A stretch of DNA of 64,000 nucleotides from a virus: the IMG/VR virus record IMGVR_UViG_3300031994_000086, positions 1-64,000 of that record; one strand, 5' to 3'. The notes beneath the pieces were generated by a model, which worked only from the letters and a program-made list of their open reading frames with translations, did not search any database and was not told the origin of the DNA. The position numbers were made by a program, and so were the translations under genes. Below are positions 1 through 64,000 of this stretch, one piece after another (within the stretch, counting starts at the first letter, position 1; the number at the start of each line of letters is the position of its first letter).

Positions 1-5
1 CATGG

Positions 6-386
6 GTGGATGTAAAGCGGTCAGTGAAGCGCAACGGCATCCAGTTTTATAACCTTACGATGGGAAAATACACAGTGGGTGTGGTGGCGTATGATGAAAG
101 TTGCGATATTCATTATCACGGTGAAACGAAAGAAACTGCGTTGGACGGTCTGCGCAAGAAGAAGGAAAAACTGGATTCGGACAAACAACGCTGGGCTATG
201 GAGGGCAGTGCCTTGCTGAATGCGAGCGAAGCCCATGACCGATGGGGATTCTGTTGGCCGGGTATGACAGAATTTGCCAATGCCATAGGCTTCGATGTTG
301 ACGGTTCATATAACCACCTTTCTGACCGACGTATTCTCGGTAAGTACCGCCGTGAACTTGAAATAGCAAAAATTATTAACTATTAA
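6..386 (+). CDS. hypothetical protein (accessory region, continues the box-led gene series seen at 57-64 kb)
   Basis: Six-frame ORF of 126 aa; same orientation as neighbours; no recognisable motif. Confidence 0.3.
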   Translation: MDVKRSVKRNGIQFYNLTMGKYTVGVVAYDESCDIHYHGETKETALDGLRKKKEKLDSDKQRWAMEGSALLNASEAHDRWGFCWPGMTEFANAIGFDVDGSYNHLSDRRILGKYRRELEIAKIINY

Positions 387-390
387 CAAA

Positions 391-609
391 ATGACAATAC
401 TTCAATTATCAAAACATGCGCAGTCATACTATGACAGGCTTAAAGCCCCCAGCCTGGCGCAAGGGTGGGAAAAGTACGTTGCCACCGACGGAACTACATG
501 CCTGTTCGTTAATTCAAACTACGAACCACAATCAGGCGAAGCTGTTTTCTTCCTTTCGACAAGAAACAGAAACACAATGTGCCAGTTGTATAAGATAAGT
601 CAATCATAA
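391..609 (+). CDS. hypothetical small protein
   Basis: 72-aa ORF; 'attattaactattaac' box lies immediately upstream at 377-390. Confidence 0.25.
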   Translation: MTILQLSKHAQSYYDRLKAPSLAQGWEKYVATDGTTCLFVNSNYEPQSGEAVFFLSTRNRNTMCQLYKISQS

Positions 610-617
610 TCACAGAA

Positions 618-1085
618 ATGGACAAAAGAAAATATCCACTTTTTATCATCGATACACAGCGGAGCCACGGGCGAGGCAGAGAAATAGACTATCTCGCCTG
701 TACCTCTGCATCTACACCATTTGTCGCAGAGGTGACGATGATTAACGAAACGCAGTATGCAGAGAGTTATGACGCAAGCAACTACAAGGTCGTTTACTCT
801 GACCCACAGAGAGGCATACGCATACGAATACGCATTGTCAGCATTGCCGATAATCACGACAAGGCAGAGGTGCGACAGTTGTTGCGCAGAGCATTGAAGG
901 AGATACTTATTCGCAAGAATACCGTAGGGGTAGATATTGCAGATGTATCAAACGAAGCGGTTGTGAAAACGATGGAAATCCTGTTGCAACAAGTGTATGA
1001 AAACCTCAGAGAGGAACCAGGAGACACCCAACAGAAGATGTTGCGTGCGGTGTTTGAGAAGATAATTAACGAGTTTAACCAATAA
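618..1085 (+). CDS. hypothetical protein
   Basis: 155-aa ORF, tightly spaced with neighbours. Confidence 0.35.
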   Translation: MDKRKYPLFIIDTQRSHGRGREIDYLACTSASTPFVAEVTMINETQYAESYDASNYKVVYSDPQRGIRIRIRIVSIADNHDKAEVRQLLRRALKEILIRKNTVGVDIADVSNEAVVKTMEILLQQVYENLREEPGDTQQKMLRAVFEKIINEFNQ

Positions 1086-1094
1086 CGAAAGCGA

Positions 1095-1364
1095 ATGAAG
1101 AAAATTAAAATTGTATTTTTTGCAGACGGAAAAATCTATTCTAAGGAGGTATCACTAAAAGATACTGAAACGTTCTTTTCTCCAGAAGTTGTGAAAGAGA
1201 AAAAGATAACAAAAGATTACAGAATAGCCATCGTGGAAAATTTCGGTGTGATTTTCTGTATTGACAAAAACGGTGCAGTTGAGGACAAAGGAACAGTTCT
1301 TGTGCTTAATGATGAGACAAACAAGCCAGAAGTATTCACACCTGCATCCATTACTGAGGTATAA
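1095..1364 (+). CDS. hypothetical protein
   Basis: 89-aa ORF with an A-rich leader and MKK start. Confidence 0.35.
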   Translation: MKKIKIVFFADGKIYSKEVSLKDTETFFSPEVVKEKKITKDYRIAIVENFGVIFCIDKNGAVEDKGTVLVLNDETNKPEVFTPASITEV

Positions 1365-1439
1365 TCACCTTGCGAGCCTATCCCCGACAGTGTTTATTCA
1401 TTGTTGGGGAACTTTTATTAACCAATACAGAAAAGAAAT

Positions 1440-2273
1440 ATGGAAGAAGTAAAAACAACAGATGTAGTGCAAGTCCCGAAATATCCGTTGAACTTGCGTA
1501 TGACATTCAATAATCTTTCTGAAATTGTAGGCAGAGAGGTTAGATGGGAAGATATTACAGACCACAATTTGGAACTTCTATTCCTGAGATTAGAGGAGAA
1601 ATATCGTGGCTCTACGCTTGTAACTATCTCTTATATGCTAAAGAACTTCTTGAAGCCGTATGAAGATATCATACCATCCAAGAACTACAGAAAGATATTT
1701 GTCGTAAACCTTGGTACAGGAGCGAATAATCTTGAATATCTATCACGAGACGAACTACACCGTATCTATCGTTATACACCAAAAAATGACACTGAGCGAT
1801 ATGTGCGTGTGATATTCTTGCTGATGGCTTTTACTGGTGCAAAGAAAGAAGATGTGTCAGGCTTTACCATTTATAACATCAATGATAAGGCTGGATATCT
1901 ATTCTATACCAACGAGAAGAACGGCATAGATGTCTCTGTACCTTTACATCCTCTTGTTAAGGGATTGATAGCAGAGAAGGCACAGATAACAAACAAGCCG
2001 TCCTCAACCGCACAAAACAAAGCGTTGAAGAATATCTGTAAAGAAGTAAAGATAGCAGGAAACGCCTTTGATGGAAAAGAGAGGTTTGAGAAGGTAACAT
2101 TTATTACCGCGCAGAAATCTTTTGCCACAGGCTTGTATGACCAAAATATCAAGGTCTCCGATATTCAGGATGTAATGGGACTAACATCAAGACGTATTAC
2201 CATACGCTACATCATTGGCTATCGCATGGAGAAAAACAAATCTTTCCTCCCGACAGCCGTCAGACACTTGTAA
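1440..2273 (+). CDS. degenerate tyrosine-recombinase-like protein (catalytic residues not conserved)
   Basis: C-terminal region 'AQKSFATGLYDQ...VMGLTS...IRYI' resembles the H-x-x-R...Y region of integrases but with substitutions; convergent with the bona fide integrase. Confidence 0.3.
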   Translation: MEEVKTTDVVQVPKYPLNLRMTFNNLSEIVGREVRWEDITDHNLELLFLRLEEKYRGSTLVTISYMLKNFLKPYEDIIPSKNYRKIFVVNLGTGANNLEYLSRDELHRIYRYTPKNDTERYVRVIFLLMAFTGAKKEDVSGFTIYNINDKAGYLFYTNEKNGIDVSVPLHPLVKGLIAEKAQITNKPSSTAQNKALKNICKEVKIAGNAFDGKERFEKVTFITAQKSFATGLYDQNIKVSDIQDVMGLTSRRITIRYIIGYRMEKNKSFLPTAVRHL

Positions 2274-2297
2274 TTTGCCTTAGGTGCAGAGAAACTG

Positions 2298-3434
2298 TTA
2301 TTCCTCTGCATCGCCGCCTAAAACATAATCAATAACCTTCCTGTTTGCTTCGTCAACCTTGCGTTGATTGAAGTCAACATACACACTCGTAATCTTAAAT
2401 CCGTTTGAGTGACCGAGAGCTGCTGCGATAGTCTCCATAGGGATATCCAGGGATGCAGCAATCGTTGCCCAAGTATGACGTGCATAATATGTTGTGATAT
2501 CTTTGCCAAATATCTTCAATATCTTGTTGGCTCTGCGCATCACATACATATAGTTGGAGTTTTCTCCATAAGAGAGGAGTTTTTTCTTTCCTCTATATCT
2601 GTTGATAATCTCCATCGCCTCAGGCTCTACCTTTACAGAATAGAGTCTACCCGTCTTACTTCTTCGGTATTCCAACCTGCCGTTTACTAACTGTTCAGGT
2701 GCCGCATTGAGAAGGTCAACGCTGTTTATGCCTATAAGATAGAACATAAGGACAAACAAATCCCTGTATTTGGATTGTGCGCTTGTCAGCTCCGTTTGCG
2801 AGATGATAAACCGTAGTTCTTCTATCGGAATGTTACGTTTTCTTGTCTCCTCAGAGGGGATGGAAAATTTGCGAAACGGGTAATTGTCCGTAAGGTCGTG
2901 TTTGATTGCCCAGTTCATTACAGAACGGATATTTCGCAGATGAATAGCCATAGAGTTGACCATCAGTTCATCATTACGCATAAAACGCACAAAATCTTCA
3001 AGCCACGTCACTGTTATATTCAATGAGGCGTGGCTATCAAAAGCATCAACCTTTCTCGATGTGGCTATATACATTTCTTTTGTACGTTTCGCCTTGCAAC
3101 TTTCTGAGTACATCATTATATATTCTGACAGAGATTTGTCAAACGCTCCTTTGCCGAATACCTTATCCATGATAAGCCTGCGAAGTTCGTCGTGTGGCAT
3201 CAGGGAGTTTTCAACGGCAATCTGCTCAATACGGTCAAGATATTCATTGAGTTTTATAGTCTTTGCCTTGTGATTACTCTCTGTGCGAGGGAACACACCG
3301 TCAGAGAAAACAGACTTGGTAAACAGACCAGTGTGTATGTAGAGCCTCTGAGGAGGTCGTGACACACAGACATATATAGGCATTGAGCCATCAGCACGTT
3401 TGCGTTGTTGATTTATAAACTGATATATTCTCAT
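2298..3434 (-). CDS. int: tyrosine site-specific integrase (phage integrase family)
   Basis: 378 aa; C-terminus 'ARHTWATIAASLDIPMETIAAALGHSNGFKITSVYVDF' matches the R...H-x-x-R...Y catalytic box II of tyrosine recombinases; lies beside a tRNA-like att core. Confidence 0.8.
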   Translation of the reverse strand: MRIYQFINQQRKRADGSMPIYVCVSRPPQRLYIHTGLFTKSVFSDGVFPRTESNHKAKTIKLNEYLDRIEQIAVENSLMPHDELRRLIMDKVFGKGAFDKSLSEYIMMYSESCKAKRTKEMYIATSRKVDAFDSHASLNITVTWLEDFVRFMRNDELMVNSMAIHLRNIRSVMNWAIKHDLTDNYPFRKFSIPSEETRKRNIPIEELRFIISQTELTSAQSKYRDLFVLMFYLIGINSVDLLNAAPEQLVNGRLEYRRSKTGRLYSVKVEPEAMEIINRYRGKKKLLSYGENSNYMYVMRRANKILKIFGKDITTYYARHTWATIAASLDIPMETIAAALGHSNGFKITSVYVDFNQRKVDEANRKVIDYVLGGDAEE

Positions 3435-3482
3435 GTTTACACAATGTTTACAATTTGAGTACCTTTAAGTACCTTTAAGTGC
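3433..3482. repeat. arm-type-like direct repeats beside integrase start ('atgtttaca' x2 and tandem 'gtacctttaa' x2)
   Basis: Direct repeats at 3433-3441, 3445-3453 and 3459-3478; a third 'atgtttaca' at 3671-3679 on the other side of the tRNA-like core. Confidence 0.4.
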
Positions 3483-3552
3483 CATTTCTTGCTCCAAAAC
3501 AAAAAACGCAAGACCTACAACAACCCATTGTAAAGCCTTACGTTTCGTGTTT

Positions 3553-3600
3553 CTGTCGGGATGACCAGACTCGAACTGGCGACCACACGCCCCCCAGATA
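3553..3600 (-). other. tRNA 3'-half-like segment (T-arm GCCAG-TTCGAGT-CTGGT plus acceptor-like CATCCCGA); candidate attP/att core
   Basis: Minus-strand 'GGTCGCCAGTTCGAGTCTGGTCATCCCGACA' has a canonical T-stem/loop but no matching 5' acceptor strand upstream, so it is a fragment rather than a gene; flanked by arm-type repeats and next to int. Confidence 0.3.
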
Positions 3601-3814
3601 TTATTCAAACGAATTGTAAGGCTTTAAGGTTTAGATAGATACGTTCTTTTGCTTTGGCGAAGTTTACGAAATGTTTACAAATCGTGTGATTTTAACACTT
3701 TTTCAATATTCTCGACACAGCTTTCAAGCTCTTCTATTCGCCTTACTGCTTGTGCGAGAATTTCTGTTGTTTTTCTTCCTGCCTCTAATAGGAAAGATAA
3801 ATCTAAATCCGATG

Positions 3815-4180
3815 TCATTTCTTATTTATATTTTTAAGGGTTTCAAGTAAAGATGATATTTGTTCGTCTTTCTTTTCTATTTGTGCATTAAGTGCGACGA
3901 TATGTGTTTTCAGCATATCAATGTACTCTTGTGTTATTTTATCCGTCTTAATGTTCGGTTCTGCCATTGGCGAGGAAAACATTTCTCCTTCGCCACTAAA
4001 TAACCATGCCCTGCTGAGTTCGGGGTAAAGAGAAAGCACACATTCAAGTACTTTGTCGCTTGGTCTCTGTATATTTCTCAGATAGCCGTTTGAAACATTT
4101 ATTTTCTTTTCAAAACGTGCTGCTGGTATTCCGAGATGATTAATAAACATCAATAATCTGTCTTTCGTTGAATTATCCAT
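3815..4180 (-). CDS. HTH DNA-binding regulator (Bacteroidales-type)
   Basis: 121 aa; N-terminal 'DRLLMFINHLGIPAARFEKKINVSNGYLRNI' helix-turn-helix and the 'LSLYPELSRAWLFSGEGEM' motif typical of a Bacteroidales HTH family. Confidence 0.5.
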   Translation of the reverse strand: MDNSTKDRLLMFINHLGIPAARFEKKINVSNGYLRNIQRPSDKVLECVLSLYPELSRAWLFSGEGEMFSSPMAEPNIKTDKITQEYIDMLKTHIVALNAQIEKKDEQISSLLETLKNINKK

Positions 4181-4202
4181 AATATCGGAGGGTGTTAGGT
4201 GT

Positions 4203-4805
4203 TTATACTAATCTACCGTAGAAAGTGACACGGTATAGCTGTTTTATATCCTCTTTGCGAATAGAGAATGGTTTGTAATTATATGATGTACATATCAAAC
4301 TGTCGGCATCGTTATCATCTACTTGCAGATGCTTAATCATTCTATCGTAGGTGGTAATGATGAGGTATATTTTGTCAGGGTCTATGTATTGATTGCGCTC
4401 TACTTCATCCACCACGATGATATCGCCAGCCTTTATCACTGGCTCCATAGAGCATCCAACTACAGGGAAAGCATATTTGCCGTGCACACCGTCAATCTCT
4501 ATTCTGCCTACTGGCTTTTCATTAGCTATTACGGTTGCGAGGTCATACTGCCCTGCGCTTACCTGAACATCTTTATAATAAGGTATTCCTCTATCAGATA
4601 GATGTGCTACGGGTTGCGTAGTGGGGTAGAAATAAGACATCGGGAGTCCGAGGGCGGTGCTTAGTTCTTCTACAAGCCCCGTCTTAATGTCTTGGGCATC
4701 TAATTTCTGACTAAATGATTGCTGGCTGAGATTTAACAGCTTTGCAATTTCTGTTAGTGACTTTCCAGTTTTCTGGAGTTGCATTTTAAGTACTTCGCCT
4801 GTCAT
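4203..4805 (-). CDS. CI/LexA-like phage repressor (N-terminal XRE HTH plus C-terminal S24 peptidase)
   Basis: 200 aa; 'SLTEIAKLLNLSQQSFSQKL' HTH; 'VVGCSMEP' Ser nucleophile motif and a downstream Lys ('MIKHLQ'); divergent from early genes. Confidence 0.75.
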   Translation of the reverse strand: MTGEVLKMQLQKTGKSLTEIAKLLNLSQQSFSQKLDAQDIKTGLVEELSTALGLPMSYFYPTTQPVAHLSDRGIPYYKDVQVSAGQYDLATVIANEKPVGRIEIDGVHGKYAFPVVGCSMEPVIKAGDIIVVDEVERNQYIDPDKIYLIITTYDRMIKHLQVDDNDADSLICTSYNYKPFSIRKEDIKQLYRVTFYGRLV

Positions 4806-4873
4806 ACAATAAAAGTATTGTTAATATATATTAAAACTACAACATTACTATTGTAGGTTACAATAAAAATACT

Positions 4874-4890
4874 TATCTTTGCAAAAGATT
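4874..4890 (+). promoter_or_regulatory. Bacteroidota-type -7 promoter element (TAtcTTTG) in the repressor/early divergent region
   Basis: 'tatctttgcaaaag' matches the TAnnTTTG consensus; a hairpin 'ccgccaaacgcaaggcgg' (4944-4961) follows and may be an operator. Confidence 0.3.
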
Positions 4891-5053
4891 AAGTGACTTA
4901 TCTCTTGCATATCTTTCATCATCATTTTGCAAAGTTAGTTATTTTTTCTCATACCGCCAAACGCAAGGCGGTTTTGCAGACTTATTTATTGATACGACAT
5001 ACGATTGAGGGTAGGCTCTCAATTCTGAAAGGCTTTAACTTAGGGTAACACCT

Positions 5054-5407
5054 TTGTTTGAGCCTTTTTATTGTTTAACCGCAAAACATAAAATCATTAT
5101 GAAAGTACAAGACAACAAAATTCGCATCTCAGGCTTAGATGCCAAGATGATTGCCTCCTCTTTGAGGGGTTATGCCGATGATATTTACAACGGTAAGGAA
5201 TGTGAGAATTGCAAGGATGTGGAAATAGAGGTATGTAACGGACGTGTATATGTTGACTGCTCTATAACATATCTGACAAGCCGAGATATAGACGAGATAG
5301 ATATTGAGCGTGTTGATGCAATGATTTACGACCCTGTATATGACGCTCTATCAGGTAATGAGATAGCAGCAGAGGATTATGACACAATAAAGAAAGAGCT
5401 GTTATGA
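5054..5407 (+). CDS. hypothetical early protein (Cro-position gene)
   Basis: 117-aa ORF, first gene divergent from the repressor. Confidence 0.35.
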   Translation: MFEPFYCLTAKHKIIMKVQDNKIRISGLDAKMIASSLRGYADDIYNGKECENCKDVEIEVCNGRVYVDCSITYLTSRDIDEIDIERVDAMIYDPVYDALSGNEIAAEDYDTIKKELL

Positions 5408-5550
5408 AAAAGAAGAGAAAGATATCATTCCTCAACGAGGATAGCGGAAAACATATTGTTATGGAGTGCGTAGGAAATATATTCCAGGCATTAATGTTAG
5501 CAGTTGCAAGCGGTACGCATATAAGTCATGTTACAATAAAACAATACTAA
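5404..5550 (+). CDS. hypothetical small protein (48 aa)
   Basis: ATGA start/stop overlap with the previous ORF; K-rich N-terminus. Confidence 0.2.
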   Translation: MKKKRKISFLNEDSGKHIVMECVGNIFQALMLAVASGTHISHVTIKQY

Positions 5551-5562
5551 ATTCATATAACT

Positions 5563-5790
5563 ATGGACATTAAAACCAAATTCAGCATTGGTGATGTTAT
5601 CTACACAGTAGATACAGACACCTTAAAGATTGTCAGCGCACCGATAGATATAATATCTATTACGGTGATAAAAAGTGACGAAAAGCCTACCATAATGTAC
5701 GGCTTAAAAACAGGAAAGTTCAAGTCTGTAACAGAAGATAAATGCTTCTCGTCTGCAGAAGAGCTGATGCGACATCTGACGCAGAAATAA
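5563..5790 (+). CDS. hypothetical protein
   Basis: 75-aa ORF. Confidence 0.35.
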   Translation: MDIKTKFSIGDVIYTVDTDTLKIVSAPIDIISITVIKSDEKPTIMYGLKTGKFKSVTEDKCFSSAEELMRHLTQK

Positions 5791-5793
5791 CCC

Positions 5794-5847
5794 GGTGTGC
5801 GCCACCGCTGAAATATGGCGGTACGGTCGAACCGAGGCGCACACACC
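5794..5847 (+). other. Y-shaped structured element (10-bp outer stem GGTGTGCGCC/GGCGCACACC enclosing two hairpins); terminator or ncRNA
   Basis: Perfect complementarity seen directly; inner hairpins ACCGC-tgaaatatg-GCGGT and CGGT-cga-ACCG; no U-tract. Confidence 0.3.
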
Positions 5848-6138
5848 AAGAAAGAATACAGAGAGAAAGAGACGTTCTTTGACTTATTTACATTAATAGC
5901 GATAACAGAATTAGATAACGTGGGTATAACCCACATAGTGACTAATACAACGTAAGCGAGAGAAAGGGATGCGGCAACAGCTGCAAAATCGGTAAGACAG
6001 CTTGCTTACGGCAATACCCCACTGGTGCAACAGGCAGCATAAGCCGTCAAGTGTCCTCATAGACAGACTGACGGAGGACGTGAGTTCGAGTCTCACGTGG
6101 GGAGCACTCTGTTGTTTAACTTTTAATGAATCAAGATT

Positions 6139-6735
6139 ATGGCAGAAAAGAAAATGAATGCCCATGTATGTCTCAATGAGATACAGGGCAAGTTAAATGC
6201 TCCGAAGGGGCAGTTTAACAGTTACGGCAAGTATAAATACCGCTCTTGCGAGGACATCCTTGCGGCGGCTAAGCCGTTATTAAAGGAGTTTAATTGCTCT
6301 CTCCTTATTACTGACGATGTGCAGTTGATAGGCACACGCTTTTATATCAAAGCGACAGCGACACTGACAACGGCTGACGGAGACTCTATTTCTACAACGG
6401 CTTTTGCACGAGAGGAAGAAGCAAAGAAAGGTATGGATGCGTCACAAGTGACAGGTGCAGCAAGTAGTTACGCTCGCAAATATGCTCTCAATGGTCTGTT
6501 TGCGATAGACGACACAAAGGATGTTGATACCCTTAACAATAACGCAGCATACACTCAGCCAGTAGTAGATAACACTGCAAGACTGAAAGAAGCCCTTGCT
6601 AAGGTAGCGTCCGCTACAACCGCTGACGCAGTAAAGAACATCTACAAAGAATATGCTGACATCAAAGGTGTCAAAGCGTTTTATAATGCCGTAGTATCAC
6701 GAGGCAAGGAATTATCTAAACCATCTGTAGCATGA
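6139..6735 (+). CDS. ERF-family single-strand annealing protein
   Basis: 198 aa; 'GKYKYRSCEDILAAAKPLL' and 'GAASSYARKYALNGLF' resemble conserved ERF/SSAP blocks; followed by an exonuclease. Confidence 0.55.
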   Translation: MAEKKMNAHVCLNEIQGKLNAPKGQFNSYGKYKYRSCEDILAAAKPLLKEFNCSLLITDDVQLIGTRFYIKATATLTTADGDSISTTAFAREEEAKKGMDASQVTGAASSYARKYALNGLFAIDDTKDVDTLNNNAAYTQPVVDNTARLKEALAKVASATTADAVKNIYKEYADIKGVKAFYNAVVSRGKELSKPSVA

Positions 6736-7724
6736 TAGAACTAAAAGACATAACTCAGAGTATTCTCTTTGATGATGTCGCTCATACTTATACTCGCCTG
6801 TCAGATGGAAAAGTCCTGTGCGGTGTTACTACATTGCTCCGTAATATGGGACTTTCCGCTGACTATGGCGGTATAGATGAGACGGTGCTACAACGTGCTG
6901 CAGAACGTGGCAAGTTGATACACGCACTCTGTAACAAGACAGATATCGTCAATGAGGAACTGACAGACTTTGATGTGATAGATATGTATAACTCTCTCAA
7001 GGAGCAGGGGCATATTTCTATTCTCGAAGATGAGACAGGTATGTATGAGGCTAACGAGTATCTTCGCTTGCGTAAGGAACAAGGATTGATACCTGTCGCA
7101 TACGAATATCTTATATCGGATGGAGAGAACATCGCATCGTGTATTGACGAGGTATATACCACAGAGCTGTTACAAAAAGAGAATGCAGTAATACTCGGAG
7201 ATATAAAATCAACGAGCACTATACACCATTTACCTTTGAATTGGCAACTGAGTATATACAAGTATCTGTTTGGATTGCAGAATCCGGGCATTAAAGTCGC
7301 TGGCATTATCGGTATCTGGCTACCTAAGCGACAATATGGAGAAGCCAAGATATTTGATGCTGAGGAGATAGCAGTAAATGATGTGATACGACTGATACAA
7401 TGCTTCGCAAACGGAGAAGAGTTCAATCCTATCGCTCCTAAGCAAGACAATCTTCTCGCTCCGATACAAGACCTCGCTGATATATTACGCAAGATAGACG
7501 TACTGAAAAAGCGAGAAACAGAGATACGAGAGCAGATGGCACAATGGATGGCAGAGAACAATGTGCCTATCATAGAGCATGATGGAGTCTCTGTAATGTA
7601 TGTCCCAGGAACTTTATCAAAGCGTTTTGATAGCCGGTCATTCAAAGCAGACCATAAAGACCTTTACGAGCAATACTGTAAGGAAACTCTGGTAAAAGAA
7701 AGTATAAGAGTTAAAATCAAGTAA
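6732..7724 (+). CDS. PD-(D/E)XK family exonuclease (YqaJ/lambda-Exo-like recombination partner)
   Basis: 330 aa; 'IDEVYTTEL...ILGDIKST...QLSIYKY' fits the D...E-x-K plus QxxxY signature; translationally coupled to the ERF gene. Confidence 0.5.
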   Translation: MIELKDITQSILFDDVAHTYTRLSDGKVLCGVTTLLRNMGLSADYGGIDETVLQRAAERGKLIHALCNKTDIVNEELTDFDVIDMYNSLKEQGHISILEDETGMYEANEYLRLRKEQGLIPVAYEYLISDGENIASCIDEVYTTELLQKENAVILGDIKSTSTIHHLPLNWQLSIYKYLFGLQNPGIKVAGIIGIWLPKRQYGEAKIFDAEEIAVNDVIRLIQCFANGEEFNPIAPKQDNLLAPIQDLADILRKIDVLKKRETEIREQMAQWMAENNVPIIEHDGVSVMYVPGTLSKRFDSRSFKADHKDLYEQYCKETLVKESIRVKIK

Positions 7725-7736
7725 TTACAAAAAACT

Positions 7737-8123
7737 ATGGAAGTAGAAGGAAAAGTTATCCAGTCGCTACCTATACAAGAAGGTGGAAGCGGAGAAAAGT
7801 CATGGAAGAAGGGCGGTTTTGTTATTGAGACCTTCGGTAAATATCCGTCAACGATAGCGTTTGATGTGTTTGGCGATGAAAAGATAAACGACATCCCCAA
7901 CATTCTCGGTATGGTTGTTAAGGTGTCTTTTGATGTCAAGAGCCACGAGTATAACGGCAAGTGGTTTCATAACGTAACCGCTTACAAAGTGGATATTGCA
8001 GGAGATAGAGAAAGACAGCAACCTACTGGACTTATCTCAAGACCAACGAGCGCACAGCCTGCGCAAGTTGCACAGACAACGCAGGCAGCTCCACAGGAAA
8101 ATGAAGATCCACTGCCGTTTTAA
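7737..8123 (+). CDS. DUF3127-like OB-fold protein (putative ssDNA-binding)
   Basis: 128 aa; 'GKVIQSLPIQEGGSGEKSWKKGGFVIETFGKYPSTIAFDVFGDE...NGKWFHNVTAYKV' matches the Bacteroidales DUF3127 pattern. Confidence 0.5.
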   Translation: MEVEGKVIQSLPIQEGGSGEKSWKKGGFVIETFGKYPSTIAFDVFGDEKINDIPNILGMVVKVSFDVKSHEYNGKWFHNVTAYKVDIAGDRERQQPTGLISRPTSAQPAQVAQTTQAAPQENEDPLPF

Positions 8124-8193
8124 TAAATCTTGATTATCGGAGCTGTCTGTTACAATGACAGGCAGTTCCTTTTCTTCTTAAATATCCAAACCG

Positions 8194-8634
8194 ATGAAAT
8201 TAAATGTATTGTACCGCAACGGAGTGTTAGCGCCTTGTTACAACGAGGATTATGAGAAAGCCAAGAGCCTCCCACAGAATACACCTCTGAGCGCAAGTTT
8301 TCAGACATATAGAAATCCTGACTTCAACAGGAAATACCACGCACTGATAAATCGTGCCTGGGAAGTGATGAATGAACAACAGACATCTTTCTTCGGTGCG
8401 AGAGGCAAGGAGGCTTTCAGGAAATCTATGCAAGTGACGGCAGGGTTTTATGACCCAGTGTATAACTTCTCGACAAAACAGTGGCAACAAGTTCCACGCT
8501 CTACATCCTTTGAGAACATGGAGGAAGATGAGTTTAACGAGTTGTATAACGGGGTGTATGATGCTATCAGGGCATTGTTCACTAATAGCAGTATGACAGA
8601 AGATGAATTTGATGCGGTATTTTGTGATTTTTGA
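8194..8634 (+). CDS. hypothetical protein
   Basis: 146-aa ORF. Confidence 0.4.
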   Translation: MKLNVLYRNGVLAPCYNEDYEKAKSLPQNTPLSASFQTYRNPDFNRKYHALINRAWEVMNEQQTSFFGARGKEAFRKSMQVTAGFYDPVYNFSTKQWQQVPRSTSFENMEEDEFNELYNGVYDAIRALFTNSSMTEDEFDAVFCDF

Positions 8635-8834
8635 CTATGAGAACAGCAAAGGTAATACCAATAAAGAGCGAGTTTATATCCAATGCTAAGGCACAGGAAT
8701 ATCTCGGTGTAAACGCAACGTTTTTCAAACGCTTGCGAATGAATGCTCAGATACACTATTATCGTGTAGGTAGAACGGTGTTCTACAAAGTCAAAGACAT
8801 CAATGATTTGATAGAAAAGAATAAAATACTTTGA
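8631..8834 (+). CDS. small HTH/excisionase-like DNA-binding protein
   Basis: 67 aa; 'AQEYLGVNATFFKRLRMNAQIHYYRVGRTVFY' resembles the MerR/Xis-type HTH common in Bacteroidales elements. Confidence 0.45.
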   Translation: MTMRTAKVIPIKSEFISNAKAQEYLGVNATFFKRLRMNAQIHYYRVGRTVFYKVKDINDLIEKNKIL

Positions 8835-9745
8835 CTATGGGAAAGAAATTCACGTTTTATCGCAGATGGTGGGATTATCTCTCTGAGTTTGACGATGATA
8901 TAAAGCTTGCATCATACGATGCTGTCTTTGCCTATATCTTTGAACACACAGAACCCGATAACGGTATTGTGAAAGCAATAACAAAACCAATCTTCTCTGA
9001 GATTGATAAGGAAGAAGAAAAGACGGAGGCACTAAGACAGAAGCGTAGCGAAGCAGGGAAAAAGCATAAGGGAAATCAACATACAAAGACTAAAAACGAT
9101 AAAAAATGGAACAAGTGTTCCAAAAATGGAACAAGTGTTCCAAAAATGGAACAAAATGGAACAAGTGTTCCAAATTTAGAGAAAAAAGAAACAACAAATA
9201 CGAAAGATAGTATAGAAAATTGGAACAAGTGTTCCAAAAATGGAACAAGTGTTCCAAAAACAAACGAAAGTGAAGAAAAAAATAAAACAAAAAAAGAAGA
9301 AATCCCCCCACACCCCCCTATAGAAGAAAAAAATAAAACAAAAAAAGAAGAAACAAACTATAATGCGTGCGAGAAAAAAAAATCGGACAGAGAAAAAAAT
9401 GAGAAATCTCTTAGAGAAAGGCAAGCCGCTTTTGCATCAGCCGTCCAGGCGCACGCAGAGAACTATGACGAAGCAATGCTCAGGGATTTTATAGACTACT
9501 GGACTGAGCCAAATAAGTCTTACTCTAAGATGCGCTTTGAACAGGAACGGACGTGGGAACTGAAACGCAGGCTTGACTATTGGGAAAGAAGAAGTAAACA
9601 ATTCAAACGTATAAGCTATGGCACCACAAACAGTAACGGATATATTGCACCAGAGTTACGTGCAACCCAAGAGCGAAGAGAACAAGAAGAACGTCTTGCA
9701 GTGCGTATCAGGCAACTTGCAGAGGAAGATGGAGGCGGTATGTAG
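8831..9745 (+). CDS. replisome-organizer-like replication initiator with internal iteron array
   Basis: 304 aa; N-terminus 'FTFYRRWWDYLSEFDDDIKLASYDAVFAYIF' resembles a phage replisome organizer N-domain; central K/N-rich low-complexity region is encoded by the iterons. Confidence 0.5.
   Translation: MTMGKKFTFYRRWWDYLSEFDDDIKLASYDAVFAYIFEHTEPDNGIVKAITKPIFSEIDKEEEKTEALRQKRSEAGKKHKGNQHTKTKNDKKWNKCSKNGTSVPKMEQNGTSVPNLEKKETTNTKDSIENWNKCSKNGTSVPKTNESEEKNKTKKEEIPPHPPIEEKNKTKKEETNYNACEKKKSDREKNEKSLRERQAAFASAVQAHAENYDEAMLRDFIDYWTEPNKSYSKMRFEQERTWELKRRLDYWERRSKQFKRISYGTTNSNGYIAPELRATQERREQEERLAVRIRQLAEEDGGGM
9101..9345 (+). repeat. candidate origin: 5 copies of inverted-repeat iteron 'aaaatGGAACAagTGTTCCaaa' plus duplicated A-rich block
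   Basis: Copies start at 9108, 9128, 9158, 9222 and 9242, with a half copy at 9147; 20-30 bp phasing; 'gaagaaaaaaataaaacaaaaaaagaagaaa' occurs twice at about 9283-9350. Confidence 0.5.
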
Positions 9746-10247
9746 GCGATACGGAAACCGTGAGAAGTTTCTACATCAGATGTCGCCCGTCTATCAGACC
9801 TATGCAGCACAGAACCCTGACAAGGCTTTCTTCGGTGACGCTCCCACACTGACGGTTATCAATGCCACCTATGGCAAGAATACTGCAGTGATGTGGTTGA
9901 TACCGCAGCTCAACAACGTGTCACGCTTCTGTGGGTGCAAAGAGAGGCTGACGGATGAAGTGACAGAGGAACTGGCAAGGAGCATAGCCGCTGAATACTA
10001 CTACCTCAAAACGTCTGAACTGATGTTATTCCTCCAACGGTTTAAGATGGGACACTATGGACGTTTTTACGGAGCAGTTGACCCTCTTGTTATCACCACC
10101 GCACTGCAAGACTTCCTCGCTGACAGACGCACAGCCTATGCCAAGCACCAGCAAGAGGAAGAGCGCAAGCAGCGTGAGGCGTGGGAGAAGGAGGAGAGAA
10201 TGACTTACGAGGAATACAGGCGGTTCAAAGCAAAGAGGAATGAATAA
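9729..10247 (+). CDS. hypothetical protein (downstream of replication initiator; start adjusted to the first ATG after the overlap)
   Basis: In frame with the listed 9618 ORF; likely translationally coupled to the 8831-9745 gene. Confidence 0.4.
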   Translation: MEAVCRRYGNREKFLHQMSPVYQTYAAQNPDKAFFGDAPTLTVINATYGKNTAVMWLIPQLNNVSRFCGCKERLTDEVTEELARSIAAEYYYLKTSELMLFLQRFKMGHYGRFYGAVDPLVITTALQDFLADRRTAYAKHQQEEERKQREAWEKEERMTYEEYRRFKAKRNE

Positions 10248-10467
10248 AAAGAAGATACCCAAACAGATAGTCAGATGTCGTGACTGCAAGCACGCTTACC
10301 TCATGCGGAGCAGACCTGAGAACCCGGTCGTTGCGCTATGCACTGCGCAGGGCAATACTTTCAACCACCACGGCAGACGTGAGGTGGCAAGCTGCAAGAG
10401 GCTATGCGAGAGTTTTGTTCGCAGGGTTTGTCCAGAGGTTGTCAACCCGATGATATGGATTGTATAA
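10240..10467 (+). CDS. Cys-rich small protein (zinc-ribbon-like)
   Basis: 75 aa with CRDCKH...C...C. Confidence 0.35.
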   Translation: MNKKKIPKQIVRCRDCKHAYLMRSRPENPVVALCTAQGNTFNHHGRREVASCKRLCESFVRRVCPEVVNPMIWIV

Positions 10468-10490
10468 TTTAACCAAAAACAAATAACGCT

Positions 10491-10637
10491 ATGAAAATTA
10501 TTGTTATCGGAATATTTGCAGGTATAGGGATAGTATATTCCGCAACCAAAATCGCACAGGCTGTCCTGTGGGTAATGAAATACAAGAACACGATAGAGGC
10601 TTACGCCGAGTTGTTAAAGGCTAAAAAGGAGGACTGA
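10491..10637 (+). CDS. small single-TM membrane peptide (48 aa)
   Basis: Hydrophobic 'IIVIGIFAGIGIVY'; 'taatttaacc' box upstream. Confidence 0.25.
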   Translation: MKIIVIGIFAGIGIVYSATKIAQAVLWVMKYKNTIEAYAELLKAKKED

Positions 10638-10675
10638 CTTATGGACTACAAGAACACTAACCAACACAAAGAGAT

Positions 10676-10840
10676 ATGCTGAACTTTAACCGAACAACCG
10701 CCCTTGTTATGGGCATCTTAGGACTGACAGGCATAGTGGCAGGCATAGCCACCAAAACACCGCGCAACATAGTGATAGGCGTTGTCTGCGTACTGCTGAT
10801 GCTGATGTGCGTACATACCGACAGAATTAAGAATGAATAA
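10676..10840 (+). CDS. small two-TM membrane peptide (54 aa)
   Basis: 'ALVMGILGLTGIVAGIA...IVIGVVCVLLMLMCV'. Confidence 0.25.
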   Translation: MLNFNRTTALVMGILGLTGIVAGIATKTPRNIVIGVVCVLLMLMCVHTDRIKNE

Positions 10841-10971
10841 AGAAATCAGAAAACTAATAGACATACGAGCAAACACAGTCAGTGAGTGCTTTACCTGTAC
10901 TAAGGACTGTAAGGATTGCTCAGTATGCGTATGGAGGAAATTAAAATAAAAATTAAAGGAGGAATAGAGTT

Positions 10972-11706
10972 ATGAAAAAATATGAACTTATCCCCTCGGA
11001 CAAGAAGGGATTATACCAAATAAAAGCAATATGTGACTTTGGTAACATCAAAACAGGCGATATAGGCGGTTACATCGAGAGCGAGGGGAACCTAAGCCAC
11101 GACGGTAACGCTTGGGTGTACGGTAACGCTAAGGTGTACGGTAACGCTGAGGTGTACGGTAACGCTGAGGTGTGCGGTAACGCTGAGGTGTGCGGTAACG
11201 CTAAGGTGTGCGGTAACGCTAAGGTGTGCGGTAACGCTATAGTGTACGGTAACGCTAAGGTGTGCGGTAACGCTAAGGTGTACGGTAACGCTGAGGTGTA
11301 CGGTAACGCTGAGGTGTACGGTAACGCTTGGGTGTGCGGTGACGCTTGGGTGTACGGTAACGCTAAGGTGTACGGTGACGCTGAGGTGTACGGTAACGCT
11401 GAGGTGTACGGTAACGCTGAGGTGTGCGGTAACGCTAAGGTGTGCGGTAACGCTTGGGTGTGCGGTGACGCTGAGGTGTGCGGTAACGCTGATTATATAG
11501 TTTTCAAAAATTGGTGGAGCAGCGGCCGATACTTCACGTGGACCCGCTCTAACAACAAGTGGGCTGTAGGTTGTTTTTACGGCACAGGTGAGGAACTGAT
11601 AGCCAAGGCATACGAAGACAGCGAGAAGTCGGGGTGTGAATATGAGCGTATAGTCAGGTATGTGGAAGAAATCCTAAAGGGAACCATAAATGAAAAGAAT
11701 GAATAA
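10972..11706 (+). CDS. hexapeptide tandem-repeat protein (about 21 copies of V-[YC]-G-[ND]-A-[EKW])
   Basis: 244 aa; strong SD 'aaaggagg' upstream; near-perfect 18-nt DNA repeats; unique N- and C-terminal domains. Confidence 0.5.
   Translation: MKKYELIPSDKKGLYQIKAICDFGNIKTGDIGGYIESEGNLSHDGNAWVYGNAKVYGNAEVYGNAEVCGNAEVCGNAKVCGNAKVCGNAIVYGNAKVCGNAKVYGNAEVYGNAEVYGNAWVCGDAWVYGNAKVYGDAEVYGNAEVYGNAEVCGNAKVCGNAWVCGDAEVCGNADYIVFKNWWSSGRYFTWTRSNNKWAVGCFYGTGEELIAKAYEDSEKSGCEYERIVRYVEEILKGTINEKNE
11101..11490 (+). repeat. 18-bp tandem repeat array ('ggtaacgct[ag]aggtgt[ag]c') of about 21 units inside a CDS
   Basis: Visible directly; units differ at only 2-3 positions. Confidence 0.8.
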
Positions 11707-11868
11707 AGAAAATAACGAACTTGATATTAAAGCGACATGACCGATTTAAGCAAGAGTTAGACAGTTTGATTACAGAGTATTCAGACTTATCATACAAAGA
11801 ACTTTCAGATGCTTTAGAATATTATGCAAACATATATCGCTGAAAGGCATTAAAGGAGGAATATACTT

Positions 11869-12231
11869 ATGAAAGCAAGAATAAGAAAAACAGGTGAAAT
11901 AGTAGATGTAATTTGTTATGGCGGAAGTCCTTATAGTAGGAATAGTGTACTTGACTATGTGAATTATATTGATTCACAAGGTGTTGAGCATACAGAACCT
12001 AATCATTTAAATTACTATTGGGATTTTGAGTTAGTTGAGAACAAGGAAAACAATGATTGGGATGCTCTTAGGAGTCAGGCAGCAATAGCAGCTATGCAAG
12101 GAGTTATGAACTTCTTTGGTTCTATTGACTACAACAAAGAAACTATTGCTAAACTTGCAGTAGAGCAAGCAGATGCACTTATTGAAGAACTTAAAAAAGC
12201 CTACATTGAAAATGAGAAGAATAAACATTAA
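11869..12231 (+). CDS. hypothetical protein
   Basis: 120 aa; SD 'aaaggagg' upstream with a leader almost identical to that of the 10972 gene. Confidence 0.4.
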   Translation: MKARIRKTGEIVDVICYGGSPYSRNSVLDYVNYIDSQGVEHTEPNHLNYYWDFELVENKENNDWDALRSQAAIAAMQGVMNFFGSIDYNKETIAKLAVEQADALIEELKKAYIENEKNKH

Positions 12232-12259
12232 CAATCCCGAAGAACTCAAAAAGTTCAAG

Positions 12260-12481
12260 ATGGAAACAAGTGGCTTTGTGTCAACTTATGGTTTCCCATA
12301 CAGACTTGATGACCTTACGGAAAAGGGTGCTAACTATACCGTGTTCTGTCCTCTCAGATGGAAATCGATATTCTTACCAGCAAGGTTACGAAAGTTGTTG
12401 CGGGAAGATGTTGATGCTGATGTGATTAAGGTTGAGTACATAAACTTTGTTAAGGAGGAAATTGAAGATAAGGAGAAATAA
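12260..12481 (+). CDS. hypothetical protein (start adjusted)
   Basis: In frame with the listed 12173 ORF; the first ATG follows the stop of the previous gene. Confidence 0.3.
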   Translation: METSGFVSTYGFPYRLDDLTEKGANYTVFCPLRWKSIFLPARLRKLLREDVDADVIKVEYINFVKEEIEDKEK

Positions 12482-12483
12482 CT

Positions 12484-12762
12484 ATGGAGAAGATAAAACT
12501 ATACCTTGACCAGCTGGATAACGGCTGGGTTTTACAGGACGAGACAGACACACAGAATAGCACAACAGAGATTGTGGAAGATGAGAACATACGCTATAAG
12601 TTAGGTTCGACAATCATGGACTATATAAGAAGTGCAATGGATGAAGTTGCAAGTAACGGATGCGAGATAGAACTGACAGTAAGTGCTGTACCGTCAAGGC
12701 TGATTAAGACGGAACAAGTTAAAATAAAAAGTGAAATTATAGAAGTACAAAATTATGATTGA
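12484..12762 (+). CDS. hypothetical acidic protein
   Basis: 92 aa; SD 'aaggagg' at 12449. Confidence 0.4.
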   Translation: MEKIKLYLDQLDNGWVLQDETDTQNSTTEIVEDENIRYKLGSTIMDYIRSAMDEVASNGCEIELTVSAVPSRLIKTEQVKIKSEIIEVQNYD

Positions 12763-13483
12763 TATTGAAAAGTTTATTTGCTCATTGTTGGCAGACCATC
12801 CAGAAGGTGTTGCAGTTAGAAAAGATATACATAAAGCACTCAAGGAACAAGGACTTGAATATAAAGACGGAAAGATAGTGCCGATTGAGGATAAAACCGA
12901 GCTCAAAGAGAGTGAGGATGAGAGTGAGGATGAGAAGATAAGGAAAGAGATAATAACCTATCTATCTACGGTTGATGATAAAGAGCTTATTCCTTATGAA
13001 AGTTGGATTGCTTGGCTTAACTCTCTTAAAGACAAAGTCCAATCAAAGCAGGACGAACACGATATTACAGAACCAAAGTTCAAGGTTGGAGATTGGGTAA
13101 TCTTTAACAATAATAATAACAAAGATAGTATATATAGAATTGAAAAGGCTGAAAATTACCAATACACTCTTAGACATATCTTAGGTGGCTCAATGCCTTT
13201 GTCGTGCTGCAGTGAGAATATGCTTAGACTTTGGACTGCTGGTGATGCCAAGGAAGGTGATGTGCTTGCGGCATCTGATAATTCTATTTTCATTTATGCG
13301 AAAACAATAGACACAGGGTGTGTGCCTTATATTGTATTAACAGCCGACGGTATAATAAAGAAAAACAGAGATTTATTAGCCGCATGGGAATCTGTAATGG
13401 GTGTTCGTCCTGCAACCAAAGAGCAGCGTAACCTGCTATTCCAAAAGATGAGGGAAGCAGGGTATACATGGGATAACCAATAA
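12755..13483 (+). CDS. hypothetical protein
   Basis: 242 aa. Confidence 0.4.
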   Translation: MIDIEKFICSLLADHPEGVAVRKDIHKALKEQGLEYKDGKIVPIEDKTELKESEDESEDEKIRKEIITYLSTVDDKELIPYESWIAWLNSLKDKVQSKQDEHDITEPKFKVGDWVIFNNNNNKDSIYRIEKAENYQYTLRHILGGSMPLSCCSENMLRLWTAGDAKEGDVLAASDNSIFIYAKTIDTGCVPYIVLTADGIIKKNRDLLAAWESVMGVRPATKEQRNLLFQKMREAGYTWDNQ

Positions 13484-13677
13484 GAAGAATATAACCCTAC
13501 GTGGCGGTGTTTATTGCAACACGCTCCTCCCCTATCTGTTACCAATCACAAAGCCATTTTATCACAGGCAGCGTGTACGGGACACCGCCACAAGGGTATT
13601 TATTATTAATTAAATAATTTTCATGAACATGGAAAGAATAAGCACAAATTTACACTCTCATAAATTATCAAGGAACT

Positions 13678-14112
13678 ATGAAGTATATTGATTCAGATAA
13701 ACTGATTGCCGAGATAAACAAAAGGCTGATGGACGTAAATCTTGAAGAGTTGCACAACTTTGGGGCGCACAGGGTTTGGGCCTATAATGATGTCAAGTCC
13801 ATTATCGACCAAATGCAGCAGGAAGAACCGACACCTCCGGGCATCGAAGAGGAAAGTCAGAGGAAAGGCTGGCTCGACTACGGACTGATGATGAGCGAGA
13901 TTGGTTTGCACCGCTACAATGCGATACACCGCATCAAGGAGCACAAGGAGCAGTTCAATCCGCAGGCTGTCCCCGACCTCTATCACGTCGCAGAATACTA
14001 TAAGGCTGTAGGTGCGGAGCTGACATGCTGCTGCCTACAGGCATACGGCGAAGACTTTATCTTCACGCAGGACGAAGTAAAGGAAATCATCGAAAAGGAG
14101 GGCAAGCAATGA
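13678..14112 (+). CDS. hypothetical protein
   Basis: 144 aa. Confidence 0.4.
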   Translation: MKYIDSDKLIAEINKRLMDVNLEELHNFGAHRVWAYNDVKSIIDQMQQEEPTPPGIEEESQRKGWLDYGLMMSEIGLHRYNAIHRIKEHKEQFNPQAVPDLYHVAEYYKAVGAELTCCCLQAYGEDFIFTQDEVKEIIEKEGKQ

Positions 14113-14198
14113 ACAAGACATTTGAACAGGAATGCAAGGAGGGTCGCTTCGCCTTCAACTTATTATTAATAAAAATATAAACTAACAAAACTAAGATT

Positions 14199-14476
14199 AT
14201 GTACAAAGACTTATTAAACAAGAAAGTATTGGTACGCTCTTACGATGCAGGAGTGTACTTCGGAACACTTACCAAAGTAGAAGGTGAGACAGTAAGAATG
14301 GAGAATGTGCGTAATATCTGGCATTGGATTGGTGCCAGCTGTCTTTCTCAGATTGTTAACGATGGTATCAAAGGCGACAAGGTATCACCTATTGTCAGCA
14401 ACATGGTGCTGAATGGAGTATGTCAGATATTGCCACTATCTGACAAAGCTATAAAAAACTTAGAAGCACAACCTAT

Positions 14477-14489
<13 letters not shown>
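14199..14489 (+). CDS. hypothetical protein
   Basis: 96 aa; 'ttattattaat' box upstream. Confidence 0.4.
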
Positions 14490-15226
<737 letters not shown>

Positions 15227-15320
15227 GTAAACAAGGGCGAGGGTGGCACACCCCATCCTTGCCCACACAAGAAATGAGCAATGAAAAGAATAAAGATAGA
15301 TACAATTAATTTATTAAACT

Positions 15321-15581
15321 ATGAAGATAAAAGAAGCATGGGGCATCATCGCAGGGTTTAGCATAGAACTTGTGGAGCAGTATTCGGTCAAAGAATACGA
15401 CCGATGGCGAGACGCTGTTCAGACTATGCAGAAGTTCTTGCAACCGATATTAGACGAACCGGAAGCGGACGTTGTTACCACATACGATGATAAGAGCGGA
15501 GAGTGGAACGTAGAGCTGACAACGACAAGTCTTAGGTTCAACGGTCGCTATCCGCATACAACACGAGTTAAAGCGAATTGA
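15321..15581 (+). CDS. hypothetical protein
   Basis: 86 aa. Confidence 0.35.
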   Translation: MKIKEAWGIIAGFSIELVEQYSVKEYDRWRDAVQTMQKFLQPILDEPEADVVTTYDDKSGEWNVELTTTSLRFNGRYPHTTRVKAN

Positions 15582-15641
15582 ACGAATTATTTTCGCGGGC
15601 ATCATTCCCGCATAGTATTAACAAACAAAATTAAAGGAACT

Positions 15642-16469
15642 ATGAAACAAAGAACGATTTTTGGCCTATTGGCCGCAGTGATTGTAACATTGTCAATGAC
15701 ATCGTGCCACATGGCATCACCCGACGCAGACGAGGAAGCCGTGCTAATTAAAAAGCCGTGGTTCTTCGGACATGGCGGTGTGGACGATGACGCAGTGGAA
15801 AGCGGACTGACGTGGTGTGTATGGAGTACGTCGGTGGAGTATTTCAAGACGGTGCCTGTGCGCTACGATGAATCATTTGACGACATCTTCAGCAACGACA
15901 ACACACCGTTGGACTTCAACACCTACATCAACATTCAGATTGAGAAAGGCAAGTCGCCAATACTGATGAAGAACTATGGTACGGACTGGTATAAGAACAA
16001 TATCCAAGTGTTCTACCGCAACAAGACACGCGAGCAGGTCAGCCGATACTCGCCTTTTGACCTGATAAGCAACCGCGAGATACTGAAACGCATCGACTCG
16101 ACCATCATCGCCGACGTTAAGAAGTACGTTGAAAAACTGAGCCACGACAAGGAGTTCCCTATCATCATTTGTAGCGTGACAACGGGCGCGGCTCATCCGA
16201 ACCAAGACCAGATGGCAGAGATGAATCAGACCGCAGCCGCTATCCAGGCAGCACAGACGCAACAGCGCAAGAAGGAGATGGAGCAGCAGCGCGAGGCGGC
16301 AGAACGTCAGCGAGCCATTGCCGACAAAGCGTACATGAACGAAATGAACCTCACGCCGTCGCAATTCATCCAACTGCGTGCGTGGGACATCATCGACAAG
16401 AAGCAAGGAGCTAACGTTGATGTGCTCTTCAACGGCTCTGCTGATGCAATATGGAACATTCGCCGATAA
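15642..16469 (+). CDS. SPFH/band-7-like lipoprotein
   Basis: Signal peptide plus lipobox 'LSMTSC'; C-terminal 'QTQQRKKEMEQQREAAERQRAIADKAYM' coiled segment typical of SPFH C-termini. Confidence 0.4.
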   Translation: MKQRTIFGLLAAVIVTLSMTSCHMASPDADEEAVLIKKPWFFGHGGVDDDAVESGLTWCVWSTSVEYFKTVPVRYDESFDDIFSNDNTPLDFNTYINIQIEKGKSPILMKNYGTDWYKNNIQVFYRNKTREQVSRYSPFDLISNREILKRIDSTIIADVKKYVEKLSHDKEFPIIICSVTTGAAHPNQDQMAEMNQTAAAIQAAQTQQRKKEMEQQREAAERQRAIADKAYMNEMNLTPSQFIQLRAWDIIDKKQGANVDVLFNGSADAIWNIRR

Positions 16470-17100
16470 TCGGCAACAATCGGAGAGTGAGGAGTAATTC
16501 TTTACTTAAAATTAGGACACAAGTAAGATGATTTTTTCAAGGTCGTTTTTAATAGTATATTTTTGATGCACTTTTACCCACAGCGGTGGGCAACAAAACT
16601 TCAAATTATTAATTGTGTTTTAATAGTATTAAGTTTAAGGTTTTGAATGTTTATGCCTATCTGTGAGAGACAGGCTAACACTCCCCTCAGCGGAGGGGAT
16701 TATGTGAGGGTTGTCACGGCATCTGGTTAGCGTGACAGAGCAAACAAACAGTGTCGGATTTTTCAATAGGTATTCAGCGTGTCAACGGCACTGAGATATA
16801 GGCTCCTGAGAAACAAGTGGGGTCCGAATCCTCACCCTCACACTCAAACATGACAGTTCATATCATTTGATTTTATGTTCGTACTACTGTCGGTTCGTGA
16901 GAATAGGCAGTAATTGGGCAGAAAGGCGCGACGGCAGCGCAGGGGGACACACCAAACCATGCTTCACCCCTCTACCACTCTGAAAGCGGTTCGACTCCGC
17001 AGATGCCCACTACTGATAACAAACCCATATTGATTGTGCGCTCACTGGTTCGTGAGAATAGGTGAGCTTTTTTAAGACAAAAAATTAACACGAAAATAAG
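16470..17100 (+). ncRNA. candidate structured noncoding RNA region (GC-rich hairpins, T-arm-like GCGG-TTCGACT-CCGC, 16-nt direct repeats)
   Basis: No ORF of 60 aa or more; hairpins CTCCCCTC/GAGGGGA (16681-16700), TGTCACG/CGTGACA (16712-16736); 'ggttcgtgagaatagg' at 16891 and 17047; ends in a terminator. Confidence 0.25.
17038..17073 (+). terminator. rho-independent terminator (GCTCAC...GTGAGC plus T6)
   Basis: Stem-loop followed by 'tttttt'. Confidence 0.4.
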
Positions 17101-17195
17101 TTCCGTGGGTGGCTCTAACCGTAAGGATGAGCAGTGCAGTCCAAAGCACTATAGGATACCCATATTTTTTTGACAACAAACTAAAAACAAGATAT

Positions 17196-17483
17196 ATGAA
17201 CGACAAATACCAACTATTCTCTAATGGCATGGAGTTTATGCAATGGCAATCAAGAAACTGTGAGCAATGCGTAAAAGCCGTGTTCTACAACGAGAAAAAA
17301 GACTTCTACCCTAAGTACCGATGCAAGATACAAGAGCATATAGAAATGGCTGCAATCGGTGACGGAACAGGCAATAAGCGTGACTATGATGCGACACATT
17401 CTTGTGACTGCCCACATAAACGTACTAAGCGATGGAAGAAATCGACACAGAAAGAAATTAATCAACTATGTATATTATTTTGA
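17196..17483 (+). CDS. Cys-rich hypothetical protein
   Basis: In frame with the listed 17109 ORF; A-rich leader. Confidence 0.35.
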   Translation: MNDKYQLFSNGMEFMQWQSRNCEQCVKAVFYNEKKDFYPKYRCKIQEHIEMAAIGDGTGNKRDYDATHSCDCPHKRTKRWKKSTQKEINQLCILF

Positions 17484-17486
17484 GAT

Positions 17487-17747
17487 ATGAGAACAATATT
17501 TAAGACTAAGCTCGATGTCTGTGACTTTCAGACGATAAAGCTCCCACAGGGCTTTAGTATATTGCATATAGGAATGCAATGCGGACAGCCTTGTATCTGG
17601 TACGAATGCGACAGTGACATGCCTTTGGTAAGCCTTGACATATACTGCTTTGGTACAGGCTTCCGCATGGATGCTTTGCCACCGATGACATATATTGGTA
17701 CGGTCAATCAGAATGATGATTTTATTTGGCATTTCTACCGTGCGTAG
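17487..17747 (+). CDS. hypothetical protein
   Basis: 86 aa; MRT start overlapping the upstream stop. Confidence 0.35.
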   Translation: MRTIFKTKLDVCDFQTIKLPQGFSILHIGMQCGQPCIWYECDSDMPLVSLDIYCFGTGFRMDALPPMTYIGTVNQNDDFIWHFYRA

Positions 17748-18121
17748 ATAGAAAACAAATGTATAACAAAAACATTATTCACATTGAGGGCAGCGAGTTC
17801 TGGGGTAGATACATCTACCTCACTGCTGCACAAGGCTTCGCACTCGTCAAGCTGATATTTGACAACAGATGTGGCAAAGGAGTGTGCGAGATTGGAGAGG
17901 TAAACACACACCCTTGTAAGCAACGACAAGGCTATGCCACTATGCTGATGCAAGAGGCTGAACGCATAGCAAAGGAAAACGGTTGTACCGTCATACAACT
18001 ATGGACTAAGAAAGACAGTTGGATGCAAGAGTGGTATGAGCGTATGGGGTACAAAGTACAGGTTTTTATGACACCTCCGTCAGATGATACAGTATGGTTG
18101 TGTAAAGGGTTAACTAAATAG
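17726..18121 (+). CDS. GNAT-family N-acetyltransferase
   Basis: 'CKQRQGYATMLMQEAERIAKENG' fits the acetyl-CoA binding motif A (Q/R-x-x-G-x-G/A). Confidence 0.55.
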   Translation: MAFLPCVDRKQMYNKNIIHIEGSEFWGRYIYLTAAQGFALVKLIFDNRCGKGVCEIGEVNTHPCKQRQGYATMLMQEAERIAKENGCTVIQLWTKKDSWMQEWYERMGYKVQVFMTPPSDDTVWLCKGLTK

Positions 18122-18240
18122 GCTATGTAACTTTGCAAATTTATCAAGAATTAGCAAGAATTATAAAGAATAAGGAACTATGACATATAATGCCTAAGAT
18201 GTGTCTAAGATATGTCTAAGAAAGGAAAGGAGAATAAGAT

Positions 18241-18462
18241 ATGAAACTTGAAGATTTTTTATTTCTTATACAAGATGAAGATGCAAGAATAGAACTTGAA
18301 ATTGATGATAAAGAAGATTATCAATATCATCATTTTTGGCTCAGTGATTTTCGCGCAAATTCTAACGTTGCTAAATGTTATAGAGATTATGATGTAAGTA
18401 GCTTTAGCTTTTACCCAGAAAAAGACACACACGCTGATATAGGCATATATATTAAACAATAA
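18241..18462 (+). CDS. hypothetical protein
   Basis: 73 aa. Confidence 0.3.
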   Translation: MKLEDFLFLIQDEDARIELEIDDKEDYQYHHFWLSDFRANSNVAKCYRDYDVSSFSFYPEKDTHADIGIYIKQ

Positions 18463-18465
18463 GAT

Positions 18466-18771
18466 ATGGCACAAGAAGAAAAATTAAAAGAAGAAGCAGT
18501 AGCAATTCCCAAAGCACTGTATGACAGACTGAACTATTTAGGGCTGATACCTAATGATGTAAGAAACCACAATGTCGGTGAGAGCGACTATTCACAGTAC
18601 ACCATTCAAGCGTGGAGTGTGTGGCTTGATTGGAATCTTAACCCTTGGGATGCAGACATCGTAAAGCGCATACAGCGTAAGAAATCAACCGACCCACGAA
18701 AAAAGGACTACGAAAAGATAATACACATCTGTCAAGAACGCATAAGACAGATAGACTTAAACGGACAATAA
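18466..18771 (+). CDS. hypothetical protein
   Basis: 101 aa. Confidence 0.35.
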   Translation: MAQEEKLKEEAVAIPKALYDRLNYLGLIPNDVRNHNVGESDYSQYTIQAWSVWLDWNLNPWDADIVKRIQRKKSTDPRKKDYEKIIHICQERIRQIDLNGQ

Positions 18772-18776
18772 ACACA

Positions 18777-19604
18777 ATGACAATAAAGACTAATCTCACA
18801 GGGACAGTAACAACAGAGCAGCTGAACAACGCACTGCCGTATATCTCAGCAATCGTTAAGCAAGTAATGGGAGTGGCTAACAATATAGTGTATGTGTCTA
18901 TGACCGATGCACTATACAACATCAAGCAACACCCACGATACAAGCAGAACATCAAGCAGGCGTTCAACAAGGCAGAAGAAGCGTGGAACACCTACGAAAA
19001 AGAACTGCTTAACCCAGTCGGCATAAGGTACTTTCACGTTGAGGATATGCCGCCAGAGGTGCGCAAAAAATACGGTGACATCAGCGACCGTGACTATTAC
19101 GAATTTTGGCAAAATATAGGCTGGTCTGTCTTTGCCAAGAACAGAGCGTTCTTCACGATGATGGATAACAAGTTTAAGTTGTCACTTGAAAAGCACGGTG
19201 TGCCACACGCTGACCTCTTGTGCAGGGCAATGACAACGGAGCAATTACTTAACATCGCCTGCACTCGATACCACGATGCAACAAAGGTCGTGCACAAGGA
19301 GACAGGACTGCCGTATGATGCACTTGACACTCTGTTCGGTTGTTTCAACCTCAAACGCCTGCACGAGCGATGGGCTAAGGCTATGACGCTGATTGTGCCT
19401 AACTTTCCGCTTGGCGAGGTAGAGGATAAGAACCTGCGTATGTCCGTTGAGCAGTTGTATGAGATTATCGCTGACATACCAGAGATGTATGAGGGTATAG
19501 GCAAGTCAACAGAGGACTACCAAGAGGTGTTCCGTACCAAAGGAGAATGGAAAAAAGCAATGAGAGAGATAGAGGAAGAAATGAATGTATTACAGACTAA
19601 ATAA
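18777..19604 (+). CDS. hypothetical protein
   Basis: 275 aa. Confidence 0.4.
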   Translation: MTIKTNLTGTVTTEQLNNALPYISAIVKQVMGVANNIVYVSMTDALYNIKQHPRYKQNIKQAFNKAEEAWNTYEKELLNPVGIRYFHVEDMPPEVRKKYGDISDRDYYEFWQNIGWSVFAKNRAFFTMMDNKFKLSLEKHGVPHADLLCRAMTTEQLLNIACTRYHDATKVVHKETGLPYDALDTLFGCFNLKRLHERWAKAMTLIVPNFPLGEVEDKNLRMSVEQLYEIIADIPEMYEGIGKSTEDYQEVFRTKGEWKKAMREIEEEMNVLQTK

Positions 19605-19736
19605 CAGATATGATGACAAATTATGATAAAGAACGTCTCGCCATATTAGAGTATGAGCGTGACAATGCGACTAAGCATAAATGCCCAAGAGTGGCAGCGG
19701 CAAGACAAAGGGAGATAGACAAAATAATGAAGAGAT

Positions 19737-20810
19737 ATGGAAATGCAGACGTTTAATGTAGGCGACAAGGAGTGCGTGGCACTTGTGAGGAAACTGACAC
19801 CTCGTGAATGTTTCCGTCTTATGGGCGTATCTGACACCGATATAGATAAGATACAAGATGCAGATGTCAGCGTGTCGGCACAATACAAACTCGCTGGTAA
19901 CAGTATCGTGGTTGACGTGCTTTACCACATCTTCCGTAAGGCTTTCGTCAATCGTGGCAATGACACAAGGCAGATGACTATCTTTGATGCTTGTGCAGAA
20001 CAAAACGAGATGGAGTACACACACGGCAATCCGCTACGAGTTGTAACGCTTTGCTCTGGGTATGACAGTCAGTGCCTGGCACTTGAAAGATTAAAAGCGG
20101 ACTACCCACCGTTTGATTATGAGCTGATAGCGTGGAGTGAGATAGAACCTGCCGCCTGTAAGGCACACGATGCACTGTTTCCTCAGTGGGCAGACAGAAA
20201 CCTTGGCGATATGACGAAGATTGACTGGAACAACGTACCCGATTTTAACCTTCTGTTTTACAGTATTCCTTGCACGGATATTTCTCAAAGCGGAAAACAA
20301 GCAGGCTTTACTGAGGGTAGCGGCACTCGCAGCTCTATCATCTGGAATGTGCGTGATGCGCTGATGATTAAGAAACCTAAATACGCTTGTCTGGAGAACG
20401 TGGCGGCAATGGTAAGTCAGAAATTCCTTCCGATGTTCAACCTTTGGCAGAACGAGGTAATGCGGTTAGGTTATACCAACTTCGCAAAGCTGCTCAACGC
20501 AAAGGACTACGGAGTACCGCAGAACAGAGAACGTATATTCCTGTGGTCTGTGCTCAACGAGGGCAAGGACGTGAACTATTACTTTCCGCAGCCGATACCG
20601 TTGACTAAGACGCTGAAAGACATCCTTGAAGATGAGGTTGACACACGTTTCTATCTCAATCCTGGGAGGGTGCAGGAGTTTGTTCGTGACAACATAGACA
20701 AGGTTACACAATATGCTAACGATGGTATTGGCGAGATAGAGCCGATGCCCAATAGGCTGAGGGAATGGGTAGAGAATTATGAGAAGAAATGTATCACCAC
20801 AGACAAGTGA
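19737..20810 (+). CDS. DNA (cytosine-5)-methyltransferase with circularly permuted motif order (IX-X-I-IV-VI-VIII-TRD)
   Basis: N-terminus 'TPRECFRLMGVSD' (motif IX) and 'AGNSIVVDV' (motif X); then 'VTLCSGYDSQ' (I), 'PCTDIS' (IV), 'ENV' (VI), 'QNRERIF' (VIII). Confidence 0.65.
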   Translation: MEMQTFNVGDKECVALVRKLTPRECFRLMGVSDTDIDKIQDADVSVSAQYKLAGNSIVVDVLYHIFRKAFVNRGNDTRQMTIFDACAEQNEMEYTHGNPLRVVTLCSGYDSQCLALERLKADYPPFDYELIAWSEIEPAACKAHDALFPQWADRNLGDMTKIDWNNVPDFNLLFYSIPCTDISQSGKQAGFTEGSGTRSSIIWNVRDALMIKKPKYACLENVAAMVSQKFLPMFNLWQNEVMRLGYTNFAKLLNAKDYGVPQNRERIFLWSVLNEGKDVNYYFPQPIPLTKTLKDILEDEVDTRFYLNPGRVQEFVRDNIDKVTQYANDGIGEIEPMPNRLREWVENYEKKCITTDK

Positions 20811-20879
20811 CGGTTGTATTCCTGCGCTGACTACAAGGTATGAGGCGATGGGAGTGACAAATATCATAGACACAGGTCA

Positions 20880-21700
20880 TTACCCAAGGGGGGGGGGTAA
20901 TAGAGTATTATGAAATCAGTAATTAACCAAACGGCAGATAAAAACTGCAGAACCTTGTGCTCACACTACCACAAGGCAGGTGTGACGGATTTCCTGCCTA
21001 TCAGGGGGGGCAGTAGAGAACTAGAAACCGTAATAGTAGAGATTTATGAGAACAAACGTAGTAGCAAACCTGATGTTCCATCCGTATGACACGATGTTTG
21101 AACAGTCAAGGCGTGTGTACGGTGTCAACGCACTCGCTCCTGCAATGCACACAGTAGGGGGGGGTAACTTAGAACCAAAGATAATAGTGGTATATGAGAC
21201 AGACAATATTCGGGTGGTCGAGGGATAGCAGGGGAGTAGTCACGGACAGACACCCCGTCACGGTGTGCAACTGCATCACCGTAGGTATGCGAGACAACAC
21301 CACACCTTATGTAGTAACGGTATATGAGAACTAAGAACAAGACACTTGTATTAGGGGGTGGGTACGCAGGACTATCAGAGGGGTATGGTAATGTGCTTAT
21401 TATAGGACTGATGAGAACCCTGAGCGTGAACACCGCCTATCCGTTTGTTGCACTGATTTATGAGAACAATAATTGTAAGAAATATGATACAGACAAAACA
21501 ATGCCGCAGTTGTGGAAGGGTGCTGCCACTGACAGAGTACGGTATCAACAGAGCCAAGAATGACGGCTACCAGATATACTGCAAGGAGTGCACCAACATC
21601 AAAAGACGAGAATACAGAGATAGCGTAAGACGCAGGGAAAGGCTAAGGATGTATGAGAGAAAGATTGCAAGATAATAGAAATGTATAATAATTAAAAATC
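20880..21700 (+). repeat. degenerate tandem array (about 130-150 bp units) carrying poly-G tracts (G10, G7, G8, G5TG3) and overlapping small ORFs joined by 'tTATGAGAAC'
   Basis: G10 at 20888-20897, G7 at 21004-21010, G8 at 21157-21164; 'tatgaga[ac]' at 21045, 21193, 21321 and 21458; stem TTACCC/GGGTAA flanks the G10 tract. Confidence 0.5.
21460..21675 (+). CDS. basic zinc-ribbon small protein (CxxC...CxxC)
   Basis: 'CRSCGRV...CKEC' followed by an R/K-rich tail. Confidence 0.35.
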   Translation: MRTIIVRNMIQTKQCRSCGRVLPLTEYGINRAKNDGYQIYCKECTNIKRREYRDSVRRRERLRMYERKIAR

Positions 21701-21708
21701 AAAAAAAC

Positions 21709-22143
21709 ATGAAAACGTATTTTGAAGTCGGCATCCGCTACGACAAGACAATGGAGGACGGCAGCGTCCGCAAGGTAACAGAGAACTATCTCTTGGACGC
21801 ACTAACCTTCACTGAGGCAGAGGCGAGAGTGACAGAGGAAATGACTGCCTATATCAGTGGTGATATGCAGGTGGTGACGGAGAAGATAACCAACATCGCT
21901 GAGGTAGTCACCACGGAAGATGCAGAAGCGGACAAGTACTACAAGGTAAAGCACAGCATCCTCACCATAGATGAGAGGTCTGGCAAGGAAAAGAAACAGG
22001 CGCAGTACGTCATTATCCAGGCTGTAAGTGTTGATGATGCGAGGAAACGCTATGAGCAGTACATCAAAGGCAGCATGATGGACTTGATACTGGAGGCTGT
22101 CAGCGAGACAAAGTATGTAGATTATTTCCCTTACAACGAATGA
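21709..22143 (+). CDS. DUF4494-like protein
   Basis: 'MKTYFEVGIRYDKTMEDGSVRKVTENYLLDALTFTEAEARV' resembles the Bacteroidales DUF4494 N-terminus. Confidence 0.4.
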   Translation: MKTYFEVGIRYDKTMEDGSVRKVTENYLLDALTFTEAEARVTEEMTAYISGDMQVVTEKITNIAEVVTTEDAEADKYYKVKHSILTIDERSGKEKKQAQYVIIQAVSVDDARKRYEQYIKGSMMDLILEAVSETKYVDYFPYNE

Positions 22144-22730
22144 AAGACTGGAAGGGAAATACTAACTCTGTGTTCAAAATCATTGGTGCAAGTAATCACG
22201 CAGACCACGAAAGGGAAAAGCGTGATTACTATGCCACCGAGCCAAAGGCAGCTGAAATGCTCCTTGAACTTGAACAGTTTGCATCACATATCCTGGAGCC
22301 GTGTTGCGGAGCAGGACACCTCGCCAATGTGTTAAAGGATGCAGGCTACAAAGTGGAGTGTAATGACATCATAGACAGAGGATGCAACGATACCACAAGC
22401 GACTATCTCACACGCACAGAAGAATGGCAGGGCGACATCATTACCAATCCCCCATACTCTAAAGCACAGGAGTTCGTGGAGAAGTCACTCTCACTTGTCA
22501 GCGATGGCAACAAGGTGGCGATGTTCCTGAAACTCACGTTCCTTGAAGGAAAGAAACGCAGGACACTGTTTGATGAACACCCACCGAGACGTATATGGGT
22601 AAGCAGCTCACGACTGAAATGCGCAATAAACGGAGACTTTGGCAATACAGGCACCAGTGCTACCGCCTATGCGTGGTATGTGTGGGAGAAAGGCTACAAG
22701 GGTAGTCCAGAGATAAGATGGTTTAACTAA
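22140..22730 (+). CDS. N6-adenine (or N4-cytosine) DNA methyltransferase, NPPY class
   Basis: 'ILEPCCGAGHLA' (SAM motif I) precedes 'DIITNPPYS' (motif IV). Confidence 0.6.
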   Translation: MKDWKGNTNSVFKIIGASNHADHEREKRDYYATEPKAAEMLLELEQFASHILEPCCGAGHLANVLKDAGYKVECNDIIDRGCNDTTSDYLTRTEEWQGDIITNPPYSKAQEFVEKSLSLVSDGNKVAMFLKLTFLEGKKRRTLFDEHPPRRIWVSSSRLKCAINGDFGNTGTSATAYAWYVWEKGYKGSPEIRWFN

Positions 22731-22776
22731 AACTGTTCACACAGAACACTGTCCTTGCAAAGCAAAGTAAATAATC

Positions 22777-22815
22777 AAAAAGCGGTACTCCTTTTTGGGG
22801 GTATCGCTTTTTTTG
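22777..22815. terminator. bidirectional rho-independent terminator between the convergent early(+) and late(-) operons
   Basis: AAAAAGCG...CGCTTTTTTT, symmetric A/T tracts. Confidence 0.45.
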
Positions 22816-22844
22816 TAAGGCTCAGTTACAACAGAAACGATTTT

Positions 22845-23360
22845 TTATACATTAAAGTATTTTCTGATGTTAAACACACCATCTTCATCTTTCAGATAAT
22901 CAAGGGCAAGGGCATTCATTACACTGACAAGTTTTTCTGTCGGTATCTCTGCCAGAGGTTTCTCCCACACTTTTTCTGCCAGCGTTTCTGCATTGTCGGA
23001 ATACACCATATTCATAGCAACCCACAATGCGTATGGGTTGTAATAAGGTTTTTCTTCTGTCTTAATACCGAAACTCTCCATTGCCTGTACCCATGTCTGC
23101 CATGACCACGGAGCTTTCGGCTTCATGCCTGCAACGATTTTCTCTGCTTCCTTGTGCGTAAGGTAGTTATTCCATTTCATTGCCTCAAGGGTGTCTATGT
23201 ATTCTTCCGCTTCTGCTGGATGAACCTCTATCATATCACCCATCATCTTGCGCATAACCGAACCAAATAGACGCATATTTTCCACCTCGGTAGAGGCTGA
23301 CATCATACTGTATAACTCATCAAAACGTTCTTTTAATTCTGTGTTTTGTGTCTGTGCCAT
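22845..23360 (-). CDS. hypothetical protein (last gene of late operon)
   Basis: 171 aa. Confidence 0.4.
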   Translation of the reverse strand: MAQTQNTELKERFDELYSMMSASTEVENMRLFGSVMRKMMGDMIEVHPAEAEEYIDTLEAMKWNNYLTHKEAEKIVAGMKPKAPWSWQTWVQAMESFGIKTEEKPYYNPYALWVAMNMVYSDNAETLAEKVWEKPLAEIPTEKLVSVMNALALDYLKDEDGVFNIRKYFNV

Positions 23361-23363
23361 ATT

Positions 23364-23861
23364 TTATTTCTTTAGTAGTTTTTCAATCATTGCTTTCATT
23401 TCCTTTGTGTCGGCAGCCTGTTTGTCTATAATGCTCTGCATCTCGTTCAGCCGTTTCTCATAGGCTACATTTTGCTGATACACTGGGTCAATGTTCTGCA
23501 ACAGTGCCGCACATTTCTTTTTCACTTCCTCGTGCATAGGCATAAGGCGCAGTGCTTCCTCGCTTCTTGCCTGTAGCATACGCACACCGTTCACTACATC
23601 TTCCTTGTTCGGAGTAATAAGCATAGCACCATCATTACTCATCGTCTGACTGAGGGAGTCCGTCAGCTCTATGCTCTGTGTCCTACCGCCAAAGTTTGCG
23701 GTAACATCAATAACAGATTGCAACTGCCCTTTAGCAATCTTTGCTTTGTCCTGTGTGATGTGCGGTGTACCTACATACGTCACAGTACCTGTTCCGACTT
23801 CTATCTTGTTGCAGTCAAGGATGTAAAGCGGATAGCCTTGTTTGAGTTCTTTGAATAACAT
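23364..23861 (-). CDS. hypothetical protein with C-terminal coiled coil
   Basis: 165 aa. Confidence 0.4.
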   Translation of the reverse strand: MLFKELKQGYPLYILDCNKIEVGTGTVTYVGTPHITQDKAKIAKGQLQSVIDVTANFGGRTQSIELTDSLSQTMSNDGAMLITPNKEDVVNGVRMLQARSEEALRLMPMHEEVKKKCAALLQNIDPVYQQNVAYEKRLNEMQSIIDKQAADTKEMKAMIEKLLKK

Positions 23862-23919
23862 AATGCTTTTGTTTTAAGTTAAGGGCGAGCCAAGCATAAC
23901 CCGACTCGCCCGAATAGTC

Positions 23920-24591
23920 TTACGGTGTTGTTGTGGTTGTTTTCAGCGAGTTTATGATGTCTTGTGTCTGGTTCAAACGACCGACCTCGTCACGGAGCTG
24001 CTGAATGGTTGTAGCCTGTTCGAGTTGCTTGCTATTGCACAGCCAATCGAGGACTTTCTGTGTGTTCGCTGTGTCATTGGCTGCAAGCATCTGACCTTGC
24101 TGCTGGATAAGATAGCCAATGTTGGCGAAGCCTGCCTGCATGGTGTTTGTCTGCTGACAGTTAGCCAGTTGGTTCTGATAGCCCTGCTCCAGTGTCGCAG
24201 TTTTCATCTGACAGCAACAGTCCTTCATACCCAGAGCGAAAGAGTTAAGACTGGTGTTTACGTCTCCTATCTGCGCTCCTATCTGTGTAAAGCCTGCCTG
24301 TGTCTGCGCTTGTGCAGCGTTAGCTGCCATCTGTCCGCTCAGTCCGTCTATACGGCTGTTTACTCCACTGATACTACCCATCAGCTGTGCCTCCTGCTGA
24401 CCTGCGAGTATCTGACGGCTCAAAGAGTCAGTACCTTGTGTAGCTGCCATAGCTGCTGCTCCTCCAGCGTTGTTATTACCGAACAGTCCACCGTTACCAA
24501 GCATAGCACCGAGGAAACCACCGAAACCAGCACCGAACAGGTCGCCCCAGCAACCGCTACCACCACCTGTGTAAATCTTTTCTGTGTCCAT
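23920..24591 (-). CDS. Gly-zipper / Gln-Asn-rich protein with CCC motif
   Basis: 'GGGSGCWGDLFGAGFGGFLGAMLGNGGLFGNNNAGG' then a Q/N/A-rich low-complexity segment and poly-T tail 'TTTTP'. Confidence 0.4.
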   Translation of the reverse strand: MDTEKIYTGGGSGCWGDLFGAGFGGFLGAMLGNGGLFGNNNAGGAAAMAATQGTDSLSRQILAGQQEAQLMGSISGVNSRIDGLSGQMAANAAQAQTQAGFTQIGAQIGDVNTSLNSFALGMKDCCCQMKTATLEQGYQNQLANCQQTNTMQAGFANIGYLIQQQGQMLAANDTANTQKVLDWLCNSKQLEQATTIQQLRDEVGRLNQTQDIINSLKTTTTTP

Positions 24592-24716
24592 AATTGTGTT
24601 TGTGTTATTGAAAGTTAGACTTAAATTTCAATGCGCATTGTTAGTGCGAAGATAGACAAATAACCCTGCCGACACAAACAATTAGACAGATACAGAGTGC
24701 CGTTATTTGGCACTAT

Positions 24717-24944
24717 CTAACAGACGGATGAAAGCCTCTTAATGATGCGTAACAGTGTTCTTCTTGGTATGTTATACTTCTCTGATAACTTTTCGTAGAT
24801 ATATTCTTTCTTTTCGTTGTTTCCGACCATCATTGTATATTCCTCATACATATCTGTGTACTGATAGTCTTTAATTCTGATGCCATAACTTGACATCATT
24901 TCCATTGTTTTTCCGTTAATCTTTACTAATTCTGCCAATTTCAT
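24717..24944 (-). CDS. hypothetical small protein
   Basis: 75 aa. Confidence 0.3.
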   Translation of the reverse strand: MKLAELVKINGKTMEMMSSYGIRIKDYQYTDMYEEYTMMVGNNEKKEYIYEKLSEKYNIPRRTLLRIIKRLSSVC

Positions 24945-25113
24945 AGTGCAAATTCAATTAAATTGTGTAACTTTGCACTCATTCTCAACCCAACATACGG
25001 ACACAACAATCCACATCGTGAAAAGAGAGGAGCACCATATTCCCCGACTTCCACGATGTGGACTGTGTATGTAATTGGGTTGAGATACTTTTACATAGGT
25101 CGGGGATTTTTTT

Positions 25114-25773
25114 CTAAACCCCTATTGCTTTCTTCGCTCTTGTGATATATTTCTCGCACTCAGCCCATCCGTTAAGCCCTCCGTTGATACGCTTGCGTAC
25201 ATCCTTGCCCTTGTCTTGCTTGGCAAGCAACAGACATTTGCTTCCAAAATAATGGCAGGCGGAACGGAAACTACCCACACGCTTAGACATTAAATCGGGG
25301 TCTTTGACAACATCATAGCCGCACCATCGGGCATAGTCCTTGTAGTTAGCCTTGCCAGCATATTGTATCAGTCCACGACCTCTGTACTTCCATCCATCTC
25401 CACTCTGCTCGTCACCGTTGCCGTTACGCCACGCATAGACATAGTTAGCAATTTTTGAAGGCTTATATTGGTACTGCATCGCCATCTGTGTTGTCGGGAA
25501 ACGCTTAGTCCAAGTATTCCGCAACCCTGCCGCTGAGTAGTTAAGGTTTTCTTCCGAGTAACGTAATTCAGCACTTTCAACGGCAACGTTAGCAAGAAAA
25601 TGAACCCATTGTAACGGTTCTGTGATACCACTCTCAGCCGCATAGTAGTTAAGCAGTTGTGTTGCCGTGGTAATATCCAATGGCATACCGTTGGAATACC
25701 AGTTCTTGTTCCGTGCCACGTTCGCCTGTGCGTTGGGCATTATCTTTAGTAATTGCGATGTTGTTATCTGCAT
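25114..25773 (-). CDS. endolysin, glycoside hydrolase family 19-like
   Basis: 'GWKYRGRGLIQYAGKANY' matches the GH19 catalytic-core signature (Y-R-G-R-G-x-I-Q-L-T-G-x-x-N-Y). Confidence 0.65.
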   Translation of the reverse strand: MQITTSQLLKIMPNAQANVARNKNWYSNGMPLDITTATQLLNYYAAESGITEPLQWVHFLANVAVESAELRYSEENLNYSAAGLRNTWTKRFPTTQMAMQYQYKPSKIANYVYAWRNGNGDEQSGDGWKYRGRGLIQYAGKANYKDYARWCGYDVVKDPDLMSKRVGSFRSACHYFGSKCLLLAKQDKGKDVRKRINGGLNGWAECEKYITRAKKAIGV

Positions 25774-25808
25774 AGCGTTATATGTTTATTTCTTCAATCT
25801 CTAATTCA

Positions 25809-26192
25809 TTAAACCTCCACCAGAGTAAACTCTATGCGAGGATGTTCTTTATCTATATACTTGTTTGCGACAATCTTTACACAGTTACGGTCATTCTTGA
25901 TAGTCTTACTTGACTGTAACGTGTCAAGGACTAACTTAAAAGCACCGTCTAAATCCTTTCTGTTACTGCTGAAATACACATCAAGATATATCTCAAAGAA
26001 CCCACTTATATTTGCATTTCTCAGTGGGTTCTGTAAATAGAACTTTTCCTCAAAAGCCTTGACTGCATCTGTCTTTTTCAGCGATGCGTGACCGCCTATC
26101 TTGATGATACGGTACTGATTGGATTTAGAAACAACGTCTCCGTAAATAGTTACTTTTGGATAACTTTTCCTCTCACTTGTCATATTAAGCAT
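25809..26192 (-). CDS. hypothetical protein (lysis cassette)
   Basis: 127 aa. Confidence 0.35.
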   Translation of the reverse strand: MLNMTSERKSYPKVTIYGDVVSKSNQYRIIKIGGHASLKKTDAVKAFEEKFYLQNPLRNANISGFFEIYLDVYFSSNRKDLDGAFKLVLDTLQSSKTIKNDRNCVKIVANKYIDKEHPRIEFTLVEV

Positions 26193-26226
26193 TATTAATC
26201 AGTCTTATTTTACTGCGACAATATAA

Positions 26227-26673
26227 CTACTTATTGTTGAACAACTTAATTGCTCCAACTAAGATAACACCAGCAAGTAAGCAGAGCAAAACCTTGGTAA
26301 GGAAATCATCGTACCACGCTTCTTTCTTCTCTGCCACCTCCTTGCTCTGCGCCTGTACCTCTCGCACCTTATACACCGTATCAACACGCACACGGTCATT
26401 GTAGCGTACATTCCAGCGTTCAGTGACGGAATAGACCGTATCGCCACGCTCATAGACGTGGTAAAACACACTGTCACGATGTATGATGCTATCTCTCTGC
26501 TGTGTGTAAATGCGCACTGTGTCCGTCTTGGTAACGATGTTTTCTTGCTCAACGGTTTTGCACCCCCCGAACAACAAGGCAAGCCCCAACATAGCATACA
26601 CTATGGCAATACCGCCTACCAATTCAATTAGAAATTGCTTGATTACTTGTTTATGTTCTTTACTCATACGCAT
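26227..26673 (-). CDS. membrane protein with N- and C-terminal TM segments (spanin-like)
   Basis: N-terminal TM plus 'FGGCKT' lipobox-like, and a C-terminal TM. Confidence 0.35.
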   Translation of the reverse strand: MRMSKEHKQVIKQFLIELVGGIAIVYAMLGLALLFGGCKTVEQENIVTKTDTVRIYTQQRDSIIHRDSVFYHVYERGDTVYSVTERWNVRYNDRVRVDTVYKVREVQAQSKEVAEKKEAWYDDFLTKVLLCLLAGVILVGAIKLFNNK

Positions 26674-26875
26674 AGTCTTTGATAAATCCCTCTATCCTCA
26701 CGGACTGAGGGTGGAAAAATTAACTTATATATACCATGAAAAACAACTATCTTAGAATAGATTGCCTTGTGCGTAGTAGCTGATAAGGTCTGCATTTTCC
26801 CTCAGCCACGCACGCATCATCTTCCTGCGCATCTTGCTACCACCCTTGACAGATGATTTGCGCCTGTCACGGAGA

Positions 26876-27361
26876 TTACTTGTTCGCATTAAGTGCCTCC
26901 TCCACTTCTTCGGGTGCGACTCCCAATTTGTTAGCTATCTCGCCTTTTAACACTGTCTTGAACAATCGCAAAAATGGCATATCTGGCTTGACTATCAGCA
27001 TACTGCCAGCCATACTCCATATCTCACAGACTAAGATGGGTATTGATACAACCGTGGTGCATAATGTTGTACTTGCAACCTTATCTACTTGTATCAAGGC
27101 TGCCAGCGCACTGCCATAGATGGCTATCTTTGCCACTGTCTGACGCATCAGTTCGGATAGAGCGAACTTACCTTGCTTGATAGAGGCTGAAATGCCCCAG
27201 ACGGCATCAAGCAAGATAGCTATAAGCACTGCCTTGACCACTATCGCATGGTCAGCAAAGAAATACTCAGCGAGGAACAGCCCTAATGCTATCACCCAGC
27301 CTTGCACCGTCTGCAAGATTGCGCCGAGCTTGGTTAGTGTTTTGATGATTATCTGTGTCAT
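26876..27361 (-). CDS. putative holin (multi-TM small membrane protein)
   Basis: 161 aa with three or four hydrophobic helices and a charged C-terminus; next to the endolysin. Confidence 0.4.
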   Translation of the reverse strand: MTQIIIKTLTKLGAILQTVQGWVIALGLFLAEYFFADHAIVVKAVLIAILLDAVWGISASIKQGKFALSELMRQTVAKIAIYGSALAALIQVDKVASTTLCTTVVSIPILVCEIWSMAGSMLIVKPDMPFLRLFKTVLKGEIANKLGVAPEEVEEALNANK

Positions 27362-27367
27362 TGTATG

Positions 27368-27631
27368 TTAGTTGATTAGAATGTATCTTACCGCATAGCC
27401 TATTGTCGCACCTGCAACAGTGCAGAGCCAGTCAAGCCAATCCCACTTGTTGCCATACTTCAAATCTTTCAGCTCCAGCGCACTCGCCACACCTACACCT
27501 GTGTACTCTGCGCAGTACCATGAGTCAGCCAAAAATCCTATGGCTATGGCACATACAAGGTGCTGCCACCTGTTACTATCGGTCAGCCACTTAAACATCT
27601 TCCACCTCACTTTCCTGCTGTATTGATGCAA
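27368..27631 (-). CDS. small membrane protein
   Basis: 87 aa with two TM segments. Confidence 0.3.
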   Translation of the reverse strand: MHQYSRKVRWKMFKWLTDSNRWQHLVCAIAIGFLADSWYCAEYTGVGVASALELKDLKYGNKWDWLDWLCTVAGATIGYAVRYILIN

Positions 27632-27638
27632 TCATATC

Positions 27639-28028
27639 TTATCTATGTTCTATTGTTATTGCATTCACTATTGGCTTGTCTAACGCTGCCGCTCTTGCAT
27701 TTGACAGATACGAATATAAAAATCTATTAGCATTCTGCGGAATCCGTATTCGGTGGAATTCATAATCAGCGTATCCTACACCGATGACAAATGTATTGCC
27801 ATTGAAGAATGCGAGACCATACGGTGCATAACCTGTTGCCCTGAATATCACGGCAGTGTCAGTCGTCGCAAGTTCCACATCACAGTACTTCTGATTGGCA
27901 TTGGGTATAAGTAGCCCATCTGCACATCCTACAGCTTGACCAATAGTAAATGAAGGAGTAACAACTCTCTCTGACGTAATAGCATTGGCTGAATAATTTG
28001 CGCCTTTAATAACTAAATTTTTTCCCAT
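27639..28028 (-). CDS. hypothetical protein (tail-fibre accessory?)
   Basis: 129 aa. Confidence 0.35.
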   Translation of the reverse strand: MGKNLVIKGANYSANAITSERVVTPSFTIGQAVGCADGLLIPNANQKYCDVELATTDTAVIFRATGYAPYGLAFFNGNTFVIGVGYADYEFHRIRIPQNANRFLYSYLSNARAAALDKPIVNAITIEHR

Positions 28029-28034
28029 CTTTAA

Positions 28035-30644
28035 TTAATAATTACTAAAATAATTAGACATCAAGACCTTTCTGGACATAGTTCGGACTACTTGTCCGTC
28101 AAATTCCAACTTATAGATATGCCTACCTTTGGCGGGTATAAGATATATACTGCCATTCTCTGCTAACACTCCACCTGCACATTTAGCCTCGTTATAATCA
28201 CCGCCTACTGTGTCGCTGATAGTATCTACAATAGTAACAGTGTCGTTAGTCGGGTCTAACTCCCATACATCAGTTCCATTACCTACTCCAGAATACAACT
28301 TGCCATTCAGTGCGAGTTCAGTGCTGTAATAACCAGTTCCAACTGTGCCTTCGTGAATAAAAGATATTGTGTCATTATTTACTACATCAATCTTGAGTAT
28401 GCCTCCATTTGTTCTGTTAGTGAAGCCGTAAATACATTTATTGTTCGGTGCTACACTTGCACCATACACACTACATGATTGCAACACACTCCCCAATTCT
28501 GTGATTGCGTCATTCAACGGATTTAATTTCAAAACCTTAGCGTTATATTCAGGGATGAAATAGATATATCCATTTGGATGGTATATACAGGCACTATAGC
28601 GTGCAATATATGTAAGAATATTCTCACCAAGACGTTCAATTTGCCATGTTCTCAGGTTTATCTTCAGTATATGATTAGCGGCGCGGGGAGCAAGATACAT
28701 ATAGTCACCGACGATACAACCTCCATAATGGTGGTTTTGCTCGTAATTAGTACCTAAATCCACTTCTTCTACGCCTTGTGTAACAGGGTCGATAATCAGT
28801 ACAGAATTAGCAGACCTTGGATAACCGTATATCATGCCATTCTTGCCGATGCCACAACCTGACCATTTGAAGCTGCCAGAAGATAAGTTACCGAACAGAC
28901 AATATGTATCAGTCTCAGGATTTATCTCTAAGACTTGCCTATTCCCATTCGTTATGCCGTATATCCGACCATTCGCTGCCATACATGCTCCTACCCACTT
29001 GAAGTCGAAGTCAAACGAACCTATGCTTTTATGTTGCTTGTATGACAGAATAGCGTTAGCATCTGTAACAGGCACGACTTCACCATCATAATCTACGCCA
29101 GAAATTATGCGTGCATATAGTTCAGAATTGAAATTCTTGGTCTTAATATGACCGTCAGACAGACGCATTAGTACATTTCCGTCTTCATCGGAAACATCGA
29201 GGTCTGACTCAACATCAGTATCCGTTATAGATGGTGTCGTATCATACACACCACCACTCTTAACAGGATTGTCGCTGTCAGCAGTAGGTACATCGTCCAC
29301 ATCATCCTCTGTGATGTAGCCTACATCATTATTGAATGCGGACACATTAGTCGGCACTGTTGGGATTGTTGGCTTGTCCGCCAAGTCGTTGTAGCTTCCC
29401 GATGTGGCTACAGCTGCAAGATCATCTGTGTTCGCTTTACCGTTAAGCAATGTAGTCAACTCACTATTCGTAGGCAGGTCGGACAACTTAGTGACAAGAC
29501 CGCTGGTAATATCACTGTTCAGTGCCGCCCACTGAGCAGCCGTAAAACCGCTGTTGTTTAACGAGTATTCGTACGCCCATGCAGTGCCATCATACTTGTA
29601 TCTGTCTATGCGTGCAATCTCTGTAGGTGTATCATCTGCCGTAGGTATCTGCACAAAGCAATAGTCATTGTTATCAGCAGTCTGTATCGCAGTAGCAAGT
29701 GCTGTGGCTATCTGTGCGTGTGTTGCTGATATTGTCAGTGACAAGTCAGTAACAAGGTTGTACGCACCTCTGTATGTTGCCGTAGCGGTTGCAATCGAGG
29801 AATTGACAAAATCCTTGTCTGCGAGTTGGTTGCTTGATGATGCCTGCGCAGGGATAACCGCCTCAATATCCGTAATTTTTTGTTTATCATCAGCCGACAT
29901 CAGTCCGTTCTTCTCCGTCGTTGCTGCTGGTATCTGCTCAATGGCTGTCTTCTCCCAGACTACGGAGTCTTGGTCAAAGCCAATAGTACCTCTGTATATG
30001 CTATTGCCGAATGTCTGAAACCTGCCGTCAGGAGATGACACCGACCAACCGCCTGCACTGAATGAGCCAGTCTGATTGATAACTCCCTGTTTATCAGCAA
30101 GAGTCATCATTATGTTTCCTTGCGAATAGATAGTCATATTACCATGTCCGTCATTATCCATCTTTGGAACATACACGTCAAGGTCAGGCTTGTTCTTGAT
30201 GTAGTCCACGGCACTTGCATCCGTCTGTGCCCAGTCGGCTTGTTGCTGCTCAATGCCACCGCCACCGCCAGCGGTGATGGTGCTCTCCAACTCCACAGAT
30301 GCAGCCTCTATCACGTCACCATCGTCACCGTCCTCCTCCATGTAGGAGTGTGGAACGAGCGTCACGGCATCCACTACGTCAAGTGTTACCATGCCGTCCT
30401 CGCCCTTGTTCTCCTGCAACACTGCCACATAGTTGCCTAATGTGACTTGATGCTTGCCTCGGAAGGTGAACGTCACCACGCCAGTGGCTATGGTTACGTC
30501 TTCGATAGTCACAGGTCGCTGCAAGGGAGATATGAGTTTTACCTCTACCTCCTTGCCGTCGAATGATTCTGGCGTTTGAGACTCTCCGCTCTTGCGGTAG
30601 ATATGCCAGGTGAATTGTATGTCGTTGCCTATTCTCTTCTTCAT
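28035..30644 (-). CDS. tail fibre / receptor-binding protein with C-terminal six-bladed beta-propeller repeats
   Basis: 869 aa; six repeats 'NG.IYG/Y.P...N.VLKI(D/N)P' in the C-terminal 350 aa. Confidence 0.5.
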   Translation of the reverse strand: MKKRIGNDIQFTWHIYRKSGESQTPESFDGKEVEVKLISPLQRPVTIEDVTIATGVVTFTFRGKHQVTLGNYVAVLQENKGEDGMVTLDVVDAVTLVPHSYMEEDGDDGDVIEAASVELESTITAGGGGGIEQQQADWAQTDASAVDYIKNKPDLDVYVPKMDNDGHGNMTIYSQGNIMMTLADKQGVINQTGSFSAGGWSVSSPDGRFQTFGNSIYRGTIGFDQDSVVWEKTAIEQIPAATTEKNGLMSADDKQKITDIEAVIPAQASSSNQLADKDFVNSSIATATATYRGAYNLVTDLSLTISATHAQIATALATAIQTADNNDYCFVQIPTADDTPTEIARIDRYKYDGTAWAYEYSLNNSGFTAAQWAALNSDITSGLVTKLSDLPTNSELTTLLNGKANTDDLAAVATSGSYNDLADKPTIPTVPTNVSAFNNDVGYITEDDVDDVPTADSDNPVKSGGVYDTTPSITDTDVESDLDVSDEDGNVLMRLSDGHIKTKNFNSELYARIISGVDYDGEVVPVTDANAILSYKQHKSIGSFDFDFKWVGACMAANGRIYGITNGNRQVLEINPETDTYCLFGNLSSGSFKWSGCGIGKNGMIYGYPRSANSVLIIDPVTQGVEEVDLGTNYEQNHHYGGCIVGDYMYLAPRAANHILKINLRTWQIERLGENILTYIARYSACIYHPNGYIYFIPEYNAKVLKLNPLNDAITELGSVLQSCSVYGASVAPNNKCIYGFTNRTNGGILKIDVVNNDTISFIHEGTVGTGYYSTELALNGKLYSGVGNGTDVWELDPTNDTVTIVDTISDTVGGDYNEAKCAGGVLAENGSIYLIPAKGRHIYKLEFDGQVVRTMSRKVLMSNYFSNY

Positions 30645-30680
30645 AGCAATACCTTAGTTGTGATGTTATTATCTGTATAT

Positions 30681-32879
30681 CTATCCTCCCACAAATTTAA
30701 TCGTCGGCTGTAACATTACGTTGAGGTCAGTGCCGTTTACTTTTTCAATAATGATTTTCTTACTGCTTGCCAATGGGGTGTTACCGTAGTCAAGGACACA
30801 TTCTACAAACGTGTTACTATTATTGGGTAAAGTCACAGTGGTTGACTGTGTATTATCTTCGTCTGCAACAGTCAGCGTGACTGAACCCGTACCTTCAGGA
30901 TTTCTCAGCATCAATTTCACAGCATACAACTCGTGACCGCTTGTAATTACAATGTCACCGCCCTGGCACACAAAAGCATATTCGTTTTGCCCTATCTGCG
31001 CTTCGCTAAGAGTGAAATTCTCGTCATTGGAGAAAACCTCATTGCTCGTATAGTTTGTATCTATATTTGTGTAATGATTATTTTGTATGTCTGCTTCTTG
31101 TCCCTCTGTGCTGGTATTGAGAAGTAGTGCTTTTAGTGCTCCCCAATACACAGAGTTTGTTGAATCGAAATTCATATAGTTGTCACCCATACGGATTATT
31201 CCCCCGTTGGATGTCAGCTCGGAAAACAATGTAGCAAAAGTATCGGAGCCTCCACCGCCTTGACCACGCTCTTGCCACAATGTATCAACGTGTGATTTAT
31301 CTGTGGCTGACATCTTGCCTGAGAATTGTGTACTTGCTATATTTTCTCCAAAAGCCCTCAGAACCCACTCAGGAACATCGGTGTCATCATAACTGTCCAT
31401 ATACTCCCAGCCTGTTGTAGAATTGCCAAAGGTGTGAAATTCAAAACCGCTTTCTTCCGAAGCGTCCATATGCTGGATGCAGAATATCAAAGTCCAAGAT
31501 GTTGCTCCGTCTTGTATTACTCGCAAGTGTGATATTGGTCTGCCTGAATATACATACAGTCCAGTCCAAGGTAATACAGAACCCTCTGTAAGATACCTCG
31601 TCAATTCAATGGTGGTCGCTTTGTCTCCTACTGCTTGCGACAGAGCTTGTTCTACTGTCTCTGCACGAGTTTTCTCTGCCGATAATGCAGTCGTACTCGC
31701 TTTGCCTGCAAGAGCAGTGTCCATCTCTTCTACAGTAGCAAGGTCTTTGCCGACACCATTTACGGTTTTCTGCATAATGGGAGATTCAACAGAAGAAGGT
31801 GTAATCTTTGTCGTGTTATCTCCATTTGTGAGTGTTATAGAGCCATCTGTAGAAATTTTATCTGCTGTGACATTACCCAAAGTGGTTTTCCCTCCAAAGG
31901 TGTTATTGCCGCTAAAAGTATTATCGCCGCTTTTGGTAGGTAAGGCACTAATAGCATCTTGTAAGGCATCAATATCTCCTTCCGCAGCACTTACATGATT
32001 TGCAAGGTTTGTTAAATCCGAAGCAGATGCTTTGCCATTGACAGCCCCACTGAGGGTTTCTATATCATCCTCTAAATCTTCTATATCGCTTGCAAGGGCT
32101 GACTGAGCATTTTCCAAAGCCTTACCTCTGTTACCTGCAAATGCTGTTTGCGCTGTCTCTCCAAGAGCAAGACTTGGACTCACCTCCGAATACTGCGTGC
32201 CACTCCATCTGTACTGCTTATTTGTGTCAAGCGCAAGATATATATGAGCATCATCACCTGTTGCAGGAAATTCAGAGATACTTGTATACTCCAATATATC
32301 ATCAACGTATGCAGGTAACTGATTGGCTGGCACCTTGCCGTCCACCAAATCCGCCTTGGTGCTGATACTTGCATTTATCATAGATTGCACCGTGGCACTG
32401 TCTAACTCGCCTATACGTTGCCATTCAGTCCACGTTGTCACACCGTTAACTCTCTGACTGCTACGAGTGTAAATACCCACTCCTGTGAGAATACCTCCGT
32501 TGGACATCACATAACCATTAAGTATCGTTTGTGTGTATTGGTCGCCTGCATAACTAATGACATTTTGCAGAACATAAACGAAAGCGCCATTGATATACAA
32601 GCGTAACAAGCCAAGCGGTACTGCACCACCCTCCGTTGTGTGCAAGCTATTAAGCCATTCTTTTGCATCTAAGTATGCTTGCTCCCCTCCTGAGAACTGC
32701 TTGTAGTAGAATGGGTCAAGGGTATTATCGTGTGGAATGGAGTTACCTTGTGCATCCCTGTCCTTGCCTTGCATACGATAAACAAGGTCGGTGACATCTT
32801 TTGTCAAATCAGCCACTCTTTCATCCTGTAAATCGTAAGGAACGCCTCTTACAACTATGTCTGATATGTTTCCTGCCAT
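30681..32879 (-). CDS. tail fibre / structural protein
   Basis: 732 aa, Ala/Ser/Thr/Gly-rich fibrous segments. Confidence 0.45.
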   Translation of the reverse strand: MAGNISDIVVRGVPYDLQDERVADLTKDVTDLVYRMQGKDRDAQGNSIPHDNTLDPFYYKQFSGGEQAYLDAKEWLNSLHTTEGGAVPLGLLRLYINGAFVYVLQNVISYAGDQYTQTILNGYVMSNGGILTGVGIYTRSSQRVNGVTTWTEWQRIGELDSATVQSMINASISTKADLVDGKVPANQLPAYVDDILEYTSISEFPATGDDAHIYLALDTNKQYRWSGTQYSEVSPSLALGETAQTAFAGNRGKALENAQSALASDIEDLEDDIETLSGAVNGKASASDLTNLANHVSAAEGDIDALQDAISALPTKSGDNTFSGNNTFGGKTTLGNVTADKISTDGSITLTNGDNTTKITPSSVESPIMQKTVNGVGKDLATVEEMDTALAGKASTTALSAEKTRAETVEQALSQAVGDKATTIELTRYLTEGSVLPWTGLYVYSGRPISHLRVIQDGATSWTLIFCIQHMDASEESGFEFHTFGNSTTGWEYMDSYDDTDVPEWVLRAFGENIASTQFSGKMSATDKSHVDTLWQERGQGGGGSDTFATLFSELTSNGGIIRMGDNYMNFDSTNSVYWGALKALLLNTSTEGQEADIQNNHYTNIDTNYTSNEVFSNDENFTLSEAQIGQNEYAFVCQGGDIVITSGHELYAVKLMLRNPEGTGSVTLTVADEDNTQSTTVTLPNNSNTFVECVLDYGNTPLASSKKIIIEKVNGTDLNVMLQPTIKFVGG

Positions 32880-33137
32880 AATAAGAAGATGTTTATTTAC
32901 AAAATTAGAAAAAAAATCTATTAAAACAAAGTAAAAAGTCTAAAAATATTAGAATAAAATTATAACACATAAAATATTTTTCTACTTTTGTGCATATATA
33001 TGGTTAGTTTAACTTAGGTTTGCAAAAATAGAATATGCTTCTATATTTTGATAGAAGTGCAGATTATTGTGCGATATTTCTTGCGTACTTGGCAAAGTAT
33101 TTGTATTTTTGTGGGAGTAATTCTAAACAATAGGAAT

Positions 33138-33719
33138 ATGAGGAAATTTTATTTGTATATCGTGACAGTCGTTGCGTTTTTATTTTTAGCAGGGTGTAAT
33201 AATGCTAATAATGGTAATGATGACAAAAAAGCCGAAATAGATACAGCTGCGTATGTATTGCAGGTTCTTGACAGTCTTGAAAAAGGTGGTGTGACATATC
33301 ATAAAGAAAACTGGGAAATAGGATTATTTGGCTATGAATTTAACCGAATTAAGGTAAACACTAATCGTGTGGCGTTATCATCTGACACACTATATTTCGT
33401 GAATTTAGAATGCAAGAAATACAAATATGAGAGTGCTATTATCCCCGAAACAGAGATATCTAAGTTTCGAGAGGTGATAAAAAGTATGATAGACAATAGC
33501 AAAAGAGATGTTAAAACTCCAGAACACTATACCTATACATCCAAATCAGGCTTAATGTTAAATATGAATTTAGTAAATGAGAAAGGCAAATATGATATGT
33601 CTATGTTCCTAAAAGGCAAGAATAGTGATAATCTATTTATATTTAGGGATGACCTAATAAAACTTGATAGCTTATTATGCCAGGCACAAATAAAGATTAA
33701 GGAACTGAAAAAGAAATAG
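33138..33719 (+). CDS. lipoprotein moron on the opposite strand within the tail module
   Basis: Signal 'MRKFYLYIVTVVAFLFLAGC' with lipobox; own promoter region and terminator; opposite to all flanking genes. Confidence 0.5.
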   Translation: MRKFYLYIVTVVAFLFLAGCNNANNGNDDKKAEIDTAAYVLQVLDSLEKGGVTYHKENWEIGLFGYEFNRIKVNTNRVALSSDTLYFVNLECKKYKYESAIIPETEISKFREVIKSMIDNSKRDVKTPEHYTYTSKSGLMLNMNLVNEKGKYDMSMFLKGKNSDNLFIFRDDLIKLDSLLCQAQIKIKELKKK

Positions 33720-33723
33720 AGCA

Positions 33724-33750
33724 GGGGAGGCTTAAAACCTCCCCTTTCTT
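33724..33750. terminator. bidirectional terminator (GGGGAGG-cttaaaa-CCTCCCC)
   Basis: Perfect 7-bp GC stem followed by a T-rich run. Confidence 0.5.
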
Positions 33751-36376
33751 ATTTACCTAACATCTGTTGTAGTGTTACGTTCTGTGGCTTCTCCGTCAGT
33801 GCCACCTCATACTTTGGCAGATATTCCTCTTGGTACTTGATAGTAAGCGTTTTGATGTATCGCTTTACATCGCCAGCATTAAGGTCGCCCGTAGTGCCTT
33901 CCTCGTCACCTGCATCCCTATCATTAAACTGTATCGTAAGACCTTCCTGTATCTTGTTAGCAAGTGCAGGGTGACTTGCAAGGAACTGATTGTCTAACTC
34001 AGGAGCATACTGATATACCTCGTGGTCATATTCTGCAAGATACTCCCTCGCCTGATTTAATAGGCGCACCTCTGCGCTCTCTACGTAGATGTCTGGCATA
34101 TAGATACCCGTCAAAACGTATTGGTCGCCACTTTGCAGCTGGAATACACTGTTCGGGAAATACATATTCATAGTATCTATATCGCTATCATCTCTGGCGA
34201 GCCTTAGTTTATAGCCTGCCTCCCAAGGAGACAACTCTTCACAGCCAAGTATCTCAAAACTCCTGCCTGCGCACATACCGCTTTTCATACACAACATCGG
34301 TTTGTCATAAGGGTCAAAGAAATCCTCGACATTAAAGAATATCTGCGGTATATTCACATAGAACTCATCTTCAATCGGTGCACCGTTGGTATCTGTTTTT
34401 TGTTCTTTTTTGTCGATGTTGTCATCCATAACACCGTTGTCTATCACACCTGAGCCTTCTACAAGCATATCAAGTCTGCCATGACTGTCTGGCACGTTAT
34501 TGTAAAGATAGCTTGTTATGGCATTAATCTGTGACTGTGTTATCTTGTATTGATGATTGCGAGAAATATCTAACTCTGTTCCCCACGGCTGATATACTCC
34601 ATCTTTGTACATCAGTTCGTTTAATTTCGCCTGAAAAGTGTTTACGAAGGCAGTTGCAGCCACAGAGTTATATTTCGCAATCTGCATAGGCGTGACATTC
34701 TCTTTTGTGATTATTATCAACTGCCTTACCTTAACGCCTTTTTCAAAGTCATAGTCTGTATATTCCGTTTCTTCAAAGACATAAGTAGTGCTTATTTCGC
34801 CAATAACCAACTTACCTCTGTTTACCCAAGCACCAGTGGAGCTACCTAAGCCATATCTGTTTGCATTATAATTGTCTAATCCATAACCAGATATAATAGT
34901 CCACTCTGGCTCGTAATAATAGAAATCAGGATAAACCTCGAAACTGCCGTTTGCGATAAGATATCTATTTGTCCCCTCTATCTTTCTTGTAAGCTCCTTA
35001 CCTTTTGCAAGGTGAGCGGTAGCATATATCCACGGCTTCTCTGCCTGATATTCCACATATTCGCAGTAACTATGAGGGTTAACACCTGCGTAGAACGCCT
35101 GCACAAGATTTCGCCAACCAGAAACCAAAGGTATCTGTGTCTTATCCTCATTGTTGTAGTCTATCAGGATGCGTGCCAAAAATTCCCAAGTCTCGGAATA
35201 TGTATGCCCTGTTTGGTCTGCGAGCCATGCTTGTAAAGTCGTGAAAATAGTTTGCTGCTCCTCACTCGCACCTGTATAATATCCTGTCATTCCTGGTGAT
35301 ATGTGATGTATGCGCATACCTTCTAATGACGGATATATCTCCTGCCATTTCTCATCGCTGCCATCAAATGTTACAGTACCCTCACGTAAGCCATATTTGG
35401 CGATAGTTTCACTGTCTATATAGGCATCGTACATCTTACTCTTTATCACCCAGTTATTATAGGGGAGCATAAGTTTATTGATATATGTAGCCTCTAACAG
35501 ATATTTGCCGTTTTCGTCAAATAACTCAGGGTACTGGATATTGTCGTTGTATTTTTTGTTGTAGTATCGGAAAGGCAGGTTTCGTGTACTACCGTATGCG
35601 TGCAGTCTTGTGACAATCGCCTCACTTTCGTCTCTTGACTGTGTTAGGCTTTTCAGTCCTCTACCTTCTCCATAACCCCAACTATCTACATTGATTGTTG
35701 TGTCTCCACCAACAATGATGGTATTAACACCATTAATAACGGTAATGATGTAGTTTAGTTCAAACAGTGAGTTGTAAAGGTTTAGCGCATCATGAAGATT
35801 GGTGCCGCTGCTAACAGAGACAGATTTGTCTGTTATTTCTATCGGTGCGCCGTGTACTATTATCTCTCCGTCAGAGTCATACACATCTTCCGTGGCAATG
35901 ATAATGTTCCACACACCCTCTCCGTAGGCAAGGATAAGGTTTGCCAATATCCTATTTGCTAAATCGTCAGGCTTTGTCATATAGAACGAGAAAGCGTCAA
36001 GACCAGAGTAATGCAATAGATTGTCGCCTATAACATAGTCCTTAAACTGTATCACAACGAGGTCATTGACAATACTCTGGAATACAACATTCTCATATAC
36101 TAAGCCTGCACCGTATTCGCCTCTGCGTGCTTGCTTTTTTGCAGGTGGAGTGGCTTTAATCTTAAAATACTGACCTCGGAGATATACATAATCATCTATC
36201 TGCCAGTCTATCTTCACTGGTGAATGTACAGTGGCGGTGACTTTCCTGTCACCCATATATTCCCCGTTGTACTGCCATTTGCTCAGTACGGTACGTACCG
36301 TTTGTCCGTCTTTACTGTAAACTGTTAGTCCTGCCATAATTATACGATGTAAAGGGTTTGACCTACAACATAACAA
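33749..36376 (-). CDS. large tail (baseplate/Tal-like) protein
   Basis: 875 aa, position distal to the TMP. Confidence 0.45.
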   Translation of the reverse strand: MLCCRSNPLHRIIMAGLTVYSKDGQTVRTVLSKWQYNGEYMGDRKVTATVHSPVKIDWQIDDYVYLRGQYFKIKATPPAKKQARRGEYGAGLVYENVVFQSIVNDLVVIQFKDYVIGDNLLHYSGLDAFSFYMTKPDDLANRILANLILAYGEGVWNIIIATEDVYDSDGEIIVHGAPIEITDKSVSVSSGTNLHDALNLYNSLFELNYIITVINGVNTIIVGGDTTINVDSWGYGEGRGLKSLTQSRDESEAIVTRLHAYGSTRNLPFRYYNKKYNDNIQYPELFDENGKYLLEATYINKLMLPYNNWVIKSKMYDAYIDSETIAKYGLREGTVTFDGSDEKWQEIYPSLEGMRIHHISPGMTGYYTGASEEQQTIFTTLQAWLADQTGHTYSETWEFLARILIDYNNEDKTQIPLVSGWRNLVQAFYAGVNPHSYCEYVEYQAEKPWIYATAHLAKGKELTRKIEGTNRYLIANGSFEVYPDFYYYEPEWTIISGYGLDNYNANRYGLGSSTGAWVNRGKLVIGEISTTYVFEETEYTDYDFEKGVKVRQLIIITKENVTPMQIAKYNSVAATAFVNTFQAKLNELMYKDGVYQPWGTELDISRNHQYKITQSQINAITSYLYNNVPDSHGRLDMLVEGSGVIDNGVMDDNIDKKEQKTDTNGAPIEDEFYVNIPQIFFNVEDFFDPYDKPMLCMKSGMCAGRSFEILGCEELSPWEAGYKLRLARDDSDIDTMNMYFPNSVFQLQSGDQYVLTGIYMPDIYVESAEVRLLNQAREYLAEYDHEVYQYAPELDNQFLASHPALANKIQEGLTIQFNDRDAGDEEGTTGDLNAGDVKRYIKTLTIKYQEEYLPKYEVALTEKPQNVTLQQMLGK

Positions 36377-36933
36377 TGCTCATAAGGCACAACTTCTTCG
36401 CCATTGATAATAAGTCCTGTACCTCCCTCAGAATCTATCGTGCCTGTTGCGCTATCGTAAAACACTTCCGTCAAAGGGTCGTTAACCTTAAAAGTAGCTT
36501 CAATGCTAAACACATACCCTCCGTCATTCAAGGCTTCATATTCCGCTTCGTCGTCAAGTTTCTGCAAACGAATATCCTTGCGCCCTACTCCGTGGTACTC
36601 GTCATATATCATAAAAGCTACGCCCGTATTGTCACGCCCTAAGAGATAATTACGTAGCCGTGAATACCTTGTGTACAACTCTTCTTTCGTTCCTTTTGAG
36701 ATGAATTTTACCTTCATATCGTAGGATTTGATGCGTAGGTGTGCAGGCATCCATTCGTTACTGCCATCCTCATCAAAATAATCGACTGTATCGACATCCT
36801 TGACATCAGTGGATAAATCAAATGGAAGTTCCTGTATGACAAAGCCGAAGTGTTCCCTGATATTGTATGTAGGTCTTGCGTTACCTTCGCCATCCGCTCC
36901 CATTTTTCTTATGTAAACATTTACAAGTGCCAT
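36340..36933 (-). CDS. distal tail protein candidate
   Basis: 197 aa, directly downstream of the TMP module. Confidence 0.35.
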   Translation of the reverse strand: MALVNVYIRKMGADGEGNARPTYNIREHFGFVIQELPFDLSTDVKDVDTVDYFDEDGSNEWMPAHLRIKSYDMKVKFISKGTKEELYTRYSRLRNYLLGRDNTGVAFMIYDEYHGVGRKDIRLQKLDDEAEYEALNDGGYVFSIEATFKVNDPLTEVFYDSATGTIDSEGGTGLIINGEEVVPYEHCYVVGQTLYIV

Positions 36934-36945
36934 AGTGTATAGTTT

Positions 36946-37467
36946 TTATCGTGTTTTACTTTCGCCAAAGAAACCTTTGCGCTCTTTTATTGAAATGTTC
37001 TCCCCGTGTATTTCTATCTTCGCATCGCCGTAGTTGTGCAAGAATACTTTTGATGTTTCGTCACACCAAATGCGCACTGTCGTGAAATCCAATGTGTTTA
37101 CCCATACTTTTGCATTATTGGAAGCGACAAGCTCAAGCACGGATTGATGCCGTACGTATATCTCGCCAACTATTCCTTGCATTAGTACCCTGGCGTTGGT
37201 ATCGCCTAACAGTACCGACATCTGTCTGTTAACTATCAAAGCGTTCTCATCAGCATATATACCGAAGGAATTGATTGTTTCACCAAATTTCTCTTTGATA
37301 AAATCCACAGAAGGGTAGTTGTGTTTGAGACAGAAATCAATTCCTCGGAGGTACTTTTCAATTAGTACCTCCTTAGAACTGTTATCTTCCCACTCCTGTT
37401 GCCACTGGTCGCATAGACCAAGACTGACAGCTTTTTCTTTGCAAATATCTGATAGTGTGCTCTCCAT
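36946..37467 (-). CDS. tail protein, hypothetical
   Basis: 173 aa. Confidence 0.35.
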   Translation of the reverse strand: MESTLSDICKEKAVSLGLCDQWQQEWEDNSSKEVLIEKYLRGIDFCLKHNYPSVDFIKEKFGETINSFGIYADENALIVNRQMSVLLGDTNARVLMQGIVGEIYVRHQSVLELVASNNAKVWVNTLDFTTVRIWCDETSKVFLHNYGDAKIEIHGENISIKERKGFFGESKTR

Positions 37468-40400
37468 TATGCTACGTTGTTAATTTTAACATTGAGGTAT
37501 CTTCTTCCAAAGACTACATCGTCCATCCTTTCATCCATTCTGTCTATACTGCTTGATATAGCGTCAAGTGTTGACCTTATTCCTCGCAACTCAGCAAGAC
37601 TAAGGTTCATAGATGCACCCATTGTAGGCATTACTTCCTCTACAAGCCTCTGCAGATAGCCTCTATTCAGGCTGACATCGGCACGAATAGCATTGATGTA
37701 ACTTGCGAGAAGGTCTGCTGTGTCCTCTGTAACTCCCTTGATGCCAGAGGAAAGAGAACTTGATGCTGAGTCTTTCATGTCATAACCGTAAATCTTTGCA
37801 ATGTCATTCCAGTTATCCATAAAAGAGTTTGCCATTGACACTCTGTCTTGCAGTCCAAGGAAGATATTGTTAAGGTCGGCAAACAATCTACCATCCATAA
37901 CGCCGTTCTTGCGTTGGAACTCGTCAAGCCAAGTGTCTATATTGTCATCAAGCCACGTTCCGAGTATCTTCTGTTGCATTACACTCTGAGATACGTTTCT
38001 CAATGCCTCAGACACAGCATCCTTGTATGCCTTTACAGAGTTTGTTCCAGCTGCCCAAGCATCAACAAGTGACGAAGCAAGACTCTCAGAATAACCAGTA
38101 AAATCAATAGAGTACAGTTCTGCCGCCATCGTCTTAGCAAAATTGGTTATCTGCTGTTGTAACTTCTGTAACTCCTGTGAATATTCTGCAATCTTGGTGC
38201 TGTCTTGGTCTTTCTTCTCTTGCTCAAGTTGCAACATCATCCCTGCTTGGTCTTTCTGAGCCATCAGCAAAGCATACTGGGTGTCATAGTATGACTTGGA
38301 ATGCTTTGCTGTTCCAATCTGTTTTAATGTCTGAGCTGACAGGTGGTCTCGTAACGTGGTAGTCTCCACTCCGTTAAACAAATCGTGTAGGAATGAGCCT
38401 TCTACCTCATACTGCACCTTCATCAGCTCTTGTAACTGACTAAAGGCTTCGTCGGCTTTCTTGTCGCCCCAAGAATATACACCACCGGCAAGTGATTGTA
38501 TTGCTTCGGAAAGCATAGAAGAAAGGTTTGACAAGAGTTTATTACCCTCTTGCAGTTCTTGTATCATTGCCTCTCTGTCTGCATCAGGGTCTCCGATGAT
38601 GTCCGAAGCCACAGAGATTGCCGCTGCTGCCGCCGCTCCATAAGGTCCAGCAGCAGACAAGGCACTACCTAATCCACTATCCTTACCTGCCGCCTTGCTC
38701 AGAGTATCAAATGAGCCTGCCACAGAACTTGCAGATGACAAAGCATTGTTGCTCGCTCCAAGAATACCTGCCAATCCCTTTGCTCCTAACTTGTCAAACA
38801 AGTCTGCAACTGGTTGTAAGATAGAGTTGAGTGCCTGGAACGAATTAATCAGTGCGTCAGTATTCTTTTTCAGCTTATCTTGCGCACTTGTCTCACCGCT
38901 CTGGAAGTATTCACGACCATATCGCTGTCCCTCCTTCAAGCCTAATCTCCTGTCTCTTGCACTGTTTGTCGCAGTATAGGTCTTAGATGTACCCATTTCG
39001 TTAAGCACGCTACGGTAGTCACGCACTTGCGAGTAACTTGTGCCAAACTGTGTGAATACATCTTTGCGCTCCGTAATCTTGTCAAAGACATCTTTGACCT
39101 GCTCTGTTGCCTGTAAGAACTTGTCAAAAGTGATTATGCCATTCTCGTATTCATCGGTAATCTGCTGCAGTATTCTGTCACGCTCCTTTATAAGGGTGTC
39201 ATCATCCATATTCCATGCTGCACGATTGAATGTTCGATAGCCCTCAGAAGCCTCCATAATCTTTCGGTTTGCGTTTATCGTGGCAATTCTTGATGCTCTG
39301 TCTCGCACCTCCTTCGTGGCTTCTTCATCCACTTTGTCACCATCTTTAACCTTCAGATTGTTTATTATTCGCAAGGTATCGACTAATTCGTTCTTGATAC
39401 GCTCCAGTGCGGCTTCCTCACCTTCAAAACTATCTAACTGACCTACAACGGCATTGACGGCTTCTTTTTGAATATCCATTCTCGCCTGTCGCAGGTCTTT
39501 GATGATTTTGATAATGTCACCATCTTTGCCGAAAAGGTCTGTCAGTTCATCATCTTTCAGGTCTATCACATCGTCAAGCGTGAGCGTAGAGTTATCACGC
39601 TCGTTGACCTCGGCAATGCGCCTCTTTAATCTTTCAGTGAGGTCTCTTTCGTAGTCTTTACCGAGATTGATGTTTGATTTTCCATCAGTATCGGTATAGG
39701 TTACTGCATTATCAGCCAATATAGAAGCAACATTCTTACCGTACTTCTTGCGTATAGAGTCACGCAAATCGTACTGCGCCTTTAACTGCTGCGTAAATTC
39801 TTGGTAAGACTTTGTAAGTGCATCAACGACACGCTTTTCCTTGTCATACTGTGCCGTTTCCACATTCGTTTCCTTTGACTGCCAAGTGGCTTTTCTTGCC
39901 TCCTGCCACTCTTTCAGTCCCTTGCCGATGAGTTTCTTTGCATCGTCAGCTATGTACTGGCGCACTCCGACCTCGTCGCTCCAATCCTCAATACCTGTAA
40001 TGCCCTCCTGCTCTGCCTTTCTTGTGACACGCCTTGTTGCTTCTATCTCTCCGTAGAGGTCACGATATTTCTTATACAGTGCGATAAGTTTCTCAATAGC
40101 CTCCCAGCGTTTCTTCAAAGCGTCTAACTCTCTGTCACGAGGTGTACCACCACGACCATTCTTCTTTTTGTCATCATCAGTAAAGCCGTAGATGTCATAA
40201 TAGAGATATTTTTGCTTCTCATAATCTGCTTTCGCTTTATTAAGCTTTTCCTTAGTCCATTTTTCTTGACCTTTCTTTATTGACTGACTTATCAGGTCAA
40301 AATCCTTCTTCGCACTATCCAAGTCGGCTTTTGCCTTCTTTTGAAGGGCTGTAAAGTTGCCTTCTTGTGTCTGTTCCTCTAATGTTGACAAATAGTCTTT

Positions 40401-43400
40401 ATAATTTGGCTTACCAGTGCCAAGTTTTGACATCAAGCGGTCTGTCATCGTCTTTGTCAAGTCGTTTGTCTGTGTACCAGTGGTAAGTTTTGCTATAACC
40501 TGCACATAGAAAGGACTATTGTCAAGCAAACGCTGGAAATCTGCCGCCTTGTTAGGATATTCGGCTTTCATCGCTTCTATGGCAGCGGTGATAGCTTCTC
40601 TGCCCTGTCCTTCTGCGATGTCCTTGATATTCATACCATCCTTTATCTGCTGCTTGAAACCTTTGATGGCATCACCTCCCATCTTTTCCACCTTGGCAGC
40701 GATGATATTTCCGTAGGTGTCCCAGTTGTTCATTCTAAGGGCATCATGAGCCATCAATCTTAAAGCGTCTGCCATTTCAGGCGATTTCTTTTCAATGGTC
40801 TGTATCCAAGAGTTCAGATTTACCTCGAATATCTGTTGCTGTTCTTCCAGGGATTTGCCTGGATTTGCGTTCTTCGTCAGTTCCCAAAGCTCTGTCAGAT
40901 GTTCTTTCAACTGCTCATACAAGGTGTTGTAATCTCTTGAAAAGACATCTTTTGCAACAGCATCATTAGGTGTTTTCAGCAACTCATTGTATCTCTTTTG
41001 CAAATCCTCGATGTTTTCTTCGATAGAGTCTTCCCAGAAATTAAATGCCGACTTCTTCATCTCGTCAGCCCACGCATTTGACAACTGTTCTGCCGCTGGC
41101 TCAGCCTTATTTATCTTTTCTAACTCCTCACGAACCTTTTGCAGTTTGTCAATAACACTGTCATTGATGTCGAAATTTGCAAAGACAGAACCCGTCTGAG
41201 ACTCATACTCTTTCATCAGCTCGTTTAGATCATTGGTAGCTTCGTGCTCGTCTAAGTTGAGTCTCAAAGGGTGAGCGTCAAGAAATTCGGTCAGTCTTTC
41301 ATATCTGCTCCGTATTCCTTCTTCCATCGCCTTGGTTTGCTGCTCTACCTCTGTCTGTCTCTGCTGGTATTTGGCGTATGCAACAAATCCTGCCGTCAAA
41401 GCTACGCCTGCCCAGCCTCCCATCATACCGAGTGCGCCTGATGCAAGTGAGCCTATTCCTCTCATGGCAAGTGCGCCTGTACCTTTCATCGCAGTTCCCA
41501 TGTTACCAAACATACCTGCGATGTTGCCCTTCATCATATTTGCATTGATTTGGGCATAGGCAGACTTTGTCCTTTGCAGTATCACCAGACGTTCTGCCTC
41601 TTGTCTCGTGATTGCACCTGCGTTTTTCAGTGCTATCGCATCTCTGATAGTTATCTGGTTCTTTGTCGCAAGTATTCTCCTTTCTGCATCGTTCAGGGCA
41701 TTAGCACCTTGCAGGAGCGCCTTCTGTGATGCTTGCTGAACAAGGATTTGCTTAGAGGATATTGCGTTATTCAGTGAGCGACCTCCTAACAGACCGTTAA
41801 AGATAAGTCCACCTACCTTCTTTGCCGCAAAGGTGGCAAAAAATGCCATGACAACACCTGCAGCCTTGTTAAAGCCAAGTATTATCTCTGTAATGAAGTT
41901 CAGGATGCTCTTCATCGTGCCACCGACAACACTATCGCCTTTCGCAAACTCTGACAGCATTATCTCCCATGCGTCAACGAGTTTGTTGTAACGACCATAC
42001 AATGTCTGTGACAAGGTTTCCTGCATATTGAAGAACTGACCTCCCTTATCGGTCATATCCCACAATACCTGCTGTACATCTTCAAAAGACACCTGACGCT
42101 TGAATACCATCTGTCTTACCTCACCAGTGGTATATGCGTGGTCGCCCTGCTTGGTGTACATATCAGCGAGTTTCTGCAACAGTGGCACACCTGCATAAGC
42201 AAATTGACGCAATTCCTTACCGTCAAGCCAAGAACGTGCCTTAACCTGACCGTATGCCAATCCTAATCGCTCGAAAGATACGCCAAGTCCTGATGATATA
42301 TCGGCAAGTCGTTTCGTGGTGTCGTACAAATCGTCTGCTTCTACACCGAAGGCGGCTAACTGCTTGACATCTCGGTTCAGTTCTCCGAAGGTGAATGGAG
42401 AACTAAGGGCAAGTCCCTTAATCTGTCCGAACAGTTCATCTGCGTCTTGTAAGTCTCCGATGATAGAGCGCAGTGCGATGTGCTGTTTCTCTATCTCACC
42501 ACCAATCTGTATGACGCTCATTACAAGTTGTTGCATACCATATACGGGAGCAAACTGATACAGCATATTCGTCAGTTGTCCCATAGTGGTGTTTGCACCG
42601 TGTGCGGCACTCTGCAACTGCTTGTACTTGTCTGCTAACTGCTGTATCTGCTGTGCGTTACGTCTCGCTGCTTCCTCTGCTCGCTTTTGCGCATCTTCTT
42701 GCTCTCTCGCTGCTTTTGTTGCAGCTTTTGATGCAGCGTTGGCTTGCGTCTGCGCAACGCTGAGACTATTCAGTGCATCTTGCTTGCCTGCTGTGAGGTC
42801 TCGTTTTGAGTATAGTGCGCCGCCATTCTGTAATGCCTGCACCATCTGTTGATATGTGGCAATAACGCTCTGTATCTCCTGTTTGGCGGCTTCTAACTTT
42901 GATGTGTCAATATTAGGCGAATATTTCTTTTCGTCAGCTTCCCTTAATGTTGTTGACAATGACTTTATCTGTCTTTCAAGGAAGTCTATCTGACTGTCTC
43001 GCTTCGCCTGTATCTTGTTCTTCGCATTGAATTGGTCTAACTGACGCTGTGCAGCCTCCATCGCCTTTGCGTACTGATTGAGTGCCTGCACCTTGTCAGC
43101 ACCAGCGAGTTGGAAGTCTCTCTTTGTGGCAGACTTGTTGTCAAGGAGGTTGTAAAGGTCTATAATCTTCCTCAGTTCCGCTGCTTGCTGTGTCAGTCGT
43201 GAAGTGTCAAGTCCGGCGTCACGCATCTTGCCGCTTGTGGTATAGAGGTCTTTGAGTTTGTTTTGTAACCCTTCTACCTCTTTCGCTACCCTCAGATGAT
43301 TTGCCGCCTGTGCGTCAAGTGCCTTTTCGCTTTCTTTGGCGGCTTGTGCCTGCGCCCTTGCAGACTCTACGGCTGCTTTTTCTTGCGCTGTATAGAACTC

Positions 43401-44597
43401 TTTGAAGGCATTGCGCTCACCACTTGTCATCGTACGTTGTCCCTGTGACTGCATAGTGACACGCATTCGTGCTTCCTCTGCTCGCTTAAAGGACTGCTCA
43501 ATCGCTTTTGCGGTGTTTTCTGCCTCTCTTGCAACAGACTTGAAGTCATTGAGAAGGTTGCCGCCATTCATTCCCAAGAATGGATTGCTTCTTGTTATGT
43601 CAACAGAGTTCAGCATTTCACGCATACGCTGTATCTGTTGCATCTGCGCTGTTATCTGATTGTCCTGAGCCGAGCCTGTTTTTGTATTCGTCCTTGCAAT
43701 GTTCAGTCGCTCCTCCAGTTCAACAAGCCGTCTGAGTGCATCCTGTTGCTTTTCATAGTTAGCGGCGGTACGGACAAAAGACTGCTCATCTGCGTTACGC
43801 CCTGCAACCGCTATGCCAGCACGTTGCATCTCATTACGCATCTGTCTATGCTGGTCGTAGAAGTTGCGGAATGTACTCTCTAAAAATACACCGTCTTGCT
43901 TTGCATTCGTGATAAGGGTGCGCCAACCTGCCTCTAACGACTGAAAATCCTGTATGCGCTGACGCATAGCAGTAACTCGTGTGTCGTTCTCTCCGTATTT
44001 GGATATAGAAGCGTTGAGCTGTGCTGCGGCACGAGCAGACATCGTTTGTATCTGTTGTATCGCTCCGTTTGCCATATTGGAGTATTTCATATACTCCTTT
44101 GTCTCAGACTGAAACGCCTTAACAACGGCTTGCGACTCCTTCCCTAATGATAAGAACTTCTCAAAACCGATGTTATCTACGATATGATTGACAAGCTTTC
44201 CTGGACTCCCTGCCTTACTCTGCAATGACTCCAACGTAGCATATAACTTTCGTATCTGCTCTGTTGTCTGCGCTATCTTGTCTGAGCCAAAACCGAGGTC
44301 TATCTGCTGACGTTTTAAGTCGTTCAGGCGCATCATACTATCAACCATCTGGTCGATACTTCTTGTCGCCTGCTTGGCTTCTGACGGACTGATAATACCA
44401 CTTATCGTCTTGCCGTTTGCAGTTGTCATCTCCTTAGCCAAGCCTCCAATGCCTGTCTTTAACTTGGAAAACAGACTTTGCGTCCTGGATATCTCTGCAT
44501 TTATTTCTGAGATGGATTTTTCCACCTTGCCAAGCGGAGCAGATACACCATCTTTTAACCCAAGTTCTATTTCTAATGCTCCTATATTCTCTGCCAT
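37467..44597 (-). CDS. tape measure protein (2376 aa)
   Basis: Very long coiled-coil-rich ORF with Ala/Gly-rich hydrophobic central segments; follows the chaperone pair. Confidence 0.7.
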   Translation of the reverse strand: MAENIGALEIELGLKDGVSAPLGKVEKSISEINAEISRTQSLFSKLKTGIGGLAKEMTTANGKTISGIISPSEAKQATRSIDQMVDSMMRLNDLKRQQIDLGFGSDKIAQTTEQIRKLYATLESLQSKAGSPGKLVNHIVDNIGFEKFLSLGKESQAVVKAFQSETKEYMKYSNMANGAIQQIQTMSARAAAQLNASISKYGENDTRVTAMRQRIQDFQSLEAGWRTLITNAKQDGVFLESTFRNFYDQHRQMRNEMQRAGIAVAGRNADEQSFVRTAANYEKQQDALRRLVELEERLNIARTNTKTGSAQDNQITAQMQQIQRMREMLNSVDITRSNPFLGMNGGNLLNDFKSVAREAENTAKAIEQSFKRAEEARMRVTMQSQGQRTMTSGERNAFKEFYTAQEKAAVESARAQAQAAKESEKALDAQAANHLRVAKEVEGLQNKLKDLYTTSGKMRDAGLDTSRLTQQAAELRKIIDLYNLLDNKSATKRDFQLAGADKVQALNQYAKAMEAAQRQLDQFNAKNKIQAKRDSQIDFLERQIKSLSTTLREADEKKYSPNIDTSKLEAAKQEIQSVIATYQQMVQALQNGGALYSKRDLTAGKQDALNSLSVAQTQANAASKAATKAAREQEDAQKRAEEAARRNAQQIQQLADKYKQLQSAAHGANTTMGQLTNMLYQFAPVYGMQQLVMSVIQIGGEIEKQHIALRSIIGDLQDADELFGQIKGLALSSPFTFGELNRDVKQLAAFGVEADDLYDTTKRLADISSGLGVSFERLGLAYGQVKARSWLDGKELRQFAYAGVPLLQKLADMYTKQGDHAYTTGEVRQMVFKRQVSFEDVQQVLWDMTDKGGQFFNMQETLSQTLYGRYNKLVDAWEIMLSEFAKGDSVVGGTMKSILNFITEIILGFNKAAGVVMAFFATFAAKKVGGLIFNGLLGGRSLNNAISSKQILVQQASQKALLQGANALNDAERRILATKNQITIRDAIALKNAGAITRQEAERLVILQRTKSAYAQINANMMKGNIAGMFGNMGTAMKGTGALAMRGIGSLASGALGMMGGWAGVALTAGFVAYAKYQQRQTEVEQQTKAMEEGIRSRYERLTEFLDAHPLRLNLDEHEATNDLNELMKEYESQTGSVFANFDINDSVIDKLQKVREELEKINKAEPAAEQLSNAWADEMKKSAFNFWEDSIEENIEDLQKRYNELLKTPNDAVAKDVFSRDYNTLYEQLKEHLTELWELTKNANPGKSLEEQQQIFEVNLNSWIQTIEKKSPEMADALRLMAHDALRMNNWDTYGNIIAAKVEKMGGDAIKGFKQQIKDGMNIKDIAEGQGREAITAAIEAMKAEYPNKAADFQRLLDNSPFYVQVIAKLTTGTQTNDLTKTMTDRLMSKLGTGKPNYKDYLSTLEEQTQEGNFTALQKKAKADLDSAKKDFDLISQSIKKGQEKWTKEKLNKAKADYEKQKYLYYDIYGFTDDDKKKNGRGGTPRDRELDALKKRWEAIEKLIALYKKYRDLYGEIEATRRVTRKAEQEGITGIEDWSDEVGVRQYIADDAKKLIGKGLKEWQEARKATWQSKETNVETAQYDKEKRVVDALTKSYQEFTQQLKAQYDLRDSIRKKYGKNVASILADNAVTYTDTDGKSNINLGKDYERDLTERLKRRIAEVNERDNSTLTLDDVIDLKDDELTDLFGKDGDIIKIIKDLRQARMDIQKEAVNAVVGQLDSFEGEEAALERIKNELVDTLRIINNLKVKDGDKVDEEATKEVRDRASRIATINANRKIMEASEGYRTFNRAAWNMDDDTLIKERDRILQQITDEYENGIITFDKFLQATEQVKDVFDKITERKDVFTQFGTSYSQVRDYRSVLNEMGTSKTYTATNSARDRRLGLKEGQRYGREYFQSGETSAQDKLKKNTDALINSFQALNSILQPVADLFDKLGAKGLAGILGASNNALSSASSVAGSFDTLSKAAGKDSGLGSALSAAGPYGAAAAAAISVASDIIGDPDADREAMIQELQEGNKLLSNLSSMLSEAIQSLAGGVYSWGDKKADEAFSQLQELMKVQYEVEGSFLHDLFNGVETTTLRDHLSAQTLKQIGTAKHSKSYYDTQYALLMAQKDQAGMMLQLEQEKKDQDSTKIAEYSQELQKLQQQITNFAKTMAAELYSIDFTGYSESLASSLVDAWAAGTNSVKAYKDAVSEALRNVSQSVMQQKILGTWLDDNIDTWLDEFQRKNGVMDGRLFADLNNIFLGLQDRVSMANSFMDNWNDIAKIYGYDMKDSASSSLSSGIKGVTEDTADLLASYINAIRADVSLNRGYLQRLVEEVMPTMGASMNLSLAELRGIRSTLDAISSSIDRMDERMDDVVFGRRYLNVKINNVA

Positions 44598-44615
44598 AAC
44601 ATTTACTCTTTGTCG

Positions 44616-44867
44616 TTATTTTTTGAAAAATTCTCCGAGTGATGTTCTCTTTCCTCCCTTAAACTCCTGCAACGGGTCGGAAACGCCCTTTGCTCCTCCT
44701 TTTTTCTTTTCCCAGCGTTCTGCAAGGTCATCCATCTGCTTCTTGGTGTTCTTTTTCTCTTTCTTGAAACTTACAAATGGCTGGTCTGCTATCATTAGCT
44801 CTATCTGCGCTTTTGTATAACCCCACCAATAATCGTAAGCCTTAACGCCAAACCTCCTTTCAAACAA
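44616..44867 (-). CDS. tail assembly chaperone, -1 frame extension (GT-like C-terminal part)
   Basis: Its frame stays open upstream back to the A9 tract at 45014-45022 and overlaps the 149-aa chaperone ORF. Confidence 0.45.
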   Translation of the reverse strand: MFERRFGVKAYDYWWGYTKAQIELMIADQPFVSFKKEKKNTKKQMDDLAERWEKKKGGAKGVSDPLQEFKGGKRTSLGEFFKK

Positions 44868-44884
44868 GAAAGGATGCTTCTCTG

Positions 44885-45334
44885 CTAAGGAGTATGCGGC
44901 TCCCCACGTCGTGCGGCTTGGAAACGTTTTACTTCCTCCTTCGTCATCGTCATCATCAAGTCCGTCATCTCTGTCAAGTACATGGTAGCCAAGTAAAATG
45001 CTTCGTGCTGTACTTTTTTTTTAGCCACATCAAGTACCCGCAGGGCATCTACATTGTCAAGGTCTTTGACATAGTACAACCAACGCCACATAAACCAATA
45101 AAGGAAGAATATCTTAAACTTTCCGTTAAGCAGTATCGCTGCTACCGTCTTACAGTGCGCCTTTTGGGGGTCTTCTTCGGTTTGCATAATATGCGTCACT
45201 TTCCGTTGTGTGCCGTTATGAACCCAGCCGATGGTGTAAGTATGACCGTTAACATTCACTTTCTCTGGCGTAGCAGAATAAAGCTCATCTAACTTTTTCT
45301 GCAGCACTATGTCGGGAGTCTCTTTTTCTTTCAT
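44885..45334 (-). CDS. tail assembly chaperone (G-like), with a slippery A9 tract
   Basis: 149 aa; lies upstream of the TMP; the '...AKKKVQ...' segment is encoded by 'gct aaa aaa aaa gta'. Confidence 0.5.
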   Translation of the reverse strand: MKEKETPDIVLQKKLDELYSATPEKVNVNGHTYTIGWVHNGTQRKVTHIMQTEEDPQKAHCKTVAAILLNGKFKIFFLYWFMWRWLYYVKDLDNVDALRVLDVAKKKVQHEAFYLATMYLTEMTDLMMTMTKEEVKRFQAARRGEPHTP

Positions 45335-45419
45335 ATAAACTTAAACAAGAAGGGCAGTGACGGAATACACCATCACCGCCCTCGGTAAAACTAATAATCA
45401 AACATCATGAAAACAGTTC

Positions 45420-46025
45420 TTAGTTAGCGTCAACACGCTTCAACCATGCGAAGTTAGCGTCGCCTGAGGTCTCGATAGAACCAGAGAACTGAATAGCAAA
45501 CGGCTCTGTTGATGCGTTCTCATACAGAGGCTTCGCATACAGTGCGATGTTGCTGATAATCATAAAGTTCTCCTTGTTCTCGTCAAGAAGTCCTATTGTA
45601 CCAGTCACCTTCTGCATATTTACCACAACAGAAGCGCCTTCCCACTTCTTGCCTGTGCCAGCAGGAGAGTCACCACCAGTCATAGTCGCACCAGTGATGG
45701 TCTTGTAAGCAGTCTCGCCGAAAGCGAGCTTGATAACATCCTCCGCCTTTGTAGGTACGGTGAACTGTACAGTGAAGTCACCTGCCTCGGCTGATGATGT
45801 CCAGTCACCCTGCAAGCCGATAACCTTGTAGTGGTTGATTGTAGGGTCGTCCTGGGAAATCTGAAGTGTGTCAACGGTGACAGGGAGGTCGTAGTCCCAG
45901 TCAATACTGATAGCATTACCGCCTGCATCTGTTGCTCCGTCAAGGTCAACAGCAGTCTTGCAGAAGTACAGTGAGGAAAGTCCGTTAAATACGTCTTTCA
46001 ACTCGGTCTTTGTCTTAAAAGCCAT
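45420..46025 (-). CDS. major tail protein candidate
   Basis: 201 aa, T/G/S-rich, between the connector genes and the chaperones. Confidence 0.5.
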   Translation of the reverse strand: MAFKTKTELKDVFNGLSSLYFCKTAVDLDGATDAGGNAISIDWDYDLPVTVDTLQISQDDPTINHYKVIGLQGDWTSSAEAGDFTVQFTVPTKAEDVIKLAFGETAYKTITGATMTGGDSPAGTGKKWEGASVVVNMQKVTGTIGLLDENKENFMIISNIALYAKPLYENASTEPFAIQFSGSIETSGDANFAWLKRVDAN

Positions 46026-46042
46026 AGTCTTTTCTCCTTTTT

Positions 46043-46465
46043 TTAATTGTTGTCAATATATGTCGTCAGTCTTGCAGTTATCAATACATAGTGCCAGCCG
46101 TCACCATCTGATGATGAGAAGATAACTCTCGGATTGTGTATCATTACGCTTTTCTCCTTGTCTATTATCGGAAAAAGTGCCATCACCGATTTTGTTATCT
46201 TGTCTATACGCTGTATGTTCAGCTGGTTTGTTTGCTGTGAGGTCTGCTTGTCTCTCACATATAGGTCTATGTCTATCGTCGTGACATAGTAGTTTAATTC
46301 ATCTTCTCCTCCTAACTCTCTGTTGCTGATATAACTCGGACAATACACAACGGCATACTCACCAACTTGTTCACTAACCGCTTTCGGACGGTCGAAGTAA
46401 ACCTTTGGTGTTACAGTCTTTAATGCCTTGTAGGCTGTCTGTATATAGTCGCCGATATTTATCAT
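46043..46465 (-). CDS. tail terminator / completion protein candidate
   Basis: 140 aa. Confidence 0.35.
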   Translation of the reverse strand: MINIGDYIQTAYKALKTVTPKVYFDRPKAVSEQVGEYAVVYCPSYISNRELGGEDELNYYVTTIDIDLYVRDKQTSQQTNQLNIQRIDKITKSVMALFPIIDKEKSVMIHNPRVIFSSSDGDGWHYVLITARLTTYIDNN

Positions 46466-47058
46466 CTTCCGAATTGCGCTTTAAGAAGTCCTGTTAATGT
46501 CTCTTGTAGTTTATTGTCATGTTTTTCGTTTATATCCTTTGCGTATGGCATATTTGCGTACACATATAGCGATACCCAGTGTCTTTTGCCTGTGCTCTTG
46601 CCACCTCTAAGGTCTTGCCTATATTGTATCGCTCTCTCTATACCTGTCCGTAGTCCTCCATCCATAGTCGCCTTAAACGGAGCTTTGTTCTCCTTGCCGC
46701 TGTAATAATATGGCAACAGATATCTCTCTCCTGCTCTCAGTGGCTTACGTGTCGGCTCGCCTGCTCCTCTTTGATATGGCATAAAGGTGCGGCTTAGTAT
46801 GTAACGGTGCGTCTTAGGGTCATTCTTTATTACTGATACACCCATACTCGAAAAAAGGTTACCTGTTACACCGAAAAATCCAAGATGCCCACCCCTTTCA
46901 AGCCTTGCAATGTTTTCTGATAACGCCTCGGCTCTGTCAACCATTAGCGCATAGGCTTTCTGTGACGCTTCTTGCTTCACGATGTCGCTGATAGTACTTT
47001 TGGCAAGTTTGCCAGTCGCTCTCAGTCCGTGCCCTTGTGTCCAGTTTGCCCATTTCAT
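46462..47058 (-). CDS. head-tail joining protein candidate
   Basis: 198 aa, overlaps its neighbours. Confidence 0.35.
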   Translation of the reverse strand: MKWANWTQGHGLRATGKLAKSTISDIVKQEASQKAYALMVDRAEALSENIARLERGGHLGFFGVTGNLFSSMGVSVIKNDPKTHRYILSRTFMPYQRGAGEPTRKPLRAGERYLLPYYYSGKENKAPFKATMDGGLRTGIERAIQYRQDLRGGKSTGKRHWVSLYVYANMPYAKDINEKHDNKLQETLTGLLKAQFGR

Positions 47059-47065
47059 TGCGTTA

Positions 47066-47539
47066 TCAGTCTGTTACTCTCGGACGCTCCCAATAAATGA
47101 GTGTCCTGTCATTGTCGGGTTCAATATCTTTTACCTCTCCGCTATATATCACATCACCAACCTTTACCGCTATTCTATCTCCATCAAGTACTTCGTGCGT
47201 CCATTCGTCAAAACGTACAGGTATAGAACATTTCCTGCGGTTCATGTCCATGTGGGTGTCACCTGTGGTTGTCGTATCGGTAAATGTCCTTCCTCTGCCA
47301 TCATACAACACCACTGTAACATCATGTGTTATCTCCTCCGCATCAGAAGGAAACTCATATCGCACATCTTCCGTCTGTTCTTCATCAGAAGCAACATCTT
47401 CCGTCTGCTCGGTTTCTTCATCACCGAAAAGGTCGTCATCGTCAGTGTCCGTTTCTTCAAAGGGATTGTCAGGGACGATGAGCCTCGTTATCACTACGTG
47501 ATGTGGGTATCTGTTATTTTCTCTGATGACTTTCAGCAT
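47066..47539 (-). CDS. head-tail connector protein candidate with acidic tract
   Basis: 157 aa; 'ETDTDDDDLFGDEETEQTEDVASDEEQTEDV'. Confidence 0.35.
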   Translation of the reverse strand: MLKVIRENNRYPHHVVITRLIVPDNPFEETDTDDDDLFGDEETEQTEDVASDEEQTEDVRYEFPSDAEEITHDVTVVLYDGRGRTFTDTTTTGDTHMDMNRRKCSIPVRFDEWTHEVLDGDRIAVKVGDVIYSGEVKDIEPDNDRTLIYWERPRVTD

Positions 47540-48009
47540 ATTATATGCGGTTGTGGCTGCCCATTGGTGTCAAAATCAGCTGGACGTATGCCATAGGATT
47601 GTATCTTTACTGATGTCTTGCCGATAGTCTTTTCTCCGTTCTCTTCATAGATAGCGTTTGCAGCTTTAAGGAACAGTGCTTTGTCTGCCTCTGTGAGGGT
47701 GTAGCCTCCGTCGGTATGGTTCCAACCGTTGTCTGTATCGGACGTGTTACCTCTGCGACTTACACCATATACCATCCAGACAAGCAAGTCTGCCTTACAG
47801 AGATTGCGTACATTGCGCTCCACAGCCATTGCGTCAGCATTGTAGTCTATGTCCCTATCTACACAGATGCGTACTATCACCTCACTCGGTATGTCGAAAT
47901 TGACAGAACTTGCCAGATAGTCCATCATCGTGAAGGAGAAAACCTCGGCACTGTCCTCCTTTCGGAGGGCAGCACCTTTGGTCTCTATTATCTCTGTAGC
48001 TATACTCAT
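47533..48009 (-). CDS. head completion / adaptor candidate
   Basis: 158 aa. Confidence 0.35.
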   Translation of the reverse strand: MSIATEIIETKGAALRKEDSAEVFSFTMMDYLASSVNFDIPSEVIVRICVDRDIDYNADAMAVERNVRNLCKADLLVWMVYGVSRRGNTSDTDNGWNHTDGGYTLTEADKALFLKAANAIYEENGEKTIGKTSVKIQSYGIRPADFDTNGQPQPHIIC

Positions 48010-48022
48010 TGTATAAAGGAGT

Positions 48023-49195
48023 TTAAGCGGTTACAGTACTTACGAACATTCCGTTTGTGGCTGATGGTACACAGAGCTGTGCTGCCTCAGACTCTATATA
48101 GATAGAGTGTGTCTCAGGGATAGCACGCTGTGTAAGTACCAGACGACCACCGTCATACAATGCCACCTTGTCTGCATCGTAGCCGAGAGTGATAGGTGCG
48201 ACACCCATGATATCGCCGAGCTTGCCGTCTGGCACGAAAGCGATATTCTTGCTGTCGAAAGACTCTATCTGTGTAGTCACGATATCCTTTACAGTAGCAT
48301 CTGCGCTGTCAACATAAGCGTAAGTGTCCTTCGGAACTATTCTCACGCCACACAAGCGGTTAAGCCACTCTGCTATAGTGCCTTCGGCTACATTCTGTGC
48401 ATTGGCAACGGCTGTAGTGTCGTCGGCTGCAGCCGGGAACATAGCATAACCGATACGTTTCAGCACTGCTGAGTGTGTCAGAAGGTCGTCGTACATATCC
48501 TGACTTATCTCAACGTGCAGACCACCATAGTAGTGCTTGTCTCTGCGGATGAACTTTATTCTATCCTTGATATACTTGATTGGGTCAGCTGCAGAACCTT
48601 CGGTGGTGCGTGCTGCATTAGTCCACCAACGTGCAGTACCAGTCAGTGTGTCACGGTGTGTAGAGTCGATGAAGTCAATCTCGATGCCCTGCAAGCCACG
48701 TGGATTGTTCTTCTCATCTATGACAAACTTACCTGTTGACACGATACGCATACGCTGATGTGTCAGTGCGTTCATGAAAGAGCCAATCAGACCGTCAGTA
48801 CCCTCATCGATAAGCCCCATAAATACATTACGCATTTCTGGAGTGAGGGCGGCGGCTCCTACCTGTTGCAACAACTGCAGACGCTCTGAGACAATGACAC
48901 GGTTCAGACGATAAAATTTCTTCATCGTAGGAATGTTACCTGTCTTGCCCTTTACCTCTTTGAGTGCAGCCTCGTAGCCTGGAGACTCTGGGTCAACGTA
49001 TGCAGGAAGGGTGTTTGCGCCTGTCTCTGCAATCAACTGTTGGAAGGTGTAGCTCAGCTGCAGTGGAGCGAACTCAAAGCCGTCAACCTGAGCTATATCG
49101 TATTTCTCGGCATAGCGGTCAACAAACTGCTGCCAAGTGTCATTACCCAATCCATAGGCGATGACGTTATACAAATCTAATGGAAGTGTATTCAT
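48023..49195 (-). CDS. major capsid protein candidate
   Basis: 390 aa; lies between the scaffold and the connector genes. Confidence 0.5.
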   Translation of the reverse strand: MNTLPLDLYNVIAYGLGNDTWQQFVDRYAEKYDIAQVDGFEFAPLQLSYTFQQLIAETGANTLPAYVDPESPGYEAALKEVKGKTGNIPTMKKFYRLNRVIVSERLQLLQQVGAAALTPEMRNVFMGLIDEGTDGLIGSFMNALTHQRMRIVSTGKFVIDEKNNPRGLQGIEIDFIDSTHRDTLTGTARWWTNAARTTEGSAADPIKYIKDRIKFIRRDKHYYGGLHVEISQDMYDDLLTHSAVLKRIGYAMFPAAADDTTAVANAQNVAEGTIAEWLNRLCGVRIVPKDTYAYVDSADATVKDIVTTQIESFDSKNIAFVPDGKLGDIMGVAPITLGYDADKVALYDGGRLVLTQRAIPETHSIYIESEAAQLCVPSATNGMFVSTVTA

Positions 49196-49221
49196 TGCTT
49201 TGTGGAATTAAAGGGTTAAAC

Positions 49222-49629
49222 TTAGATTACCCACACTATCTGTGGTACAGTGGTGAGGGTTTTCAATTTTGTCAGTACTGCGGCTGTGTACATATGCTCG
49301 TACAGCTCACCTGCATAAACAGCGGTGCCAGATGCGACAGTGTTTGCGTCGGTAATCACGATATCCTCTTGCAGATATGCGTTGATACCGAGAGAAGAGA
49401 AGGTCTCAGCACCAGTTATTGCTGTGTCGGTATAAGCTACGATAGCCTTCTTGCCGTTTGCATCGACATAGTACTTGATAGGTGTTCCTGCGGGTATCTT
49501 GCCAGCAGCAACCCAGTCAGACACATTCTCTACGATGCCGCCTGCAGGATAGACGTGGCGCACGCTGCGCCATACCTTAGAGGCGTGACCGTAAGTCTTG
49601 GTCTTAGCGTCAAATGTATTTCCGTTCAT
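49222..49629 (-). CDS. head decoration / hypothetical
   Basis: 135 aa. Confidence 0.3.
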   Translation of the reverse strand: MNGNTFDAKTKTYGHASKVWRSVRHVYPAGGIVENVSDWVAAGKIPAGTPIKYYVDANGKKAIVAYTDTAITGAETFSSLGINAYLQEDIVITDANTVASGTAVYAGELYEHMYTAAVLTKLKTLTTVPQIVWVI

Positions 49630-49653
49630 AACTTTTACTTTTAGGGTTGTTAA

Positions 49654-50313
49654 TTACTTTTTGTCGCCCCAGCCCTCCTTGCGCTTTTTCTGTGCGAAGT
49701 AGTCATCTGCGGCATTGTGTCCTTTCTGACCTCCTTGACCACCAGCTCGTGGCGGCTCAGTGTCAAACCCTGCCTCTTTGAGGTTGCGGTAATAAGCCTT
49801 TTCCGCTTCTTTCGTCAAAGCCTTGATGTCCGCATCGGTATCAGGTATCTCTATATCTCTCAACGTTTGTTTCAAGATGTAGGGGTTTTCCTTCAAACCA
49901 GCAGTGTTGAACTTGTTTAGGAGTTCTTCACGGACAGATGATAAGATAGAGGCTTTTTCTGCTTTCTTCTTCTCATCTTTTCTTTCTTGCTCCAAGGCGG
50001 TGATTTTCGCATTCAACTCCTTAAACCGTTTAGACATCTCGTCATCTGGGTCATCCTTCTGACCAGCGTCTGGCTTTGGTTGCTGTCTTTTCCAATCGTT
50101 TATCCTTTCTGATACATCGTGGTTGATTTGACCGTCGATGGTTTTTGCGAGACTGACTTTTCTTTGGATAAACTCATCGGTAAGACGGGTGTCGTCATCT
50201 CCAATCTCTGCAAGGGCATCTTGCAACATACCGTCTAATGTGCGTTCACTTAACTGTAACTTGGTGCTTCCAAGTCCTTCTTGAAATTTGGATTTTAGTG
50301 CTTCTAAGTCCAT
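49654..50313 (-). CDS. scaffolding protein candidate
   Basis: 219 aa, highly charged coiled coil, first gene of the late leftward operon. Confidence 0.45.
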   Translation of the reverse strand: MDLEALKSKFQEGLGSTKLQLSERTLDGMLQDALAEIGDDDTRLTDEFIQRKVSLAKTIDGQINHDVSERINDWKRQQPKPDAGQKDDPDDEMSKRFKELNAKITALEQERKDEKKKAEKASILSSVREELLNKFNTAGLKENPYILKQTLRDIEIPDTDADIKALTKEAEKAYYRNLKEAGFDTEPPRAGGQGGQKGHNAADDYFAQKKRKEGWGDKK

Positions 50314-50329
50314 AACTCTACGAATAATA

Positions 50330-50425
50330 GAATGTTTATTTGCAAATTTAGAATAAAATTCTTATTTTTGCAAATAAAATTAGAGAAAAATTCTTATTTT
50401 TGTAGATAAAATTAGAAAAAACGTA
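50330..50425. promoter_or_regulatory. divergent promoter region with tandem roughly 38-bp repeat carrying TAttTTTG -7 motifs
   Basis: 'aaattcttatttttgcaaataaaattaga' and 'aaattcttatttttgtagataaaattaga'. Confidence 0.4.
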
Positions 50426-50444
50426 TATTTGATATAGAATTTGT

Positions 50445-52076
50445 ATGTCAGAGTTTGAATGTTTTGTGGATGCCTATGGTCACCAGGTCTATACACAGAA
50501 CTACATACAGGGACTACGTGATGCAGACACGAAAAAAAGCGATGGGCTGAAAATCATCGCTCAGCGTGGCGCACAGGAGAGGATTTTGGCTCAAAATGCT
50601 GATATTCTCATCTGTGGAGGTAACCGTGGCGGCTCAAAGACTTTCTCTTTGCTCCTTGAAGGACTATATGACTGCTACGACTCGCATTTTAACGCTATCA
50701 TCTTCCGTAGGGAAAAGCCAGACCTTGATGGCATCATAGATGTGCACGACCAAGTGTATAGTCAGTACGGCACATACAATCGCTCAGACAATGACAAGGC
50801 ATGGTATTTCAACAATGGCGGAAAACTCAAACTGAATTATTACAATGATGAGTTTGAGGACTTCAAGAAGCGTTTTCAGGGACATCAGTATTCTTATATA
50901 GGTGTTGACGAGATAACGCAGATGCCATACAATAAGTTCAAGTATATGCTTACTTGTAACCGTAACGCCTATGGCATACGCAACCGCTTTATAGGGACGT
51001 GCAACCCTGACCCTGACTGTTGGGTGCGCATCTTCATAGACTGGTGGATTGGTGAAGATGGCTATCCTATCAAGGAACGTGATGGTGTACTCCGTTACTG
51101 TTTTATGGACGGCGATGACCCCCATTCTATCTATTGGGGAGACTCAAAGCAAGAGGTGTACGAGCAGTGCAAGCATATCATTGACCCTTTATGGAGTGAC
51201 AAGTATGCGGAGTTAGGCTACAATAAGGTGGATATGTTTATCAAGTCCGTCACTTTTGTGAAAGCTGCCCTCGAAGATAACGTAAAACTCCTTTCGTCAG
51301 ACCCGACGTATGTTGCCAACCTCGCAGGACAGGATGAGGAACAGCGTATGCGTGACCTCGATGGTAACTGGAACTGGAAGAATACAGGCTCTGACCTTAT
51401 CAAAATGGCGGATTTAGAGCAGGTTTTCAATAACTCTCAGCAAGAAGGTGACGGAGTGCGCAGAGCCTCGTGCGATATCGCCTTTACGGGTGGTGATAAC
51501 CTCGTTATGTGGCTTTGGGAGGGCAATCACATACTCGACCTGTATGTCTGCCGTACGGACTCACGTATCGTTGTAGCAACTGTCAAGGAGAAGTTGGCAG
51601 AGTGGGGGGTATTGGAGGAGAATATGACATACGACCTCAATGGCATAGGGCAGTATTTCAAGGGCTATTTCCCGTCAGCGATGCCTTTTAACAATATGGC
51701 GGCTCCGATAGCGCAGAACAGTAACGACGCAAAGGGTATCAAGTACCTCTATGCCAATTTGAAGTCTCAATGCGCATATATCTTCTACAAGATGATACTG
51801 TCGCAGGAGATAAGCATAGATAATCGTCTGTTAGAAAAAAAGTACTCTGGTAACGGCTATGAGAACCGTCCTCTGCGTGATATACTTATGAAAGAACGTA
51901 AATGTTTCCGTCGTGCGGTATCATCAGAGGATAAGGGCTTTGCGCTGATAAAGAAAAGTGAGATGAAACGTATAGTTGGGCACTCTCCTGACTTTTGGGA
52001 GTCCCTTTTCTATATAGTTATATTCCAGTTGCATAAGAACAAACATAAAAAACCTAAGGGGCTATGGATGTATTAA
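50445..52076 (+). CDS. terL: terminase large subunit
   Basis: 'ILICGGNRGGSKTFSLLLE' (Walker A), 'YIGVDEITQMP' (Walker B); C-terminal nuclease-sized region. Confidence 0.8.
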   Translation: MSEFECFVDAYGHQVYTQNYIQGLRDADTKKSDGLKIIAQRGAQERILAQNADILICGGNRGGSKTFSLLLEGLYDCYDSHFNAIIFRREKPDLDGIIDVHDQVYSQYGTYNRSDNDKAWYFNNGGKLKLNYYNDEFEDFKKRFQGHQYSYIGVDEITQMPYNKFKYMLTCNRNAYGIRNRFIGTCNPDPDCWVRIFIDWWIGEDGYPIKERDGVLRYCFMDGDDPHSIYWGDSKQEVYEQCKHIIDPLWSDKYAELGYNKVDMFIKSVTFVKAALEDNVKLLSSDPTYVANLAGQDEEQRMRDLDGNWNWKNTGSDLIKMADLEQVFNNSQQEGDGVRRASCDIAFTGGDNLVMWLWEGNHILDLYVCRTDSRIVVATVKEKLAEWGVLEENMTYDLNGIGQYFKGYFPSAMPFNNMAAPIAQNSNDAKGIKYLYANLKSQCAYIFYKMILSQEISIDNRLLEKKYSGNGYENRPLRDILMKERKCFRRAVSSEDKGFALIKKSEMKRIVGHSPDFWESLFYIVIFQLHKNKHKKPKGLWMY

Positions 52077-53785
52077 ATTTTAGAGAGATTTTGGTCAAGC
52101 AGCCGTTCTTACAGATAACGGCTCGGAGACCGTTGGAAACACTAAGGGTTGTTGACAAGAAAGATGCTGTTGAGTATGAGGGACAGGACAAAGCGTCATA
52201 CACGGTATTGTCGCAAGAGGAGATGTTACGTCAGTATTATCCTACAGGACACAAGATAAACAACGAGCTTCTTTATCCCGACATTTGGAAGCAAGACCCT
52301 GACACAAAGAAATGGTATCAGCAGAAGATAACACGTTGTTCGTTGGGTTTTCAGCAAGTGATAACAACTAAGCATATTATTCACTTGACGGGTAACGATG
52401 TTCAATTTGAACTTGCTGAGGGCGACAAGGATGTAAACAAGCGTGAACTTGCTGTTGGTGAGGATATCAATCCTGACCTGTTGTTCAAGGAAGATGAAGG
52501 CAGTCGTGCCCATCTTTTGTCTCTATTCCGTCAAGGATGGCTGAAACTCGGAATGGAGATGGTATTCTATGAGACGGTTCGCTCTCTGATGATAACGGCG
52601 GAGTGTGCTGTTGTAGCCTACCGGCGTGGCAAGGGTAACGCAGGCTTCCGTTCATTGTCGTATCTTAACGGCGACAAGCTCTATCCTCATTACGACCCTG
52701 TGAGTGGCGAGCTTACCCTCTTTGCCCGTAAGTTCTACGACTATGATGAGGACGGCACGGCGATTACTGAATGGGTGGAGGTATGGGATGATAAGATGTT
52801 CTATCGTTTCAAACGCAGTACTCCTGAGAGTTCTACGGTTATCCGCATAAAGGATTGGTTCGGTCTTAACGGTTTTGAGAAAGTCTTGGAGGAGCGACAC
52901 GGTTTTGACTTCATACCTGTGGCTTATTGCCGTAATGATAACGGCTGTTGTTGGTCTGCGGCACAGGATACCATCGAGAAGTTCGAGGAGGCGATGTCAT
53001 ATTTCTTTGAGAACAACAAGGCTTTTGCCTTCCCAATCCTTGTAGTGTCTGGTGAAGGTGTGGAGTTGAAAGGCGATGCCAACGGTGCGGTAAAGGCTAT
53101 CTCCATAGACAGCAGTGACGGTGATGCGCATTTCCTTGACCATAACGATGTATCAAACTCATACAACACCCTCTTGACAAAGTTCTACGACCTTATCTAT
53201 GAGCAGTCTTTCACCGTCAAGCCACCAGAATTGAAGTCAGGCGACCTGCCAGGCGTGGCATTGAAACTGCTGTACTCTCCTGCGATAGAGCGAGCCATAG
53301 AAGATGCTCAGATACTCCAACCTCTCCTTGACAAGTTGGTGTATATGGTCAAATATATATGGGGCTTGCATGAGGATTGTCAGGCAGACCTTCTAAGTCT
53401 TGATATCAATGCGTGGATTGAGCCTTATGTGCACCAGAATGACACTGAGTTGACCACCAATCTTTCCCAGGCGGTACAGAACAACATTCTGTCTATCCGT
53501 ACGGCTTCTGAGCGTCTTACCAAGTATGCTAAGAATGACGAGTATGAGCGCATAACCCGTCAGATGAAGGAGAAGATGCTGCTGAACGTAGCAGAGGCTA
53601 ACTTGAAGCGGACGCACACTGTAAAGGAGGATATCCGCAAACAGGAGACTCTGTTAAAATTCGGCAAAGGACAGGATGTGAACACAGGTCTTGGTGGTGG
53701 CAGTGGTCGTACAAGAGAGACGGACGAGAACGGCAACCACCCAGGAGAGAATAATTGGGATAAGTTCGACCAACAGAGATTTTGA
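52064..53785 (+). CDS. portal protein candidate
   Basis: 573 aa, directly after terL. Confidence 0.55.
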   Translation: MDVLNFREILVKQPFLQITARRPLETLRVVDKKDAVEYEGQDKASYTVLSQEEMLRQYYPTGHKINNELLYPDIWKQDPDTKKWYQQKITRCSLGFQQVITTKHIIHLTGNDVQFELAEGDKDVNKRELAVGEDINPDLLFKEDEGSRAHLLSLFRQGWLKLGMEMVFYETVRSLMITAECAVVAYRRGKGNAGFRSLSYLNGDKLYPHYDPVSGELTLFARKFYDYDEDGTAITEWVEVWDDKMFYRFKRSTPESSTVIRIKDWFGLNGFEKVLEERHGFDFIPVAYCRNDNGCCWSAAQDTIEKFEEAMSYFFENNKAFAFPILVVSGEGVELKGDANGAVKAISIDSSDGDAHFLDHNDVSNSYNTLLTKFYDLIYEQSFTVKPPELKSGDLPGVALKLLYSPAIERAIEDAQILQPLLDKLVYMVKYIWGLHEDCQADLLSLDINAWIEPYVHQNDTELTTNLSQAVQNNILSIRTASERLTKYAKNDEYERITRQMKEKMLLNVAEANLKRTHTVKEDIRKQETLLKFGKGQDVNTGLGGGSGRTRETDENGNHPGENNWDKFDQQRF

Positions 53786-54333
53786 CGATGAGAACATTGC
53801 AGTATAGTAGCAAGACGACATCTCTTGCATCGGTATATGACCTCAGTGTAGACGAATTGGCTTTCGTTGACCTTATAGCATCAGGATGGGACACCAGCGA
53901 TGCTTTCTGCTATACTATGACAGAAGAGGCAGAGGGTATGAGCACATCGGCGATAGACAAGGGCGCTCGTGAGATTTTGGCGCGCCCAGGAGCAAAGAAG
54001 CGTATCAGGGAGTTACGTAAGACTGGCATCAATGAGGCTGCCAAGGATGCTGTACGTAGTGCCAGAGAGCCAGTAAGGGATGATGAGGATGTATTGAAGC
54101 AGTTATCCAAGGAGAGTATGCTTCGTGACCTCTATCTTGCGAGAAAGAAGATGAAGATAGGCTCAAAGGACTGGCTTGACACTAACAAGATGATAGCGGA
54201 CATCACCCGTATGAAACAGGAGGAGGTAAAGACGGAGGACAATACCGTCCATTTCTATCTCCCCCTGACGTGTAACAAATGCTCTCTGTATATCGTAAAC
54301 AAGCAGAAAGAGCAGGAGATGTTGCGTCAATAA
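53782..54333 (+). CDS. small DNA-binding protein, possibly terminase small subunit-like
   Basis: 183 aa; N-terminal 'LSVDELAFVDLIASGWDTSDAFCYTM...AIDKGAREILARPGAKKRIRELRK' resembles the TerS HTH region; its position after the portal is atypical. Confidence 0.3.
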   Translation: MTMRTLQYSSKTTSLASVYDLSVDELAFVDLIASGWDTSDAFCYTMTEEAEGMSTSAIDKGAREILARPGAKKRIRELRKTGINEAAKDAVRSAREPVRDDEDVLKQLSKESMLRDLYLARKKMKIGSKDWLDTNKMIADITRMKQEEVKTEDNTVHFYLPLTCNKCSLYIVNKQKEQEMLRQ

Positions 54334-54444
54334 TGTTAAAAATTGTAGAAAAATCGCTTTTTTGTTGTTTTTCTGCTTGTTATTTACTATCTTTGTAATT
54401 GCAATTCACACTGACCAAATATAATTGTAAGGTTAAACAATAGA

Positions 54445-54478
54445 GGCGGATAGATTTTTTGCTATCCGCCTTTTTTTT
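54445..54478. terminator. bidirectional rho-independent terminator (GGCGGATAG...CTATCCGCC plus T8)
   Basis: Visible directly. Confidence 0.5.
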
Positions 54479-54854
54479 ATTTGCTTGTCTGTCTTTCTAT
54501 GAGATGTCTCTTTATCTCTTCTTTCTCTGCATAATAGTCGTTATCTCCTATTGTTACAGCATCCTCCATCAGCAGCTTCAAGAATGTCTCCAATGTTTTG
54601 AGTTCCTTCTCGTCGTCATGTGAGAAGGCGTTGATACAGTGGAACATCTTACAGTATGACGGGTATTCCACCGCCCACACGCCGGTATTGTGCTCTATGC
54701 GTGTCACCATACACGTCTTACTGCCTTCCAAGTCCTTCTCTGCCTGTTCTCCGAGTTGTTCTTTTATAGCCTTACGCTGATACTCGGTGATTTCTCTCTC
54801 TGAGTTCCTGATGATGAACTCTCCGATAATAAAATTGTCTTTTCTCTTTTCCAT
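54477..54854 (-). CDS. hypothetical protein
   Basis: 125 aa. Confidence 0.35.
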   Translation of the reverse strand: MEKRKDNFIIGEFIIRNSEREITEYQRKAIKEQLGEQAEKDLEGSKTCMVTRIEHNTGVWAVEYPSYCKMFHCINAFSHDDEKELKTLETFLKLLMEDAVTIGDNDYYAEKEEIKRHLIERQTSK

Positions 54855-54867
54855 AGTGGTAGTGTTT

Positions 54868-56409
54868 TTAGTCTGTTTCTTCTATGTATGTCTCTTTGTT
54901 CAAGTTTACCTTGTCCTCGCTTTTAAGGAATGTCTCGTTTCTTATCACAAACGGCGTGAGCAGGTCTCTCATCATTATGCCATAGAGCTTGTACTGGTAG
55001 CCGTCTCTGTCTCTTTTCTTGTCAAAGCCCATAGATGACAGGGTATGTCCCACTTTCTGTTTTGTAGGGCAGTCCACGCCGTTATCCTCGCAGAAGTCGG
55101 CTATACAGTTGTATATCTCTGCCGATGTCACCCATATATTCGCCTCATTCCTTGCCTGTGCCTCTGCACGTACGTGATAGGCATTAGCCCAGGCTATTAT
55201 CGGGTTTCCGTGCAGCTGTGCCAACAGCAGTTGTCTCCTGCTTCCCTCTGCATCAGGGAACTGGAACTTACGTTTCCTTATCTCTCTTGTACCTCTCATC
55301 ACCCAGTTGAAGATACCGCTGTACTCCTTTGCAAGCTCGTGAGCAAGTTCCTTGTTCTGTTTCTCTTCTGGTATAGTGACCTCAAAAGACACAAACTGCA
55401 GTCTGCGTATAAACCCTAACGAGTTGTCATCGGGGTACGGCAAGTCATTGAGATTAAAGATAAGGTACGGCAGTCGGAAGTTCTGTGCCACATTACCGCC
55501 TATTGCCCTGTCTGTTACAGGCTCTCCGCTGACTATTCTCTTGAATACACCTGTCCTTTTCTTCCCAAAGGTACGTGAGTCACTGTCAGACGACCAGTTG
55601 AAGATGGCATCGCGCAATAGTAACCTCGCACGCATACCCTCATCACCTCCTGCAGTCAACTCGTCATAATCCACTCCGCTTATCCTGCTCTTGCCGAATA
55701 CTCCCATAGCAGTCTGATACACCACACTCTTACCGTTAGCACCACTGCCTATCAAGACAAGGCACAACTCCACCTTTGACCTCTCCTTACCCTCTGACTG
55801 CTCATAGACAGTACCTCTCTCTATCAATCCCAGTCCTAAGAACATCTGCAGTATTATCCTGCTCCTCTTGTCAGGCAACACCTCTTTCAAGAACTCCTGC
55901 CACTTAGGACACTTAGCCTGTGGATTGTAAGGGTACGGATGATAGTACAGACAGTGATATGACGTAGAGAAGCTGTGGAAACTGCAATCCTCTAACTCCA
56001 ATACACCGTTGCTGAAAGCCACAATGTCTAACCTCGGCTCTAACTTGTTCGTTATCTTTATAGAACGCATAAAGTCAAACTTGAACACATCACGCTTACG
56101 CTTCTGAGACAACTTCAAACCTATACGCATCATCCATAAGTCAAACGCACTCTCTACCGCATCCATACTCACAGGAACATATATCCTGCCGTCAAAAACA
56201 TAGAATACACCATTGTGCCACTTCAAACTACACCTCGCAGCAATGTTGTATATCTCCTCTATCAAGGCATTCTCTACCTCAGGCTCATAACGATAGTGAA
56301 CATCACGAAACATCTGAACAACCTGAGACATCCTACTGTCTATACCCTGACTCAAACTAAATAACTCATCGTACACTAACGTACGCATCTCAATCTCTGT
56401 CATAATCAA
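54868..56409 (-). CDS. P4/D5-family primase C-terminal domain plus SF3 helicase protein
   Basis: 513 aa; 'LVLIGSGANGKSVVYQTAMGVFG' Walker A in a D5_N/Primase_C-like context. Confidence 0.55.
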   Translation of the reverse strand: MIMTEIEMRTLVYDELFSLSQGIDSRMSQVVQMFRDVHYRYEPEVENALIEEIYNIAARCSLKWHNGVFYVFDGRIYVPVSMDAVESAFDLWMMRIGLKLSQKRKRDVFKFDFMRSIKITNKLEPRLDIVAFSNGVLELEDCSFHSFSTSYHCLYYHPYPYNPQAKCPKWQEFLKEVLPDKRSRIILQMFLGLGLIERGTVYEQSEGKERSKVELCLVLIGSGANGKSVVYQTAMGVFGKSRISGVDYDELTAGGDEGMRARLLLRDAIFNWSSDSDSRTFGKKRTGVFKRIVSGEPVTDRAIGGNVAQNFRLPYLIFNLNDLPYPDDNSLGFIRRLQFVSFEVTIPEEKQNKELAHELAKEYSGIFNWVMRGTREIRKRKFQFPDAEGSRRQLLLAQLHGNPIIAWANAYHVRAEAQARNEANIWVTSAEIYNCIADFCEDNGVDCPTKQKVGHTLSSMGFDKKRDRDGYQYKLYGIMMRDLLTPFVIRNETFLKSEDKVNLNKETYIEETD

Positions 56410-57184
56410 CCTCCTTCTTCTAATTCTATAACTCTAAATCCTAACTAATAAATAAACCGTATCAACTATATTTTACTTAAATAATTGACAAAAGTCAATT
56501 TTAACCCCGATAATTCATTTTTGTGATAAAAACACAAATCATACACACTGTATAACGTGCAGATAATCACATATATACAAATTTCGTGTGAACGAGTGAA
56601 CGCACCAGAGGGGGGCACTAAGAATTTCTACGAGCGTGAACACGAACGCAAAAACATAGTTTTTATTCATATAATACACAAAGTTAATAAATTCTACGCA
56701 ATTAGACAAATATTCATACATAAATAGAATTTTATTCATACATAACTGTGATAGAACTTGAATTATTTTACATTTTTTTAAGTATGTTAATTTAGGGAAT
56801 TTTAACAATTGGAAATTCGGAGAGAAAAATTTTGGGAAAAATTTGGGAGAAAAATTTTTGAAAAAAAATATTTAGGGGAGGTCAATAGGGGTCCCCATTT
56901 GACTTACATCAAGGGGGGTGTATACCCTTTCACTTAAAAACTATACATAAAGACGGCTAAATGTGCATAAAAGTAACATTTTGTTACTTTTTAGTGTGCG
57001 TTTGTGTCGCTTTGCAAGCGTTGGAACGTGGCGCATAATAAAACGTTAGTTTGTTTGTGTATGTGCGAAATTATGCGTACCTTTGTAATAGATAAAGGAT
57101 AAAACGTTATCCGATGAGTTAGCGACAATATAAAACAGGGAAAATTTCCCTAAAACATATTATTAACTTAAAAAATTTGAAATT
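56410..57184. promoter_or_regulatory. AT-rich ori/promoter-like region with short direct repeats and G6 tracts
   Basis: 'gggaaaaatttgggagaaaaattttt' repeats at 56815-56870; G6 at 56610 and 56913. Confidence 0.3.
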
Positions 57185-57712
57185 ATGACTACAAGAAACG
57201 AAAAGCAAATCAAGAATTTGCAGAAAGAAGAAACCAGGAAAGCAACGGTTAAAACTTCTAAGGGAGGAACAACAGACCCAACGGGCGAAAAGATGGAGAA
57301 AACAGACAAAGCGACCTTTGTCAAACTCTTTCAAAAAGTTGTTAACAATCATCTTTCCGAGATGCTCGCGGAAACTTGCAAACTTGCCCAAAGTAACGAA
57401 GAATTAAAAGAGGAGGGCGCAAAAATTGCAGAAATGCTGAATGAGTTGCAAAAGTATTCTTGCCGTTGGCAATCTTTAGGAGATGCAAGTTTAAGCAAAG
57501 ATTCTTTCAAATCTCGCATAATGAGAGAAGACGAAGAAACGGGCTATTATCTTGTAAGAAATGACGGCACAGTTTCCGAAATTGCGGGAAATTTACACTC
57601 ATTCTTTGTATATAACAAAGAACGTGAAAGGATTGCAGAACGTAAGAGGTTACAAGCGTTTAAGAATTTGAGCCGTGAAGAACAAATTAAACTGCTTTCT
57701 TCTTTGATGTAA
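57185..57712 (+). CDS. hypothetical K/E-rich protein
   Basis: 175 aa; 'attattaac' box at 57161. Confidence 0.4.
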   Translation: MTTRNEKQIKNLQKEETRKATVKTSKGGTTDPTGEKMEKTDKATFVKLFQKVVNNHLSEMLAETCKLAQSNEELKEEGAKIAEMLNELQKYSCRWQSLGDASLSKDSFKSRIMREDEETGYYLVRNDGTVSEIAGNLHSFFVYNKERERIAERKRLQAFKNLSREEQIKLLSSLM

Positions 57713-57736
57713 GACACACAGACAATTAAAACAAAT

Positions 57737-57762
57737 TAGGCGGATTATTTCCGCCTTTTTTG
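57737..57762 (+). terminator. rho-independent terminator (GGCGG-attattt-CCGCC plus T6)
   Basis: Visible directly. Confidence 0.5.
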
Positions 57763-58362
57763 TTGCCCTTTACCGTTTGGGGGTTTATGAGGTCCGAAAC
57801 CTCAAAAGGGCACAAATAACATAATAAAGCGTTTATATTCTGTTAAACGTATTAGCCAAGAAAGACGGCAAAAAGCCGTTTTTTTTGTTGTCCGTTCCAG
57901 GCGGATGCGAACAAATTGTTTTGCATCCGTATTAAGTCGGGAGATAAAAAGCGTAAATAATTGTTTTCGTCGCTTGTCATAGCGATGACAGCGCAAAGAA
58001 ACGTGCAAGTACTTGCAAGAATTGTTTGAGGAAAGCGTGCTATTTGTGAGATTAAAGAAGAAAACATTACGCAACAGAAAAAATCATATTCTTTTTTATA
58101 TGTGAAAAAATCGGAGAGAAAAAACGATAGAGAAAAAACTCCGCTGCGCTGCCAGTGCCGAAAGTGTGCGAAGTGGTTAAACGCACATAGTAGGCTAAAG
58201 GGAAATATTTTAGTTCACATTTTAATTTTCCCGTTCAGGTAAAAAATGATATTAACCACGAAACAGATTGTTATCTGTGGGATGGGTAGAATAAAGAAAC
58301 GTTTGGGAGAGTCCGACAAACTTCCTCCATCTATGGACAAATAGAAGGCAAAAACGGAGGGC

Positions 58363-58572
58363 GTGCATTTGTTTGTGCGCTCTCTACTAATTATTAACCA
58401 ATTAAAAGAAAAGATTATGAAAATAGAAGTTTATGACCCGATTACATTAATTGTTGTTTGGGAAAAAGATTACGAAGCACAAAACAAGAAAGATGCTATA
58501 ACGAGAGCTGCGTATGATTTCTGCGAAGAAACAAGTTTCAGCCCTGGCGATTTTAATGTACGTGTTAAGTGA
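58363..58572 (+). CDS. hypothetical small protein
   Basis: 69 aa. Confidence 0.3.
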   Translation: MHLFVRSLLIINQLKEKIMKIEVYDPITLIVVWEKDYEAQNKKDAITRAAYDFCEETSFSPGDFNVRVK

Positions 58573-58634
58573 TTTGCCTACGGCATACGGAGAAATCCGT
58601 GTGCTACTAATTGTTTAACTAAAAAACTAAGAAT

Positions 58635-58757
58635 ATGGATACAAGAGAAATGCTGTCCCTCGCCCTGGCGATATGTGCAGGCGTGGACGTTGACACAGAA
58701 AAAGAAGAAATTGCAAAGGCTTATCCCGTGGCATATTTTGATATGACACAGGGCTGA
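58635..58757 (+). CDS. hypothetical 40-aa peptide
   Basis: 'aattgtttaac' box 45 nt upstream. Confidence 0.2.
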   Translation: MDTREMLSLALAICAGVDVDTEKEEIAKAYPVAYFDMTQG

Positions 58758-58833
58758 GGATTTTTTGTCTGACTCGCTTTGTGGAAAATCACAAAGTGAG
58801 TACGATTGTTTAACCTACAAAGAAAAAAGAAAG

Positions 58834-59049
58834 ATGAAAAAGTTTGTATTTGCACTTATCGGTGTTGTAGTTCTCACAAGTTCCGTAAACCTTAGAAGCG
58901 CAGTGTATTTCGTGGAGGATGGCTATTATTTCCACCACAAAGGAGATTGCGCCCTGAAAGACAGAGGGAAAAGTGAAAAGAAAATCTACATCACTACGAC
59001 TGAGGGAGCGATAGAAAACGGCTACCACGAGTGCACGAAATGTCACTAA
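58834..59049 (+). CDS. secreted small Cys/His protein (signal peptide, C-terminal HxC...CxxCH)
   Basis: 'MKKFVFALIGVVVLTSSVNL' signal peptide; hairpin+box leader. Confidence 0.35.
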   Translation: MKKFVFALIGVVVLTSSVNLRSAVYFVEDGYYFHHKGDCALKDRGKSEKKIYITTTEGAIENGYHECTKCH

Positions 59050-59133
59050 AATTGTGCCTGGGAATTTTTTGCCTGCTCAAATCGTAGAGAAATCTCGGTT
59101 TGAGTACGATTTTTAACTTAAAACTTAGAGATT

Positions 59134-59310
59134 ATGATTAAAAGACAAATTCTTGCGGCATTTTTGTTCGCACCGCTCATCCTTATCCTTACGGGACAAC
59201 TCTCTATGATGATTATCGGAGTTATTTATGCTGGGTGGCTATCCTCAAATGAAAATCTAAGACCATTTTACAGGAAATTGCTCGCTGATGTTGAGAAAAT
59301 GTTTCAGTAA
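59134..59310 (+). CDS. small two-TM membrane peptide
   Basis: 'ILAAFLFAPLILILTG...MMIIGVIYAGWL'; hairpin+box leader. Confidence 0.3.
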   Translation: MIKRQILAAFLFAPLILILTGQLSMMIIGVIYAGWLSSNENLRPFYRKLLADVEKMFQ

Positions 59311-59395
59311 TCTGTGCCTGGGAATTTTTGCCTTGCTCGGAGCAAATGAAAATCTTGCTCTGAGTACGATTGTTTAACCTAAAAAAGAAAGAATT

Positions 59396-59872
59396 ATGAA
59401 TAAAAGATTTGAAACTTACACAAATTCTCTCACTCCGATGAAAAAGAAAATCGCAGAGGAAGCCATCAGGGAATTTCTGGCTGGCGAGAAAGAGATAATA
59501 AAAAAGGTCGATAGCCCTAAGGCTGTTTATGACCTTTGCAGAGATTTGCAGTTAGAAAGCGACGAACACGCAGTTATTGTTCTCGCTAATCAGCGTTACG
59601 GACTGATTAGGAGAATGGAAGTAGCGAGAGGCGGACTGACGGAAACTCTCTTTGATGTTCGTGTGGTAATGCGTGAATGTCTGCTGAATAATGCCACCGT
59701 CTTATTCTTGGTGCATAATCATCCGTCTGGCGATACGATGCCGTCAAGAGAGGACGATAATCTGACAAAGAAAATGCAAGATGCAGCTCGTCTTCTGCGC
59801 ATCCATCTTGCCGACCACGTAATTATTGGTAACGGAAATTATTTTTCCTACCAAGAAAACGGGAAATTGTGA
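59396..59872 (+). CDS. RadC-like JAB/MPN-domain protein
   Basis: 'HNHPSGDTMPSREDDNLTKKM...DHVIIG' matches the RadC H-x-H-P-S-G...D signature. Confidence 0.7.
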   Translation: MNKRFETYTNSLTPMKKKIAEEAIREFLAGEKEIIKKVDSPKAVYDLCRDLQLESDEHAVIVLANQRYGLIRRMEVARGGLTETLFDVRVVMRECLLNNATVLFLVHNHPSGDTMPSREDDNLTKKMQDAARLLRIHLADHVIIGNGNYFSYQENGKL

Positions 59873-60121
59873 TTTTTTTGCCTCGGTTTTGTCTGATTTT
59901 TCGGACAGAACCACAAATAACCGAAGAAATATTTGCGGATTTTGAAAAACATCCGTACATTTGCACTGCAAACTTGCTTTTCAGGTTTGTCATAATTTCA
60001 AATTTTTAAGTTATTAATTAGGACATAGGGCTGTGAAGCTCTGTGTCCTTTTCTATGCCTAAATCTTACAAAGACGGTTACTTTGTAGGATTTCTTATTA
60101 TTAACCAAAACTATAAGAAAT

Positions 60122-61240
60122 ATGATTACGAAATTAGGAAAAGCAGACAATCTGTTTATGCTTGGCGCAAACGGAATGGAAGAACTTGAAAGAGTCCATA
60201 TTGGTAAAGGTACGAAGATTTACGCTTACGGCTTTGCCATGAGCGAGCAGTATTTCGTCGTCTATGATGATGAGATGCACGCAGTAGAGATTTGTACGGG
60301 AAATCCTGACGAAGTTTCCGAGACAGACCTTGAACGCTATTTCTCAGAGAAAAAGACGCTTGACGATACTACAAGACCAATTTCTAAGCAGTTCGGTATC
60401 GGTTTCTATTATGACGAAAGCGGAGAGATAATCCCTGATGACGTTATAGAGAAATCCCTAAAACGTGCGGAAAATCTTGCAAACCTAAGAAAGCGTGTGG
60501 ATGATGAGAAAAAACGCAAGGACGCAGAGACAAAGGAAAATCTGCCGAAGTTATATCCGTATCTCACACGATGCGAGATGTACGACTACAAGACGTGCGG
60601 AAAGAATATCCGTACAGAGTTGAAAAAGAACTTCCCGAAAACAAAATTCTCTGTCAAGTTCAGCCGTTTCAGCGGTGGTAATTCTTACGATATCACATGG
60701 ACTGACGGACCGAAGGCAGAAGATGTTGACGCTATCGTGCGAAAATATCAAAACAAACACCCTGACGAGTATTCTATGGGTGACTATTGGGACGAGAAGC
60801 AGAGCATCTTTAATAAAATGTTCGGCTCTGTCGGCTACGTGATGACAGAACGTTGTATCTCTGACGAAGCTGTGGAAAAGATACGTGCAGAATACTCTGA
60901 CCTTACTGACGATAACGCACAGAACTACATTTTCAAGGATGAAGATGCAGAGCATATTCAACGCCATATGCGTTGTTGGTCAGTGAAAGATTTGTTACGC
61001 CAAATCGCCTATGGTAGAGATTTCCAGGAGCCAGAGAAGAAGCAAGAAACCGTCTGCGTAAAAACTGACGGTCTGCAGATTGTGGAGTATTCCGAAAAAG
61101 CGTTTGCCGTTATCGGTAACACAAAGGAATACAAAGATGATTTGAAAAAACTCGGTGGTCGTTTTAATGCTCGCTTGTCTTGCGGTGCGGGATGGATATT
61201 CAGCAACAAGCAGAGAGAAGCCGTTGAAGCGATTATCTAA
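60122..61240 (+). CDS. hypothetical 372-aa protein (polyvalent-protein-like accessory domain?)
   Basis: No catalytic motif recognised; box leader. Confidence 0.4.
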   Translation: MITKLGKADNLFMLGANGMEELERVHIGKGTKIYAYGFAMSEQYFVVYDDEMHAVEICTGNPDEVSETDLERYFSEKKTLDDTTRPISKQFGIGFYYDESGEIIPDDVIEKSLKRAENLANLRKRVDDEKKRKDAETKENLPKLYPYLTRCEMYDYKTCGKNIRTELKKNFPKTKFSVKFSRFSGGNSYDITWTDGPKAEDVDAIVRKYQNKHPDEYSMGDYWDEKQSIFNKMFGSVGYVMTERCISDEAVEKIRAEYSDLTDDNAQNYIFKDEDAEHIQRHMRCWSVKDLLRQIAYGRDFQEPEKKQETVCVKTDGLQIVEYSEKAFAVIGNTKEYKDDLKKLGGRFNARLSCGAGWIFSNKQREAVEAII

Positions 61241-61307
61241 GCCTGTAATGCCGGTGATGCCTTGCGGTGTCACTGACAGCCATATTATTAACCAAAAAGG
61301 AAAGATT

Positions 61308-61697
61308 ATGAGAACAATGGACAAATTTGACAGGATTGCTCACTCTATGGGCTTTACTCCAACTTATACGGGTAGTAATATCCGTTCCTTGTATTCTTAC
61401 AACAGGAAAAATGCAAAGGGAGAAGCCTTGCAGATTGATATGTCTGTAAGCAGTGGTGTGACTCTGCCTACTACGTGGCTGAAAAAAGGCTACACGAAGG
61501 AACTTATCACCGATTGGTGGTGTGTAGATACATTCGTCACGAACAAAGACGGAGAGTGCTACAAGGACTATGACCCTACGTGCAAGCCGAGCGACGACGG
61601 AAAACGGTGGGTGGTAGATTTTGACTGGCACCTGAAAGCCACAGAAGAAAATTTCGTGAAACTGCTGACGGAGATACTCAGACGTTTCAACGGATAA
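61308..61697 (+). CDS. hypothetical protein (start adjusted to the box-led ATG)
   Basis: In frame with the listed 61155 ORF; 'attattaacc' box 18 nt upstream. Confidence 0.4.
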   Translation: MRTMDKFDRIAHSMGFTPTYTGSNIRSLYSYNRKNAKGEALQIDMSVSSGVTLPTTWLKKGYTKELITDWWCVDTFVTNKDGECYKDYDPTCKPSDDGKRWVVDFDWHLKATEENFVKLLTEILRRFNG

Positions 61698-61766
61698 GCC
61701 TCAGAGCGGAGATATGGAAACGTATCTTCGCTTTCTTTTTAAGTATAACCATAAAATTATAAGAGT

Positions 61767-62420
61767 ATGAAAAAAGAAAGTATTGACAAACTGCAGACTA
61801 TCTACAGAGAACTCATGCAGATTGAGGAAACGACACTCGCAGAAATGATAACAGAGGTTGTTCGTGCAGAAACAGTAATCACGAAAGTGGGCAAATTCTC
61901 TTTCTATGACTTTGCATCAAAGGAAGCGTGTAGAGAAGTGATGCAAGGAGTATATCACGATGGCGGCTTCAAAGTTGCGTCAGATGGGTATATCCTTATC
62001 GCTATTCGTGAAGAGTACGACAAGGACTTTGAAGGAAAAATCCTTGCGAAGGACGGCTCTTTCATAGAACAGCGTTATCCACGATGGAGAAGTGTCATTC
62101 CTCAGGAAGAAGGGGAGTTTTACGAGATAGACGAAAGCAAATTCACTGAGCAACTTGCTAAGATACGTGCAGAGTATAAGATGCAGTATGTAAAAGCCAA
62201 GCGATGGGATAGTTCCTGGGTAGTGAAGATTGGTGGCGCATACTATTCTGCCGAGTATTTCGCAAGGGTGCTTACGGCAATGAAGTATATCGGCATTACA
62301 AAGGTGCAGATAACAGAGCGCAATGTGCTCTTGCACAAAAGTGACGATGCAATTCTGATACTGATGCCGAGGTACATCACAGAAAATGATGTTGCCGACT
62401 ATTCAGTTATTGAACTCTAA
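61767..62420 (+). CDS. hypothetical protein
   Basis: 217 aa. Confidence 0.4.
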   Translation: MKKESIDKLQTIYRELMQIEETTLAEMITEVVRAETVITKVGKFSFYDFASKEACREVMQGVYHDGGFKVASDGYILIAIREEYDKDFEGKILAKDGSFIEQRYPRWRSVIPQEEGEFYEIDESKFTEQLAKIRAEYKMQYVKAKRWDSSWVVKIGGAYYSAEYFARVLTAMKYIGITKVQITERNVLLHKSDDAILILMPRYITENDVADYSVIEL

Positions 62421-62487
62421 GCCTATGATGGGACAGAATAAATCTCTGTCCTGTCAGCCATTATTAACTCAAAAAATAGAAAGAATT

Positions 62488-62808
62488 ATGAAACGATTAC
62501 AGGATTTTACAAAGAGCGACCTCGCAAAGTTGCGCAAGGAGATAGTTTTGAACTCTCTCTATGTGCACGACTTCGAGAACTCTTTTGGTATTTGTGCGGA
62601 GAGCGTGTGCGCTTTCTTTGACGGTTACTTTGAAAACATCTGTGAGATTGCCGCAGAAGATAATTTCAAGTGGAGTTATGAAAAGAATTACAGAGATTTT
62701 CTTAACAAGTATGATACTATTGAAAATCTATATTCTTGGCTATATTGCTTTGAAGATTTTTCTTGGGTAAAGTACGAAAATGAAGAAGAATATAGGAAGG
62801 TAGCATAA
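62488..62808 (+). CDS. hypothetical protein (start adjusted)
   Basis: Hairpin+box leader at 62430-62487. Confidence 0.35.
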   Translation: MKRLQDFTKSDLAKLRKEIVLNSLYVHDFENSFGICAESVCAFFDGYFENICEIAAEDNFKWSYEKNYRDFLNKYDTIENLYSWLYCFEDFSWVKYENEEEYRKVA

Positions 62809-62894
62809 AGACACAACATAACAAGTAGCCTTAGGGCGGTAAGCGAGTGAGATACTTGCGCCGCCTACTATTATTAACCATACAAAAAGAAAGA

Positions 62895-63362
62895 ATGAAC
62901 ATGAAAAAGTTACAAGAGTATTGCTCTAATTGTTGCCAAGAGGTGACGATAGATGCTGAGTTCAAGATGCAAGTTTGCCCTAATTGTGGTAAAGTCATTC
63001 TTCCTTGCTCTATGTGCGACATGGATAGCGCAAAATGTAATGCGTGCAAACTGAGAGTGCAAGACACCCCATACGAGGTTTACCACAATTACCCACCTAT
63101 CCACGTAGAAGGTCTGTACTATTTGGATGACAACGACAACAAAGTCACTCCATTTAGTATCTACTTTTCTTCGGATTTGCGCATTTGGCGAGATGATGTG
63201 AAAGAAACTCACGGCCGTGCATACACGATGTACGGAGGTGCGCACGGCACTACTCTCGCTCCTGTGTATCTGCCTGACGGCACACAATACAGAAATGAGG
63301 ATTTGGCAAGCGTTTCCGCTTACTACAAAAATGGTATTATATCAGATTTTCATCACGAATAA
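62895..63362 (+). CDS. zinc-ribbon protein (CxxC x3)
   Basis: 'CSNCCQ...CPNCG...CSMC...CNAC'. Confidence 0.4.
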   Translation: MNMKKLQEYCSNCCQEVTIDAEFKMQVCPNCGKVILPCSMCDMDSAKCNACKLRVQDTPYEVYHNYPPIHVEGLYYLDDNDNKVTPFSIYFSSDLRIWRDDVKETHGRAYTMYGGAHGTTLAPVYLPDGTQYRNEDLASVSAYYKNGIISDFHHE

Positions 63363-63374
63363 AAGGAGGGTGTT

Positions 63375-63551
63375 ATGAACTACCAACAGAGAAAAGAAAA
63401 TGCCAGAGCAAAGGCTATTGACTGGCAGTCGAAAGCAAGCGAGGAGAGAACATCTTACTATGACCTTGCAAAGATTGGAGAGTATTTTTACAAACTTGGT
63501 AAGCGTTACGGACTTCTGAGAGAGTTCCGCACAAACGCCATACCTTGTTAG
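63375..63551 (+). CDS. hypothetical small protein
   Basis: SD 'aaaggaggg' upstream; 58 aa. Confidence 0.25.
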   Translation: MNYQQRKENARAKAIDWQSKASEERTSYYDLAKIGEYFYKLGKRYGLLREFRTNAIPC

Positions 63552-63619
63552 TGCCTATGCCTGAGCAGAAAAAACTGCTTGGGCAACTATTGTTTAACTA
63601 ATAGAAAGGAAAAAGAATT

Positions 63620-64000
63620 ATGAAAACATTAGACGAAATTATTAACAACGAGAATTACACAAAGTTGAATGGCGCATTAGTTGACCGTAGTATTGAACTT
63701 GCAGGAAAAATCAGAGAGGCTATGCAGTCGGCAGAGATAGAAGAAATCGGTGATTATTCTATCCGCACGGTTAGAACCCGCTCAGGGTTCAGCGATACTG
63801 CTTTATATATAGAGGCGATGGTGGATAGTAGTAACTGGGGGGCTACACCCGAATATCACAGTCTCGAAACTTCTGGGAGTGGTTACTATACTGGTGATTT
63901 CAACTGTTGGATACAGGCAGCTGCTGGTAAAGACAGACTAAAATTCCTCAACGATGCAAAGAGCATCTTAGAAGAAATAGAAAAAATCAAACAGAAGAGA
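63620..64000 (+). CDS. hypothetical protein, 3' end truncated by the window
   Basis: Hairpin+box leader at 63560-63619; the ORF runs to the window end. Confidence 0.35.
   Translation, partial: MKTLDEIINNENYTKLNGALVDRSIELAGKIREAMQSAEIEEIGDYSIRTVRTRSGFSDTALYIEAMVDSSNWGATPEYHSLETSGSGYYTGDFNCWIQAAAGKDRLKFLNDAKSILEEIEKIKQKR

Follow-up and report, generated by a model that had tools for sequence, protein, structure and literature searches.

Does a cluster of short repeats inside a protein-coding gene mark the place where this phage begins to replicate its DNA? The first-pass annotation had proposed an origin-like iteron array within a replication-initiator gene, and all of the computational tests we ran support that proposal: the constraint on the repeats as DNA, their position in a protein linker, the A-rich block beside them, domain fusions in relatives, and the co-variation of a protein motif with the repeat type. 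We consider it likely that the array and the A-rich block form a replication origin inside the initiator gene, of the type known from lambda O and SPP1 gp38. The phage is a temperate phage of Bacteroidales.

The array and the gene that contains it

Within the window (the whole 64-kb stretch of DNA analysed), the 16-bp palindrome TGGAACAAGTGTTCCA is present in five perfect copies, at 9107-9122, 9127-9142, 9157-9172, 9221-9236 and 9241-9256, and one lone TGGAACA half-site lies at 9147-9153, which bears out the earlier count of five full copies and one half copy of an inverted repeat. With up to three mismatches allowed, the rest of the 64-kb window yielded no further copy of the 16-mer, and the observed palindrome count was not matched in any of 100 dinucleotide shuffles. 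The 7-mer TGGAACA occurs 11 times in 150 bp at the array versus 9 times, each copy single, in the other 63 kb, which is approximately the chance rate. Three palindromes and the lone half-site make up cluster I (9102-9176, unstranded), with half-sites at 9107(+), 9116(-), 9127(+), 9136(-), 9147(+), 9157(+) and 9166(-) and tracts of four to five A residues between them; cluster II (9216-9260, unstranded) holds two palindromes, with half-sites at 9221(+), 9230(-), 9241(+) and 9250(-). The palindrome starts are separated by 20, 30, 64 and 20 bp, so the spacings of 20 and 30 bp reported previously both occur, but the 64-bp gap had gone unmentioned. Half-sites start 9-11 bp apart. The 22-bp repeat unit of the first-pass annotation accordingly gives way to a 7-bp half-site at 9-11 bp phasing; judged from the sequence, this half-site with its approximately 10-bp phasing is the putative functional unit. 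A lambda-type origin calls for at least three to four repeated, helically phased sites, and here there are 11.

The array and the A-rich block lie wholly inside a putative replication initiator gene (8837-9745, + strand), whose product matches Pfam DUF6291 and, at aa 117-259, phrog_19415. The mechanical open reading frame begins at TTG 8831, giving the 8831-9745 gene described at first, but ATG 8837 agrees with a 302-aa database protein (P0001) and is most likely the true start. The match to DUF6291 (PF19808) covers aa 7-79 at 38.4 bits, against a gathering cut-off of 27.2 (E=1.4e-9), within an N-terminal three-helix domain (8837-9076, + strand; aa ~4-82, helices at 11-17, 22-38 and 45-82) that AF2 models with a pLDDT of 91-97 through aa 70. 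At the C-terminal end of helix 3 is a basic motif, KRSEAGKKHKGNQ (9041-9079, + strand; aa 71-83), which we propose as the element that may recognize the half-site. Residues 84-175 have pLDDT values below 50 and are predicted to form a disordered linker between two confident domains, and the DNA coding for precisely these residues coincides with the array plus the A-rich block. In other words, the array occupies the inter-domain linker of the putative initiator gene, as is looked for in a lambda-type origin. Beyond the linker are a helical domain of the YWTEPNKS..KMRFE..TW type (9365-9616, + strand; aa 179-262, pLDDT 84-96), proposed to be a recruitment module, and a C-terminal tail helix, YIAPELRATQERREQEERLAVRIRQLAEEDGG (9650-9727, + strand; aa 274-299), which co-varies with the downstream DUF6633 gene.

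The A-rich block consists of two identical arms, GAAGAAAAAAATAAAACAAAAAAAGAAGAAA at 9272-9302 and its copy at 9323-9353, which form a perfect 31-nt direct repeat around the C-rich core CCCCCCACACCCCCC at 9304-9318 (all three unstranded). The duplication noted before is thus real, although these are its coordinates and not 9283-9350. Arm 1 is a candidate unwinding region: the pair of 31-mers follows directly downstream of the iterons, and its 30-bp duplex instability is at the 99.4th percentile of the window. Over 60-100 bp, where the C-rich core raises stability, it stands at only the 93rd-96th percentile of instability, and the window contains duplexes less stable than this block. No other 250-nt segment of the window is as rich in A as 9150-9399 (58% A versus 28.6%). 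A 79-nt island that includes the block is 100% identical to a locus whose genes have otherwise diverged (L043, which shares only 9273-9351), and in 10 loci the core CCCCCCACACCCCCC follows the repeats, which there are of at least four types. Relatives carry AT-rich hexamer tracts at the corresponding place, and the order of iterons followed by an AT-rich tract, which is a signature of an origin, is kept in every class examined. An A9 run in the same gene, at 9374-9382 and not at 9376-9384, had been called slippage-prone; we saw no sign of this, and in the close relative L039 the difference at this point is a substitution and not one of length.

The window protein itself does not resemble a described initiator. 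It has no Pfam or NCBIfam match to the DnaD C-terminal domain (PF07261 DnaB_2 / TIGR01446), no match to TIGR02220, and no Pfam, PHROG or NCBIfam match of the Phage_rep_O or lambda O type; neither a Rep_3 match nor the winged-helix (WH1-WH2) fold of a Rep protein was found in it. Fold searches gave only weak matches to generic helical bundles, a PDB sequence search gave none, and the literature searched held no characterization of the DUF6291 N-terminal domain. The identification as an initiator comes from domain fusions in relatives. An exhaustive phmmer search with aa 1-88 returned 183 clusters (50% identity) at E<=1e-3. Among these relatives, P0053 joins DUF6291 to a DnaD domain (TIGR01446, 1e-22) and P0054 joins it to TIGR02220 (2.5e-33), both with an HxGNQ-type basic motif and a TGGAACA array; P0064, like P0053, combines a DnaD domain with the N-terminal domain and array of the window. 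The C-terminal domain of the window type also stands behind DUF4373 (P0045) and HTH_36 (P0059) N-terminal domains. DnaC/IstB-like genes lie downstream of the initiator in two relatives, L046 and Cellulophaga phi13:2, and gp56 of Olleya phage Harreka_1 is annotated as a 'replication protein'. The family is spread over phages of Bacteroidales (Prevotella, Bacteroidaceae), cultured phages of Flavobacteriia, and very low-GC contigs. INPHARED contains no near-identical cultured phage; tblastn against cultured phages gave matches to the C-terminal domain alone, all of them hypothetical proteins; a protein-pattern scan of species-representative genomes found no relatives; and the C-terminal domains of most relatives are absent from Pfam.

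Constraint on the DNA and the motif that co-varies with the repeat

The copies in the window are read in frames 0, 1 and 2 as WNK, NGT and MEQ, and the reverse word of the half-site as CS, VP or VFQ; the translation of the repeats given previously, WNKCSKNGTSVPK, is correct. Across 10 loci, 94 half-sites occur in all three frames and both orientations, with a spacing of 9-11 bp in 74 of 84 cases. For 17 non-redundant loci, with GC contents from 24 to 53%, the 126 half-sites have the consensus AAA(A/T)TGGAACAA. Relatives differ in the orientation of their half-sites and in their number (3 to 17), and some, L047 and L065 among them, have direct half-sites only. The array is intergenic in L054 and in the Bacteroidales MAG L060, and no DUF6291 gene was found in the DNA examined for these two loci. 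The word is read independently of frame and also exists between genes; the repeats are constrained as DNA and not as protein. A DNA-pattern scan of species-representative genomes recovered a single true array, from a Bacteroidales MAG; its two other hits, both in Actinomycetota MAGs, were unrelated operator palindromes of the IclR type. Three metagenome loci with 44-bp units (L067, L075 and L076) were also set aside as unrelated, their context not being that of a phage.

In a comparison of 150 family representatives, possession of the HxGNQ motif was predictive of peptides encoded by TGGAACA, which were found in 58 of 64 representatives with the motif versus 6 of 74 without it (p=9e-25); the six exceptions to the rule bear variant motifs. 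Starting from the DNA instead, the motif lay 18-141 nt upstream of the array in 12 of 16 metagenome loci. The motif KRSEAGKKHKGNQ is kept as protein while its codons vary synonymously (8 distinct DNAs), and its coupling to the array holds across approximately 70 clusters (<=50% identity) with diverse N- and C-terminal domains. Other motifs go with other repeats: AG(R/K)KG(G/A) with AGCAAA (L043, CRP19 and L082), AGK(K/A)SAE(L/K)R with TYCAACA (Harreka_1 and phi13:2), and AKKGGAPKGN with ten copies of AACAACCAAA (L083), while L041 pairs an N-terminal domain other than DUF6291 with TAACGCA at 12-bp phasing. The original proposal had named relatives that keep the protein and lack the repeats as grounds for rejecting it. 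We found none; either the repeats are kept, or another repeat accompanies another basic motif. The motif is immediately upstream of the array, so part of the association could be physical linkage, and homology to L039 begins at 9039, at the motif.

A bolder reading, to which we assign a low probability, is that the basic extension could be a compact, modular DNA reader with a nearly one-to-one code between motif and half-site, the iteron/AT-tract cassette being a portable origin. The pairs of such a code may be HxGNQ with TGGAACA, (R/K)KG(G/A) with AGCAAA, K(K/A)SAE(L/K)R with TYCAACA, and KKGGAPKGN with AACAACC. Were this so, the intergenic arrays of L054 and L060 would be 'orphans' in phages that have no initiator; such phages would rely on an initiator supplied by a co-resident phage, or else use their arrays as decoys that titrate the initiator of competitors.

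Known origins, neighbouring genes and other explanations

The origin of lambda lies within O, where iterons that are inverted repeats bind dimers beside a 40-bp A+T-rich region (PMC5043065). In lambda that region opens (PMC5043065). The window has its putative origin likewise within the putative initiator gene, with phased dyad repeats of a type to which initiator dimers bind, A-tracts between them, and then an A-rich candidate unwinding region; as predicted from the sequence, its initiator would also bind DNA through the N-terminal part and recruit the next factor through the C-terminal part. The two differ in detail. The window site is a 7-2-7 palindrome whose 7-bp half-site also occurs directly repeated at 9-10 bp, and the lambda sites are four inverted repeats of 19 bp; the N-terminal domain, a small bundle of three helices that ends in a basic tail, has no relationship to Phage_rep_O; the A-rich region is made up of two copies of a 31-mer on either side of a C6ACAC6 core; and the next gene, which in lambda codes for the helicase-loading partner, here codes for DUF6633 and not for a P homologue. 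In lambdoid phages, the N-terminal domain and the iterons are exchanged together, and the same is seen here. The layout is probably that of a textbook lambda origin, but in an unstudied initiator family, DUF6291.

SPP1 offers a second parallel: at oriL, direct repeats for the origin-binding protein gp38 (G38P) lie in its own gene, beside an AT-rich unwinding element, and the helicase loader gene comes next (PMC6316719). The window likewise has its repeats inside the gene of the putative origin-binding protein, with an A-rich candidate unwinding region adjoining. However, the proteins belong to different families; SPP1 has a second origin, oriR, while we found no second array in the window; and SPP1 codes for its own DnaB-type helicase, gp40, whereas the window phage has only a D5-like helicase. 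The DnaD-type replisome organizers (PF07261/TIGR01446, TIGR02220) are connected to the window by P0053, P0064, P0054 and P0039, which join the DUF6291 N-terminal domain, motif and array to C-terminal domains of these kinds, although the window's own C-terminal domain is a different, unannotated helical domain (phrog_19415) with neither DnaD nor TIGR02220. The comparators are phages of Firmicutes, such as Listeria A118/A500 and the lactococcal TP901-1/Tuc2009, whose rep genes have internal repeats; in lactococcal phages, origins have been described inside rep genes. Iteron plasmids (P1, F, RK2, R6K, pSC101) are further removed: their direct repeats of ~17-22 bp lie outside the rep gene and are bound by monomeric winged-helix Reps (Rep_3/RepA), whereas the window array is inside the initiator gene and neither Rep_3 nor a winged helix was detected.

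The initiator gene is part of an Erf-exonuclease-SSB-NinB early operon. Upstream is an excisionase-like HTH_17 gene (8631-8834, + strand; Pfam), and downstream is a DUF6633 gene (9729-10247, + strand; Pfam, 75.3 bits), a neighbour conserved in synteny at the position held by DnaC-like loader genes in relatives. DUF6633 is modelled confidently by AF2 (pLDDT 92), but it has no confident structural homologue, its PDB sequence search was empty, and it shows neither the AAA+ P-loop of a DnaC/IstB-type helicase loader nor homology to lambda P. Far off and on the other strand, the window also codes for the D5-like (primase-helicase-like) protein, with AT-rich repeats upstream; no convincing iteron array lies alongside it, and no second TGGAACA array was found in the 64-kb window. 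Given this gene, a second replication system or origin is possible. GC skew was rejected as an origin marker: it follows gene orientation only and therefore cannot test the origin idea.

The DUF6291 protein might bind the repeats in a mainly regulatory role, with replication starting at another place, perhaps close to the gene for the D5-like helicase; such a role could take the form of autoregulation, copy-number handcuffing, a transcriptional roadblock or fork arrest of the sort suggested for gp38 at SPP1 oriR. The co-variation of motif and repeat speaks for coupling of protein and site only, not for firing, the separate primase-helicase-like protein with its upstream AT-rich repeats offers another candidate location, and gp38 has been proposed to stall forks at oriR (PMC6316719). 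We nevertheless think this improbable, since the iterons precede an AT-rich tract, the order typical of an origin, in every class examined, no convincing iterons accompany the D5-like gene, and many array-bearing relatives have no D5-like gene in the DNA examined. It is also unlikely that some other factor (a host protein, HTH_17 or DUF6633) binds the half-sites and that the motif is associated by adjacency only. The intergenic arrays with no DUF6291 gene in the DNA examined would fit such a factor, as would the contribution of linkage between motif and array and the presence of TGGAACA-N2-TGTTCCA as apparent operators before IclR-type genes and in the 44-bp-unit context. But neither neighbour co-varies with the repeat type: HTH_17 is 85% identical between L043 and L045 despite different repeats and is missing from L039, and the DUF6633 of the window shares 95% identity with that of L041, again beside different repeats. 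A host-specific factor is hard to reconcile with one half-site kept across loci whose GC content ranges from 24 to 53% and whose hosts presumably differ widely. Selection on the motif acts at the protein level, with its codons drifting synonymously and its coupling to the array kept in approximately 70 clusters, and each of three further motif classes is paired with a repeat of its own.

Mosaic breakpoints do fall at the edges of elements (L039 is homologous from 9039, L043 only over 9273-9351), and half-site number and orientation are variable, so that the repeats and the A-rich/C-rich block could be seen as products of recombination or slippage at a module boundary, with no binding function. 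We give this very little weight: neutral slippage would not hold an invariant 7-mer, helical phasing and both orientations amid unalignable flanks, and would leave the pairing of each repeat type with a particular basic motif unexplained, while module boundaries are expected at origins anyway and are compatible with origin function. A packaging site (pac or cos) or an RNA structural element is still harder to credit. Pac sites can also be repeated protein-binding sites within genes, and the palindromes could form short hairpins, but the array is part of the early recombination/replication operon and ~41 kb away from where the terminase is encoded (50445-52076), an Rfam search was empty, and the relatives with direct half-sites only imply that no hairpin is conserved. 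Least credible of all is that the repeats matter as protein, for instance by supplying an NGT-rich linker, of low complexity or sequon-like, that the initiator requires. NGT-rich peptides do occur in many relatives, but one DNA word read as WNK, NGT or MEQ effectively refutes the idea, the region is predicted to be disordered, and the array is untranslated in L054 and L060.

A candidate origin and its implications

If the array is an origin, initiation might proceed as follows. The DUF6291 protein would bind the 7-bp half-sites through its N-terminal three-helix domain, with the basic extension KRSEAGKKHKGNQ setting specificity; it would occupy a 7-2-7 palindrome as a dimer and a half-site that is lone or directly repeated as a single unit. 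Eleven sites at approximately 10-bp phasing, with A-tracts between them, would place the protein on one helix face and wrap or bend the DNA, and the resulting stress would open the adjoining A-rich/C-rich/A-rich block (9272-9353). The C-terminal domain and tail would then recruit the next factor, perhaps DUF6633 in the window phage and, in some relatives, a DnaC-like loader; that factor would in turn bring in a replicative helicase, either host DnaB or the phage D5-like helicase. Binding, the dimer or monomer state, the site of melting, the recruitment partners and the firing of the origin are all inferred. The candidate minimal origin spans approximately 9040-9360.

For gut and rumen anaerobes, few replication origins are available as tools for building shuttle vectors or 'origin decoy' constructs that give phage resistance, and the candidate at ~9040-9360 would supply one from a temperate Bacteroidales phage. 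The co-variation of motif and half-site predicts specificity determinants. For annotation, 'low-complexity' phage linkers rich in NGT, VNVN or DNDN can be cis-acting DNA that is simply read through. For DUF6291, a family of at least 183 clusters at 50% identity, the analysis suggests a concrete function, that of a putative origin-binding replication initiator.

The repeat array and the A-rich block

Five perfect copies of a 16-bp palindrome, TGGAACAAGTGTTCCA, start at 9107, 9127, 9157, 9221 and 9241, and a lone half-site, TGGAACA, lies at 9147. None of 100 dinucleotide-preserving shuffles reached this palindrome count, and no further copy of the 16-mer with three or fewer mismatches was found in the 64 kb. 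The array holds 11 TGGAACA half-sites within 150 bp; the remaining 63 kb has 9, all isolated, roughly as many as chance would give. The iteron array reported by the first-pass annotation is therefore present, with the 20- and 30-bp spacings it described, although it omitted the 64-bp gap separating the two palindrome clusters. The gene it placed at 8831-9745 probably starts at ATG 8837, and its A9 run exists but lies at 9374-9382 rather than 9376-9384.

Sequence comparison indicates that the repeats are features of the DNA and not of the protein. Spacings of 20 and 30 bp place the window's copies in different reading frames, so that they are translated as WNKCS or as GTSVP. The linkers of relatives that are 25-55% identical elsewhere are rich in NGT, WNK and MEQ, the three frames of (A)TGGAACA. 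Across 94 half-sites in 10 distinct loci, all three frames and both orientations occur (68 forward, 26 reverse), with 74 of the 84 spacings at 9-11 bp and 79 near multiples of 10. The consensus from 126 half-sites in 17 non-redundant loci is AAA(A/T)TGGAACAA. Since the arrays of L047 and of L065, a 24%-GC phage contig in which the array was confirmed as DNA (TGGAACA x4 at exactly 10-bp spacing), consist of direct half-sites throughout, neither the palindrome nor a hairpin is the conserved feature. In the AF2 model of the window protein, the N-domain (helices 11-17, 22-38 and 45-82) and the C-domain (179-262) plus a tail helix are confident; disorder is predicted for residues 84-175, which coincide exactly with the stretch that the array and A-rich block encode. 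In two further loci, L054 and L060, the same half-site array, with an AT-rich hexamer tract after it, stands outside any long ORF. Frame independence and these intergenic copies exclude the explanation that the repeats matter at the protein level.

The arrays in L054 (10249-10340) and L060 (about 1890-1990, stored orientation) are 'orphans' of 4-5 sites from a second phage group. The two phages are syntenic, with a DUF932-like gene followed by a protein of 84-101 aa resembling MutS domain I, and the stretches examined contained no DUF6291 gene. Single TGGAACA-N2-TGTTCCA sites also occur upstream of IclR-type genes in Actinomycetota MAGs (L059 3429-3456, L061 7734-7761), and the same palindrome is found in L067, L075 and L076 within 44-bp units that precede a gene for a secreted protein, outside any phage context. 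Convergence of unrelated operators on one sequence is the probable explanation.

Downstream of the array, a C-rich core, CCCCCCACACCCCCC, at 9304-9318 sits between the two copies of a perfect 31-nt A-rich direct repeat (9272-9302 and 9323-9353). Positions 9273-9351 form a 79-nt island with 100% identity to L043, whose surrounding genes are unalignable or at most 72% identical, and the block forms a 95.5% identity island with L041. Ten loci, with at least four different repeat types between them, have a core of the form AAGAAGAnnT-C5-6ACAC5-6-TATAGAAGAA downstream of the array; at the equivalent position, other relatives show AT-rich tracts of hexamers such as (GATAAT)n, (GTAAAT)n or (GTAAGT)n. 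Nearest-neighbour stability ranks the A-rich arms at the 99.4th percentile of instability for 30-bp stretches, and the block at only the 93rd-96th for 60-100 bp. No 250-nt stretch of the window is richer in A than 9150-9399 (58% versus 28.6%). We infer that the block is an unwinding or loading region. Owing to compensating 1-nt indels, the C-rich core, which has homologous sites in L048-L051, is translated as PPHPP in the window but as PPTPP in L049 and L051; as poly-C encodes proline in any frame, selection on DNA and on protein cannot be distinguished there from sequence.

The DUF6291 protein and its relatives

The window protein matches Pfam DUF6291 above threshold; the literature searched held no description of this family, and sequence comparison found no solved-structure homologue. 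Two related proteins with the same basic motif and array join the DUF6291 N-domain to a DnaD domain (P0053; TIGR01446, 1e-22) or to the phage TIGR02220 C-terminus (P0054; 2.5e-33). For these fusions, L065 supplied the check at DNA level. The window-type C-domain also stands behind DUF4373 (PF14297) in P0045 and HTH_36 (PF13730) in P0059, both typical N-domains of phage replisome organizers. A DnaC/IstB-like gene is next downstream in two relatives (L046; Cellulophaga phage phi13:2 gp005, COG1484), and another DUF6291 protein, Olleya phage Harreka_1 gp56, is annotated 'replication protein'. By domain architecture, the window protein is a predicted replication initiator.

The last approximately 34 residues of the initiator (YIAPELRATQERREQEERLAVRIRQLAEEDGGGM; 9650-9745) are identical in proteins with otherwise different N- and C-domains (window, L039, L041, L082, L083). 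This tail co-varies with the overlapping downstream DUF6633 gene (9729-10247), and its identity among the window, L039 and L041 parallels that of their DUF6633 proteins (93-95%), which suggests either a tail-partner interaction module or merely a linked recombination unit. The predicted structure of DUF6633 is confident and all-alpha, with no informative structural match.

The module that tracks repeat type

To ask which protein reads the repeats, we compared modules across loci. HTH_17 was rejected, being 85% identical between L043 and L045 though their repeats differ, and absent from L039, which has the window's array. DUF6633 was likewise rejected, with 95% identity between the window and L041 despite different repeats. 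Nor does the helical part of the N-domain discriminate: residues 1-68 are 67% identical between L043 and L045, with different repeats, and the L039 N-domain is unalignable to the window's, with an identical array. Homology between L039 and the window starts at 9039, the first codon of a basic motif (AGxxHxGNQ-type, aa 71-83) at the end of helix 3, and on these comparisons that motif is the module that follows repeat type. In 8 distinct DNAs, KRSEAGKKHKGNQ is kept as protein with free synonymous variation, and each has 4-14 half-sites within the following 200 bp.

An exhaustive phmmer search with aa 1-88 gave 183 clusters, and we analysed the best 150 of the 183 representatives, taking as a proxy for an array two or more NGT, WNK or MEQ tripeptides within the 70 residues after the motif position. 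Among these 150, the proxy was positive in 58 of 64 with AGxxHxGNQ versus 6 of 74 without (Fisher p=9e-25), and all six exceptions carry a motif variant outside the search pattern. Searching from the DNA side, the motif is encoded 18-141 nt upstream of the array in 12 of 16 metagenome loci; the other four are intergenic L054 and three with the 44-bp-unit architecture in a non-phage context.

Other motifs go with other repeats: AG(R/K)KG(G/A) with an AGCAAA core (L043, Riemerella CRP19, L082), AGK(K/A)SAE(L/K)R with TYCAACA (Harreka_1, phi13:2), and AKKGGAPKGN with ten perfect 10-bp units of AACAACCAAA (L083). About ten TAACGCA units in 12-bp phasing occur in L041, which has an N-domain other than DUF6291, and L049 and L051 combine a further N-domain with a further repeat. 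An initiator that reads the iterons through its own N-terminal module would be expected to produce such pairing; in lambdoid phages, the O N-terminus and its iterons are likewise exchanged together. Part of the association could come from adjacency, but it persists across approximately 70 clusters (at most 50% identity) with varied flanking domains and a locus GC range of 24-53%, which favours functional coupling.

Genomic setting and the case for an origin

The window is a temperate phage or prophage, encoding two tyrosine integrases, an S24 (CI/LexA-like) repressor and DNA methylases as well as a capsid protein, large terminase subunit and portal protein. Its rightward early operon comprises Erf, a RecE/Cas4-like exonuclease, SSB (DUF3127), NinB, HTH_17, the repeat-containing gene and DUF6633, an order kept in relatives. 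Prevotella sp. and Bacteroidaceae MAGs are the named sources of DUF6633 homologues, and an uncultured Bacteroidales MAG carries one TGGAACA array; the host is therefore a member of the Bacteroidales. The window contains no tRNA genes or Rfam families. At its left end, adjacent convergent tyrosine-recombinase genes (1440-2273, +; 2298-3434, -) adjoin the S24 repressor gene (4203-4805, -), and no tRNA gene or att site was identified. Other repeats include (GGCTAT)x38.5 at 14525-14755, encoding a long Gly-Tyr dipeptide repeat in a 249-aa ORF (14477-15226), and an 18-nt unit x21.7 at 11102-11492 in the early region, encoding YGNAKV repeats of a YdcK-type beta-solenoid or bactofilin-like protein (ORF 10972-11706). 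A 32-nt AT-rich repeat (2.5 copies, 50344-50430) directly precedes the large terminase gene (50445-52076) and may mark a late promoter or a packaging site.

The first-pass annotation had read the array as a replication origin, and our results support this: we consider it likely that the array is the phage's origin and that the protein encoded across it binds there. Ori-lambda maps within O, its inverted-repeat iterons bind O dimers, the iteron DNA is intrinsically bent, and a 40-bp A+T-rich region is adjacent (PMC5043065). The window matches this layout, with iterons inside the initiator gene and adjoining A-rich DNA, although by sequence its protein belongs to none of the lambda O, DnaD and plasmid Rep_3 families. 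A pac site and an RNA element are improbable alternatives: the array lies in the early operon, some relatives have direct-only arrays, and there is no Rfam match. Less probably than an origin, the array may be purely regulatory or bound by a different factor.

If the array is an origin, the initiator would bind palindromes as dimers and lone or direct half-sites as single units, coating one face of approximately 150 bp of A-tract-phased DNA and distorting it, and the distortion would open the A-rich block. The C-domain and tail would then recruit the downstream protein and a helicase, either host DnaB or the D5_N/DUF5906 protein (54868-56409, -), whose match is to the helicase portion of phage primase-helicases (phrog_864, 7e-52). 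The latter's gene lies on the opposite strand in a low-GC stretch (36-38%), with AT-rich 12-25-nt repeats upstream (56410-57185) and no convincing iteron array nearby; its product could be the recruited helicase, or the locus could represent another replication system or an independent mobile island.

An element of this kind is itself unsurprising and its organisation is textbook, but the literature searched held no description of the protein family, the half-site or the proposed basic-motif reader. The result gives a predicted function to the uncharacterised DUF6291 family and delimits a candidate Bacteroidales phage origin that could be put to use; the proposed link between motif and half-site is a specificity hypothesis that lends itself to a clean test.

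Follow-up and report, generated by a model that had tools for sequence, protein, structure and literature searches.

The window, the whole 64,000-nucleotide stretch of gut phage DNA analysed here, encodes a C5-cytosine methyltransferase core that lacks a target-recognition domain (TRD), followed by an array of five overlapping mini-ORFs, four of which are related to the TRDs of other enzymes. We propose, with a probability of about 0.6, that one catalytic core is shared by free-standing TRD subunits, each of which completes it, and that the modules carrying G tracts are phase-variable. The phage is probably able to toggle individual methylation specificities, and the locus looks like an undescribed variant of the multispecific, split and phase-variable methyltransferases. 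Many diverged phage loci share this design, in which a core without a TRD, or its split halves, is combined with a TRD array and with G tracts whose length, by one G more or less, decides whether a module is in frame.

Table 1. Features of the methyltransferase locus and its neighbours (window coordinates).
Feature	Position	Strand	Evidence
TRD-less circularly permuted C5-cytosine methyltransferase core, 357 aa (predicted)	19737..20810	+	PF00145, M.HhaI alignment, homologues
Motif IX (RKLTPRECFRLMG) and motif X (GNSIVVDVLYHI) segment, aa 17-65	19785..19931	+	M.HhaI 271-314
Motifs I-VIII (LCSGYDS, IPCTD, ENV, QNRERIF), aa 101-314	20037..20678	+	Pfam profile positions 2-211; M.HhaI
Putative TRD module M1, ALTTRYEAMGVTNII type, OFF as sequenced	20779..20913	+	G10 at 20888-20897; homologous modules
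Putative TRD module M2, CRTLCSHYHKAGVTDFL type, ON, end ..VIVEIYE	20910..21089	+	G7 at 21004-21010
Putative TRD module M3, RRVYGVNALAPAMHTVGGGNLEPKIIVVYE type, ON	21046..21228	+	G8 at 21157-21164 encodes GGG loop
Putative TRD module M4, WSRDSRGVVTDRHPVTVCNCITVG..TPYVVTVYE, no G tract, constitutively in frame	21194..21334	+	TRD homologues
TRD-like module M5, ..GLMRTLSVNTAYPFVALIYE, ON, interrupted G5TG3 run only	21324..21563	+	Codon differences vs L003
Six T-ATG-A-R junctions	20778, 20909, 21045, 21193, 21323, 21459 (20778..21464)	+	Sequence
CxxC..CxxC zinc-ribbon ORF at the array end, likely start ATG 21484	21460..21675	+	PHROG matches
NPPY amino-methyltransferase (N6-adenine or N4-cytosine), 196 aa (predicted)	22140..22730	+	phrog_799

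The catalytic core and its relatives

The core is composed of motifs IX-X, a linker, motifs I-VIII and the helical start of the variable region, and ends in ..LREWVENYE. It matches PF00145 in two stretches (E 8e-50, 170.6 bits against a Pfam cut-off of 22) and TIGR00675 with an E-value of 2e-48 (165.8 bits against a cut-off of 100.65), and contains motifs I, IV (PC), VI (ENV), VIII (QxRxR), IX and X of the C5-cytosine DNA methyltransferases. In a phmmer search of PDB sequences, residues 17-65 (RKLTPRECFRLMG..GNSIVVDVLYHI) aligned with M.HhaI 271-314, which represents motifs IX-X, while residues 150-302 aligned with M.HhaI 52-201, spanning PC, ENV and QxRxR. Since M.HhaI is thus matched in two pieces, IX-X first and then I-VIII, the circular permutation put forward in the original prediction is real. 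Only 16 residues precede motif IX, and they form a beta-hairpin (TFNV-GDKE-CVALV) directly ahead of it.

Neither M.HhaI 202-270, which is the TRD, nor Pfam positions ~212-270 have a counterpart in the core, and both alignments show a polypeptide without a TRD between motifs VIII and IX. The C-terminal region formerly regarded as TRD-like turned out to be only the first, non-specific stretch of the variable region; these ~85 aa are conserved and folded with confidence. The endpoint ..W-x-E-x-Y is shared by the ~60 closest core homologues (55-92% identity), and the core differs from that of the related locus L003 by 63 synonymous and 28 non-synonymous codon changes. The predicted TRD-less core is a conserved product. 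Among GenBank phages, the DNA match was limited to 4%.

The architectures of the relatives form a series, which includes a canonical chain with three TRDs (L097), a three-part arrangement A, array, B (L014 and L105), the B-A fusion followed by an array (the window), and a single chain with the order IX-X-I-VIII-TRD (P0009/L171), which has one TRD and no array. In the three-part loci, the homologue of the window's motif IX-X segment is a separate ORF, 'B' (L014 5267-5554, L105 5947-6348). The array architecture is retained down to ~50% core identity between loci.

The array of putative TRD modules and its G tracts

The array occupies positions 20779-21563 and consists of mini-ORFs of ~45-50 aa, each of which possesses its own ATG and is shifted by +1 relative to the preceding one. 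The ATG and a C-terminal [IV]x[IV]YE are kept by every module. The junction sequence TATGAR is read as Tyr-Glu ending the upstream product, as Met-Lys/Arg starting the next ORF in the +1 frame, and as a TGA stop in the +2 frame; the start codon of the next ORF is therefore embedded in the preceding C-terminal ..[IV]x[IV]-Tyr-Glu. Junctions of the identical type are present in L003, L004, L006, L010, L014, L088 and L105. All 8 independently found module ends use TAT for the junction Tyr, compared with 57% TAT genome-wide, and in L099, which has Phe in place of Tyr, the same +1 frame offers an ATG 9 nt further downstream. The predicted start codons at the junctions are conserved or compensated, and an in-frame stop follows every module within 1-32 codons. 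An alternative code or suppressor tRNAs were considered and rejected, as the window contains no tRNA genes and readthrough of TGA would leave the frames unjoined.

By homology, M1-M4 are predicted TRDs related to the TRDs of other enzymes, and the five modules form a tandem of independent units for one framework. Homologues of M1 are encoded as modules in L089, L017, L099, L102, L011 and L006. The M3-type TRD was also found by tblastn inside single-chain enzymes of Bacillus and Paenibacillus (prophage). Among protein clusters, M3 matches 139 representatives, comprising canonical enzymes, AquI-beta-like proteins with multiple TRDs and motifs IX-X, and 34 free-standing proteins of at most 100 aa that end in ..[IV]YE; compared alone with PDB sequences, it gave a chance match only. 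M4 has a homologue among the internal TRDs of the L097 enzyme, a canonical chain with three TRDs, and others among the modules of L014, L013 and L137; L003 lacks the M4 cassette, and the edges of the gap are junction repeats. Homologues of M5 were not found outside close relatives, nor among known TRDs, and none of the mini-ORFs matched a PHROGs family. Each module is predicted to be coding in its own frame, as indicated by third-position bias. In comparison with L003, M5 shows 10 synonymous differences and 1 non-synonymous difference in its own frame, against 1/10 and 0/11 in the other frames, while the own-frame counts for M3 are 5 synonymous and 3 non-synonymous.

Tracts of 10, 7 and 8 G are located inside the coding regions of M1, M2 and M3, respectively, where they set the reading frame, and these are the only G/C runs of at least 7 within the whole window. 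Thus, of the poly-G array that had been placed between two methyltransferases, the three runs are real, but the region is not a spacer, since it codes for five putative alternative TRD modules of the C5 enzyme. M1 as sequenced is one G out of frame and meets an early stop at the junction TGA; removal of one G, leaving 9, would give the end ..PRGGVIEYYE. L003 differs from the window at tracts 1 and 2: it carries an in-frame version of M1 (1174-1320), in which the tract is interrupted (G7TG), and 8 G in the counterpart of the M2 tract, with a compensating change downstream. Two further loci, L004 and L005, have 2 differences in 2235 nt, one of which is G8 versus G9. The OFF modules of the window, L004, L006, L010, L014 and L105, including 6 of 10 modules in L014 and 5 of 7 in L105, are restored by addition or removal of one G at the tract and have no other lesion. 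For three other comparisons, each between the 2-3 assemblies of one phage (window/L168/L169, L172-174 and L006/L007), the consensus tract lengths are constant. Further copies with a pattern spanning tract 3 were not found in JGI metagenomes or IMG/VR, and exact-protein look-ups for variant copies returned only assemblies identical to the window.

The tracts of M1-M3 are located in a conserved Gly-Gly-Gly loop. GGG is the rarest Gly codon, accounting for 8.6% of Gly codons in long ORFs. All 10 long single-chain ORFs (>340 aa) encode the loop with mixed GGN codons, whereas 7 of the versions in mini-ORFs use G8-G14 homopolymers. Downstream runs of G7 or longer accompany 18 of the 27 split cores, 7 of the 10 permuted cores and only 1 of the 91 canonical enzymes. 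The idea that stops are designed to follow the tracts closely in both alternative frames holds for the three tracts of the window; it was rejected because 49 tracts in 9 arrays show no enrichment over random positions (median middle distance 15 versus 14 codons).

The genes downstream of the array include the second methyltransferase of the original prediction, whose NPPY type was upheld. This 196-aa ORF contains EPCCGAGH (motif I) ahead of DIITNPPYS (motif IV, NPPY) and aligns end to end (aa 2-196) with phrog_799 'DNA methyltransferase' (E 3.5e-70), while it is under the cut-offs of the Phage Dam family (PF05869, 20.6 versus 28.1 bits; TIGR01712, 17 versus 97 bits). Homologues at <60% identity are encoded in 674 phage records. 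It is predicted to be a separate, ordinary phage enzyme, linked to the C5 system by proximity alone, and the suggestion that the two methyltransferases form a dual module was not borne out. The small zinc-ribbon ORF that closes the array resembles Lar-like proteins and the zinc ribbons at the N-termini of endonuclease VII and HNH proteins (E 1e-8 to 1e-12), and has a counterpart at the same place in L003 (1931-2122); whether it is part of the methyltransferase system is uncertain.

Proposed model and alternative explanations

In the proposed model, the core, in which the IX-X piece is fused to the I-VIII piece, would provide AdoMet binding, catalysis and the small-domain scaffold without DNA-reading loops, while each of the mini-ORFs M1-M5 would encode one TRD, translated from its own ATG. 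This ATG is embedded in the preceding Tyr-Glu codons, so that ribosomes terminating a few codons later could restart. The TRD peptide is predicted to join the core non-covalently, its [IV]x[IV]YE strand probably being added to the N-terminal beta-hairpin of the core beside motif IX, and a pool of holoenzymes with differing specificities would result. P0009, modelled with AF2, has a confident core and N-terminal hairpin, a C-terminal TRD strand with pLDDT ~93 and a TRD body below 50; AlphaFold prediction of a chimera of the window core and M3 gave a confident core, a TRD body with pLDDT <50 and a last strand at 48. Slipped-strand mispairing, changing a tract by +/-1, would turn one specificity off or on, leaving the core and the other modules untouched. 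The location of motifs IX-X ahead of I-VIII would keep array frameshifts from reaching the catalytic motifs, and related phages may achieve the same shielding via the separate IX-X ORF. The likely use of the system would be bet-hedging of the methylome between host Type II restriction, under which methylation is an advantage, and methylation-dependent Type IV restriction, under which it is a cost. The sequences show the gene anatomy, the homologies, the coding signature, the distribution of the tracts and the recurrence of the design; from these we infer binding in trans, the individual specificities and the switching rate, together with an anti-restriction role, which is plausible. It seems slightly better than an even chance that specificity subunits of ~45-50 aa, comparable to HsdS at about one tenth of the size and carried by gut phages in arrays of up to ~ten with their own poly-G switches, compete for one core, making the methylome combinatorial, heritable and yet reversible; the permutation of the core would then have evolved to insulate catalysis from the switches. 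Full-text literature searches turned up no account of C5 TRDs that are free-standing or switched by poly-G, and we know of no characterised free-standing C5 TRD.

The identical +1 offset at every junction would also be expected if the modules were joined to the core or to one another by recoding, either through programmed +1 frameshifting at TATGAR or through transcriptional slippage on the G tracts, into one or a few single-chain multispecific enzymes resembling M.SPRI. Tracts of G7-G10 are long enough for slippage of RNA polymerase, the order A, TRDs, B of the three-part relatives is the canonical order, and a natural in-frame fusion of core and TRD exists in P0009. However, such recoding is unlikely: the junctions have no slippery heptamer or shifty-stop context, tRNA-Tyr on UAU is unable to re-pair at +1 (AUG), and the L014 array would require ~11 consecutive shifts with 6 of its 10 modules out of frame. 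The conserved or compensated ATG starts, the in-frame stops past each module and the 34 clusters of free-standing mini-TRD proteins also argue against it. Slightly less likely still is decay, by which the array would be an eroded single-chain multispecific enzyme, with the mini-ORFs as pseudogene fragments and the core inactive or relaxed in specificity. Pseudogenes typically show frame breaks and indels in homopolymers, the consensus sequences hold many out-of-frame modules, and M1 is broken in 3 of 3 assemblies of the window phage; yet the architecture is maintained across loci to ~50% core identity, every module retains third-position bias in its own frame, its ATG and its C-terminal [IV]x[IV]YE, one G restores each OFF module, and the homopolymers are limited to a single conserved Gly loop, where the rarest Gly codon is used.

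The core might alternatively methylate DNA via its own remnant of the variable region, consistent with the conservation and confident folding of its C-terminal 85 aa, and the mini-proteins, which have their own starts, might act separately, for example as DNA-binding decoys or as regulators of host methyltransferases or restriction enzymes. We consider such independent functions improbable, because homologues of the modules are TRDs working solely within C5 enzymes, the arrays adjoin only TRD-less cores, G7+ runs being nearly absent downstream of canonical enzymes (1/91), and the fused P0009 has one TRD and no array. Far less credible is an ordinary gene disrupted by homopolymer sequencing or assembly errors, to which some platforms are prone: the +1 offsets lie at TATGAR junctions, away from homopolymers; two further assemblies, an ENA record and a Logan assembly of an SRA run, are identical to the window over the 2,994 nt compared, tract lengths included; and the pattern recurs in dozens of unrelated metagenome assemblies.

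If separate TRD subunits do serve a common core, this would be the first C5 methyltransferase with specificity supplied in trans by interchangeable mini-proteins, and, among phage-borne contingency loci found here, the first to toggle methylation specificities one by one, giving 2^3 methylome states in the window and far more in relatives. It would offer a concrete rationale for the circular permutation, namely the protection of motifs IX-X from frameshifts, and would suggest that gut phages in dense communities hedge between methylation-sensitive and methylation-dependent restriction. It would also explain the mis-annotation of the locus as one short methyltransferase and 'intergenic' DNA. 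A fixed core with plug-in recognition peptides of ~50 aa could make an attractive scaffold for the programmable writing of m5C and for finding new specificities in metagenomes.

Comparison with known methyltransferase systems

The multispecific C5 enzymes of Bacillus phages, M.SPRI, M.Phi3TI, M.Rho11sI, M.H2I and M.SPBetaI (Trautner and co-workers; listed among the references of PMC8936443 and PMC12707154), are likewise phage-encoded and combine one framework with several short, self-contained tandem TRDs, each of which confers one specificity in those enzymes. In the SPR-type enzymes, all TRDs are located between motifs VIII and IX of one polypeptide, whereas in the window they are separate ORFs with differing frames, starts and stops, motifs IX-X are N-terminal, and homopolymer switches act on individual TRDs (predicted).

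The naturally permuted C5 enzymes M.BssHII, M.Alw26I, M2.Eco31I, M.Esp3I and M2.BsaI constitute 'Type H' (PMC5944983), and the window core resembles them in having motifs IX-X (aa 17-65) ahead of I-VIII (aa 101-314). However, M.BssHII-type enzymes have the TRD ahead of motif IX, whereas the N-terminus of the window core lies between TRD and IX, there is no in-chain TRD, and the TRD homologues are encoded downstream as separate ORFs, which differs from the Type H definition (PMC5944983). The Type H order itself was found in the relatives P0026, P0027 and P0031.

M.AquI is naturally split into an alpha subunit with motifs I-VIII and a beta subunit with TRD-IX-X, and artificial fragment complementation has been described for M.BspRI, M.SssI and M.HhaI (PMC5944983, PMC3404938, PMC3439449). 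In these cases an active enzyme is formed from separate polypeptides cut in the variable region. Unlike M.AquI, in which the TRD is covalently joined to IX-X, the window has IX-X fused to I-VIII, and its predicted second subunit is a TRD alone, with five alternatives per core. AquI-like beta subunits carrying two to four TRDs are encoded by the relatives P0126, P0127 and L111, which conform to the M.AquI-type split.

Repeat-switched methyltransferases include the Type III mod phasevarions, Type I hsdS/hsdM and Type IIG CjeI-like systems (e.g. PMC4889913, PMC6828955). A homopolymer or repeat tract within the coding sequence turns a methylation specificity ON or OFF in these systems, as predicted here, but they are bacterial enzymes that methylate adenine at N6, and their tract switches the entire enzyme. 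The window encodes a phage C5 enzyme with one tract per switchable module, and its specificities could be switched independently, i.e. combinatorially. In concept, the parallel to Type I HsdS lies in an exchangeable specificity polypeptide serving a common catalytic subunit and in the cassette-like exchange of modules; HsdS, however, belongs to an unrelated fold and enzyme class, has ~400 aa with two TRDs, and usually varies by recombination or inversion.

A permuted core enzyme and the mini-ORFs behind it

The 357-aa ORF, here called the core, is a C5-cytosine methyltransferase that matches Pfam PF00145 in two stretches (E 8e-50) as well as TIGR00675 (E 2e-48), and groups in Foldseek with M.HhaI, M.MpeI and M.HaeIII. 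Comparison with PDB sequences by phmmer places core residues 17-65 (VRKLTPRECFRLMG...GNSIVVDVLYHI) on M.HhaI 271-314, comprising motifs IX and X, and residues 150-302 on M.HhaI 52-201, including the PC, ENV and QxRxR motifs. This confirms the circular permutation: motifs IX-X precede motifs I-VIII, as originally predicted. The same comparison found no stretch of the core matching M.HhaI 202-270, the target-recognition domain (TRD); the C-terminal region previously described as 'TRD-like' corresponds only to the helical beginning of the variable region. The core ends in ..WVENYE, which forms the first YE junction of the downstream array, and this end point is common to all of the approximately 60 closest core homologues (55-92% identity).

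The 0.9 kb 3' of the core is occupied by a chain of overlapping mini-ORFs, the modules M1-M5. The start ATG of every module sits within T-ATG-A-R, which in the frame of the preceding ORF encodes the Tyr-Glu closing a conserved ..[IV]x[IV]YE; because of this overlap, each module is in the +1 frame relative to the preceding one. As sequenced, M2-M5 are read through in frame, while M1 meets an early stop in the TGA of the junction. A 9-G M1 would read ..HYPRGGVIEYYE, and the identical reading is encoded by a 92% identical relative, L003, with an interrupted G7TG tract. The main finding is a TRD-less permuted core followed by an array of TRD mini-genes that are probably switched by poly-G tracts. 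The region is not a mere poly-G stretch bracketed by two methyltransferases. The original observation is confirmed, its interpretation in part.

Features of the methyltransferase locus in the window
Feature	Position	Strand	G tract	State as sequenced
DUF7352 ORF	17487-17747	+		
GNAT acetyltransferase-like ORF	17726-18121	+		
Core (357 aa)	19737-20810			
M1	20779-20913	+	10 G at 20888	OFF (out of frame)
M2	20910-21089	+	7 G at 21004	ON (in frame)
M3	21046-21228	+	8 G at 21157	ON
M4	21194-21334	+	none	ON
M5	21324-21563	+	interrupted G5TG3 only	ON
Zinc-ribbon ORF (71 aa)	21460-21675			
DUF4494 ORF	21709-22143			
NPPY methyltransferase (196 aa)	22140-22730			

The window derives from a tailed phage, with genes for terminase, portal, major head protein, tape measure and primase. 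The predicted second NPPY methyltransferase is upheld, as EPCCGAGH precedes DIITNPPYS and phrog_799 'DNA methyltransferase' matches the ORF over its full length (E 3.5e-70); matches to Dam models were below thresholds. Since about 670 phage records carry homologues, it is regarded as an ordinary phage amino-methyltransferase. Its start overlaps the stop of a DUF4494 protein (PF14902, E 2.5e-42; phrog_19572), which separates it from the array. The array itself ends with a CxxC..CxxC zinc-ribbon ORF, whose ATG lies within the last YE junction, although translation more likely begins at an internal ATG at 21484. The ORF is similar to N-terminal zinc ribbons of endonuclease VII and HNH proteins and to Lar-like restriction-alleviation proteins, and L003 retains it in the corresponding position (1931-2122). 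The GNAT-like and DUF7352 ORFs, assigned by Pfam on the identical contig L168, lie upstream in the same strand block.

Modules and architectures in related loci

Arrays of the same kind lie downstream of close core homologues (L003, L004/L005, L006/L007, L010, L088 and L172), and the more distant relatives have the non-permuted form. In the loci L014 and L105, the array has 7-10 modules and lies between an upstream 'A' ORF with motifs I-VIII and a separate downstream 'B' ORF of 95-133 aa with motifs IX-X, whose ATG again lies within a YE junction. The first approximately 85 residues of the window core match the L014 'B' ORF, and the core is a B-A fusion. The protein P0009 (locus L171) has the order IX-X-I-VIII-TRD in a single chain and no array downstream; the known Type H order, TRD-IX-X-I-VIII, is seen in P0026, P0027 and P0031, and L097 encodes a canonical single-chain enzyme with three TRDs.

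By tblastn, M1-M4 have homologous modules in many other arrays, and M3 and M4 also match internal TRDs of single-chain enzymes, the M4 type being found within the three-TRD enzyme of L097. Methyltransferases of 450-650 aa from Bacillus and Paenibacillus prophages contain the motif RVYxxxG[IV][SA]PT[LI]xTxGGGxxxPKI. When M3 was searched exhaustively without a profile, 139 representative clusters were obtained. One group consists of canonical enzymes with a central TRD, another of AquI-beta-like proteins in which IX-X comes after two to four TRDs (P0126, P0127), and the third of 34 free-standing proteins of <=100 aa ending ..[IV]YE (P0122, P0124, P0133, P0159). Two to four M3-like TRDs in tandem, without catalytic motifs, make up the whole of three proteins of 114-224 aa (P0121, P0123, P0134), a further architecture of multi-TRD 'specificity' proteins. 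For M5, tblastn found no homologues outside close relatives; it shares the module length and C-terminal strand and has a T-L-like RTLS motif.

Divergence between the window and L003 is biased to third codon positions in the own frame of each module. Synonymous and non-synonymous codon differences number 10 / 1 for M5 in its own frame (1 / 10 and 0 / 11 in the others), 5 / 3 for M3 (0 / 7 and 2 / 5) and 63 / 28 for the core (8 / 86 and 12 / 77). On this comparative evidence M1-M4 are read as TRDs and M5 as TRD-like, each module being translated in its own frame.

Some core relatives contain an intein with Hint and intein-splicing Pfam domains (L014 1636-3591, P0025, P0042, P0102, P0120), located exactly at the catalytic Pro-Cys of motif IV (..YSTPC/LTDDS...VNGAMSKNC/QSISQ). 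A weak LAGLIDADG_3 match in the terminase large subunit of L003 (3527-4705) suggests an intein or homing endonuclease insertion there. A phage contig of approximately 43 kb with an identical core match (L008, L009) was binned in different samples into a Faecousia MAG and a Bacteroidales MAG, making host assignment from MAG bins unreliable; other bins with related loci are mostly Bacteroidales or Bacteroidaceae.

Module exchange and poly-G tracts

Among module ends identified without use of the junction motif, 8/8 have TAT as the Tyr codon, against a background of 57%, and in L099, with Phe instead of Tyr, the same +1 frame has an ATG 9 nt further downstream; both observations argue for each module being initiated independently. 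M4 is missing from L003, the gap being flanked by the two junction repeats; L003 has instead an M4 remnant and a different NTITSVQKD-type module after M5. The arrays thus appear to acquire and lose modules in cassette form at the junctions. Cassette order and content differ between window 21199-21320 and L003 1596-1922 despite 92% identical cores, with breakpoints at TATGAGA junction repeats.

The tracts of M1-M3 are the only G or C runs >=7 in the 64-kb window, and nine arrays together contain 49 runs of G6 or more, approximately 5 per kb. Within 1.5 kb 3' of the methyltransferase, a run of at least G7 accompanies 18/27 split 'A' ORFs and 7/10 permuted cores, as against 1/91 canonical enzymes; such runs track architecture, and the tracts are targeted to arrays. 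In the M3 type the tract encodes a conserved Gly-Gly-Gly loop, which is written in mixed GGN codons in 10/10 long (>340 aa) single-chain ORFs and as a G8-G14 homopolymer in 7 mini-ORF versions, GGG being otherwise the rarest Gly codon (8.6%). Consensus sequences contain OFF modules at 6/10 in L014, 5/7 in L105 and 1/5 in the window. Every out-of-frame module in the arrays regains a full M...[IV]x[IV]YE ORF with ±1 G at the tract and shows no second lesion. L004 and L005, which encode the same core protein in two samples, have two differences in 2235 nt, one being G8 versus G9. Between the window and L003, tract 1 is G10 versus G7TG and tract 2 is G7 versus G8, the latter compensated in L003 by a change further downstream. 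Assemblies identical including the tracts for each of three other phages count against fast switching.

Proposed mechanism and known systems

That the frame breaks are sequencing errors is excluded, because the offsets are located at junctions rather than homopolymers and two further assemblies exactly match the window. Decay of a longer gene into the array is unlikely in view of the selection signature in the modules and the conserved architecture. A single chain formed from core and modules by frameshifting is unlikely, as shifty sites are absent from the junctions, approximately 11 consecutive shifts would be required in L014 and the majority of its modules are out of frame.

The most economical reading, with a probability of about 0.6, is that the core operates with free-standing TRD subunits supplied in trans. 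In each case the mini-protein would supply the part missing from the core's small domain, and poly-G slippage would switch single specificities. The shared C-terminal strand of the modules may be a common docking element beside the N-terminal hairpin of the core, which fits its conservation among TRD types that are not otherwise related. For P0009, a natural fusion, AF2 modelled this strand (417-423) at pLDDT ~93 and the hairpin (5-19) with confidence; TRD bodies stayed below pLDDT 50 there and in a chimera of the window core and M3, whose last strand scored 48. With the permutation, or with the separate 'B' ORF of relatives, motifs IX-X would escape frameshifts arising in the array.

Full-text literature searches, incomplete in coverage, returned no C5 enzyme that has TRDs as separate proteins or a homopolymer switch for each TRD, so that an earlier description is possible. 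Repeat-driven phase variation is established for bacterial Type I, III and IIG adenine enzymes (PMC4889913, PMC6828955). SPR, phi3T, rho11s and H2 encode multispecific phage C5 enzymes with tandem TRDs within one chain (work cited in the reference lists of PMC8936443 and PMC12707154), whereas in the window the TRDs are in separate mini-ORFs. Natural permuted C5 enzymes are of Type H, with the TRD first (PMC5944983), preceding IX-X; in contrast, the window core begins with IX-X and has no TRD in the chain. M.AquI is split with its TRD still joined to IX-X (PMC5944983), unlike the free-standing TRD modules of the window.

Follow-up and report, generated by a model that had tools for sequence, protein, structure and literature searches.

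Staggered small reading frames in a phage genome as probable target-recognition cassettes of a TRD-less permuted C5-cytosine methyltransferase core

We analyzed a 64,000-nucleotide stretch of viral DNA (positions 1 to 64,000 of IMG/VR record IMGVR_UViG_3300031994_000086, hereafter "the window"), in which positions 20779-21464 probably form an array of target-recognition domain (TRD) cassettes serving an adjacent, permuted and TRD-less C5-cytosine methyltransferase core. Judged from their sequence, the small open reading frames (ORFs) of this array are C5-methyltransferase TRDs that would functionally belong to the neighboring Dcm gene. These units lie head-to-tail in staggered frames, with the Tyr-Glu codons (TAT GAR) that close the last beta-strand of one unit holding the ATG of the next. 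Their recognition loops contain G or C tracts, placed in Gly or Pro codons, whose length determines whether an individual unit is in frame. No earlier account of such a staggered TRD-array layout was found in the literature.

Results

A permuted catalytic core without a TRD

The core (19737-20810, + strand) encodes 357 amino acids (aa) with motifs in the order IX-X-I-VIII: IX (RKLTPRE) and X (GNSIVV) at aa 18-58 are N-terminal to motif I (TLCSGYDS, aa 104-110), followed by IV (PCTDIS), VI (ENV) and VIII (QNRER). It matches Pfam PF00145 with E=7.7e-50, aa 101-314 covering profile positions 2-211 and leaving the TRD part of the profile uncovered. An AF2 model of the core (pLDDT 85.5) had M.HhaI as its best Foldseek match (E=8.5e-15, 211 columns), and the TRD segment of M.HhaI (~residues 202-270) had no counterpart in the core. 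The polypeptide begins ~17 aa ahead of motif IX, so that no N-terminal TRD is kept, and ends in ...REWVENYEKKCITTDK followed by a stop. Motifs I, IV, VI, VIII, IX and X and the fold are thus those of a C5-cytosine DNA methyltransferase, while a TRD on the same polypeptide is absent. This is a property of the core family, as >100 homologues stop at the same place without a TRD (...LRxWxxxYxx, then stop). Some more distant relatives (L017-L036) carry an N-terminal TRD. Two database matches were set aside: a match of Bacillus phage Deep Blue to the IX-X-I-VIII core corresponds to two tandem full-length methylases rather than a permuted core, and a weak match to Dulem virus 40 in INPHARED corresponds to two ordinary methylase genes.

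Five TRD-like units downstream of the core

The preliminary description, made from the letters of the DNA, had proposed a small-protein array; this fits the comparative data, although the identity of the proteins as TRDs had been missed. Five TRD-like units follow the one core, the tandem-TRD arrangement of multispecific methylases. U1 (MRRNVSPQTSDGCIPALTTRYEAMGVTNIIDTGHYPRGG..., 20779-20913, + strand) has homologues in 42 loci, either stand-alone or in frame. U2 (MKSVINQTADKNCRTLCSHYHKAGVTDFLPIRGGSRELETVIVEIYE then a tail, 20910-21089, + strand) is intact, with stand-alone and in-frame homologues in 8 loci. U3 (MRTNVVANLMFHPYDTMFEQSRRVYGVNALAPAMHTVGGGNLEPKIIVVYE then a tail, 21046-21228, + strand) is likewise intact and, in a search of 1.84 billion representatives, had 141 homologues at E<1e-3, some of them stand-alone proteins of 44-70 aa and others segments that PF00145 methylases repeat in frame before IX-X. 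U4 (MRQTIFGWSRDSRGVVTDRHPVTVCNCITVGMRDNTTPYVVTVYEN then a stop, 21194-21334, + strand) contains no homopolymer tract, and 21 loci have homologues of it, some standing alone and some in frame; in relative L096, a U4-type TRD lies in frame with another TRD between motifs VIII and IX. U5 (MRTKNKTLVLGGGYAGLSEGYGNVLIIGLMRTLSVNTAYPFVALIYE, 21324-21464, + strand), whose ORF continues to 21563, is known only from the closest relatives. More generally, homologues of the units are of two kinds, ORFs of 44-70 aa that stand alone and repeats read in frame within multi-TRD methylases. A word-indexed protein search with U4 and a tblastn search of phage records with U3 returned no match, and a re-permuted core+U3 chimera modeled by single-sequence AF2 (no alignment) had a pLDDT of 33, too low to be informative.

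A small zinc-ribbon ORF (CxxC...CxxC; 21460-21675, + strand) closes the array in this lineage, with weak Pfam matches to Stc1 and Zn_ribbon; its true start is likely the ATG at 21484 (MIQTKQC...). It is kept in L004, L168, L252 and L253 with a dN/dS of 0.14; L249 and more distant arrays lack it.

The units are genuine TRD coding sequences under purifying selection in their own frames. For U1, U3 and U5, dN/dS in the unit frame was 0.35, 0.16 and 0.02, respectively (for U5, 1 non-synonymous versus 11 synonymous differences), compared to 0.5-3.9 in the other two frames.

Junctions place each unit in a new frame

The small ORFs begin at 20779, 20910, 21046, 21194, 21324 and 21460 on the + strand and, as previously described, change frame from one to the next (0, 1, 0, 1, 2, 0), with stops after each unit. 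The staggered ORFs and their TATGAGAAC junctions are present in the sequence, and every ~130-148 bp a junction encodes (I/V)YE(N/T), with M-R-(T/Q) in the frame shifted by +1. Units end in hhxhYE. Read in the +1 frame, the TAT-GAR codons supply the ATG of the following unit, and the remaining frame has a TGA. Across the window, TATGAGAA was counted 14 times, with 3.4 expected, and 4 of these occurrences lie within 700 bp at the array. The tandem series reported earlier is periodic at the level of protein and junctions but not of DNA, where Tandem Repeats Finder (TRF) detected no tandem repeat at the units. The first junction (20778-20786, + strand) lies at the core C-terminus itself: TAT GAG AAG encodes Y-E-K, and the embedded ATG at 20779 opens U1 in the +1 frame, an arrangement also present in L004 and L168. 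Across strictly defined arrays, the junction Tyr codon is TAT in 39/39 cases versus 58% in the background; the sole exception noted by eye, a TAC, is found in L012, whose final TRD reads on in frame into IX-X. The start context of unit ATGs is the usual one for this phage, with no Shine-Dalgarno sequence, T at -1 and A at +4.

Junctions this conserved could also join all units into one polypeptide, with a +1 shift or recoding event at every TATGAR yielding a covalent multi-TRD methylase like those of SPR and phi3T. We consider this unlikely. It would agree with the existence of in-frame multi-TRD relatives (P0126, P0125, P0133 and L096) and with engineering results, in which class J permutants of M.MpeI and M.SssI split into [IX-X-I-VIII] and [TRD alone], an exact analogue of the present layout, were inactive, the free TRD failing to complement the permuted core (PMC5944983). 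Sequence inspection of the junction (hhx-h-UAU-GAR), however, identified no X XXY YYZ heptamer of a programmed frameshift site and no other slippery or hungry codon: AUG offers no re-pairing for a tRNA-Tyr positioned on UAU, and the Glu codons GAA and GAG are common in this phage. Frameshifting has no need for an ATG, yet the ATG is invariant; stops lie 1-11 codons beyond YE; and up to 9-12 consecutive shifts would be required. In arrays of canonical order, a tract-broken unit would moreover abort translation before IX-X, and broken units are common nonetheless. Recombination between junction repeats, fusing the core to a chosen TRD, was rejected because a crossover keeps the YE frame and reads into short nonsense tails, and translational bypassing between identical YE codons was rejected on the same grounds.

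Related arrays in other phages

The same staggered layout was found in dozens of phage contigs. A junction scan identified + strand arrays in 40 of 248 loci, while the minus-strand control gave 4 arrays. Some arrays follow the canonical order, from an I-VIII ORF through TRD ORFs to an IX-X ORF. This is the case in L183 and L189, where I-VIII and IX-X are encoded by two separate ORFs with 8-10 complete ORFs between them. Each of these 8-10 has the form M(K/R)...hhxhYE, with 2-4 further residues before its stop. Comparison with related genomes, which the preliminary description had suggested as a check, revealed that whole cassettes are gained or lost at the junctions and that tract lengths vary. 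Array evolution proceeds by cassette gain, loss and replacement at YE/ATG junctions; U4, for instance, is missing as a clean cassette in L004 and L168. Flank-anchored pattern scans of IMG/VR found no near-identical DNA, and INPHARED contained no close relative.

Homopolymer tracts and the state of individual units

All four tracts noted in the preliminary description are present: G10 (20888-20897), G7 (21004-21010), G8 (21157-21164) and the interrupted tract GGGGGTGGG at 21354, located in U1, U2, U3 and U5, respectively. Apart from G10, G7 and G8, the whole 64 kb contains no G or C run ≥7. Since GGG is an otherwise avoided codon, used for 6.1% of Gly residues in long ORFs, and GGGGGG encodes none of 75 Gly-Gly pairs, these in-coding homopolymers are locally over-represented relative to codon usage, as at contingency loci. 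The same local enrichment holds more broadly, with 2.1 G runs ≥7 per kb in arrays versus 0.38 per kb in flanks. Tracts are retained at homologous sites in arrays only 61-82% identical.

Tract 1 (+ strand) lies in Gly-Gly codons of U1 at an out-of-frame length: because G10 shifts the frame, U1 ends early (...GGGNRVL, then a TGA overlapping the ATG of U2), while with a 9-nt tract it would read ...GGVIEYYEISN up to a restored stop at 20924-20926. In relatives with 9 nt at this position, U1 is intact. The state predicted from the frames of this genome is therefore U1 OFF (G10), with U2 (G7), U3 (G8), U4 and U5 ON. A further mechanism proposed earlier, by which a change of -1 or +2 nt in G7 would fuse the ORF at 20910 to that at 21046, proved wrong, as translation in that frame would meet four stops after the tract before reaching 21046 (LSGGAVEN-stop-KP-stop-stop-stop-RFMRTNV).

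Across nine close relatives from different samples and assemblers, tract lengths were 9 or 10, 7 to 9, and 7 or 8, for tracts 1, 2 and 3. Tract 1 is G10 in the window, L167 and L253, G9 in L249-L252, G7TG in L004 and TG8 in L168. Tract 2 is G7, G8 or G9 in relatives, L004 and L254 differing only by G8 versus G7, and spacers of 20, 26 and 23 nt between fixed flanks leave U2 in frame while 25, 13 and 15 nt put it out of frame. Tract 3, G8 in the window, is G7 and out of frame in L168. Tract length thus differs between close relatives and switches the frame, a second feature of contingency loci. In an automatic scan, 7 of 20 units with runs ≥7 were intact, compared to 29 of 39 without (Fisher p=0.005), in line with such switching. 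The earlier proposal of a phase-variable array driven by homopolymers fits these lengths among near-identical relatives, although the comparison is one of consensus sequences between assemblies, and part of the differences could be homopolymer consensus errors.

Could the array instead be the remnant of an in-frame multi-TRD methylase, broken by frameshift mutations or homopolymer errors and accompanied by an inactive relic of a core? Homopolymers are error-prone in sequencing, and of the units that bear a tract, around two thirds are out of frame. The automatic scan called 10 of the 39 tract-free intervals broken, which may reflect crude junction calling or could indicate decay. Nevertheless, decay or artefact appears improbable as an account of the array. 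The +1 stagger occurs at the junctions and not at the tracts, and is seen in the clean, intact and tract-free arrays of L183 and L189. Purifying selection is strong on the core as well as on the units, and catalytic motifs are invariant across 17 aligned core homologues (59-92% identity). At the consensus level, the independent assembly L167, identical to the window over 6.4 kb, reproduces G10, G7 and G8 exactly, and G10 recurs in the diverged L253. Finally, flanking genes on the same contigs are free of frameshifts.

RNA polymerase and ribosomes slip on long homopolymers, and the tracts might accordingly be hard-wired expression devices, in which transcriptional slippage or ribosomal frameshifting gives a constant low level of in-frame product at any length. 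The frequency of out-of-frame lengths would fit such devices. Against this, homologous tracts vary in length with offsets in both directions and no single conserved offset, and a tract can be interrupted or lost with the unit still in frame (G7TG in L004, TG8 in L168, and L189, which has no tracts at all). We therefore regard constant slippage as very improbable.

A role of the region as a packaging or replication signal, also raised in the preliminary description, found no support. The units are selected as protein, Rfam searches gave no match down to E=1, and no promoter or terminator enrichment was found. The TTACCC/GGGTAA hairpin reported around G10 does exist (-9.3 kcal/mol), but 34 of 200 shuffled sequences fold as well (z = -0.99), so that it is not significant. 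The ideas of a G-quadruplex or packaging signal were set aside, the tracts being 116-197 nt apart and within constrained codons.

Discussion

Overall, the reading we favor, and consider reasonably probable, is that stand-alone TRD subunits are supplied in trans and carry homopolymer contingency switches. Separate ORFs with their own ATGs are, at the sequence level, compatible with a split (multi-subunit) C5-methyltransferase; the inactivity of the engineered split permutants of M.MpeI and M.SssI counts against a supply in trans. Translation of each unit would start at its own ATG and yield a subunit of 45-60 aa that docks non-covalently on the core. Docking would probably involve strand complementation, the hhxhYE strand at the unit's C-terminus pairing with the N-terminal hairpin of the core before motif IX. 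With freely docking units, one catalytic core would then methylate several sequence motifs, being multispecific through exchangeable specificity subunits. Slipped-strand changes in the tracts would switch single specificities ON or OFF in the phage population, as a form of bet-hedging between hosts with methylation-sensitive and hosts with methylation-dependent restriction.

Several known systems share parts of this organization. The methylases of Bacillus phages SPR, phi3T, rho11s and H2 are likewise phage C5-methylases with several tandem TRDs of ~40-50 aa, each presumably conferring one specificity, and TRD types homologous to those of the array occur in frame in multi-TRD proteins of this study. 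In the Bacillus phage enzymes, however, all TRDs share a single frame and polypeptide, between motifs VIII and IX, whereas here each TRD has its own ORF and ATG in a shifted frame, the catalytic part is without a TRD, and many TRDs contain homopolymer tracts.

The small subunit of M.EcoHK31I is encoded in an overlapping alternative frame, reportedly described by Lee and co-workers in 1995. M.AquI and M.EcoHK31I resemble the proposed system in that the enzyme is assembled from separately translated pieces, and as natural two-polypeptide C5-methylases they provide a precedent for it (PMC3404938). Their TRDs remain joined to conserved motifs, part of the TRD to IX-X in the case of M.AquI and the TRD to the large subunit in that of M.EcoHK31I, whereas here the TRDs are encoded apart from such motifs; unlike here, both enzymes have one fixed partner, no array and no switching.

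The permuted M.BssHII, M.Alw26I, M2.Eco31I, M.Esp3I and M2.BsaI also have IX-X before I and a break in the variable region, and known natural permuted cases appear to be mostly type H (TRD-IX-X-I...VIII), with the TRD retained (PMC5944983). Here, unlike in type H, the break separates the TRD from motif IX (class J-like), and the polypeptide has lost its TRD.

In Type III mod and Type I hsdS/hsdM phasevarions, as in the poly-G genes of Campylobacter, Helicobacter and Neisseria, in-coding tracts are similarly over-represented locally, differ between relatives and switch the frame. Phasevarions are bacterial and chromosomal and switch a whole enzyme or HsdS, whereas the array would switch a phage C5-methylase per recognition module. 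Type I HsdS follows the same logic of a separate, exchangeable specificity polypeptide with a common catalytic methylase, but it has an unrelated fold, with two TRDs in each HsdS, and serves an unrelated chemistry (N6-adenine or N4-cytosine), and its known variation stems from recombination shufflons or simple sequence repeats (SSRs) in a single hsdS, rather than from arrays of overlapping 45-60 aa ORFs.

We propose, more tentatively and at slightly less than an even chance, that these loci encode an undescribed Type I-like C5 methylase. It would combine a constant catalytic module, made of one permuted or two polypeptides, with an array of separately translated, exchangeable TRD subunits of 45-60 aa, encoded by self-propagating overlapping-frame cassettes (YE/ATG/TGA) of which many are phase-switched by poly-G or poly-C. 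With TRD subunits individually phase-switched, phage populations would as a consequence hold a combinatorial and stochastically varying methylation repertoire, and a phage may in this way vary the methylated sites of its DNA to escape host restriction.

Should the units act in trans, the system would be, to our knowledge, the first natural C5-methylase with a free, swappable mini-subunit for specificity. It would constitute a compact natural kit to retarget cytosine methylation, with one core and many 50-aa adaptors, and a counter-example to the failed engineering of this same split. If the tracts switch, the arrays would represent phase variation of anti-restriction specificity inside a virus, and phage populations would hedge between hosts restricting unmethylated DNA and hosts restricting methylated DNA. 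Current annotation renders such arrays as a "Dcm" gene with unannotated space or hypothetical mini-ORFs behind it, and for gut and rumen phages of this kind the methylation motifs would not be predictable from the methylase gene alone.

A permuted methyltransferase core without a target-recognition domain

The region at 20880-21700, which a preliminary description had read as a poly-G array with overlapping small ORFs, lies directly 3′ of a 357-aa + strand ORF (19737-20810; hereafter the core). The small + strand ORFs are present, starting at 20779, 20910, 21046, 21194, 21324, and 21460 (frames 1, 0, 1, 2, 0, and 1), and the first five are referred to here as target-recognition domain (TRD) or TRD-like units U1 to U5. 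The core is a C5-cytosine methyltransferase whose motifs are circularly permuted and run in the order IX (RKLTPRE), X (GNSIVV), I, IV (PC), VI (ENV), and VIII (QNRER). Its residues 101-314 match positions 2-211 of the Pfam profile PF00145, the parts of M.HhaI before residue 201 and after residue 271 can be aligned to it while the TRD segment has no counterpart, and its AF2 model (53-sequence alignment) is confident (pLDDT 85.5), with M.HhaI, M.MpeI, and M.HaeIII as top structural matches. Taken together, this shows that the core lacks a TRD. More than 100 homologues (56-92% identity) share the same end (...IEPLPxxLRxWxxxYxx*) and also lack the TRD.

Natural permuted C5-methylases appear to be mostly of type H, with the TRD retained (PMC5944983), which makes the permutation point of this core unusual. 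Related permuted methylases on IMG/VR contigs (L017-L036) have a U4-type TRD in frame and N-terminal to motifs IX-X (around positions 3282-3389 in each locus), an arrangement that represents the classical type H permutation. Both permutation points are therefore present within one wider family. In Bacillus phage Deep Blue (L248; NC_031056.1, 72150-77947), three DNA methyltransferase genes are annotated consecutively, and the end of one methylase gene and the start of the next imitate the permuted core in tblastn searches, which suggests that the permuted fusion could arise from such tandem genes. Inteins (Pfam Hint, Intein_splicing, LAGLIDADG) interrupt the catalytic domain in the relative loci L249, L250, and L252, whose core ORFs are 711-726 aa long, and likewise occur in four close homologous proteins of the core (P0025, P0042, P0102, and P0120).

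Staggered units under selection

TRD hallmarks are apparent in the small ORFs: dipeptides (TL or APxM), a loop rich in Gly, and a hydrophobic strand at the end. For U3 (21046-21228), 141 homologues (E<1e-3) were found among 1.84 billion representatives, some of them stand-alone proteins of 44-70 aa and others segments in 2-5 in-frame repeats within larger proteins, several of which include PF00145 and end with motifs IX-X. Homologues of U1, U2, and U4 were detected in 42, 8, and 21 of the fetched loci, respectively, and one of these (L096) has two TRDs, one of them U4-type, placed in frame between motif VIII and motif IX. In their own frames, U3 and U1 displayed dN/dS ratios of 0.16 and 0.35, and U5 one of 0.02 (1 non-synonymous vs 11 synonymous changes), values comparable to those of the core (0.06-0.14), vs 0.5-3.9 in the other two frames; this pattern points to purifying selection acting on the units in their own frames. 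The units are TRD coding sequences that are kept by selection and whose start codons are conserved, and they would provide the TRD missing from the core.

Each new ATG is held, as first described, in the TAT-GAG of the ...(I/V)YE(N/T) that ends the preceding ORF. Only 5 of 71 long-ORF starts in the window have a Shine-Dalgarno sequence; T at -1 occurs in 63% and A at +4 is preferred, a Bacteroidota-like start context, and both features are found at every unit ATG. The window has 14 copies of TATGAGAA vs 3.4 expected, including 4 within 700 bp at the array, where TRF detected no DNA-level tandem repeat and Rfam no RNA family.

Arrays of the same kind lie 3′ of permuted cores in L004 (92% identity), L168 (96%), L005 (69%), L007 (63%), L087 (62%), and L089 (56%). 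Scanning 248 loci for at least three junctions (hhxhY[E/D] encoded with TA[TC]GAN) yielded + strand arrays in 40 loci, vs 4 arrays in the minus-strand control. In strictly defined arrays, the junction Tyr codon was TAT in 39 of 39 cases vs 58% in the background; a single TAC was noticed, in L012, whose last TRD runs in frame into motifs IX-X with no need of a start codon. A canonical-order version (L055, L040, L012, L183, and L189) consists of a motif I-VIII ORF, staggered TRD ORFs, and a separate IX-X ORF that also starts from a junction ATG. Since L183 and L189 contain 8-10 intact units, each M(K/R)...hhxhYE plus 2-4 residues and a stop, with almost no homopolymers, staggering is a property of the system and not a by-product of the tracts.

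We infer that each unit would be translated separately and complete the small domain of the core in trans. The main rival, in which +1 recoding fuses the units at every junction, is rated lower: the junction has no slippery or slow codon, its ATG is invariant although frameshifting would need none, many successive shifts would be required, and a single tract-broken unit in a canonical-order array would block synthesis of IX-X.

Exchange of units between relatives

Among relatives with cores at least 90% identical, the series of units varies by clean insertion, deletion, and replacement at junctions. The window carries U1-U5 followed by a zinc-ribbon ORF (CxxC...CxxC; 21484-21675, + strand); L004 lacks U4 and has one extra unit, L168 has only U1-U3, L249 has a different second unit and two extra units, and L252 has two other units inserted. 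In L254 (1006-1653), a NUMOD4-type homing-endonuclease gene replaces most of U1, leaving only its ...GGVIEYYENSN tail. The junctions share 8-10 nt, and exchange there leaves the YE on the upstream side as well as the ATG on the downstream side intact. In this lineage the zinc-ribbon ORF is the last of the array; its dN/dS of 0.14 indicates purifying selection, and it is absent from L249 and from distant arrays; weakly similar ORFs occur at other places in L007 and L130.

The second gene downstream of the array, which follows a DUF4494 gene, is a 196-aa ORF (22140-22730, + strand) that contains the motif DIITNPPY and weakly matches a Dam-family Pfam profile (E=3.8e-4, below cut-off); it probably encodes a second methyltransferase, one for N6-adenine. 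Farther upstream, 9102-9265 holds an array of the 20-bp unit AAAAATGGAACAAGTGTTCC with palindrome GGAACA..TGTTCC, arranged as two blocks with 2-4 near-perfect copies; six runs of A7-A9 come after it and extend to about 9400. This array resembles iterons or operator sites, and is possibly an origin or regulatory region.

Homopolymer tracts and reading frame

G10 (20888, in U1), G7 (21004, in U2), G8 (21157, in U3), and GGGGGTGGG (21354) were all found in the sequence as reported. G10, G7, and G8 are the only G/C runs of at least 7 nt in the whole 64-kb window, GGG makes up only 6.1% of Gly codons in its long ORFs, and none of their 75 Gly-Gly pairs uses GGGGGG, which places these tracts far from chance. 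Two proposals of the preliminary description did not hold: the G10 hairpin is at best equal to shuffled sequence (z = -0.99), and no change of G7 can fuse the ORF at 20910 to that at 21046, since the frame of the latter has four stops between them.

Tract lengths were compared, anchored on fixed flanks, across nine close relatives of the array from different samples and assemblers. One of these, L167, shows no difference from the window along 6.4 kb, and G10, G7, and G8 are all reproduced in it. At the first tract, G10 truncates U1 in the window, L167, and L253 (...GGGNRVL*, whose TGA overlaps the next ATG), vs 9 nt and an intact U1 in L249-L252 (G9, ...GGVIEYYE), L004 (G7TG), and L168 (TG8). 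At the second, spacers of 20, 26, and 23 nt are in frame (window, L004, and L252) and spacers of 25, 13, and 15 nt out of frame (L254, L253, and L168), L004 and L254 differing solely by G8 vs G7. At the third, G8 keeps U3 in frame in the window, L167, L253, L004, L252, and L254, and G7 puts it out of frame in L168. For single units in all arrays, 7 of 20 with a G/C run of at least 7 nt (about one third) were intact vs 29 of 39 without (Fisher p=0.005). Arrays only 61-82% identical have G/C tracts at homologous codons with varying lengths (G8/G9, C7-C10, G8-G12). These alignments show tracts that switch the reading frame between relatives and have, in comparative data, the hallmark of hypermutable contingency tracts. 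The staggering and the broken frames are unlikely to stem from decay or sequencing artefact, given that core and units are under selection, that clean arrays exist, and that tract lengths are reproducible.

A candidate modular methyltransferase system

Natural two-polypeptide C5-methylases, M.AquI and M.EcoHK31I, provide a precedent for assembly in trans (PMC3404938). However, class J permutants of M.MpeI and M.SssI split into [IX-X-I-VIII] and [TRD] gave inactive pairs (PMC5944983), which is important counter-evidence. If units do act in trans, one core would thereby gain several specificities, and tract slippage may switch single specificities on or off. In full-text literature searches, neither arrays of staggered, stand-alone TRDs nor phage TRDs switched by homopolymers were found to have been described. 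The components are of known kinds, namely multispecific, split, and permuted methylases (the first from phages) and SSR phase variation. Their combination and the cassette format appear new, and there is a substantial chance that this modular methyltransferase system is of a genuinely new type.

Follow-up and report, generated by a model that had tools for sequence, protein, structure and literature searches.

A conserved A9-10 tract in a predicted tail assembly chaperone pair of Bacteroidales siphophages may direct G/GT production by RNA polymerase slippage

Gene pair and genomic context

We analyzed a 64,000-nt stretch of viral DNA (IMG/VR record IMGVR_UViG_3300031994_000086, positions 1 to 64,000; hereafter the window) in which two overlapping reading frames lie on the minus strand directly ahead of a tape measure gene. 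The first, G, is a predicted zero-frame tail assembly chaperone ORF of 149 aa plus stop at 44885..45334 (-). Its codons 105-107 read AAA AAA AAA (Lys105-107) and form an A9 tract at 45014..45022 (-), seen as T9 on the plus strand, which contains the heptamer A_AAA_AAA and is the predicted shift site. No other T run of 9 or more exists on the plus strand of the whole window. A TAA stop in the -1 frame at 45021..45023 (-) overlaps the first two A's of the tract and sets the 5′ limit for entry into the second frame, T. This -1-frame extension occupies 44616..45020 (-), has 134 codons plus stop and lacks a start codon of its own; 134 open codons separate the tract-side TAA from the T-frame stop codon at 44618-44616. 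The 83-aa ORF with a TTG start that a mechanical ORF list places at 44616..44867 sits in this same -1 frame of G.

The predicted fusion GT has 239 aa and consists of G residues 1-107 and the last 132 T codons, join(45334..45014, 45014..44616). A single slip by -1, or the insertion of a single A into the mRNA, would give a junction that reads ...VAKKK up to the shift and STARSILLGY after it. The two frames overlap in a dual-coding stretch of 42 codons at 44888..45013 (-), where frame 0 encodes the G C-terminus VQHEAFYLATMYLTEMTDLMMTMTKEEV and frame -1 an acidic T N-terminus YHVLDRDDGLDDDDDEGG. The distance from the slip to the G stop is 127 nt; in typical chaperone pairs it is 26-36 nt (PMC10274946).

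We defined a shift-permissive zone of 133 nt, extending from the -1-frame TAA to the G stop, within which A_AAA_AAA is the only heptamer of the form X_XXY_YYZ. Over 64 kb, chance alone would place about 0.9 A runs of 9 or more on each strand; for the 133-nt zone the figure is about 0.002. The openness of the overlapping frames was not significant given the protein encoded in the other frame (synonymous resampling, P = 0.11-0.66), and we therefore dropped frame openness as an argument for recoding. The real support for the site is comparative, namely an A9 or A10 tract in 195/195 loci (see below).

An earlier note on this sequence had described the 149-aa minus-strand ORF with its AAA AAA AAA and T9 at 45014-45022, a -1-frame TAA overlapping the start of the A run, and a -1 frame open for about 130 codons into the 44616-44867 ORF. 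The coordinates of the ORF and the tract hold, the TAA lies at 45023-45021, and the open codons number 134. Two details required correction. The note had proposed a heptamer of the A AAA AAG type, but the 133-nt zone contains no in-frame A_AAA_AAG and the heptamer is A_AAA_AAA; and its fusion peptide, in which AKKK was joined to KSTARS, has one Lys too many, since a single shift joins AKKK to STARS with three Lys.

Within the overlap, the block GATGATGACGATGACGAAGGAGGAAG at 44930-44965 (-) is nearly invariant across the family. It encodes MMTMTKEE in frame 0 and DDDDDEGG in frame -1, and we attribute its near-invariance to this dual coding. The block also includes the sequence AGGAGG, and no start codon follows this internal AGGAGG in the T frame of the window.

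The genes around the pair form a tail module, with the minus-strand order capsid, four small ORFs, a 201-aa tail tube ORF, G, T and tape measure. The major capsid protein gene at 48023..49195 (-) was recognized by phrog_29 (E = 7e-20) and PF03864 (E = 1.4e-6). Directly upstream of the pair, the major tail tube protein gene (201 aa) at 45420..46025 (-) had no Pfam or PHROG match and was assigned by fold: its AlphaFold model (pLDDT 72) gave YSD1 6xgr_A as the best Foldseek PDB match (E = 4e-4), followed by Bxb1, Chi, T1 and lambda, and the top matches are all siphophage tail tube proteins. The tape measure protein gene at 37467..44597 (-) begins 19 nt past the T stop and matches PF20155 TMP_3 (E = 2.8e-18). 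Its product of 2376 aa is very long and implies a tail of several hundred nm; in relatives, the tape measure ranges from 1904 aa (locus L055) upward. The order of tube, pair and tape measure recurs in L055 and in the phages PV4-TP1 and LoVEphage.

Elsewhere in the window, a tRNA scan returned zero tRNAs. An A-rich region at 9274-9400 (+) contains two copies of an approximately 30-nt direct repeat, gaagaaaaaaataaaacaaaaaaagaagaaa, and several A7 runs, and may be regulatory or origin-like; apart from the chaperone tract, the A9 at 9374 (+) is the sole run of this kind in the window that reaches 9 or more. A series of short ORFs at 20779-21563 (+) lies 3′ of a C5 cytosine methyltransferase-like ORF (19737-20810). 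These ORFs each carry a poly-G tract (G10 at 20888, G7 at 21004 and G8 at 21157) and encode recurring peptides (..GGGN.., ..IYEN..MRT..). They may be repeated units, and the region resembles an array of gene fragments in tandem or a further switch that depends on homopolymers.

Identity of the pair

Neither Pfam nor PHROG matched G, T or any of the six neighboring small ORFs, the capsid and tape measure being the exceptions in the region; megablast of the region retrieved nothing from GenBank phages, and a profile search of G against PDB sequences returned only noise. A structure model of G (pLDDT 61) gave weak chaperone matches in a fold search. We did not use this search as proof of chaperone identity.

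The assignment of the pair as a lambda-type G/GT is supported by position and architecture, with weak fold support and no sequence-family match. The paper defining tail chaperone pairs is said not to require sequence homology to known chaperone families. At the sequence level, the locus has the position between tube and tape measure, the -1 overlap without its own start and the heptamer that characterize lambda-type pairs. As in lambda gpG/gpGT, the tube and tape measure genes are separated by a pair of overlapping ORFs, of which the second is in the -1 frame without a start, and a slippery site in the overlap would lead to a short and a C-terminally extended product with a common N-terminus. 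The earlier note had likewise compared the locus to lambda G/GT, and this likeness is borne out by the position between tube and tape measure, by the conservation of T from the tract onward and by natural in-frame fusions described below. We count the HK97 tail assembly chaperone structure 2OB9 among the closest known systems. By analogy, we infer that G and GT would bind the tape measure protein via their shared N-terminal part and that T would recruit the tail tube protein.

The pair also departs from lambda G/GT in several respects. It uses a homopolymer of 9-10 nt, whereas the lambda slippery sequence is G_GGA_AAG. The shift lies 42 codons before the G stop, such that a conserved 42-residue G C-terminus is exchanged for T. 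Some relatives of the window pair have the reverse polarity, and the mechanism is likely transcriptional, as discussed below.

Conservation of the A tract in relatives

We assembled 195 loci, including the window, from IMG/VR, GTDB genomes, JGI metagenomes, Logan, ENA and GenBank phages, and mapped HMMs for the N-terminal part of G, the G C-terminus and T onto three-frame translations of these loci. A protein search with the predicted fusion matched G-like proteins, -1-frame ORFs that had been called as genes (all starting around KK(K)[NT]S) and a few one-frame fusions. The G-like family comprises 369 clusters, with T-frame proteins besides. The 195 loci correspond to 131 distinct 400-nt sequences, among which G identity goes down to 29-50% and the codons flanking the tract vary.

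At the homologous codon between the N-terminal part of G and T, the tract is A9 in 61/195 loci and A10 in 134/195. This dimorphism follows the residue after a conserved KKK, with Val (GTN) giving A9 and Ile (ATH) giving A10. Tracts of 7, 8 or 11 A's never occur at this site in the 131 distinct sequences. Over 1.23 Mb of these loci, coding-strand A runs of 5, 6, 7, 8, 9 and 10 nt were counted 1627, 557, 88, 20, 75 and 135 times, respectively, with none of 11 or more. As this histogram is bimodal, with a second mode at one site, we conclude that runs of 9-10 A's are selected there. The loci fall into two arrangements, with the run kept in all: T lies in the -1 frame in 181 (canonical), while the N-terminal part of G and T share one frame in the other 14 (reversed). 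A_AAA_AAA is in frame in every canonical relative, and in 86 of the 116 distinct canonical phase-0 sequences the base before the run is T, which creates the TAA that closes the -1 frame at the tract.

The T frame has invariant residues (Y10, D14, D21, P32-S33-R34-T35 and G38), and its conservation starts at the tract, some 50 residues ahead of the TTG (44867), indicating that T is not an independently initiated protein. Dual coding extends for 42-45 codons after the tract in the family, with conservation of the G C-terminus as well as of the acidic T N-terminus. T-frame synonymous differences amount to 0.33 in the overlap versus 0.47 outside it.

Hosts of the family belong to the Bacteroidales and include Leyella stercorea, Prevotella MAGs and Segatella copri HDD04, whose complete genome carries a prophage of the family at NZ_CP152484.1 885809-898192. 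Phocaeicola phage PV4-TP1, from P. vulgatus BM8, and Bacteroides phage BI-TP1, from B. intestinalis BG4, are cultured relatives, and the highly prevalent LoVEphage is also a member. PV4-TP1 (PQ571302.1, L196) and LoVEphage (MW660583.1, L197) each have, at 2459-3201, an A10 tract and a 148-codon -1 ORF. In both GenBank records, the two ORFs are labeled 'hypothetical protein', the downstream ORF is shortened to an internal start and the frameshift is unannotated; the LoVEphage paper makes no mention of a frameshift.

Two relatives have tail modules of a different layout. In L055, two glycosyltransferase-like genes (DUF4422 and Stealth_CR2) at 3637-5924 lie between a 191-aa ORF at 2983-3558, which from its position is probably the tail tube gene, and the chaperone gene; these two genes look like a moron insertion in the tail module. 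In Dulem virus 40 (PP511379.1, L198; region 2917-4158), the gene directly after the T-frame ORF is an integrase gene on the opposite strand and not a tape measure gene, which is an unusual break in the tail module.

Loci of reversed polarity

In the 14 reversed loci, the conserved G C-terminus is found in the +1 frame. Their tract is A10 and is read cAA AAA AAA AAt, giving Gln-Lys-Lys-Asn with no zero-frame KKK. The +1 frame stays open for 40-45 codons past the run in 13/13 reversed loci examined for this; the remaining locus, L184, lies outside these 13, and the call of its reversed state comes from HMMs only. An hhalign comparison shows the +1 peptide to be a homolog of canonical G C-termini (probability 97.6%, E = 3.7e-12), and T-frame synonymous change in the reversed loci, at 0.316 in the overlap versus 0.474, is as depressed as in canonical loci.

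The reversed loci form two separate lineages. The first consists of L055 and L184, which come from two assemblies and differ in sequence; the relative closest to them, L185 (69% identity), has the canonical arrangement. What changed in the L055 lineage is that a further G precedes the run (gcc to ggcc), with the run length unaltered. The second lineage consists of 12 loci (L056 and L156-L166) that are 67-77% identical to the query protein P0021 and whose flanks vary. L156-L166 come from rumen contigs in IMG/VR, and their sisters L167-L183, which come partly from the same datasets, are canonical. We considered whether the fusions P0004 and P0021 were homopolymer assembly errors and rejected this, as it is refuted by L184 as a second assembly, by the 11 diverged rumen contigs and by the canonical sisters from the same datasets.

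From these sequences, it appears that GT is what the unshifted template encodes in the reversed phages, which would then need a shift into the +1 frame for the short G, for example through an mRNA with one A fewer or two more.

Mechanism of recoding

We consider it very likely, on comparative sequence evidence, that the pair is recoded and that both G and GT are made through a frame change inside the tract. The earlier note had offered either a ribosomal frameshift or transcriptional slippage on A9; the evidence leans to slippage without settling the choice, and we put the probability that RNA polymerase slippage is the selected mechanism at roughly 0.55. Ordinary reading from the shared start codon would yield G (149 aa). 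The host RNA polymerase would slip on the tract of 9-10 A's, leaving some mRNAs with one extra A, and normal translation of these would yield GT (239 aa). Slippage of the ribosome by -1 on A_AAA_AAA may add some GT, and polymerase slippage and a ribosomal mechanism probably both occur to some degree. An mRNA pool with one A more or fewer would serve the canonical and the reversed arrangements alike.

Runs of 9 A or T cause efficient slippage of bacterial RNA polymerase in vivo, and the hybrid of this enzyme is 9-10 bp (PMC5009743; PMC3711429). Two features of slippage of the dnaX type, an A/T run of about 9 or more at the frame change and a site that can serve either polarity, are present in the family. 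A third feature would be mRNAs of mixed run length made from uniform DNA; in the DNA, run length is constant within lineages. We favor polymerase slippage because the tract has the length of the RNA-DNA hybrid, 9-10 nt, and is never shorter than 9 although 7 suffices for the heptamer; because the reversed loci keep A10 without KKK and need a shift other than a -1 tandem slip can deliver; and because no conserved RNA structure flanks the tract. On the last point, RNAalifold found 0 conserved pairs on either side of the tract (24 diverse sequences for the downstream side, 22 for the upstream side), and the single sequence from the window showed no stimulatory structure (fold z = 0.09). A conserved GGAGG upstream of the tract was not found in the aligned relatives. 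These searches gave no sign of the stimulators, whether stem-loop, pseudoknot or SD-like element, that mark stimulated -1 ribosomal frameshifting of the dnaX or IS type.

A strong, though less favored, alternative is that the ribosome rather than the polymerase shifts frame, either by a tandem -1 slip of two tRNA-Lys on A_AAA_AAA or by sliding on poly-A, with the same G and GT as products. The window and all canonical relatives have A_AAA_AAA in frame, as does any A9, and both mechanisms yield an identical GT sequence. A low-efficiency shift needs no RNA structure; lambda G/GT works without a stimulator, so that a missing structure does not discriminate between the two. The need for both KKK[V/I] and the heptamer could explain the length of 9-10 in canonical loci, and only the reversed lineages argue otherwise; these are a minority of 14/195 loci and would need some route to sufficient short G. 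Shifts other than -1, as a ribosomal route in the reversed lineages would need, are possible in chaperone pairs: the tail chaperone of phage Mu reportedly uses a -2 frameshift, although its slip site is different and has no homopolymer of 9-10 nt. A -1 ribosomal frameshift in tail chaperone genes is conserved among tailed phages and is the established mechanism for such pairs in general (reviewed in PMC5009743, citing Levin 1993 and Xu 2004).

The ribosomal explanation fits the reversed lineages less readily. A -1 tandem slip cannot reach the G C-terminus in the +1 frame of the 14 reversed loci, and A10 is retained there despite the loss of the zero-frame KKK. Ribosomal sliding on A runs can proceed in either direction and could serve these lineages, but in an E. 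coli cell-free system it was weak at A9-A10 and robust at A11 (PMC4363877). Furthermore, a run of 7 would do for the ribosome, yet neither 7 nor 8 is ever used.

Two further explanations are very improbable. The tract could be a site that varies at the DNA level, by replication slippage or phase variation, or through assembly error, with genomes differing in whether they encode G or GT. Homopolymers are indeed prone to indels in replication and sequencing, and the reversed contigs resemble indels at first sight. Run length, however, is constant within lineages (27 independent contigs of one context are all A10 and 22 of another all A9), lengths of 8 or 11 are not seen, the reversed state is clade-specific and occurs in diverged sequences from many samples alongside canonical sisters from the same datasets, and the L055 lineage differs by the G before the run and not by run length. 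Equally, there could be no recoding at all, the 83-aa ORF from the TTG at 44867 being an independent gene, as the short separate ORF in the LoVEphage and PV4-TP1 records would have it, and the A9 being incidental; but conservation of the -1 protein begins well before that TTG and takes in the invariant PSRT, all 195 loci keep the tract, 14 of them have the two parts in a single frame as a fusion, and the T frame offers no start codon past the internal AGGAGG.

Discussion

RNA polymerase slippage at the tract, our preferred reading, has a precedent in Thermus thermophilus dnaX, where transcriptional slippage occurs on a 9-nt A/T run (Larsen 2000; PMC5009743, PMC3711429). Like the phage pair, the dnaX tau/gamma system combines a run of 9-10 A's with two proteins that share an N-terminus and requires no RNA structure. 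In other bacteria, genes related to dnaX are arranged the other way round and depend on the shift for their long product (PMC5009743, PMC3711429). The comparison is limited in that dnaX is a cellular replication gene for which slippage was shown experimentally, whereas slippage in the phage pair is inferred from comparative data.

Related paramyxoviruses differ in which P/V product the unedited template encodes. These differences parallel the canonical and reversed arrangements described here. P/V mRNA editing likewise relies on polymerase stuttering at a homopolymer to produce alternative C-termini (PMC5009743). The likeness is in logic only, as the paramyxoviruses are RNA viruses with their own polymerase, which inserts G and not A.

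In a literature search of incomplete coverage, neither transcriptional slippage in a tail chaperone gene nor a frameshift in LoVEphage turned up. Taken as a whole, we would give even odds to the hypothesis that a large, widespread, unannotated family of Bacteroidales siphophages uses slippage of the host RNA polymerase, and not ribosomal frameshifting, to make G and GT, with either product encoded in the template frame and the polarity flipped at least twice, as a phage-tail counterpart of P/V editing.

Textbooks present the frameshift of tail chaperone genes as the model of ribosomal recoding in phages, and annotation tools rely on heptamer models to find it. A chaperone frameshift is by itself ordinary; what sets this family apart is the family-wide A9-10 tract together with the two polarity flips. 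If polymerase slippage does operate family-wide, the host RNA polymerase and the tract length would set the G:GT ratio, and prediction tools and genome annotations would miss such genes. The reversed-polarity lineages would then represent a natural experiment on the range of G:GT ratios that is tolerated. Our analysis also proposes a function for two unannotated protein families carried by phages of Prevotella, Segatella, Bacteroides and Phocaeicola that are abundant in the human gut and the rumen, and the cultured relatives make the question directly testable.
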